DNA of 30,112 bases from an uncultured bacterium (GTDB lineage Bacteria > Fidelibacterota > Marinisomatia > Marinisomatales > UBA1611), in NCBI GenBank assembly GCA_964399115.1, contig CAYNPR010000001.1, positions 1 to 30,112 of the forward strand, given 5' to 3'. Numbering within the stretch: position 1 is the stretch's first letter; each line of letters starts with the position of its first letter. A model generated the notes under the pieces. The model had not been told where the DNA came from. It did no database searches and worked only from the letters and a program-made list of their open reading frames with translations. Positions 1 through 30,112 of the stretch are shown one piece after another. Position numbers and translations under genes: made by a program.

Positions 1-336
1 AATGGTGAATTTAATTTTACTAAAGTTACTCTCCCCGATTTGTCTATAAAACCCCGGCCGGCCATTCCGGAAATGATGACTATATATCCAGCCTACCCGA
101 ATCCGTTCAATCCATCTACCACTATCCGATTCTCGGTTTTGAATACAAAAGAACCTCTGTCCCTACATATTTATGACATTGACGGACGGCTGATTGAGAC
201 ATTATTCAGCGATTACGTTATGCCTGGAGTTCAGGTAGTTCGATGGAATGCAAGACGGCACCCAAGCGGGATATATTTTGCCATGTTTCGATCTGGGGAA
301 TCAATAAGAACATCAAAGCTGATCTTGATGAAATAA
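1..336 (+). CDS. 3' end of a secreted protein with a T9SS type A (Por secretion) C-terminal sorting domain; 5'-truncated by the window
   Basis: Frame 1 is open from base 1 (NGEFNFTKVTLPDLSIKPRP...). It contains AYPNPFNPSTTIRF, LHIYDIDGRLIETL, SGIYFAMF and a terminal KLILMK, the typical CTD signature. TAA at 334-336. Confidence 0.85.
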   Translation, partial: NGEFNFTKVTLPDLSIKPRPAIPEMMTIYPAYPNPFNPSTTIRFSVLNTKEPLSLHIYDIDGRLIETLFSDYVMPGVQVVRWNARRHPSGIYFAMFRSGESIRTSKLILMK

Positions 337-653
337 TGTCAAATCCTCGGTTGACTCATTATGAAGTCGTCAATGAATTATTGCTTCTTCAATGGAGCGA
401 CGATACCGAAAATGCATTACCGTTAAAAGGTTTAAGAAACAACTGCCCCTGTGCTTCCTGTATAGGAGAAAAAGACATTTTCGGGACCGTTTATAAAAGC
501 CCTCCTCAAAAATTGATTGAATCCAGCTATATTCTCAATGGAATTAAGCCTGTTGGATACTATGCACTTCAACCATTTTGGGATGATGGGCATAATTCAG
601 GGATTTACTCCTTTGAACTATTAAGAAAACTTTGCGATGAACTGGACCAATAA
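336..653 (+). CDS. DUF971 / gamma-butyrobetaine hydroxylase-like N-terminal domain protein
   Basis: Motifs LRNNCPCASC, VGYYALQPFWDDGHNSGIYSFELLR. Start moved to ATG 336 (TAATG overlap with the upstream stop); the track's start at 243 overlaps the upstream gene. Confidence 0.85.
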   Translation: MSNPRLTHYEVVNELLLLQWSDDTENALPLKGLRNNCPCASCIGEKDIFGTVYKSPPQKLIESSYILNGIKPVGYYALQPFWDDGHNSGIYSFELLRKLCDELDQ

Positions 654-1629
654 TTTCGTCATCGATAGAAGAAAATTCTTTTTTTTATTGTTGCCTTTTT
701 TCGGGTCAATATTCGCTTCGGAAACACCCATCAGGGAAATCTCCTTGTTTGGCCTAATCACAGATCGAAAGCAGGAAATTTCCGGGATGGACTGGTATGG
801 AGATGATCTTTTCCTTTTACCTGAGAATCTAAACGGACACCTTTTCGTCATCCCAAAATCAGATTTGGCGAAATATCTCGACAATCCAGGTGAAGATCCC
901 ATTTTGTCGCACCAGATCCCATTCAATACACCGAATTACGATCAAACCATATCCGGTTTTGATTCTTTTGAAGCCATCGTATTCAAGGGAAATGACGTAT
1001 TCATTACAATTGAAGTAAAGTTAGAAAAGGCCATGACCGCTTACCTGGTTCGGGGAAACATTGACCCTACCACAAAAACGGTGTCAGTCCCAGAACAGGA
1101 TTTGGTAGAACTAATCCCACCTGCCACAGTACCGAACATATCTTATGAATCCGCCTTGGTTCATAAAGAAAATGTCATTCTCTTCTATGAAGCGAATGGG
1201 CAAAATATTCTTGATGCGCCGGAGCAATACACTTTCTCTCCTTCCACAAAAACTATGGCCACAATTCCATTTCCTTTTTTGGAATATCGTTTAACGGACG
1301 TCACTCGCTTGGATGATAAAAATCGGTTCTGGGGAATAAATTATTTTTGGCCCGGCGATAAAAAATCCATCAACCCCGCTAAGGACAGCTTAACGAAAAA
1401 ATTCCACCAAGGAAAATCACACAGTCAATCGGATGCGGTGGAACGACTGGTGGAATTCGAAATCAGGAAAGGGAAAATCCAATTTTCAGGCAGGGCACCC
1501 ATCCAACTGGTGTTGGATAAGGAAAGATCCAGAAACTGGGAGGCCATCGCCCGCTTAGACGACAAAGGATTCCTGATTGCAACCGATAAACATCCCAGGA
1601 TGATCCTTGGTTTCGTTTCCCAGAAATAA
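637..1629 (+). CDS. Secreted hypothetical protein, probably a beta-propeller (phytase-like/SdiA-regulated-like)
   Basis: 330-aa ORF with an N-terminal hydrophobic signal-like segment and repeated blade-like motifs EISGMDW, GFDSFEAI, SYESAL, RNWEAIARL...FLIATD. Family assignment is by eye. Confidence 0.6.
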   Translation: MNWTNNFVIDRRKFFFLLLPFFGSIFASETPIREISLFGLITDRKQEISGMDWYGDDLFLLPENLNGHLFVIPKSDLAKYLDNPGEDPILSHQIPFNTPNYDQTISGFDSFEAIVFKGNDVFITIEVKLEKAMTAYLVRGNIDPTTKTVSVPEQDLVELIPPATVPNISYESALVHKENVILFYEANGQNILDAPEQYTFSPSTKTMATIPFPFLEYRLTDVTRLDDKNRFWGINYFWPGDKKSINPAKDSLTKKFHQGKSHSQSDAVERLVEFEIRKGKIQFSGRAPIQLVLDKERSRNWEAIARLDDKGFLIATDKHPRMILGFVSQK

Positions 1630-2856
1630 ATGAAGAAATTTTTCCTTCTTTTTCTATCTGCATTATTTCTTTCTTATTCTTTTTGCCAAGAACGGCACGA
1701 ATCTTATGTTCTATTAATCTCATTTGACGGATTCCGGGCGGATTACCTGGATTGGTACGACACTCCAAATATCGACAAATTCACTGAAAACGGGGTGCGC
1801 AACATTGGAATGAAACCATCCTTCGTAACAAAAACCTTCCCGAACCATTACAGCATCGCCACAGGAATGTACGTTGAAAACCACGGTCTTATCGGGAATG
1901 AATTTTATGATCAAAAACTGGATGACTACTATACTCTTCGAGATAGAAATAAGGTGGAAGATCCAAAATTTTACGGTGGGGAACCCATCTGGGCCTCAGC
2001 TGAAAAACAAGGTGTGAAAACAGCATCCTTCTTCTGGGTCGGTTCAGAAGCGCCTATCGGCGGATTATATCCCAGCAAGTGGAAACGCTACGATCATGAC
2101 TTTCCGTTTGGCGGGCGTATTGATTCGGTGGCACACTGGTTTTCTCTTCCCCAACAAGAACGGCCAAGATTATGCCTGCTCTATTTTCACGAACCTGATG
2201 CCACGGGTCATGACTTTGGGCCAAAAAGCACGGAAACGGGAATGATGGTAACTCAAATGGATTCCATTTTTGGTCTTCTTATTGAAAAAATGAGCAACTT
2301 GGATATTTTTCCGCAGTTGAACATAATCGCTGTCTCTGATCACGGTATGGCGGAGATCAGTTCCGATAGAACGGTTGATCTGTCAGAATATACAAATATG
2401 GATGCCATCATTCAGGAAGGCGCCGGCTCCTACGCCATGCTCTACGGTGAAAATGAAACAGCGGTTAAAAAAGCAGTCATCGATTTGAAAAATGCGCCAC
2501 ATATTTCCGTTTTTCTAAAAAATAAGATTCCCGACAGGTTCCATTTTAAAAACAATTATCGGATCAAGGATGCATTGGTTCTGGCCGATGAGGGCTGGTA
2601 CATCAATAATCAGGCCATCAGCACTTCATCCACTGCAGGCGCATATATCCCCACGGGAGGAACCCATGGTTACGACAATGATCTTAAAAGCATGCATGCT
2701 TTATTTGTGGCAAATGGACCTTCATTTAAAAATGGGGTGATTGCCGAACCATTTGAAAACGTTAACGTTTATCCTATGATCGCCCACATTCTTGGCATAG
2801 TGCCCAATCCAGAAATTGATGGAAGGCTGGAAAATACAAGTCACATTCTGAAATAA
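1630..2856 (+). CDS. Ectonucleotide pyrophosphatase/phosphodiesterase (alkaline phosphatase superfamily, NPP type)
   Basis: Signal peptide; LLISFDGFR, catalytic TKTFPNHYSIATG, EPDATGH, VSDHGM and GGTHGYDN metal-ligand motifs. Confidence 0.93.
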   Translation: MKKFFLLFLSALFLSYSFCQERHESYVLLISFDGFRADYLDWYDTPNIDKFTENGVRNIGMKPSFVTKTFPNHYSIATGMYVENHGLIGNEFYDQKLDDYYTLRDRNKVEDPKFYGGEPIWASAEKQGVKTASFFWVGSEAPIGGLYPSKWKRYDHDFPFGGRIDSVAHWFSLPQQERPRLCLLYFHEPDATGHDFGPKSTETGMMVTQMDSIFGLLIEKMSNLDIFPQLNIIAVSDHGMAEISSDRTVDLSEYTNMDAIIQEGAGSYAMLYGENETAVKKAVIDLKNAPHISVFLKNKIPDRFHFKNNYRIKDALVLADEGWYINNQAISTSSTAGAYIPTGGTHGYDNDLKSMHALFVANGPSFKNGVIAEPFENVNVYPMIAHILGIVPNPEIDGRLENTSHILK

Positions 2857-2857
2857 G

Positions 2858-3625
2858 TTATTTTGCTTTCCCCTGGGCGGCAACCACATCCATGGCTGCC
2901 TGGATTGCCTCCTGATCTCCTAGGTAATAATGTTTGATCGGGCGCAATTTTTCATCCAATTCATAAACCAAGGGAACACCAGTGGGAATATTCAATCCTA
3001 CAATGTCATCATCGGACACGCGGTCTAAATATTTAACCAGAGCCCTTAGTGAATTTCCATGGGCGACGATTAAAACACGCTTGCCTTTTTCAATATCCGG
3101 TTTAATTGATTCAAACCAATAAGGTAAAAAGCGGTCAACTGTATCTTTCAAGCATTCCGATGCCGGAAGATCGGCAGGATCCAAATCAGCATATCGTTCA
3201 TCAAACCGGGGATGCCTTTTATCATTCAGATCCAGTTTTGGCGGTGGTGTAGTGTAACTCCGACGCCAAATATGGACCTGTTCATCTCCGTATTCAGCTG
3301 CCGTTTCTGCTTTATTCAACCCCTGGAGTGAACCATAATGTCTTTCATTTAAACGCCAGTTATAATGGATGGAACCATATAGTTTGGCCAGCTCAATGTT
3401 ACTAACTCCCATTTCTTTCAAGCAAATATCCATGGTATCATTTGCCCGTTTTAGAACCGATGTATGAATGACATCAAATTCAAAACCGCTTTCTTTGAGA
3501 AGCTGCCCCGATTGACGAGCCTCCGATTCACCTTTTTTTGTAAGATCAACATCAGTCCAACCCGTGAACCGGTTCTCCAGATTCCACTGGCTTTCACCAT
3601 GGCGCAGCAAAACAAGTTTTTTCAA
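2858..3625 (-). CDS. gpmA: 2,3-bisphosphoglycerate-dependent phosphoglycerate mutase
   Basis: [55 protein letters not shown]; TTG start. Confidence 0.97.
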
Positions 3626-3640
3626 TTAATATTCATCCAA

Positions 3641-3698
3641 TTGAAACATAACAAAAGCCATTTTATAACGATCATATATCTTGACTCAAATTGTAGCA
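3641..3698. promoter_or_regulatory. Candidate divergent sigma70-type promoters between gpmA and the SRAP gene
   Basis: + strand TTGAAA(3641-3646)-N17-TATAAC(3664-3669); - strand extended -10 TG-C-TACAAT (3698-3690). Motif match only. Confidence 0.35.
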
Positions 3699-3753
3699 TG
3701 AAATTCCCAATCTCTTTTTTCAGACAAAAGGAATTTTTTCAGTAGATTTGGTC

Positions 3754-4446
3754 ATGTGCGGACGAAAGACGCTCACCCGTGATATGCAATCCATTATTGA
3801 AGAATTGACTATCGATGAATGGGATGCAGAAGATTATAATCCTAGCTATAATATTGCTCCAAACCAATCATCACTTGTTTTAGTTGGTAAAAAATATTCC
3901 AGAATTGTTAAAACAATGAAATGGGGGTTGATCCCTGCCTGGGGAAAAGACAAATCCATCGGATCGAAGATGATTAATGCACGATCCGAAACATTATTGG
4001 AGAAACCTTCCTTCCAAAATTTAGTCCATCACAATAGATGTGTCGTCATTGCTGATGGTTATTTCGAATGGAAACGGGAAAACAATGGGAATCAACCATT
4101 CTACATTTTTCATCCTGAGCACAAACTGCTCCCCATGGCCGGACTTTGGACAGCCTGGGAATCAAATTATAATGAAACCATCCATTCGTACACCGTAATC
4201 ACAACCACACCGCAAAAGGGAATCTCCCACATTCATAATCGCATGCCCGTCATTTTGAATCCAACTGCAATTGACGAATGGATTTTTTGTGATGACCATC
4301 CACAGCCTCAAGTTATAGACTACTTGAAACCTTATGCTGGAAAACTTTTAACATCGCCAGTATCTACATATGTCAATTCACCAAAAAACAATTCACTGAA
4401 ATGTATCCGTGGAACTGACGATACTTCTACATTAGAATTATTTTAA
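3754..4446 (+). CDS. SOS response-associated peptidase (SRAP/YedK/HMCES family; abasic-site crosslinking protein)
   Basis: N-terminal MCGR (catalytic Cys2, so the start is ATG 3754), SYNIAP, KWGLIP, INARSETL, GYFEW, IHNRMPVIL. Confidence 0.95.
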   Translation: MCGRKTLTRDMQSIIEELTIDEWDAEDYNPSYNIAPNQSSLVLVGKKYSRIVKTMKWGLIPAWGKDKSIGSKMINARSETLLEKPSFQNLVHHNRCVVIADGYFEWKRENNGNQPFYIFHPEHKLLPMAGLWTAWESNYNETIHSYTVITTTPQKGISHIHNRMPVILNPTAIDEWIFCDDHPQPQVIDYLKPYAGKLLTSPVSTYVNSPKNNSLKCIRGTDDTSTLELF

Positions 4447-4474
4447 GTATTACCTAATTGGAGATCTTCGGAAT

Positions 4475-5278
4475 TTAGGAAGCAGATGCTTCAATTGATT
4501 TTTTTGATTCATAATTTAATTCCCAGGCCAGTCTTAATCCCAAAAGCACCAAGTCAGTACGAACATCATGAAAAATGTTTTCAGGTTCAAAAAGCCTGGA
4601 AAAACCTCCCGTAGCTAAAATAATTGGCGTATCTGATTTAAAAAGTTCCTTTGTCATTTGATTTGTAATTTCCTTTACCATCCCTAGCTGTCCAAAATAG
4701 AGACCGGACTGGATGCTGCCTGAAGTGGATCGACCGATAACGTGTTCTCTCCTCAATATTTCAACGGAAGGAAGCTTAGCAGTTTTAAGTGAAAGAGATT
4801 CCATTGATGTTTCTAGTCCCGGGAATATGGCTCCGCCATAATAGATTTTCTCCTTATTAATAGCATCCAGAGTCGTGGCTGTGCCAAAATCAACCACAAT
4901 TATATTTTTTCCTGGGAACAAGTTGACGGCGGCAAGCCCGCCTGCAATACGATCGGCACCAACCTCAAGCGGGTTACGATATCGAATCTGGAGACCTGTT
5001 TTTACACCAGGTCCAAGTTCAAATGGCTCTAACTGAAAATATTTTAAACAAGCATTCCGGAAAGAATGAACCCTGTCCGGGACTACGGAACAAAAACTAA
5101 TGGCCTGGATTTTTTCTGGAGAGATAGCATTTTCCCTTAATGCGCTTCTTAAAAAAGTTCCCATCTCATCGGAAGAACACCTGTAGGCAGATGACTTGCG
5201 GAATTGCAGAACCAGTTCCGCATCTTCATATATTCCGCAAAGTAGTGACGTGTTCCCTATATCAGCAGTTAGGAGCAT
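4475..5278 (-). CDS. coaX: Type III pantothenate kinase
   Basis: MLLTADIGNT, VGADRI, VDFGTATT, GGAIFPG, ATGG. Start set at ATG 5278. Confidence 0.95.
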   Translation of the reverse strand: MLLTADIGNTSLLCGIYEDAELVLQFRKSSAYRCSSDEMGTFLRSALRENAISPEKIQAISFCSVVPDRVHSFRNACLKYFQLEPFELGPGVKTGLQIRYRNPLEVGADRIAGGLAAVNLFPGKNIIVVDFGTATTLDAINKEKIYYGGAIFPGLETSMESLSLKTAKLPSVEILRREHVIGRSTSGSIQSGLYFGQLGMVKEITNQMTKELFKSDTPIILATGGFSRLFEPENIFHDVRTDLVLLGLRLAWELNYESKKSIEASAS

Positions 5279-6483
5279 GAGAAATCCGTACAAATTTTGA
5301 CGAGGGATTGTGCTAGTTCTTCAGATGATTGTGATGAAAAAATCTTTGTTGATTCATTCTCCAATATCTGAAAATTTGTTTGAGCACCATTTTCTCGATC
5401 CGAAACATTATTATGAACCACATAATTTGCATCGGTTTTCTTAAAAAGATTTGCAATTGCACTCAATCGTTCTTTACTATTATGGCTTGAAGTTAATTTA
5501 AAAGGAATGAAACAGGTTTGTTGACCTTGGCACCACGATCTGATCTTTTCTGCAATCTTTGGTGTTGGTTTTAACTTAATGTCCAATGCTTTTCCGGATG
5601 ATTCAATCTTTGTTTTCTGATCAAGTGGTTGACCATTGATCCCAACCACAAAATAATCACCAACAGCCGCCAGATGGATTATAGCTGAAAATTTGTGTTT
5701 CTTCAGTTTCTTTTTCATTCGATTTTTAAGATCGATTACAGTTTCAAAATGCTCAAGAATGCAAGGTTTCTTTGGTAATTTGGCTTGGGATCCGTGAAGG
5801 TAATAAACTTCCCAGTTTTGAGCGTTGAATTGGTCGGCTATCGCTGCTCCAGTTCCACCACTGCTCAAGTTGGTAATATAACGGACTGCGTCAATAGGTT
5901 CTCGTGTTCCACCCGAAGTAATAAGCACTGTCTTTTTAGAAGCGGGATTAAGTTTTTTCAAGATTTCAGCCAGTATTTCATCAGGCTCGAGCATTCGTCC
6001 CCACCCTTCATCCCCGCACGCCAGCGCGCCAGAATCGGTTCCAAGAATTGTTGCACCCCAGTCATTGAGCTTTGCTAAAGAATTTTGAGTGGCTGGGTGA
6101 CCCAACATTTTTGTATTCATGGCCGGAGCTATAAAATAAGGCTTGTCGAAATCATGTGCTAAAAATAAGGCTGTAACTAGGGTTGAACCGTCACCGGCAG
6201 CCATTTTGTTTATTGTATTCGCTGTTGCCGGTGCGCAAATAACAAAATCAGCCCACTTTACAAAGTTGATGTGAGCCATCATATTCCCACTCTCGTATAT
6301 GTCGCCCATAACAGGTCTACCTGTTAAGCCTTCCAATGTGGCATCCCCTATAAAACAAAGAGCCGAGTTTGTAACGACTGTTTGAACTTCATGCCCATCC
6401 TGTACCAACTTGGAAATCAGCTGGGCTGATTTGAATGCGGCAATGGAACCCGTTATTTTGAAAAGAATTTTATAGGACAACAT
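5269..6483 (-). CDS. coaBC: Bifunctional phosphopantothenoylcysteine decarboxylase/synthetase
   Basis: ITGSIAAFK, APATANTINK, APAMN, LACGDEGWGRM (CoaC); LITSGGTREPIDAVRYITN, HLAAVGDY (CoaB). Confidence 0.95.
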   Translation of the reverse strand: MLSYKILFKITGSIAAFKSAQLISKLVQDGHEVQTVVTNSALCFIGDATLEGLTGRPVMGDIYESGNMMAHINFVKWADFVICAPATANTINKMAAGDGSTLVTALFLAHDFDKPYFIAPAMNTKMLGHPATQNSLAKLNDWGATILGTDSGALACGDEGWGRMLEPDEILAEILKKLNPASKKTVLITSGGTREPIDAVRYITNLSSGGTGAAIADQFNAQNWEVYYLHGSQAKLPKKPCILEHFETVIDLKNRMKKKLKKHKFSAIIHLAAVGDYFVVGINGQPLDQKTKIESSGKALDIKLKPTPKIAEKIRSWCQGQQTCFIPFKLTSSHNSKERLSAIANLFKKTDANYVVHNNVSDRENGAQTNFQILENESTKIFSSQSSEELAQSLVKICTDFSCS

Positions 6484-7228
6484 TATCTATGAGTCTCACT
6501 TTCCCAAGTCTTACGGCACCAAATCTTCGACCACTATGTTCTTCAATATACTCAACATGAAACTGTATGCGTTCCAATTCATTCGTTATAACCTCTGGCG
6601 AATTATTTGTTAATAATTGGTGGTAAAACTGATGAGCAATTCCTCTTTCCTGTTTTGAAAGTCTTTCATTCCGCGAGCTGAGCGCAAGTCCATCACTTTC
6701 ACGTATAGTAGGGCACAAAATGATTTTGGTATTCATGAAAAATGCATCTGTCATATTTTTCACAAGTTTGTATTGCTGATAGTCTTTTTCACCCATATAC
6801 ATTCTATGTGGTTTTACTGTATTTATCAGTTTCATCACCACGGTTAAAACACCATCAAAATGTCCTGGCCGCTTCTTACCTTCCATTATTTTGCTGTGAT
6901 CTGTTTCATTGACACGAAAGCGGTACCGATCAGAATACAATTCATCGTAGGTAGGCAACAAACAATAACTCACGCCTGCATTTGTCAGTAATGCCAGATC
7001 CTGTTCCAGGTCTCCAGGGTAGTTTTCATAGTCATTACGATTATTGAACTGAGTTGGATTGACATAAATGCTTACAACTGTAATATCATTTTCATTCTTG
7101 GATTGTCTCACCAACGAAAGGTGACCTTCGTGGATAGCTCCCATGGTAGGTATAAATCCAACTGATTTCCAATTTTTGGTTTTACTTTGAATTTTTTTTA
7201 ATTCAATAAGTTTAGTGATGGATTTCAC
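6470..7228 (-). CDS. panC: Pantoate-beta-alanine ligase (short, 252 aa)
   Basis: PTMGAIHEGH, VSIYVNPTQF, RPGHFDGV, GEKDYQQ, GLALSSRN, terminal RLIDNV. Confidence 0.96.
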   Translation of the reverse strand: MKSITKLIELKKIQSKTKNWKSVGFIPTMGAIHEGHLSLVRQSKNENDITVVSIYVNPTQFNNRNDYENYPGDLEQDLALLTNAGVSYCLLPTYDELYSDRYRFRVNETDHSKIMEGKKRPGHFDGVLTVVMKLINTVKPHRMYMGEKDYQQYKLVKNMTDAFFMNTKIILCPTIRESDGLALSSRNERLSKQERGIAHQFYHQLLTNNSPEVITNELERIQFHVEYIEEHSGRRFGAVRLGKVRLIDNVVL

Positions 7229-7229
7229 T

Positions 7230-8018
7230 TTAATAACTTTCCTGTTTCGATGGAAAATTCTTATTCTTCACATCATCGCAATAACCATTCAAGGCTTCCA
7301 ATATTTTATAATGTGCGTCCAGATAGGTTCGCAAGAATTTTGGCTTAAAACTTGGATTCATACCTAGAAGATCATGCCAAACTAAGATCTGACCGGATGT
7401 GTTCACGCCCGCTCCAATTCCTATAGTTGGTACACTAATTGCGTTCGTAATTATTTTACCCAGTGAAGATGGTACCATTTCTAAAACTATTGAGAAGACT
7501 CCGGCCTGTTCAAGCATCTTAGCGTTCTCAATTAGTTGTGTAGCGGTTTTTTGACCCTTCCCCTGGAGTCTATGACCCCCGAGTTGGTGTACGGATTGAG
7601 GCGTCATCCCCAGATGCCCCATAACAGGTACTCCTGATCTGATAATGTATTCAATGTCTGTAAGTGCATCTCCAGCACCTTCGATCTTTACCGCCTGAGC
7701 TCCGGACTTACAAAACCGATCTACCGTTTCCATTGTAAGAGTCTGCCCTTTGCGGTGAGCCAAAAAAGGCATGTCTGCAATAAGCGGTTTAGATTTTATG
7801 CCACGGTTTACCGCAGCCACATGTAAAGTCATCATATCCACCGTGGCAGGAATAGTCGTTTCGTGGCCATGCATAACCATGGCCAGACTATCTCCCACCA
7901 ACACAGCATCAATATCACTTTTATCCAAAATGCAGGCGGATAGATAATCGTAGCAGGTGATCATGGAAATTTTCTGACCAGATTTATTTTTTTGTTGAAA
8001 AACCTGGAGGTTAATCAT
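7230..8018 (-). CDS. panB: 3-methyl-2-oxobutanoate hydroxymethyltransferase
   Basis: MITCYD, LVGDSLAM, ADMPF, VKIEG, MGHLGMTPQS, IGIGAG, GQILVWHDLLG. Confidence 0.97.
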   Translation of the reverse strand: MINLQVFQQKNKSGQKISMITCYDYLSACILDKSDIDAVLVGDSLAMVMHGHETTIPATVDMMTLHVAAVNRGIKSKPLIADMPFLAHRKGQTLTMETVDRFCKSGAQAVKIEGAGDALTDIEYIIRSGVPVMGHLGMTPQSVHQLGGHRLQGKGQKTATQLIENAKMLEQAGVFSIVLEMVPSSLGKIITNAISVPTIGIGAGVNTSGQILVWHDLLGMNPSFKPKFLRTYLDAHYKILEALNGYCDDVKNKNFPSKQESY

Positions 8019-8731
8019 ACCATGTGCTCCTTCTGAATTACTTTTTCAAAAGCCTGATATAATTCAAGGTAAATACTATTTTCTAGGGCTTTCTTATGTC
8101 CTTTGATAGTCTCACTATCACCGCGGATAATTGGACCTGTAACCTGTGGCGTATTGGAAAGTGCATTATTTATAATTTGACTTAAATAAGGTTTTATAAC
8201 ATAAACAGGCAGATGCCAGATTTTGAATTGTTTTCGAAGTGCAATCCAAATCATGCTCGTAAAATTACCTGCCATGGAACACCATGCATGGTAGAGAGGT
8301 TTTTCGTTTACCGGAATGGAAAATGCGGGATTATTCAATTCAGGAAACAACTCACTAAAGCTGATTTTCTCTTTTTCAGTTATAAAAGGGATGTTTTTGT
8401 ATTCGTCCAGTGTAAGCATTTGCGGTCCAAAGGTCATTAAGGGATGAGCACCCTCTGCCAAATCAGTATGTACAAAGCCGGAAAAATGAATATAATTTTT
8501 ACTGGGAAATTTTTTTTTCAGTGGTTCAATAAATTCTATCAGTGAATCATCAGAGATCGCACACAAAATTTTCTGGCGATCAGCAATAAGAGGCAAAAGA
8601 TCAGTATCATCAGAGCGTTTCCACTGTGTAAATGGAATTGAACAATAATTAAAATAACAACCCAGATGGGTTGCTAAACGGCCACCGCCAATAATAAGGT
8701 AGGATGATTTTTTGTTCGGTACCTGTCTCAT
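8015..8731 (-). CDS. Rossmann-like/DUF2520 protein, probable PanG-type ketopantoate reductase
   Basis: IIGGGRLA nucleotide-binding loop, IHFSG, AHPLMTF, LYHAWCSMAGNF, TGPIIRGD. First gene of the pan operon (ATGA overlap with panB). In Francisella the DUF2520 protein PanG replaces PanE. Confidence 0.75.
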   Translation of the reverse strand: MRQVPNKKSSYLIIGGGRLATHLGCYFNYCSIPFTQWKRSDDTDLLPLIADRQKILCAISDDSLIEFIEPLKKKFPSKNYIHFSGFVHTDLAEGAHPLMTFGPQMLTLDEYKNIPFITEKEKISFSELFPELNNPAFSIPVNEKPLYHAWCSMAGNFTSMIWIALRKQFKIWHLPVYVIKPYLSQIINNALSNTPQVTGPIIRGDSETIKGHKKALENSIYLELYQAFEKVIQKEHMV

Positions 8732-8979
8732 GGATCAAGTCCGTTGTTATTATTCGATTATTGTCGCGTACAGTAAATGTTACGCGCAGGATAATATTAA
8801 GTACTGTAGTGCTAATATTGAAACACAATTATTATTTCTCTGTAAACCTGATTTATGTAAAAATAACCATTTCGATTTGCACATTACTCAGAAGTTTACC
8901 GATAGGATAGAACAGACACTTGCTGTACTCAATTTTGCTAATCTATTTAGTTCAAGTAAATATCAAAGAAATCAATAAA

Positions 8980-9013
8980 GGAGAAGAAAAAGAAAACCCC
9001 CTGATTCTTCTCC
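8980..9013 (-). terminator. Possible intrinsic terminator after the envelope gene cluster
   Basis: Inverted repeat GGAGAAGAA (8980-8988) / TTCTTCTCC (9005-9013) with a 16-nt loop, followed on the - strand by TTTATTGATTTCTTT. Confidence 0.45.
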
Positions 9014-9047
9014 ATTGGATCTGTTTTAATATTTTATATAAAATAAA

Positions 9048-10448
9048 CTAATCGAATACGCCAACAAGAAATATATTGATCCCCACATTCCACCAATACG
9101 TATAGTCTACATTCTCCATCAACCCCGTGACTAGAATCCATTCTGATTGAAGTTTTACCCGAACGGGAAAGGCAGACCCGATAAAATTTATAAAATGGAG
9201 AGGAATGGAAAATCCAGCGGTGACGCCATGACCCGGTGGAACAAATCCCATCCCTAACTTCAAATTCATATCCCAGTGCCTATATATTCTATGAGTAAGC
9301 CGGCTTATGTCTGGTTCAGCTACAAAAATAAACCCAGGGGTTTGTAAATTTTGGTCAACTGAATCTGAATGAATGTCGAACCGATGTACGTCCAAACCAA
9401 TATCCACAGATCTCACTGCATTTTTTACGCCGAAGCCAAACGTCATTGTTGCCCCAACTTGATGATTTGCCAATGAAGTATCCAAAATCATAGGATATGA
9501 ATATTGAAACGACATGTAGGTTTTCGTTACTTTGGCTGGAGGTTCATAAAATTTTTCACTTTCAATAATTTCATCATCTTCGTGCACTATCACTTCACGA
9601 CCGGTCCACTCAAATTTATAGACATATTTACCCGGATCCATAAAAGGGATAATTCTTCTTTCAATTTCTTTTCCGGTTGAATCAGAAATAATTCGAACTG
9701 TTTCTTCAATTTTGCTGTCATGAATGAATTCCCTTGTCTCAAAAATTTTATTTCTCCTGTCATAATACTGAATCATTCTCAGCCACTCCCCATCTTCTCT
9801 GAACAACAGGTGACGACCCACAAAATTGTCTTTTGCGTCATAATAGGAGGATTCAACCACTTCCATATTCATGCTTGAGTCCGAATGGGTCGAATAATTG
9901 AATTTATAGGAAAAATATGTAAATCCTAATTTATCACTGAAGGAGACTTTCGTTGGACGGCCGTCTTTTCGACTTGTGAACTTTGCGATCCAACCAGGCC
10001 TAACCTCGCTAAGTTTGTTATCATAAAGGAACGGATCCAATCGAAAGACAGATCCACGTGTATGAAACACAACATTGTATTCTGAACGGTTTCCGCTACG
10101 GGTCCAAATCAAATGGTAGGTTTCCTGGGGTTCACGGTTTTCATCTATTCGTGTGACTGTTTTTATCCTATTATCCTTATTGTATTTCACCTGATAATAA
10201 GACTGACCATAAAAAGATTGGGGCTCGCCCTTTAAATCCAAGGCTCGATAATAGGCATTCCAATATTTATAATATTCAATTCGAGGTTCCTTTTCATTGC
10301 CTTTGGATAGTTGTTCCTCATCGGATCCAACAAGAAACGAAAAAATAATTAAAAATAAAACAAACGGACTATGGGAAATCTTTTGAATCAGGCTAAACCC
10401 CAACTCATGAGAACGATAACAAGAAAGAATATTCCGAAACCGGCCCAT
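9048..10448 (-). CDS. Hypothetical envelope protein: signal-like segment, Tyr/Asp-rich beta-repeat region, C-terminal small outer-membrane beta-barrel-like domain
   Basis: 466-aa ORF. Start uncertain (ATG 10448, TTG 10403 or CTG 10391). Hydrophobic FVLFLIIFSFLVG; repeats such as YNKDNR, YYDAKDN, YYDRRN; C-terminal ~155 aa with an amphipathic strand pattern. Confidence 0.7.
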   Translation of the reverse strand: MGRFRNILSCYRSHELGFSLIQKISHSPFVLFLIIFSFLVGSDEEQLSKGNEKEPRIEYYKYWNAYYRALDLKGEPQSFYGQSYYQVKYNKDNRIKTVTRIDENREPQETYHLIWTRSGNRSEYNVVFHTRGSVFRLDPFLYDNKLSEVRPGWIAKFTSRKDGRPTKVSFSDKLGFTYFSYKFNYSTHSDSSMNMEVVESSYYDAKDNFVGRHLLFREDGEWLRMIQYYDRRNKIFETREFIHDSKIEETVRIISDSTGKEIERRIIPFMDPGKYVYKFEWTGREVIVHEDDEIIESEKFYEPPAKVTKTYMSFQYSYPMILDTSLANHQVGATMTFGFGVKNAVRSVDIGLDVHRFDIHSDSVDQNLQTPGFIFVAEPDISRLTHRIYRHWDMNLKLGMGFVPPGHGVTAGFSIPLHFINFIGSAFPVRVKLQSEWILVTGLMENVDYTYWWNVGINIFLVGVFD

Positions 10449-11257
10449 ATACCCGTTTGGCTCCGCCTGTTATAGTCTAGCACTTCGTCATCCAATGATT
10501 GATAATTCAATACAATGGTTTCACTTTTCCCTTCCTCGATATAAACATCGAGCAGACCCATCCGCATGATGTCATTTATCATCCTTTCTTTCGGAGTTCT
10601 GACCTCATTGTTCAAATTTTGTTTTTTAGGGAAATACCCCACTTTATGCCAGCCGGGAAGTACGTCAATTCCATTTTCCAATGGCGAATACCCCACCATT
10701 TGATCGTCAATGTAAATGGGTAGGTCATCCGTATCGCAAAGAATGACTAGAATTGTTCGTTCACGATCATCTTTCCAAGAAAGAGGATGTTGTATTTTCC
10801 TTGCATCTTTCGGATTGGGAAAAACGAACGATGGATTGACTTCTTTTGAGGCGACTGCATCAGCATAACGTATCACAACAGTAACTTTTTTCCCATCATG
10901 CAAAATTACGTCGACGATTCCAAGTTTATGGGCAACGTTAAATGAAAGTTTTAGGGTATGATTATTCCCCGCTTGATGAATTTTCTGAATTGGATAGGAT
11001 ATGTTTTGATCAAAAAAACCCAGAGCGGGGATTTCAACATTATAAAAAATCAGCATAAGCCAGTTGTCTCTTTCAATCCAACTGGAAACGTCATTGCTGG
11101 AAATTGAATCCGATAAAAGGAACTCAAAGGTAAAGCCTGATTCCCTAGCATCAACGGAAAGATATTCTATGGTAGGATACGATTGTCCAAAAAGAGTGGA
11201 TAATAACAAGGAAATTGTGATAATCCCCTTTTGAAAATTATTAGGGGAAATAATCAT
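10388..11257 (-). CDS. Secreted/membrane protein with an AMIN-like N-terminal domain, a PEGA domain and a C-terminal TM helix
   Basis: Signal peptide; PEGA-like ILCDTDDLPIYIDDQMVGYSPL...VLPGWHKV; C-terminal IWAGFGIFFLVIVLMSWGLA. AMIN-likeness is by eye. Confidence 0.7.
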   Translation of the reverse strand: MIISPNNFQKGIITISLLLSTLFGQSYPTIEYLSVDARESGFTFEFLLSDSISSNDVSSWIERDNWLMLIFYNVEIPALGFFDQNISYPIQKIHQAGNNHTLKLSFNVAHKLGIVDVILHDGKKVTVVIRYADAVASKEVNPSFVFPNPKDARKIQHPLSWKDDRERTILVILCDTDDLPIYIDDQMVGYSPLENGIDVLPGWHKVGYFPKKQNLNNEVRTPKERMINDIMRMGLLDVYIEEGKSETIVLNYQSLDDEVLDYNRRSQTGIWAGFGIFFLVIVLMSWGLA

Positions 11258-11258
11258 T

Positions 11259-12656
11259 TTAATCCACTGAGCCTAAATCTGTTTTAGCGATATTAAACCG
11301 TATATGCTGGGTTCTGCCCTGAGGTATGTATACATCTTGATAATCTGGAACTGGAATATCATATATTATTGGAGGAGAATTGGGATCAATAATGCGGACA
11401 CGGTGCCAACCTGGGGTGATGGGAAATTTTTCCGGAATCGGGGTTTGCCCAATGTGGTTTCCATCGATAAATACATTCGCATCATCCAAATCGCAGGCCA
11501 ATTTGATGAATGTTTTTCTATTTGAAAGATTGAGAGTTTTATATTTTTTAGTGGAATTTTTATTGTTGAGTTTTTTTGTTTCTCTTCTTTCCGTTTTTGC
11601 CAATATTGGCATTCGGTTTTTCTCTATCAGAGCCGTCTGTTTTGTTGTACTCTTGTTTACAACGGTGTCGTCCTTTTTTGCGTCTTTTGGTGGATGGCTA
11701 CCCATATCCAACATTGCATTCAACTGACTTAAAGTTGCCGGTCCCATGACTCCATCAATACTATCTCCTGAGAATCCACGATCTGATTGAAAGTTCATGA
11801 CAGCTCTTTCCGTATTCCATCCAAATTCTCCATCTACACCATTGCCGTAAACACCACTTGAGCCCAAATCATACCCCAATTCCAAAAGGGCTTTTTGAAG
11901 AACTTTTATGTCGTTTGGGCGATAAATTCCGTGGGAAAGCATTCCTAAATCCAATATCTCGGACAAGTGGGGAAAATCATCGGTTTGTTGGAAGGATGGA
12001 GCATATGAACGAAATTGTGATTTCTCATCCAACGGTAACTCTTTCAATTTTAACGGTTTAGGTTCATCTCCTGGATTTTTTTCATCTCCATCCGTTGAAT
12101 ACCATTTGTCATACCACACAAAATACTTTGTTGGACCGTATTTGTCACGGGCATAAACCCAGGAGTCATAAAAAGGGGAGCCTTTGGATTCGTCTTTCGG
12201 TAGTGAAAAGGCCCGATTCTGATTCCTGTTTTCAGAAACTTTCACTTCTGAACGTAGGCTGTCGCTCAAAATGTTCCAGACTTGGATCAAAAGTACCCGG
12301 CTGGCCCGTGAGTGAAAAATTTCAAAGTCTTCGATCGATTGATCAAATAGAAATCCTAGCTGAACCGATTCGTTATTTTCACTCACTTCCAAGTCTGATA
12401 CTGGGGGTTCGAAAACCAAATAATCCATGAAGGTCGGTTCCAGCGAAAAACCATTCAGGGTAACATAAAACCAGTTTTCCTGACCTTTCCACCCTGCAAT
12501 ATCATCGATATCCATAACTCTACTGGTGACGATGCGCAACAAGGTACCATTGCTTTTTCTATGAGTAGTCACTTCCTGTACAAGATTTGCATAAATGGAA
12601 TGCAAAAGAAATATTGCCAAGCCGATTTGGCGGATAATTAATTTTGAATTAGACAT
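11259..12656 (-). CDS. Peptidoglycan-binding domain protein with an AMIN-like N-terminus and a C-terminal PEGA domain
   Basis: PG_binding_1 pattern DIKVLQKALLELGY...VDGEFGWNTERAVMNFQSDRG...IDGVMGPATLSQL; PEGA pattern ANVFIDGNHIGQTPI...ITPGWHRVRI; signal peptide. Confidence 0.82.
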   Translation of the reverse strand: MSNSKLIIRQIGLAIFLLHSIYANLVQEVTTHRKSNGTLLRIVTSRVMDIDDIAGWKGQENWFYVTLNGFSLEPTFMDYLVFEPPVSDLEVSENNESVQLGFLFDQSIEDFEIFHSRASRVLLIQVWNILSDSLRSEVKVSENRNQNRAFSLPKDESKGSPFYDSWVYARDKYGPTKYFVWYDKWYSTDGDEKNPGDEPKPLKLKELPLDEKSQFRSYAPSFQQTDDFPHLSEILDLGMLSHGIYRPNDIKVLQKALLELGYDLGSSGVYGNGVDGEFGWNTERAVMNFQSDRGFSGDSIDGVMGPATLSQLNAMLDMGSHPPKDAKKDDTVVNKSTTKQTALIEKNRMPILAKTERRETKKLNNKNSTKKYKTLNLSNRKTFIKLACDLDDANVFIDGNHIGQTPIPEKFPITPGWHRVRIIDPNSPPIIYDIPVPDYQDVYIPQGRTQHIRFNIAKTDLGSVD

Positions 12657-14400
12657 TATTCAATTCCTGCTGAAGAACAATGAGCTCATTGAGCTCGCTT
12701 TGCGGGTCTTCACCAATAGTTTCCTTTTCACGAATCTTAATCCGAAGTTTTTGTATCTTTTCCTTTAAGGGTACTGATTTTAAGATTTTCAAACAATCGG
12801 ATACAATTTGTTCTGGTGGTACACCTTGAATTTCCGTAATGAGGATATGTGCTACAAAATTCCGTTCATTCTCGTCTTGAAAATACTCGATAATGGTTGA
12901 AGGTTCCATAGACAATTTATCATCCAAAAAACGCTCCAGAATTTTTTTTAAAAATGGTGTAATAAAAAACTCTGTCTCGATTTTTTCCTTTACAAACCGC
13001 CTTACCCCATTATCTTCGTGGATAAGCAATTTAAGTAATTCAATCTGCGCTCTATCGAGTTGACTGGTAAATGAGGAACCATCCCGTTTTTTAGAATCTT
13101 CCATCCCTGTCCCAAGCGTGGATAAAGCTCTCTTGCTTCTCATGATTTTTACCAGTTCCCGTTCATCCACTTTTAATTTATTCGCAATAATTCTAATAAG
13201 ATCATCCCTGACAATCCCATCTCGAATATTTCGAATTTCTTGAATCAACTCGTGAATATACTGTCTCCGGTCGGAGCCTTCCAGATCCATCCCATGATGA
13301 AAATCCAGATGGAAATCAATAAAAGAAACGGGAGATTCAATCAGGGATAAAATGTTGTCTTTTCCCACTTCTCGGATCCAATCATCGGGGTCTTTTCCCT
13401 CGGGAGGACGAACTATGTTCGGTTCCATACCGGATTTAAGTAAAACCCAACCTGCTCTAATTGCCGCATTTCCACCTGCACTATCGCCATCGTATAGCAA
13501 TACCGCTTTATTTGTAATCCGACTCAGGGCTAAAGTATGCCTGGGCGTTAGGGCCGTTCCCGAAATGGCAACAACTACATGAATCCCTCCTTGATATAGC
13601 TGTAAAAAATCCATGTATCCTTCCACCAACACGGCATAACCCACCTTTCGAATAGCATCCCGGGTTGCATGGATTCCGTAAAATACGTCACTCTTTTTAT
13701 AAAGTGGCGTTTCCGGTGAATTTAAATATTTTGCAGGATCATCTGTTCCGAATATCCTCCCCCCGAAAGCAATGGGTTTACCGGATGGGTGAAAGATAGG
13801 ATACATGATGCGCGAACGAAAACGATCAAATGTTCCTTTTTCAGATTGAGTAAACAATCCCGACTTCGAAATTTGGGATTGGGTAAATCCTTTATCTTTA
13901 CATGCATTTACCATTTGATCCCAACTGTCAAGGGCAAACCCTATTTTGAACTGTTTTATGATATCTTCCGTCAAATCCCGTTTCTTCAGATAATCCAATG
14001 CTTGTCTGCCTCGATCGGAAAACAAATTTTCCTGAAAGATTTTGACGGCAATTTCGTGAAGTTCATATAAGGCGGAAAAAAGTTCGGATGATTTTCCACT
14101 CTGTTCGTATTGAATCGGAATATTGTATTTCTCCGCTAAAATATTAACGGCTTCTGGGAATGAGATTTTCTGATATTCCATCAAGAATGAAAATGCGTTC
14201 CCGCCTGATCCACAGCCAAAACAATGATAGATTTGCTTTGAAGGCGCAACACTAAAAGACGGTGTCTTTTCACTATGGAACGGGCAAAGACCAAAAAAAT
14301 TGACACCACGCCGTTTTAAATCCACATATTGGGAAACTACATCCACAATATCGGAGGTGTCCCTTACGCGATCTATGGTATCTTGTGGGATCCGGGTCAT
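12649..14400 (-). CDS. dnaG: DNA primase
   Basis: Zn finger CPFHSEKTPSF...HCFGCG, FRSRIMYPI, KYLNSPET, TOPRIM VEGYMD and YDGDSAG. Confidence 0.98.
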   Translation of the reverse strand: MTRIPQDTIDRVRDTSDIVDVVSQYVDLKRRGVNFFGLCPFHSEKTPSFSVAPSKQIYHCFGCGSGGNAFSFLMEYQKISFPEAVNILAEKYNIPIQYEQSGKSSELFSALYELHEIAVKIFQENLFSDRGRQALDYLKKRDLTEDIIKQFKIGFALDSWDQMVNACKDKGFTQSQISKSGLFTQSEKGTFDRFRSRIMYPIFHPSGKPIAFGGRIFGTDDPAKYLNSPETPLYKKSDVFYGIHATRDAIRKVGYAVLVEGYMDFLQLYQGGIHVVVAISGTALTPRHTLALSRITNKAVLLYDGDSAGGNAAIRAGWVLLKSGMEPNIVRPPEGKDPDDWIREVGKDNILSLIESPVSFIDFHLDFHHGMDLEGSDRRQYIHELIQEIRNIRDGIVRDDLIRIIANKLKVDERELVKIMRSKRALSTLGTGMEDSKKRDGSSFTSQLDRAQIELLKLLIHEDNGVRRFVKEKIETEFFITPFLKKILERFLDDKLSMEPSTIIEYFQDENERNFVAHILITEIQGVPPEQIVSDCLKILKSVPLKEKIQKLRIKIREKETIGEDPQSELNELIVLQQELNNV

Positions 14401-14927
14401 CAGGGTTCAGTCAACTGCCTCAAATAAGATTCGCTCAAAGAAATGGGATCTTCCCAATTAAAAAACGAAACCAGAGAAGATCTGAATTGATTGCCAATCC
14501 CAACGAATCTGGAATTTTCACGAATAATGGTAGACCATTTCCGCAACGGTAAAATTGCAATAAACCAAGTAAAAATAATTATGACGAAAAATCCCTTCAT
14601 GGTGCCGAACAAAAATCCTAGTGAATAATTCATAAGCTGGTTACTTTTTGAAAGCATGGCGATATGCACAAGCTTTGTCAAAATCCTGGCTGCAATCAAC
14701 GTGGCCGAAAACAGGAGGGAAAAGGACAAAAATATTCCAATCCATTCATCCACATTTATAATCCCGTTCAATTGAATAAATAAAGAAGTGCTGTTCGATA
14801 TTGCAATGACAACCGCGAGTAGCAGGCCAATGAGACGGCCCAACTCTTCGATAAACCCCCTTTTAAATCCGACAACACCTGAATATACCATGAAAAAAAC
14901 GGCCAAGCCATCTAGGAACCATGACAT
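14400..14927 (-). CDS. cvpA: CvpA (colicin V production) family membrane protein
   Basis: Four hydrophobic segments, GFKRGFIEE, LGFLFGTMKG. Confidence 0.85.
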   Translation of the reverse strand: MSWFLDGLAVFFMVYSGVVGFKRGFIEELGRLIGLLLAVVIAISNSTSLFIQLNGIINVDEWIGIFLSFSLLFSATLIAARILTKLVHIAMLSKSNQLMNYSLGFLFGTMKGFFVIIIFTWFIAILPLRKWSTIIRENSRFVGIGNQFRSSLVSFFNWEDPISLSESYLRQLTEP

Positions 14928-15371
14928 TTATTCCAACAATTCCCGTACAATGGCATTCGCTGTTTTCCCGTCGACTCGACCACCACCCCGTGCCAGTATT
15001 ACAGGCATAACCTTCCCAATATCACTTATGGAATCCGCTCCCGTATCCTCAATTATGGAAGAGACTAAACTTCGGATGTCATCATCGGACATCATTTGCG
15101 GCAAATAAGAACCCAATATTGCCATCTCGTTTTTTTCCTTTTCCGCCAATTCTGATCGATTAGCTTTTTCAAAAATTTCGGATGATTCCTTCCGCTGTTT
15201 GACCTGGGATTTAATTACAGCTAAACCATCCTTTTCCGAAAGATCCCCTCTTTTTTCAATCTGTCTATCCTTTAATTTTGCCAGTAGATTTCGGAGTGTA
15301 TCTGCTTTTTCCTTTTCTCCGGATTTCATAGCAGAATACATATCCAACTTTATTTTTTCTATGAAGCTCAT
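14928..15371 (-). CDS. yqeY: GatB/YqeY domain protein
   Basis: IKLDMYSAMKSG, VKQRKESSEIF..ANR.ELAEKE..E..IL..YLP, IGKVM, GRVDGK. Confidence 0.95.
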   Translation of the reverse strand: MSFIEKIKLDMYSAMKSGEKEKADTLRNLLAKLKDRQIEKRGDLSEKDGLAVIKSQVKQRKESSEIFEKANRSELAEKEKNEMAILGSYLPQMMSDDDIRSLVSSIIEDTGADSISDIGKVMPVILARGGGRVDGKTANAIVRELLE

Positions 15372-15373
15372 AT

Positions 15374-16201
15374 CTATTCCCTTTCGTCGATTCGCTTCAT
15401 GGCTAAAAGCAAATGATCTTTGTTGACTTCAAAGCCAATAAATCGTCTTCCATGCCTTTTGCAGGCAAGACCCACATCACCCATTCTCATAAAAGGATCT
15501 ACGATTCTGTTCAATTTGAAACTGCTTGCCTTCAAAATCTTTTCAAAAAGATTTTGCGGCAACCGTCCAGCCTCTTCTGGGATTCCGGGAATATCCACCC
15601 AAAAATTAGACCTGATCCGATCTTCGGACTGAATGGGTTCGTTTGAATCCATCCCAACGGCTTTTTGGTTGAACAGAAAATTATCCGTCTTAGTGGCAAA
15701 CCAGATATCGAAAGATTCATTGATCCAGGTTTGTGCCATATTTGCATTTGTTTGCCTTTTTCTCCGCCAGGTTATTCGAGATTGCACTTTGAAAAAATTG
15801 CTTAAGAGACTTTGATACATCCCCGAATATTGCCAGTGGGTTAACAAATAAACCGCACCCGTATTCTTCAAAACCCGATAAGATTCATTGAGCCATTCAT
15901 TATTCCATTGATAGTATTCCTGAAGCGTCATCCGTTGTCCCATAACATCAGTGGAAGCCCAGGGATCTTCTGGAGGATCGGCAATAATCAAGTCTATCGT
16001 ATGATCTGGAATTTTTTTAAGGCCATCAAGACACTTGGCCAAAAATATTCCTTCCTGCATATTGTTCGGGGTCATGGACATGTCTTCCACTGTCTGGATG
16101 GCAGGGAGATATTTATTCAGATCGTCAATCGTCAACCCGGGATAAGGCTCCAGCGGGTTTGTAAATAACGGTGAACTGACGTTTTGCGGCGTTTCGGGCA
16201 T
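15374..16201 (-). CDS. Beta-class N6/N4 DNA methyltransferase homolog with degenerate active-site motifs
   Basis: CLDGLKKIP..TIDLIIADPP(E), WLNESYRVLKNTGAVY, ITWRR, IVDPFMRMG...RRFIGFEVN. The fold order fits beta class, but DPPY is DPPE and FxGSG is FMRMG. Confidence 0.85.
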   Translation of the reverse strand: MPETPQNVSSPLFTNPLEPYPGLTIDDLNKYLPAIQTVEDMSMTPNNMQEGIFLAKCLDGLKKIPDHTIDLIIADPPEDPWASTDVMGQRMTLQEYYQWNNEWLNESYRVLKNTGAVYLLTHWQYSGMYQSLLSNFFKVQSRITWRRKRQTNANMAQTWINESFDIWFATKTDNFLFNQKAVGMDSNEPIQSEDRIRSNFWVDIPGIPEEAGRLPQNLFEKILKASSFKLNRIVDPFMRMGDVGLACKRHGRRFIGFEVNKDHLLLAMKRIDERE

Positions 16202-16225
16202 GAGGAAATTTATAAAATAATTAGG

Positions 16226-16855
16226 TTATAACCTCTCGAGAATCCGACGTTCGATTTCGGACAGTTGCTTATTGTCTTCAAAAACGTTGAATCCATCCGT
16301 ATCGACGATCATAACGGGATACTCCTTCACGGAATTGATCCATTTTTCATAGGATATGTTTAAGCTATGGAGATATTCCGGGTCAATGGATTGCTCATAA
16401 TCCCTGCCTCTTGAATTTATACGGTTCAGCAACGTGTCCGTTGATGCTTTTAGGTAAACCACAAGGTCGGGTTTTTTCAAAAAGGACGTCATGGCGGAAA
16501 AGAGGCTGCAGTAATTGTCCCAGTCCCGGTCCGACAATTTTTTCATTTCATGAAGGTTCCGGGCAAAGATCTCCACATCCTCATAGATCGTCCTGTCCTG
16601 GACTACACCACCATCCAGTTTGGACATATGAAGGTGAGACTCAAATCTTTTGTGGAGGAAATAGATCTGGAGATTAAAACTCCATCGTTCCATATCGGCA
16701 TAAAAATCGCCCAAATATGGATTATCGGAAACGGATTCGTAGAAGGCCTGCCAGCCCTGTCTCTCTGATAAAACCTGTGTGAAAGTGGTTTTCCCCACAC
16801 CGATATTGCCCGCCAAACCAACGAAAGGATCAAGTCTTGTTCCTTCTTTATGCAT
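16226..16855 (-). CDS. Deoxynucleoside kinase (dNK, Dck/Dgk family)
   Basis: P-loop AGNIGVGKTT, YESVSDNPYL, QIYFL..RF, DRTIYED, PDLVVYL, RI..RGRDYE. Start moved to ATG 16855; the track's start runs through the upstream terminator. Confidence 0.93.
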   Translation of the reverse strand: MHKEGTRLDPFVGLAGNIGVGKTTFTQVLSERQGWQAFYESVSDNPYLGDFYADMERWSFNLQIYFLHKRFESHLHMSKLDGGVVQDRTIYEDVEIFARNLHEMKKLSDRDWDNYCSLFSAMTSFLKKPDLVVYLKASTDTLLNRINSRGRDYEQSIDPEYLHSLNISYEKWINSVKEYPVMIVDTDGFNVFEDNKQLSEIERRILERL

Positions 16856-16875
16856 AGGGAAAAAATACAGGAAAT

Positions 16876-16904
16876 AAAAAAGCCCTTCAAGAAAGGGCTT
16901 TTTT
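16876..16904 (-). terminator. Intrinsic terminator of the small OMP gene (possibly bidirectional)
   Basis: AAAAAAGCCCTT-CAAGA-AAGGGCTTTTTT: stem AGCCCTT/AAGGGCT with A/T tracts on both sides, about 20 nt after the stop at 16926. Confidence 0.85.
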
Positions 16905-16925
16905 ATTATAAAGTTGTATCTGTGT

Positions 16926-17441
16926 CTAGAATTCATATCCCAATGAAATACCTCCACCGACCCACCATGTTGCACCCCCTTCTGTCTTCCGGACAAGGTT
17001 TCCTCTTCCCGTCAATCGAATCTCAATAAACTCATCCAAGGGATAATCTAAACTGCCCCCTACAATAAACCCGGGACCTGCATGATAATAACCCGTACAG
17101 GCAGTCGCGCTAACACTTGCATCCCCAATGAAAAATCCAGGGCCAAGTCCAATCTGATATGCAATACCACTAAAGTCATCAGCCCCACGAAAATCATAAT
17201 AGGCGAGCTCGGCAATGACATTTATAAAGAAATTTTGAATAAATAATCCATAAGGAGAACCAACGGACAAACCAAATACTGGATTAATTTCATCATAAGA
17301 GTCAAAGGTCGATCCCCCGATTATTGGATAACCGGCATATAGATTCATACTCCAGTTGGGCACGAGCTCATATTCCACTGTGTCAACAGTCTGGGAGGAC
17401 AGAAAACACATGAAAACCGGTAAGAAAATAATTTTTTTCAT
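16926..17441 (-). CDS. Small outer-membrane beta-barrel protein
   Basis: Signal peptide MKKIIFLPVFMCFLSS (ATG 17441), Gly/aromatic amphipathic strands, C-terminal ISLGYEF BAM-type signature. Confidence 0.8.
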   Translation of the reverse strand: MKKIIFLPVFMCFLSSQTVDTVEYELVPNWSMNLYAGYPIIGGSTFDSYDEINPVFGLSVGSPYGLFIQNFFINVIAELAYYDFRGADDFSGIAYQIGLGPGFFIGDASVSATACTGYYHAGPGFIVGGSLDYPLDEFIEIRLTGRGNLVRKTEGGATWWVGGGISLGYEF

Positions 17442-17619
17442 AGGTATTTTTCTTCTATATTTTTTTAAATTGGTTAATATTTCTACAGATCCGTATCGCA
17501 AATATAACTATGAACCATTACTACACAAAAACCACTCGAAGTATAAAAAATAACCATAATAATCCGAGATCTATTCATTTGATACCATATGGAAACAACT
17601 GGTATTTTTCGTTCTTACT

Positions 17620-18888
17620 TCACGGTCTGATAATCCAATCAGCATTATAGATATCTATGAATGCCGGTGCAATCCTGTCAGTTGGCCTATCCTGTGCTAG
17701 ACTGTAGAAAAATCCGACATAACCGGTATCCGGGCTAGAGTGTCGGCCGTTATTCTGAGTTTTTCCGCGACGTTTCCCGATAGCCACCATTTCGAATTCA
17801 GTAAACTTTTCCAGTTCAAGATCATAGGTAGCATTCCCAAGTAAATTGGTTTGCATACCGTGGTCGAGATCATGGGTGGGCGTCCAGTCATTTTCTCCAA
17901 GAAGCCATGGACCTTTTGCAACTGCCTTGGAATCCCCTTTGATTTTGACTTGAACAATAGACTGCCGTCGCTTTAATACTTCAATTTCCAGATGTGATTT
18001 CTTGATTTCCTGTGGCGCAAAGGGTAAGGTCTGACCTCTTATATTATCCACGAGGTGTAAACGAAATAAGCGATCTTTTAAAATATCAGGAAGCTGGTAG
18101 ACATCACCTTCATGAGGATCAGCGGGTAACCACATACGGGCTTCAGTCTTATTAAACCAAACATGATCCATGTTCCAACGATCGCCCCGTTCAGATTGAA
18201 CAGGAGGAGACGTTATCAAATCTGCTTTTACTGATTTAAGAATTAACCCACCCCCAGGATAGCTGTTTTCCCAGCGGTGCATTGCTTTTATCTTATGATT
18301 CCTGGGTAATTGCTGTTCAGATAATGATAAATTATTCCATTTCTTCAAACCACTCCTGATGGTCTCCAGAACATCATCTGAATTGAGAGAATTGATGGAA
18401 CTCAATAGTTTGCCACTAGGACTGCATACATATATCCCTTGGCGTGTTCCGCCCGCTCTGCGATAGTGGCCTGTGTTTGCCATCTCTTGAAAAATAATGG
18501 CATCTTTATCTTCAACCCGCTGCAGGCGCCATACTTCATCGGATGTTGGAATAAATTCTTTTGCGATGTTGATAATCCTAGAATCTGACCAAACAGACCT
18601 CCGGCCCGCAATGCCATTATTTCAGGTACAACCGAGTGGATGACCATTCATGACCCAAAGCAACATCGGTTTTCTCTGAGCATTCGCTTCGATCAAACCT
18701 TCTTGGATCGAACTCCGCCAAGGGATGGATGTCCAGACAAGTTCAATTTCTGTAGGCTGGATGAAATCGCGCCACATTTCATAATTCTGTGGTGTGAGAT
18801 TGAATTTATTTTGGTTAGTATTACAGCCAAAAAGAAAAAGAAATCCGATAGAAATAATAATTACTTTAGCGTGAAGATGTCGTTTCAT
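17620..18888 (-). CDS. Putative selenoprotein: thioredoxin-like lipoprotein, 422 aa with an in-frame UGA at codon 89 (18624-18622). Joins track ORFs 18622..18888 and 17620..18483
   Basis: SD GAGGA 6 nt before the ATG; lipobox LFGC(22); ...KPMLLWVMNGHPLGCT-TGA-NNGIAGRRSVWSDSRIINIAKEFIPTSDEVWRLQRVEDKDAIIFQE-MANTGH... continues in frame with no further stop; SECIS-like hairpin follows. Confidence 0.75.
18586..18616 (-). promoter_or_regulatory. Candidate bacterial SECIS element
   Basis: After the UGA: lower stem UGGC/GUCA, 3x3 internal loop, upper stem GCGGGCC/GGUCUGU (7 bp incl. three G-U), apical loop GGA starting with G 19 nt after the UGA. This is within the spacing of the bacterial SECIS consensus. 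Folded by eye. Confidence 0.6.
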
Positions 18889-19061
18889 CCCTAATCCTCA
18901 TAGGAGTTACAGTTCGATTTTTAAATTTATAAAAATGACCAAGTATAAAAGTTCTATTTTGCGAAGTGGCATCTACCATATGTTCATACAAAGTTATCAA
19001 AACTGTTTTGCGCATAAAACTATTATTAATCATTTCTGTAACTCCATTAATTTTCATCACC

Positions 19062-19490
19062 ATGAAGAAGATGAAAAAAATCCTTTTTATCTGCACCGGC
19101 AACAGCTGCCGCTCCCAGATCGCGGAGGGGCTGCTGAGAGATTTGGCTGGAGATAATTTTGAGGTATTCAGCGCCGGGAGCCATCCTTCCCGGGTTCATC
19201 CCGCATCCATTGCCGTTATGTCGGAATGGGGAATTGATATTTCAAATCATACTTCGGACTGGACTAATGAATACCTGGATAAGAGTATTGATATCGTTAT
19301 TACCGTCTGTGATAATGCCAACCAGGCTTGCCCTACGTTTCCCGGTGACGTAAAACGGATCCATTGGAGCATCGATGATCCCTTTCATGGATGGGGCGCA
19401 GAACCTGCAGACTTGGAACCATACCGCGAAACCAGGGAGATTCTTAAGGAAAAAATCGAATCCTTTTTAAATGGAGAAACCGATAGATAA
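19062..19490 (+). CDS. arsC: Arsenate reductase, thioredoxin-coupled LMW-PTP type
   Basis: ILFICTGNSCRSQIAEG, SAGS, VITVCDNANQACPTFPG, HWSIDDP. Start is ATG 19062 or 19071. Confidence 0.88.
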   Translation: MKKMKKILFICTGNSCRSQIAEGLLRDLAGDNFEVFSAGSHPSRVHPASIAVMSEWGIDISNHTSDWTNEYLDKSIDIVITVCDNANQACPTFPGDVKRIHWSIDDPFHGWGAEPADLEPYRETREILKEKIESFLNGETDR

Positions 19491-19497
19491 AATTTAA

Positions 19498-20814
19498 TTA
19501 ATCGAGAAAATCGGCCAGCAGATCCTTCAATTTATTCTCTCCAATCTCCTCAAGATCATACGTAACGCGCGTTGCTGGATGCTTGACGTCGACAATCCTG
19601 CGAAGGTCAATGGGTGTCCCGATGATCACCGCATCACAGTCAGTTTGATTGATGGTCTCTTCCAAATCTCGGATCTGTTCATCGCCATAGCCCATGGCCG
19701 GGAGCAAGGTTCCGATTTCCGGATAATGTTCAAACGTTTCCGCAATGGTCCCCTTGGCAAAGGGCCTTGGGTCGATGAGTTCCGATGCGCCACATTCTTT
19801 CGCCGCCACCACTCCGGCACCGTATTTCATTTCACCATGGGTCAGGGTAGGGCCGTCTTCCACGACCAATACCCGTTTACCGTTAATGACGTCAGGATCT
19901 TCCACTGTCACCGGAGATGCCGCGTCCACAACCTTGGCATTAGGATTGACCCGAGAAATATTTTGACGGAGCTTTTCCACATTTTCAGGTTCCGCTGTCC
20001 TTATTTTATTGATGACCACCACATCGGCCAGCCGAAGGTTGGTCTCACCGGGATAATATTGGGTCTCATGGCCCGTCCGGTGAGGATCCGTGACCACAAG
20101 CAGTAAATCAGTTTTATAAAAAGGCATGTCGTTGTTGCCACCATCCCATAAAACAACGTCTGCTTCCTGCTCCGCCTTCCGGATGATGGCTTCATAATCC
20201 ACGCCTGCATAAACGATTGTTCCGCTGTTGATGTGAGGTTCGTATTCTTCCATTTCTTCAATGGTACAATCATGTTTTTCCAAATCGTCTATAGTGCTAA
20301 ATCGCTGAACGGCCTGGGCACTCAGGTCACCATAGGGCATGGGATGACGAATCACCGCAACTTTTTTCCCTGCCTTTTTCAGAATTTCAGACACCCGCCG
20401 AGTCGTTTGGCTCTTTCCGCATCCGGTACGCACAGCACAAATACCAATCACGGGCTTAGAACTGGACACAGCCGTTCTGTTTATACCCATCATTTTGAAA
20501 TCCGAACCGGCGGCATTCACCATGGAACCCAAATGCATCACGTCTATGTGTTGGATATCGGAATAGGAAAAAACCACCTCGTCCACACCAAGCTCCCGAA
20601 TCAGGGAAACCAATTCACACTCATCGTGTATCGGTATGCCGTCAGGATACAACATACCAGCCAGTTCTGAAGGATAAACGCGGCCCTCAATATTCGGTAT
20701 CTGGGTTGCCGTGAACGCTACAACCTCATATAAATCGTTGTTGCGGTAAAACGTGTTGAAATTGTGAAAATCACGACCTGCTGCACCCATGATGAGGGTT
20801 CGTATTTTTGCCAT
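19498..20814 (-). CDS. COG2403 P-loop protein (cyclic 2,3-diphosphoglycerate synthetase-like; possible arginine synthetase ArcE type)
   Basis: IMGAAGRDFHNFN, FTATQIP, AVRTGCGKSQT, RHPMPYGDL, WDGGNND, EDGPTLTHG, LPAMGY, GTPIDL. SD AAGGAG before ATG 20814. Confidence 0.85.
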   Translation of the reverse strand: MAKIRTLIMGAAGRDFHNFNTFYRNNDLYEVVAFTATQIPNIEGRVYPSELAGMLYPDGIPIHDECELVSLIRELGVDEVVFSYSDIQHIDVMHLGSMVNAAGSDFKMMGINRTAVSSSKPVIGICAVRTGCGKSQTTRRVSEILKKAGKKVAVIRHPMPYGDLSAQAVQRFSTIDDLEKHDCTIEEMEEYEPHINSGTIVYAGVDYEAIIRKAEQEADVVLWDGGNNDMPFYKTDLLLVVTDPHRTGHETQYYPGETNLRLADVVVINKIRTAEPENVEKLRQNISRVNPNAKVVDAASPVTVEDPDVINGKRVLVVEDGPTLTHGEMKYGAGVVAAKECGASELIDPRPFAKGTIAETFEHYPEIGTLLPAMGYGDEQIRDLEETINQTDCDAVIIGTPIDLRRIVDVKHPATRVTYDLEEIGENKLKDLLADFLD

Positions 20815-20898
20815 TTTAAATTTCTCCTTAAATATTTTACATAAATTAAAGGCAGGGAATTTACCGTTTATAAATCTTCCACAGCCATGTAAATAAAC

Positions 20899-20925
20899 AA
20901 AAAAGGGGGCTGGACAGCCCCCTTT
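20899..20925 (-). terminator. Intrinsic terminator of the 20946-21665 gene
   Basis: Stem AAAGGGGGCT (20902-20911) / AGCCCCCTTT (20916-20925), 4-nt loop, U-tract on the - strand. Confidence 0.85.
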
Positions 20926-20945
20926 CAACTCAATCCTTTTACGAA

Positions 20946-21665
20946 TTATATTCCAAGACCCAGCCTCATATTCATACTGCTAAACCCAGCATTTCCTGGT
21001 ACAACATCTTTAGCAATGGTATAGCGATAATAGGCAAAAAGATCAAAGGTAAGCAATCTGAACTGTAACCCACCCTGGAAATGAACGCCAGTCGCTTCAA
21101 ACATATTCTTTTCTAAATAATCTATAAGGGCATCAGAATCGAATTCACCCTCTGCCAAGTCAGTATTTCCATCTTCATCCAATACAACAGATTCCATCAT
21201 TTCTTGATTGATAATTGGGATAGCTGCATGCCTATTAAACCCTCCGCCGGCAAACAGTTTTGCTTTCGCTAAAAATGGAATCCCAAGTTTAAAAATGGGT
21301 TTTTGTATGGTGATATAGGTATTCCCTGCTGCGAAGATAAATTTGAATGTATCCGGTTCCACATCTGCTAATTCCATTGCATCATTATAAAATGTGAAAT
21401 TATATGGGCTAGCAAGTCCATTGATTTCTATATCCAAACCGCCTAAAACCGGAATGATATCCACATAAAGATATCCACCGAAGGAACCTCCATTTTCAAA
21501 ACTATGTTGGTGAAAATATCCTGCTTCCTGCTCTAAAACCATCATGGGCGAAAAACTTTCATCCACTGAAAATGTGGCGCTTCCCACACTCAAACCAAGT
21601 CCACCAATAGCAAAGATGGATGAAGGGAAAACAACCATGATAACAGTTAATAACAGTTTCTTCAT
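20946..21665 (-). CDS. Outer-membrane beta-barrel-like hypothetical protein
   Basis: SD AAGGAG, signal peptide (…SIFA), amphipathic strands (GGYLYVD, KLFAGGGFN, GVHFQGGLQF, LFAYYRY), terminal MRLGLGI. Confidence 0.72.
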   Translation of the reverse strand: MKKLLLTVIMVVFPSSIFAIGGLGLSVGSATFSVDESFSPMMVLEQEAGYFHQHSFENGGSFGGYLYVDIIPVLGGLDIEINGLASPYNFTFYNDAMELADVEPDTFKFIFAAGNTYITIQKPIFKLGIPFLAKAKLFAGGGFNRHAAIPIINQEMMESVVLDEDGNTDLAEGEFDSDALIDYLEKNMFEATGVHFQGGLQFRLLTFDLFAYYRYTIAKDVVPGNAGFSSMNMRLGLGI

Positions 21666-21789
21666 TTTTAACTCCTTGAAATTCTTGTAAAATAAATTTA
21701 TGGAGTTTACAGCAAGTAAGTGTATGAATCAAATCACTCATTGATAACCCGCTTCCCTCCTGAATAAATTGTGGCTTATTAATTATTTC

Positions 21790-24045
21790 ATGAATCGATA
21801 CTTCATAACCTTTATGCTCTTCCCGGCAAGTTTAATATTTTGCCAGGAAATGGAGTGGCCTACCAAGGCAAGCCACTATTTTTCATCGAATTTCGGTGAG
21901 AACAGGGATGACCATTTCCACATGGGTCTAGATATTAGGACCAAAGGTACCGTCGGCCACGAAGTCGTGGCTGTGGAAGACGGCTACGTCAGCCGGATAG
22001 TTTCCAATTACAATGGTTATGGAAAAGCGCTTTATCAAAAAACCATTTCCGGGCATGAAGTGCTTTTTGCACATCTCGATTCTTATGCGCCAATGCTCGA
22101 AAAAGTATGGCGTATGCAACAGACCCAGCGTAAAAGCTACTTTGTGGATACTCATTTCTCACCCAAGGAATTCCAGGTGAAAAAGGGAGATGTAATCGGT
22201 TTTACGGGGAACACTGGATCCTCTTTTGGCCCACATCTACATTTTGAATATCGTTCAAGCACGAGCGAACCGTTAAATCCTCTCACGATGGCTTTCGACA
22301 TCATGGACCGTGTCACACCCATTCCAAAATCCATAGCATTGGTTCCCCTTTCCAAAGAATCCCTCATTAATACAAGTCCACTGACACAAACAATACCATT
22401 ATACCGCGACAAAGCAGGCATATACCATTTTGCCGATACCATCAGTGTATTCGGCGACTTCGCATTTGCAATCAATGCCGTGGATAAACGCGAGGGCGGT
22501 AATTACGAATATCAGTTTCACACAGCCGAATTGCTGATTGACGGCAAAATGAAATTTGGACTGAATTATGAAAAAATATCATTCTCGGAAGGAAAGGCTG
22601 CAAACACGGTCATTCAGTTCAATCTAAAACGGAAAAACCTTGATGAATACCAGAAACTATATAGATTGCCGGAGCATCCAGAAATGTCAATTCACGCTGA
22701 TGATAAAACGGGTGTTATCCGTCTCATGCCCGGCTATCACACCGTCGAGATCAACATTTATGACGCCAAAAGAAATAAAGCAACGATTCTCGGCAGCCTG
22801 ATCGGCACGTTTCCCATGACTCTTGAAGCACAGGAAATTTTACGGGATGAAAAAGTCATTACCTTGGCATTATCGCCAAAGCGAGGTTTTAGGGCAATCA
22901 AGAAAGCAGTACTTTACAGTTTTACTCCTTTTGGTTTTGCGGATCAAAAAATTGACGTCATCCATACTGAACAGGTGAACAAAGATCTTCATATCACTTT
23001 CCCGATAAAATCAATAAACAATCGCATACTGCAAATCATCGGCATCAATGAATTAAACGGCAGGGTAAGCCCTCACCACTGGACCACCATGGAACCAAAA
23101 ATCAGCGTGATAGATATTCACCCGGACCTGAAAATTTCCAACACAATACGAGGTGTGTTTTTCCAGGTTGAAATAGACCAATACGTCCCTGCTCACGTCA
23201 CCATTAAACTAACGAATGACGACACGTTTCAATCCCATACGCTTAACCAAGTAAGGCCCAATACTTATTTGTCCGAGATGCTTCCTCATTATGCGTTAAG
23301 AAACGTTAAATACATAGACGTGGAATTAACACACAAGGAACTTTCTAGACAGACACGATTTCATTTCATCCCAGGAATAGCGGAACCAAGGCAGGAAACG
23401 GTGGTGTTTTCCCAGGATCAAAACTGCTCAATCCAAACCCTCCCAAACACCTTTTATCAAACAAACGTAGTTTGGATAGACAAAGTCAATGAATATGCAC
23501 CTGTAGAAAAAGGGTTGCACCTATCGCCCGTGTACCAACTCCAGCCCTATGACGTTGCATTAAAAGATTCTTTCCTAGTAGGGATCAAATATGCCTATGA
23601 ACTCTCCAGTCATTCGAATCTGGGAATTTATTACTATGATGGTAAGGAAAAACAATGGACCTATTCACCCACCAAAAATAACCACCGCAAAGAAATCTTA
23701 ACCACGGCTCTGACGCAAATGGATGCGGTTACGATAATACAGGATTTGGATTCACCACAGATAAAAAGAACTTTTCCGGCAAACGGAGGACGATACCATA
23801 TCCAAGACGTTAATGAAATCCTGGTAGCGGTGGATGATCCTGTTTCCGGTATTGAATCTGAAGAGGCATCTTTTGATCTTTTCCTGAACGACAACCGGGT
23901 TTATCCCGCCTACCAACCGCTTAAAAAAGAAATATCTTATAAGTTTCAACAAAAACTGACTGCCGGCCAGCATAAAATCAAATATAAAGTGCGGGATCGC
24001 ATGGGGAATGAATCTGTTGAAACGATTTATTTTGCCGTTTACTAA
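21790..24045 (+). CDS. M23 family (LytM-type) metallopeptidase with a long C-terminal extension
   Basis: SSNFGENR..HFHMGLDIR (HxxxD), FAHL, GNTGSSFGPHLHFE (HxH). Start probably ATG 21790, giving a signal peptide. Confidence 0.9.
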   Translation: MNRYFITFMLFPASLIFCQEMEWPTKASHYFSSNFGENRDDHFHMGLDIRTKGTVGHEVVAVEDGYVSRIVSNYNGYGKALYQKTISGHEVLFAHLDSYAPMLEKVWRMQQTQRKSYFVDTHFSPKEFQVKKGDVIGFTGNTGSSFGPHLHFEYRSSTSEPLNPLTMAFDIMDRVTPIPKSIALVPLSKESLINTSPLTQTIPLYRDKAGIYHFADTISVFGDFAFAINAVDKREGGNYEYQFHTAELLIDGKMKFGLNYEKISFSEGKAANTVIQFNLKRKNLDEYQKLYRLPEHPEMSIHADDKTGVIRLMPGYHTVEINIYDAKRNKATILGSLIGTFPMTLEAQEILRDEKVITLALSPKRGFRAIKKAVLYSFTPFGFADQKIDVIHTEQVNKDLHITFPIKSINNRILQIIGINELNGRVSPHHWTTMEPKISVIDIHPDLKISNTIRGVFFQVEIDQYVPAHVTIKLTNDDTFQSHTLNQVRPNTYLSEMLPHYALRNVKYIDVELTHKELSRQTRFHFIPGIAEPRQETVVFSQDQNCSIQTLPNTFYQTNVVWIDKVNEYAPVEKGLHLSPVYQLQPYDVALKDSFLVGIKYAYELSSHSNLGIYYYDGKEKQWTYSPTKNNHRKEILTTALTQMDAVTIIQDLDSPQIKRTFPANGGRYHIQDVNEILVAVDDPVSGIESEEASFDLFLNDNRVYPAYQPLKKEISYKFQQKLTAGQHKIKYKVRDRMGNESVETIYFAVY

Positions 24046-24698
24046 TGTTTTTCCCTTACAAGGATGATAATCCTCGGATATTGATTCCTTATGTGACGTA
24101 TGGCATTATCATGTTGAACGTCATTGTTTTCCTTGGACAATTTCTCATCAACAATACCGACCCTAAAATGGGCAGAGCCATTATTTACGGTTTTGGTTTT
24201 GTGCCTTCTGAATTCAATTTATTCACCATTTTTACTTCCATGTTCATGCACGGCGGAATAGCGCACATTGTTGGGAATATGTGGTTTCTCTGGATCTTTG
24301 GAGACAATGTGGAAAGTATATTGGGCCATGTGAAATACTGTGTTTTTTATTTATCCTGTGGCGTGGGTGCAGCCCTGGCACAATTCATTGTAGAGCCAAG
24401 CTCAATCATACCCATGGTTGGAGCCAGTGGCGCCATTGCAGGCGTCTTAGGTGCCTATATGATTCGTTTTCCAAAGGCACGAGTTCATGTTTTTGTTTTC
24501 TTCATATTCATAACCACCATTGCAGTTCCCGCACAAATTGTCCTCGGATTTTGGTTTTTAATGCAATTAACGAGCGGTCTTGGTAGTTTGGGACTTGATA
24601 CCACCGGTGGTGTTGCTTGGTTTGCCCATGTTGGCGGTTTTATTATCGGGGTAGTTTTGCTGAAGTTTATCCAGAATTTTCGAATCGAAAGAATATGA
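24045..24698 (+). CDS. Rhomboid family intramembrane serine protease
   Basis: SMFMHGGIAHIVGNMWFLWIFGDNVE, VGASGAIAGV, VAWFAHVGGF. Confidence 0.95.
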   Translation: MFFPYKDDNPRILIPYVTYGIIMLNVIVFLGQFLINNTDPKMGRAIIYGFGFVPSEFNLFTIFTSMFMHGGIAHIVGNMWFLWIFGDNVESILGHVKYCVFYLSCGVGAALAQFIVEPSSIIPMVGASGAIAGVLGAYMIRFPKARVHVFVFFIFITTIAVPAQIVLGFWFLMQLTSGLGSLGLDTTGGVAWFAHVGGFIIGVVLLKFIQNFRIERI

Positions 24699-25078
24699 AT
24701 CAGGAATTGATCCAAACCGCCCTTGAAATGCGCGAAAAGGCTCGAGCCCCTTTTTCAAATTATAAGGTTGGGGCAGCTATAGAAACAGAATCGGGTACAA
24801 TCATCGGCGGTTGCAATGTGGAATCATCCAGTTACAGCTTGACGTGCTGTGCTGAACGGACGGCCCTTTTTCGCGCGATTGCAAAGGGGCATACCTCGTT
24901 TAAAGCGCTGGCCATTGCATCTAAAAACGGAGGAATGCCCTGTGGTGCCTGCAGGCAGGTGATCTGGGATTATTGCAAGAACGTACCGATCTACGTCTGC
25001 GATAAAAATGGACTTATCAAAACAACGTCTTCGTCCGAACTGTTACCGGACGCATTCGATGAATCCCATTTGAAATGA
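24695..25078 (+). CDS. cdd: Cytidine deaminase (homotetrameric type)
   Basis: APFSNYKVGAA, GCNVE, CCAERTA, PCGACRQ. ATGA overlap gives start 24695. Confidence 0.95.
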   Translation: MNQELIQTALEMREKARAPFSNYKVGAAIETESGTIIGGCNVESSSYSLTCCAERTALFRAIAKGHTSFKALAIASKNGGMPCGACRQVIWDYCKNVPIYVCDKNGLIKTTSSSELLPDAFDESHLK

Positions 25079-25689
25079 ATACAATCATAATCGGTATTGC
25101 AGGCGGAACCGGATCAGGGAAAACATCCCTGGCAAAGGGAATCCTGGCAGAATATGGCCAAGGCGAAGTGGCCGTTATCGAACAGGATTCCTATTACAAG
25201 GATTTATCTCATAAACTGCCCAAAGAAAGGGCTCAGCATAATTTTGACCATCCGGATGCCATTGATATCGACCTGTTTCAGGATCATCTAAAAAAATTAA
25301 TTGACGGTAAACCTATTCAAATCCCTGGTTATGATTTTTTAAACCATGTCCGCACAGAAAAGACAATGTCGGTTACGCCTCATCACGTTGTAGTTGTTGA
25401 AGGAATTTTAGCACTTCACTATTCTCAATTGCGGGAATTATTCGCAATTAAAATATTTGTAGAGACCCCGGCCGACATCCGTTTTATTCGACGATTAACC
25501 CGAGATATTAAGGAAAGAGGGCGAACGCCCGAATCGGTGAACGAACAATATTTGGCCACGGTTCGACCCATGCATGAACAATTTGTAGAACCATCAAAAT
25601 ATTATGCTGATATCATTGTCCCGGAAGGAGGACAAAATAAGGTAGCCATTGATTTGATCAGAACAAAAATAAATTCAATCATAAAATAA
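25075..25689 (+). CDS. udk: Uridine kinase
   Basis: GIAGGTGSGKT, QDSYY, NFDHPDA, VEGIL, RRLTRDIKERGR, VRPMHEQFVEPSK. Confidence 0.96.
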   Translation: MNTIIIGIAGGTGSGKTSLAKGILAEYGQGEVAVIEQDSYYKDLSHKLPKERAQHNFDHPDAIDIDLFQDHLKKLIDGKPIQIPGYDFLNHVRTEKTMSVTPHHVVVVEGILALHYSQLRELFAIKIFVETPADIRFIRRLTRDIKERGRTPESVNEQYLATVRPMHEQFVEPSKYYADIIVPEGGQNKVAIDLIRTKINSIIK

Positions 25690-25690
25690 C

Positions 25691-26254
25691 ATGACGTTAA
25701 CACCCCTTAATTCAGGCTGGATTGAAGTGATCTGCGGCAGTATGTTCAGTGGTAAAACCGAGGAATTGATACGCCGTCTCCGACGCGCACAGATCGCAAA
25801 GATGAACATAACAATCTTTAAGCCCCGTTTAGATTCAAGGTACAGCGATGGCCACATCGTGAGCCACAATCAACTTAAGATGAAGTCACGTATTGTAAAA
25901 TCAACGGACGAGATTTTAGAACTTGCTCAAGATGCGGATGTGATTGGAATTGATGAAGGACAGTTTTTTGATGATTCTATCTTGGATATCTGCAAAACCT
26001 TGGCAGATTCAAGAAAAAGAGTGATAGTTGCTGGTTTAGATACTGATTTTCGAGGGCTGCCATTTGGCCCTATGCCCCAACTTATGTGCGAAGCGGATTA
26101 CTTGGATAAACTGCGGGCAATTTGCGTAAAATGTGGAAACCCTGCGTCCTATACTCAACGTACATCATCTGACGCAGAACAGGTCGTAATTGGAGAATTG
26201 GATAAATACGAAGCCCGTTGCAGAAACTGCTTCCAACCACCGAAAATGAACTGA
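25691..26254 (+). CDS. tdk: Thymidine kinase
   Basis: GSMFSGKTEELIRR, IDEGQF, VAGLDTDF, Zn-site CVKC...CRNC. Confidence 0.97.
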   Translation: MTLTPLNSGWIEVICGSMFSGKTEELIRRLRRAQIAKMNITIFKPRLDSRYSDGHIVSHNQLKMKSRIVKSTDEILELAQDADVIGIDEGQFFDDSILDICKTLADSRKRVIVAGLDTDFRGLPFGPMPQLMCEADYLDKLRAICVKCGNPASYTQRTSSDAEQVVIGELDKYEARCRNCFQPPKMN

Positions 26255-27477
26255 TGATAAAATTGACAGGATTTATTGGAATCGTAGTATTGTTGGGAAT
26301 TGCCTATGCCCTATCCAATAACCGTAAAGCCATTAAACCCCGAATCGTTATTTGGGGCATAGGGTTACAGGTTTTTCTTGCCCTTATCATCCTAAAAATT
26401 CCACTGGTCAAATCAAAGTTTTTCTTTATTGATAAATTGTTTAAGAAATTGATCAGTTTTTCTGATGAAGGAAGTGATTTCTTATTTGAATCATTCGTCC
26501 CAGGGGTTGGTTATCATGAAGCCATGATAAATTTTGCATTTCGGGCATTACCTGTGATCATCTTTTTTTCCAGTTTAATTGCGGTTACTTATCACTTCGG
26601 TATTATACAGTTTATCATAAAATGGGTCGCTCGTGTAATGGAAAAAACCCTGAAAACCAGCGGTGCTGAAACATTAAGTGTTTCTGCAAATATTTTTGTG
26701 GGCCAGACAGAAGCGCCCATTTTAATCCGTCCATTCATTAACAACATGACCAATTCGGAATTAACAGCAGTAATGACCGGTGGGTTTGCTACGGTTGCCG
26801 GCTCCGTTTTAGCTCTATATGTTTTATGGCTCAATGCAATCCCCGGGATTGCGGGTCATATGCTGGCTGCCAGTATCATGTCTGCCCCCGCTGCATTGGT
26901 TATGGCCAAAATAATCTATCCCGAGACTGAACAATCGGATACAATCAGTGATCTACACATCAGTATCCAAAAACAAGATGCAAATGCCATGGATGCACTT
27001 GGCAGAGGAGCCACCGACGGATTGAAATTAGCTGCAAATGTGGGGGCTATGCTGGTTGCATTTGTATCTATTATTACCATGATAAATTATACACTAGGTT
27101 ATTTTTTTGATACAACCATGCAGGAAATAATGGGGAGAGGTTTTCAACCTCTAGCTTGGACCATGGGAATTCCCTGGGATGAAGCAAAAATCATGGGCAC
27201 TCTCATGGGTGAAAAAATCGTGTTAACGGAATTAATTGCATATTCAAATCTCGGTGAAATAATTAATAATGGCGAAATATCCGAACGCACAGCAATTATT
27301 GCCAGTTACGCATTGTGCGGTTTTGCTAATTTTGGATCCATTGGGATTCAGTTGGGTGGTATCGGTGGGATGGCTCCAGAAAGAAGAAAAGATCTTTCAA
27401 AACTTGCATTGAAAGCCATGATCGGGGGTGCACTTGCTTCATGGCTGACCGCTACCATAGCTGGAATATTAATATAG
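26254..27477 (+). CDS. nupC: CNT-family nucleoside:cation symporter
   Basis: FAFRALPVIIFFSSL, NIFVGQTEAP, GGFATVAGS, ASIMSAPAA, LCGFANFGSIGI. TGATG overlap gives start 26254. Confidence 0.95.
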   Translation: MIKLTGFIGIVVLLGIAYALSNNRKAIKPRIVIWGIGLQVFLALIILKIPLVKSKFFFIDKLFKKLISFSDEGSDFLFESFVPGVGYHEAMINFAFRALPVIIFFSSLIAVTYHFGIIQFIIKWVARVMEKTLKTSGAETLSVSANIFVGQTEAPILIRPFINNMTNSELTAVMTGGFATVAGSVLALYVLWLNAIPGIAGHMLAASIMSAPAALVMAKIIYPETEQSDTISDLHISIQKQDANAMDALGRGATDGLKLAANVGAMLVAFVSIITMINYTLGYFFDTTMQEIMGRGFQPLAWTMGIPWDEAKIMGTLMGEKIVLTELIAYSNLGEIINNGEISERTAIIASYALCGFANFGSIGIQLGGIGGMAPERRKDLSKLALKAMIGGALASWLTATIAGILI

Positions 27478-27496
27478 ACAAAGAAAGGGTGAAATC

Positions 27497-28057
27497 ATGA
27501 AACTGTTGATCATGGGACCGCCGGGGGTAGGAAAAGGGACCCAAGCAACTCGTATCAAAGATAAACTACATATTGCTCATCTCTCTACCGGAGACATCCT
27601 TCGGGCCGAAATCCAAGCGGAAAGTAAGATCGGGATGGAAGCAAAAACTTATATCGATGCAGGGGAACTGGTTCCGGATAAAACACTGTTGGAAATCATT
27701 CAAAACAGAATCATAAAACCTGATTGTGAAAAGGGATATCTACTGGACGGCTTCCCGCGGACCTTGCCCCAGGCAGAAGGATTGGATAAAATTATGGACT
27801 CCAACAGCCATTCCCTGGATGCTGCCATCAGCCTGACCGCGGATGAGGATGAACTTGTTGAAAGATTGATAAAGCGGAGGCAGGAATCCGGGCGAAGTGA
27901 CGACACGGCGGAAATTATCCGAAACCGGCAAAAAATCTATTGGGAGCAAACTGCGCCATTGTTAGACTTCTACCATGGAAAAGGTATTCTCAAGGTTGTG
28001 GATGGCCTAGGAGAAATCCCCGAGATAACAAAAAGAATATTACAGGTTTTAATCTAA
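27497..28057 (+). CDS. adk: Adenylate kinase, short-LID type
   Basis: GPPGVGKGTQA, HLSTGDILR, GELVPD, LDGFPRT, short LID RRQESGRSDD. Confidence 0.93.
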   Translation: MKLLIMGPPGVGKGTQATRIKDKLHIAHLSTGDILRAEIQAESKIGMEAKTYIDAGELVPDKTLLEIIQNRIIKPDCEKGYLLDGFPRTLPQAEGLDKIMDSNSHSLDAAISLTADEDELVERLIKRRQESGRSDDTAEIIRNRQKIYWEQTAPLLDFYHGKGILKVVDGLGEIPEITKRILQVLI

Positions 28058-28058
28058 C

Positions 28059-28652
28059 ATGCTGAAGATTGGTCTCACCGGCGGTATAGGATCGGGGAAA
28101 AGTTCAGTCAGTGCTTTACTTAAAGAGTGGGGTACTTATATCTTCGATGCAGATACTGTTGCCAAAGATATCCTTGCCAATAATGAAACAGCCCAAAGTG
28201 AAATCATTGCTGAATTCGGGACAGACATTTTAGGCGTAGATGGGAAAATAGACAAAAAAAAACTATCCCGCATCGCCTTTCAGGATGAAGACCATCAGCT
28301 TAGGCTCAACACGATCATTCATCCCTATATATTCCGTGAAATTGATTCTGAATATGATAGAATCCTGGCAAAAGGGAAGCATGATGCTTTTATTGTGGAT
28401 GCAGCTTTGATCTATGAATCCGGAGCAGATACACACATGGATTACATTATTGTAGTAACCTCCCATTTAAAACTCAGAACGGAGCGAGTGCTCAGTCTTG
28501 GAAATCTTTCTCGTGATGAATTTTTCAATCGTATGGAGTTGCAATGGCCCGATGAAACCAAAGTCCATATGGCGGATTTTGTCATTCACAATAACGGAAC
28601 GCCGAAAGATCTCGAAAAGGAAACAAAAATAGTGTTTAAAAAATTGATCTAA
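28059..28652 (+). CDS. coaE: Dephospho-CoA kinase
   Basis: IGLTGGIGSGKS, DAD, LNTIIHP, DAALIYE, ADFVIHNNG. Confidence 0.95.
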   Translation: MLKIGLTGGIGSGKSSVSALLKEWGTYIFDADTVAKDILANNETAQSEIIAEFGTDILGVDGKIDKKKLSRIAFQDEDHQLRLNTIIHPYIFREIDSEYDRILAKGKHDAFIVDAALIYESGADTHMDYIIVVTSHLKLRTERVLSLGNLSRDEFFNRMELQWPDETKVHMADFVIHNNGTPKDLEKETKIVFKKLI

Positions 28653-29159
28653 TCAATCTCTTAATGCCAACGGTTTATCCAGTATTTCTTTTAAAACAAT
28701 TGCCCGTCTCAATGAATTTGGTGATTTATACAACCCGGAAACGAGAGATTCTTTTCTGAATTTTTTTATCCCTTCTTGCGAATCAGTCTTAACTGACAGT
28801 TCAGAATGATAAATCTGTTCATCAAATGCAGCAATCTGCTCATCTATCTGGGTCAGATCACCATCTTGAGAATGGATAGCTTGTTCATCAAATTCTTCCA
28901 CTTCCTCCGTGATATGTTCAAGTTCATCCAAGGCTGATTCTTCCTCATTCTCGAACTCAGGATTTGGTTCAAGTTTTACATCATCACTACCGCCAAACAA
29001 ATCATCCAGTATCTGATCTAATTTTGGTCCCTGGCTTCCAGAAGATGGAGGGGATTCCCAATCCGGTTCAGATTCTATTTTTCTTCTAACCGTTTTCTGT
29101 TGTTTCTTTTTCAGAAAGGCACTAATTATATACACGAGTAAAAGTCCCAACCATTCCAT
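28653..29159 (-). CDS. Acidic membrane-anchored hypothetical protein, YqfB-like position and motif in a floA operon
   Basis: N-terminal TM MEWLGLLLVYIISAF then KKKQQK, an acidic middle, and C-terminal LRRAIVLKEILDKPLALR resembling the tail of genes that follow floA. Start set at ATG 29159. Confidence 0.7.
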   Translation of the reverse strand: MEWLGLLLVYIISAFLKKKQQKTVRRKIESEPDWESPPSSGSQGPKLDQILDDLFGGSDDVKLEPNPEFENEEESALDELEHITEEVEEFDEQAIHSQDGDLTQIDEQIAAFDEQIYHSELSVKTDSQEGIKKFRKESLVSGLYKSPNSLRRAIVLKEILDKPLALRD

Positions 29160-29160
29160 A

Positions 29161-29979
29161 TCAGGCCTCTGGTCTTTCCAATAGAAATATCGAACCGTTG
29201 GAGAATACTTCATTCAACACAGGGATATTCCCAAATGGATTTTTCAGTTTTGGCAACCCAAACCGGAATGAATATGCCGGACGGATGAACCAGTTGCTTT
29301 CCTTTAAAATTGAAAAACCAATAAACTTCACCAGCGATCGCATTTGAGAAATAGAGATGCGGGTCTTCTTCGTAGAAACCAAGTAATTTATCTTTTTCTC
29401 TTCCACGCCGATCAGTTTCAGGTATGCGACATACAACAAATTCGGTAAATGATGTAGATATGGCAATTTTCCCAGAATTTTCGGAATGGTTTGTTGGTGT
29501 CCGGCATAGGCGCAATACTTCGGTGGAAAAGATAAAAACAATTTTCCACCCGGCTTAAGAAGTCCATAAATATTGGACAATGCTGTTTTTTTATCTCCAA
29601 TATGTTCAATTACGTCACGCATCACAATTGTATCAAAAGGATCCGGAGTCTCAAATGCATAGGAATCCGATTTACAAATATTCGCTTGAAACAAATGAAG
29701 AGAATCCGTTGCATTTAATATATGTGCATTGTTAAACCTGACGTTGGATAATTCCAAGCCAGAACAAGTGGCTCCTTTTGATTTGTAAAATTTGAGCAAG
29801 CCTGCTTCGGCACACCCAATTTCCAAAACCCTTTGATCCGAAATGTTCTCATCCCCGATAAAATCAAAGAGAAAATGCTCTCCATACCACTGCTGTTCCC
29901 TATAACACCTTAAACTACGGTGTGAAACTTGATTCCTTATTTCTTCCGGGACGGGGATATCAAATACATTTTGATTCAT
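29161..29979 (-). CDS. Class I SAM-dependent methyltransferase
   Basis: VLEIGCAEAG (motif I), GLELS, FDTIVMRDVIEHI, LLKPGG. Confidence 0.9.
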   Translation of the reverse strand: MNQNVFDIPVPEEIRNQVSHRSLRCYREQQWYGEHFLFDFIGDENISDQRVLEIGCAEAGLLKFYKSKGATCSGLELSNVRFNNAHILNATDSLHLFQANICKSDSYAFETPDPFDTIVMRDVIEHIGDKKTALSNIYGLLKPGGKLFLSFPPKYCAYAGHQQTIPKILGKLPYLHHLPNLLYVAYLKLIGVEEKKINYLVSTKKTRISISQMRSLVKFIGFSILKESNWFIRPAYSFRFGLPKLKNPFGNIPVLNEVFSNGSIFLLERPEA

Positions 29980-29986
29980 TCAAAGA

Positions 29987-30112
29987 TTATTCTTTATGGA
30001 TAGGATTATCATCATCCTTGTCGTCTTCGGTACCTGATTCAGCGATAGAGTCTCTCATACCCGTATCGGCTTTGATATTCTGCAATTTATAATAATCGAA
30101 AATCCCCAGGTT
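29987..30112 (-). CDS. floA: C-terminus of flotillin-like protein FloA (YqfA/UPF0365); 5'-truncated by the window and absent from the ORF track
   Basis: Own translation: [41 protein letters not shown], matching the FloA C-terminal G.MDYY..+NI.ADT.MR.SI motif; TAA at 29989-29987. Confidence 0.85.

Follow-up and report, generated by a model that had tools for sequence, protein, structure and literature searches.

A split gene of marine Marinimicrobia points to a large, previously uncatalogued family of thioredoxin-like selenoproteins

Results

One reading frame runs across an in-frame TGA

The window analysed here is a stretch of 30,112 nucleotides from an uncultured bacterium of the Marinisomatia (contig CAYNPR010000001.1, positions 1 to 30,112). 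Translation of its minus strand from 18888 to 17620 yields an ORF of 88 aa (MKRH...MNGHPLGCT) that ends with a TGA at 18624..18622. Past this TGA 333 sense codons follow up to a terminal TGA at 17622..17620, giving 422 aa with one residue placed at the UGA. The 287-aa ORF found downstream (18483..17620, minus strand) is in the same frame as the 88-codon ORF and begins 46 codons past the TGA. The region contains the following features:

17620..18888, minus strand: predicted full selenoprotein CDS, 422 residues, Sec at codon 89 (translation; homologues keep both halves and the in-frame TGA)
18895..18899, minus strand: Shine-Dalgarno sequence GAGGA, 6 nt upstream of the ATG at 18888 (read from the sequence)
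18823..18888, minus strand: predicted lipoprotein-type signal peptide, ending in L-F-G-C22 (sequence)
18622..18630, minus strand: predicted redox motif Cys87-Thr88-Sec89 (TGT ACC TGA), Sec-UGA at 18624..18622 (TGA column in 80/80 loci; β1-α1 loop in the model)
18577..18626, minus strand: SECIS-like stem-loop within the CDS, inner stem-loop 18609..18593, GGA apical loop 18602..18600 (fold, pair counts, synonymous constraint)
18319..18798, minus strand: N-terminal helices and thioredoxin-like domain, approximately residues 31-190 (AF2 model of the homologue P0250, placed via alignment)
17623..18315, minus strand: C-terminal β-rich domain, 231 residues, with the motifs WNxDxxWF, HLVDNVRGQT and NGR (AF2 model, conserved columns)

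An earlier note on this DNA had described the 88-aa ORF, the 46 open codons, the in-frame 287-aa ORF and the joined 422-aa protein, all of which are borne out by translation; the C-T-U motif and the lipobox LFGC22 that it had pointed out are both present as well. Judged from the sequence comparisons given below, the two "hypothetical" ORFs are a single protein of 422 residues.

Export signal and predicted structure

The N-terminus of the window protein has a basic n-region and a hydrophobic core before L-F-G-C22, in which the Phe at position -2 is non-canonical compared with the pattern [LVI][ASTVI][GAS]C. Homologues from Marinimicrobia keep a Cys after the hydrophobic segment (LFGC, LAGC, LIGC, FLSC and similar), and members from Planctomycetota have ordinary signal peptides. 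The signal sequences of the window protein and its homologues agree with the extracytoplasmic or membrane-anchored protein proposed earlier.

With Cys in place of U, the joined protein matched none of the Pfam and NCBIfam families at E <= 1, thioredoxin-type models included, and a PDB profile sequence search revealed nothing significant. A fold was predicted by an AF2 model of the homologue P0250 (pLDDT 89.3), which is an Ala form and 33% identical to the window protein. The model has a β1-α1-β2-α-β3-β4-α topology (β1 at 58-63, C70-T71-[U72], α1 at 75-84, then β2, β3, β4 and α3). It puts C-T-U in the β1-α1 loop of a fold like that of thioredoxin, where such enzymes carry CxxC. The best PDB match of this domain in Foldseek was AGR3 (3ph9; probability 1.00, target-normalised TM 0.62) with a weak E-value of 6.6e-3. 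The thioredoxin-like fold suspected from the sequence alone was thus recovered in the model. The C-terminal domain, already noticed as large and uncharacterised, was modelled confidently for the window protein (pLDDT 91.1) and matched no fold in the PDB (TM <= 0.3, none at E <= 0.001). A GPx-like catalytic tetrad, prompted by a conserved Gln and the WNxD motif, was also considered; it was rejected on account of the incorrect spacing and of the location of the WN motif in the C-terminal domain.

The TGA column is conserved in relatives from three phyla

TGA was found at exactly the predicted Sec column in 80/80 related genomic loci from Neomarinimicrobiota, Planctomycetota and Armatimonadota, which are 35-68% identical to the window protein. 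Carriers of the gene include the assemblies GCA_045568955.1 and GCA_964586315.1 and OZ245838.1, a Planctomycetota chromosome of 7.2 Mb (L066). Both flanks are conserved in these loci (MNGHP[LMF][GA]CT-TGA-[NGA]NG), which answers the question raised by the earlier note whether homologues carry a TGA at this column with conservation on both sides. Protein databases hold the same gene in two pieces: gene calls begin after the TGA in 120/120 best matches; with the part after the UGA as query, 888 clusters at 50% identity were found, and of the 150 representatives listed almost all begin there too, and 116 of the 120 listed matches (of 1568) to the N-terminal half stop at ...CT.

Non-Sec relatives are rare. 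They are single full-length proteins with Cys, Ala, Arg, Ser or Asp at the Sec column and constitute divergent clades. Cys was seen in one cluster only (P0242, C-N-C in ...NPLACNCPSE) and Ala in eight clusters; Arg, Ser and Asp forms were also found, the Arg form P0273 being known from its protein sequence and not traced to DNA. The GRRSVW motif, which is encoded by the hairpin described below, is missing from every non-Sec form. Homologues had been proposed as a test, with Cys at the column speaking for a selenoprotein and another residue against it. A Cys homologue does exist, and most non-Sec relatives are non-Cys, though these are rare, divergent and without the hairpin motif. Such a scarcity of Cys forms, with Ala, Arg, Ser or Asp instead, is atypical for redox selenoproteins. 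An apparent L at the column, in P0271, belongs to a degraded copy that contains an in-frame TAG as well.

A SECIS-like hairpin within the coding sequence

The inner stem of the hairpin in the window (18609..18593) is formed by GCGGGCC and GGUCUGU, its GGA loop begins 19 nt past the UGA, and outer pairs extend it to 18626..18577. The two-part hairpin with a G-first loop 19 nt downstream that had been read from the sequence is therefore present. Compared with dinucleotide shuffles the fold of the 91-nt segment in the window is not unusual (z = 0.04); its stability exceeds that of synonymous recodings that leave the peptide unchanged (-12.3 vs -7.9 +/- 2.5 kcal/mol, p = 0.045). Across the family there is a modest gain in MFE relative to synonymous recodings (mean z = -0.57).

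Two overlapping hairpins compete in this region, so that RNAalifold did not yield a single consensus structure for the 81 sequences; the analysis relied instead on direct counts of base pairs and on tests against recoded sequences. Counted over the 81 homologues, pairing occurs in 78.5% and 83.5% of the hairpin cells, compared with 18-55% with slid partners. Criteria of the bSECISearch type (apical loop 16-37 nt past the UGA, G in the first loop positions) identified a bSECIS-like element in 63 of 81 members (78%), in 26% of synonymous recodings and in 10.5% of 714 other positions in the same genes. The distance from the UGA to the apical loop is 19-23 nt, and hairpins with a bulged U carry it on the 3′ arm. 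An Rfam scan of the hairpin region gave chance hits only and none to a SECIS model.

Codon choice within the hairpin is constrained in genes ranging from 35 to 74% GC. The third base of the Gly/Ala codon is C in 76/76 sequences (28 expected), the Arg codon has a purine in 75/81 (38 expected), Ser is encoded by TCY in 60/66 (16.5 expected) and Val by GTY in 67/72 (39 expected); the z-scores for these synonymous sites count related sequences as independent. Together with the pair counts, a SECIS-like hairpin is conserved in the family.

Selenocysteine machinery and gene neighbourhood

Genes for selA, selB, selC, selD or tRNA-Sec were found neither in the 30-kb window nor in 60 of the related loci. 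A motif search for SelA, SelD and SelB-type GTPases over 675 kb of related loci revealed a single selD, in locus L030. Here, the family member is encoded approximately 1.9 kb from selD, which has its own in-frame UGA in a UxxK motif followed by a G-loop hairpin. Planctomycetes, Gemmata among them, have selA, selB, selC and selD (PMC4807772, S8 Table). SAR406 single-cell genomes carry SelD (PMC5029168, Table 1), which is listed there as "orphan" with no known selenoprotein alongside.

Clustering of 534 flanking ORFs showed synteny within lineages only and no partner common to different phyla. The divergently transcribed ArsC-like gene was therefore rejected as a functional partner.

Other readings of the internal TGA

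Among the alternatives, insertion of Trp, Cys or Arg by a suppressor or near-cognate tRNA, or a lineage-wide reassignment of UGA, survives best and is still improbable. Some gene callers do render the codon as W under code 4, as in P0270, where the W at the Sec column is a TGA in the DNA. In the window, TGA is the ordinary stop of 9 of the 33 long ORFs, including Pfam-supported genes and this gene's own end, so there is no global reassignment, as the earlier note had concluded. Three phyla that use standard codes retain the codon. It stands two residues past a conserved Cys, where a thioredoxin-like fold has its redox site, and a conserved G-loop hairpin follows it at SECIS spacing; in addition, one member neighbours the Sec-containing selD mentioned above.

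Still less probable are two separate genes, a lipoprotein of 88 residues ended by the UGA and a downstream protein made by re-initiation or from its own start. This is the form that gene callers annotate everywhere, and in the window an ATG is indeed available 46 codons downstream of the TGA. However, a conserved start codon is not present after the TGA: codon 4 past it is GTG in only 21 of 81 sequences, and the called starts are scattered, giving products of 247 to 334 aa. The strongly conserved motifs NNGxAGRRSVWSD and FIPxxDEVWRLQ, with invariant DEVWRLQ residues, are located between the TGA and the first ATG of the window. Furthermore, the TGA would split β1 from α1 of a single thioredoxin-like domain according to the P0250 model, and the non-Sec relatives are continuous full-length proteins. 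Separate genes, which the earlier note had listed as a result that would count against a selenoprotein, are very improbable on these grounds.

A pseudogene or a sequencing or assembly error private to this contig, the other objection raised there, has a negligible probability: a lone in-frame stop is the commonest mark of a broken gene and the relative L089 looks degraded (TTA at the site, then a later in-frame TAG), but the reading is refuted by the TGA in 80/80 independent assemblies from three phyla, by more than 1500 protein clusters (hundreds of split calls) that imply it, and by purifying selection on both sides of the TGA.

Discussion

That the internal UGA encodes selenocysteine is strongly supported by the comparative data. 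We assign a probability of about 0.88 to the reading that the gene encodes an exported selenoprotein, lipid-anchored in this organism, in which the UGA is read as Sec and which combines a thioredoxin-like and a β-rich domain in a presumed envelope selenol/thiol oxidoreductase. SelB and Sec-tRNA(Sec) would decode the UGA at codon 89, as the comparative evidence suggests, and the G-loop hairpin inside the CDS, starting about a dozen nt past the UGA, would recruit them as a bacterial SECIS. The mature protein would carry Cys87-Thr88-Sec89 in the β1-α1 loop of its thioredoxin-like domain, fused to the 230-residue β-rich domain. It might act as a selenol/thiol oxidoreductase in the cell envelope, with a catalytic cycle via a Cys87-Sec89 selenenylsulfide and with the C-terminal domain holding the substrate or a partner. 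Cys hardly ever stands in for Sec among the family members, so selenium itself is probably needed for the chemistry.

The bacterial thioredoxin-fold selenoproteins with UxxC or CxxU motifs (DsbA-like, DsbG-like, thiol:disulfide interchange, Prx-like; PMC13188914) share with the window protein the predicted Sec at the β1-α1 redox position and insertion at a UGA with a SECIS hairpin directly downstream in the ORF, and many of them are exported. The window protein differs from them in its C-x-U motif, in matching no thioredoxin-type model and in its large β domain without relatives; moreover, those families consist mostly of Cys forms with occasional Sec, whereas Cys is almost absent here. Known CxU families (PF13192 Sec.1, NF041198, NF041203, NF041072) also have a Cys two residues ahead of Sec, but their HMMs do not match the window protein at E <= 1, and domain architecture and size differ.

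Among eukaryotic proteins, SELENOF (Sep15) and the AGR/ERp18 branch of the PDI family are secretory-pathway thioredoxin-like proteins that resemble the window protein at the fold level only. In Sep15, the equivalent place in the structure is taken by a C-G-U motif. Sequence similarity to SELENOF, AGR or ERp18 was not detectable, and the window protein is bacterial, has its predicted SECIS in the ORF and contains an extra C-terminal domain.

The hairpins of the family resemble the E. coli fdhF SECIS, with a GC-rich stem, a small loop with G-U and a fixed short distance past the UGA. In two members (L075 and L081) the apical sequence is GCAGGUCUGC, which we take to be identical to the fdhF apical stem-loop. 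Differences concern the position of the apical loop (19-23 nt past the UGA vs approximately 18 nt in fdhF) and the bulged U, found on the 3′ arm in those members that have one; the SelB site is putative.

Whether the family had already been catalogued was left open in the earlier note. Pfam and NCBIfam offer no model for it, and the window protein fits none of the 119 families listed by the May 2026 inventory of prokaryotic selenoproteins (PMC13188914, Table 1). A literature search on the motif strings and on Marinimicrobia selenoproteins found nothing relevant. The data thus strongly support a large, previously uncatalogued selenoprotein family in marine Marinimicrobia, Planctomycetota and Armatimonadota. 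A likely reason for its absence from Pfam, NCBIfam and the inventory is that selenoproteins are usually discovered through Sec/Cys pairs, which this family, with its very few Cys forms, hardly offers.

In all assemblies examined, annotation pipelines report two "hypothetical proteins" in place of this gene, leaving 888 clusters at 50% identity mis-annotated. The selenium use of SAR406/Marinimicrobia, Planctomycetota and Armatimonadota is therefore underestimated. The family offers 81 natural SECIS variants from genes of 35-74% GC for the study of SelB recognition, and a confidently modelled β domain without structural relatives that is joined to a C-x-U redox centre. The SAR406/Marinimicrobia carriers are abundant ocean bacteria, and the family is a concrete candidate for the selenium need behind their "orphan" SelD. 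A more far-reaching reading, which we regard as tentative and rather doubtful, is that of an essentially Sec-obligate family of envelope enzymes with a substrate domain of new fold that is a main selenium sink of SAR406/Marinimicrobia. If true, it would explain the "orphan" SelD of SAR406 (PMC5029168) and would mean that surveys based on Sec/Cys pairs have systematically overlooked a selenoprotein of major importance in the sea. That Cys forms are so rare would then point to a chemistry beyond the reach of sulfur, for example the direct handling of a peroxide, metalloid or metal substrate, and not to generic disulfide exchange.

Reading frame of the gene

Translation of 18888..17620 on the minus strand yields MKRHLHAKVIIISIGFLFLFGC...LLWVMNGHPLGCT, then a TGA at 18624..18622, 333 more sense codons with the C-terminal end ...NADWIIRP and a terminal TGA. 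The mechanical ORF list splits this gene into two ORFs of the same frame, and a GAGGA precedes the ATG:

18888..18622, minus strand: 88-aa ORF
18483..17620, minus strand: 287-aa ORF
6 nt 5′ of the ATG, minus strand: GAGGA, read from the sequence

The N-terminus resembles a lipoprotein signal peptide that ends in L-F-G-C22. Nine of the window's 33 long ORFs stop at TGA, so the genetic code is standard here. RNAfold predicts an extended hairpin 3′ of the UGA, with the inner stem GCGGGCC/GGUCUGU and a GGA loop from 19 nt past the UGA. The earlier note had described split ORFs in one frame, a lipobox, a downstream hairpin and no global recoding, and this observation was confirmed in every element.

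Conservation of the in-frame TGA

Used as a query, the joined protein matched 282 relatives; the 120 listed are all 247–334 aa long with a query coverage of at most 78%, and therefore all start 3′ of the TGA. An exhaustive search with the 333 post-UGA residues gave 888 clusters at 50% identity, and nearly all of the 150 matches listed start a few residues from the post-UGA position. A UGA-spanning profile matched 1568 clusters; among the 120 matches listed, four proteins read through the site and the remainder are N-terminal fragments of 65–143 aa, which end in ...GCT or ...ACT in those inspected. The DNA loci of three homologues read ...MNGHPLGCT-TGA-NNG...

Scanning one genome per species with the unrelated C-terminal pattern [LF]VDN[VI]RGQT gave 80 loci with 35–68% identity to the window. 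They belong to Neomarinimicrobiota/Marinimicrobia, Planctomycetota (Gemmataceae, Pirellulaceae, Phycisphaerales and others) and Armatimonadota/Fimbriimonadia. TGA is present at the identical column in 80/80 loci, preceded by a conserved N-terminal region and MNGHP[LMF][GA]CT and followed by [NGA]NG. The codon is thus shared by three phyla with conservation on either side, as expected of a selenoprotein, and is not a private mutation.

Two apparent close variants with a sense codon were rejected as artefacts. The W at the Sec column of the homologue P0270 appears because the gene caller applied code 4; the DNA has TGA. The L of P0271 is a TTA on a 996-bp contig, in a gene that also has an in-frame TAG.

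Four MAGs carry two paralogues each on separate contigs (loci L025/L026, L034/L075, L037/L081 and L064/L074), and TGA is present in every copy. The loci L053, L073, L082 and L018 carry the bin labels Glaciecola, Paceibacteria, Luminiphilus or Saprospirales, but their sequences cluster with Planctomycetota-like or Marinimicrobia-like members, which makes mis-binning of the contigs probable.

One protein and its non-Sec relatives

Relatives without the stop are rare, and they are continuous proteins of 386–420 aa or domains inside larger proteins.

Sequence and residue at the Sec column in the non-Sec forms
P0242: ...NPLACNCPSE, Cys
P0250 clade (8 clusters): ...HP[ML]ACTAGNG, Ala
P0200: GCGRHNG, Arg
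P0220: GSASAAG, Ser
P0212: GTGDENA, Asp

The Cys counterpart that the earlier note looked for was found in P0242, but the remaining non-Sec forms have Ala, Arg, Ser or Asp. No conserved start codon was found 3′ of the TGA in the alignment of 81 sequences, and a nearly invariant D-E-x-x-R-L (in FIPxxDEVWRLQ) lies between the TGA and the first ATG of the window gene. The recoded codon falls between β1 and α1 of one and the same domain in the structural model. The possibility of two separate genes, raised beforehand, is thus countered by the continuity of the non-Sec relatives and the lack of a conserved start.

The Ala forms P0250 and P0390–P0396 are a tight clade of eight full-length clusters that keeps the Cys (ACT-A-GNG) and has VRYR[LM]WVW in place of the hairpin-encoded GRRSVW. 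In P0212 (1541 aa), a Ser/Thr protein kinase domain is followed by a long repeat region and, at the C-terminus, by a non-Sec copy of the whole two-domain module, which hints at a redox-dead copy used in signalling. In P0143 (190 aa), the end of the C-terminal domain (...GKTQNNGRNLG) runs straight into the post-UGA segment (AGRRSVWSDP...); this is probably a chimeric assembly over shared AAYAAYGG words, the alternative being a tandem copy.

The hairpin downstream of the UGA

The alignment of the 48 nt from the UGA onward (81 sequences) allows two overlapping hairpins. Hairpin A, the most stable form in the window, pairs columns 16–22 with 26–32 around a GGA/GGC loop at 23–25; hairpin B, dominant in Planctomycetota, pairs columns 19–26 with 30–38, with a bulged U34 and the loop G27-U28-C29. 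Paired cells amount to 78.5% (A) and 83.5% (B), compared with 18–55% when partners are slid by 1–3 columns, and compensatory changes are seen (e.g., G26-C30 to A26-U30 and G20-U37 to C20-G37).

Because the peptide encoded at the hairpin is conserved, synonymous sites were tested, with each gene's own codon usage as the reference, in genes of 35% to 74% GC.

Synonymous sites at the hairpin
Gly/Ala codon, third base C: observed 76/76, expected 28
First Arg codon, third base purine: observed 75/81, expected 38
Ser codon TCY: observed 60/66, expected 16.5
Val codon GTY: observed 67/72, expected 39

The nominal z-scores of 7–13 overstate the significance because the sequences are related. Identical GC-rich codons are retained in AT-rich Marinimicrobia and GC-rich Planctomycetota. 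The peptide [GA]R[RQ]SVW is present in all Sec forms and absent from every non-Sec form, as expected if the constraint is on the RNA rather than the protein. The minimum free energy is modestly below that of synonymous recodings (mean z −0.57 versus −0.04 at control windows; p = 0.045 for the window hairpin).

Under bSECIS-type criteria (stem of at least 6 bp; loop of 3–8 nt with a G at one of its first two positions; loop start 16–37 nt past the UGA), 63 of the 81 real sequences passed; the pass rate was 26% for recodings and 10.5% for 714 positions elsewhere in these genes. The loops are mostly GUC, GGC, GGUCU or GGA and start 18–23 nt past the UGA. The proposed SECIS-like hairpin is supported by the pair counts, these criteria and the synonymous constraint; against it, RNAalifold returned no consensus structure for the 81 sequences, because hairpins A and B compete, and Rfam has no model matching the region.

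Predicted fold and gene neighbourhood

The AF2 model of the full-length Ala form P0250 (pLDDT 89.3, pTM 0.88) has N-terminal helices, a β1-α1-β2-α-β3-β4-α domain and an all-β C-terminal domain. C70-T71-A72 lies in the β1-α1 loop, with A72 at the Sec position. The best PDB match in Foldseek is human AGR3 (3ph9; prob 1.00, TM 0.62 normalised by target, E = 6.6e-3), a thioredoxin-fold PDI-family protein that resembles the N-domain. The thioredoxin-like pattern noticed beforehand therefore has its counterpart in this predicted fold, with the motif between β1 and α1.

The C-domain of the window protein (17623..18315, minus strand, 231 aa) was modelled separately (pLDDT 91.1) with long antiparallel strands; it has no meaningful match in the PDB (TM at most 0.3, nothing at E ≤ 0.001). 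It carries the most conserved polar motifs of the family, WNxDxxWF, HLVDNVRGQT and NGR. Signal peptides are Cys-terminated in Marinimicrobia members and ordinary in Planctomycetota members.

Among the flanking genes of the family loci, no neighbour conserved across phyla was found. The window contains:

18966-19490, plus strand: divergent neighbour, low-molecular-weight phosphatase-family protein, likely true start near 19062
16926-17501, minus strand: 191-aa ORF just downstream of the selenoprotein gene, signal-peptide-like start, no Pfam match
4475-8018, minus strand: pantothenate/CoA synthesis cluster (panB, panC, coaBC, type III pantothenate kinase)
24617-28652, plus strand: nucleoside salvage cluster (cytidine deaminase, uridine kinase, thymidine kinase, NupC-type transporter, adenylate kinase, dephospho-CoA kinase)

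CTGNSCRS and the later VCDNANQACP pair of the divergent neighbour match the pattern of thioredoxin-coupled arsenate reductase ArsC; in other loci, this neighbour and the selenoprotein gene are not kept together. The 3′ end of the 191-aa ORF overlaps the 5′ end of a deoxynucleoside kinase ORF that was extended mechanically and probably begins further in.

Sec decoding machinery

No sel genes or tRNA were found in the 30-kb window and no tRNA-Sec in 60 loci scanned. Across 675 kb of loci, a motif search detected a single selD (L030:4540-5664, plus strand), ∼1.9 kb downstream of the family member of locus L030. Its N-terminus, ...LTDYAACAG-TGA-AAKMPQGEL, has an in-frame TGA (at 4651) in the UxxK motif that marks SelD proteins with Sec, and a 9-bp GC stem capped by a GUG loop comes next. 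Since this selD carries its own in-frame UGA and stem, the L030 genome must decode UGA as Sec. The annotation of selD begins only at an ATG past the TGA, and a HAMP/HATPase histidine kinase gene lies on the opposite strand between selD and the family member.

selA, selB, selC and selD are present in Gemmata obscuriglobus, Isosphaera pallida and two other planctomycetes (PMC4807772, S8 Table). Three SAR406 single-cell genomes are listed with an "orphan" SelD and no known selenoprotein (PMC5029168, Table 1).

Proposed mechanism

The selenoprotein interpretation is supported, and we give Sec recoding a probability of about 0.88. Sequence comparison supports recoding of UGA89, with the hairpin within the next ∼35 nt as the putative signal; Sec would be inserted by SelB and Sec-tRNA(Sec). 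In the model, the recoded residue occupies, together with Cys87, the redox position of the predicted thioredoxin-like fold. The mature protein would be exported, and lipid-anchored in the window organism, where a substrate bound by the C-domain may be oxidised, reduced or isomerised through a Cys87-Sec89 selenenylsulfide cycle. CxC motifs are strained, relatively oxidising centres. By analogy, such a centre is suggested here by the C-x-U spacing and by the C-x-C of the sole Cys form. The function can be assigned only to the level of a probable exported selenol/thiol oxidoreductase.

A probable new selenoprotein family

The family has no match in Pfam or NCBIfam, and fragments are named "hypothetical protein" in NCBI records. 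A May 2026 inventory lists 119 prokaryotic selenoprotein (sub)families, each with a domain model, none of which matches the window protein; this includes the four CxU families, Sec.1 (PF13192), UshA-like, rhodanese form 3 and ferredoxin-thioredoxin reductase (PMC13188914). The GOS survey was built on Sec/Cys pairs, and TGA candidates that lacked homologues were put aside (PMC2398784), which would explain why this family was missed. It fits best as a new family among the bacterial thioredoxin-fold selenoproteins, although unpublished or unsearchable lists may contain it, and is unusual among them in its near-obligate Sec, C-x-U motif and fold-orphan C-domain. That Cys forms are nearly absent suggests a chemistry for which selenium is essential. 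The value of the finding lies in annotation and discovery rather than in a new mechanism.
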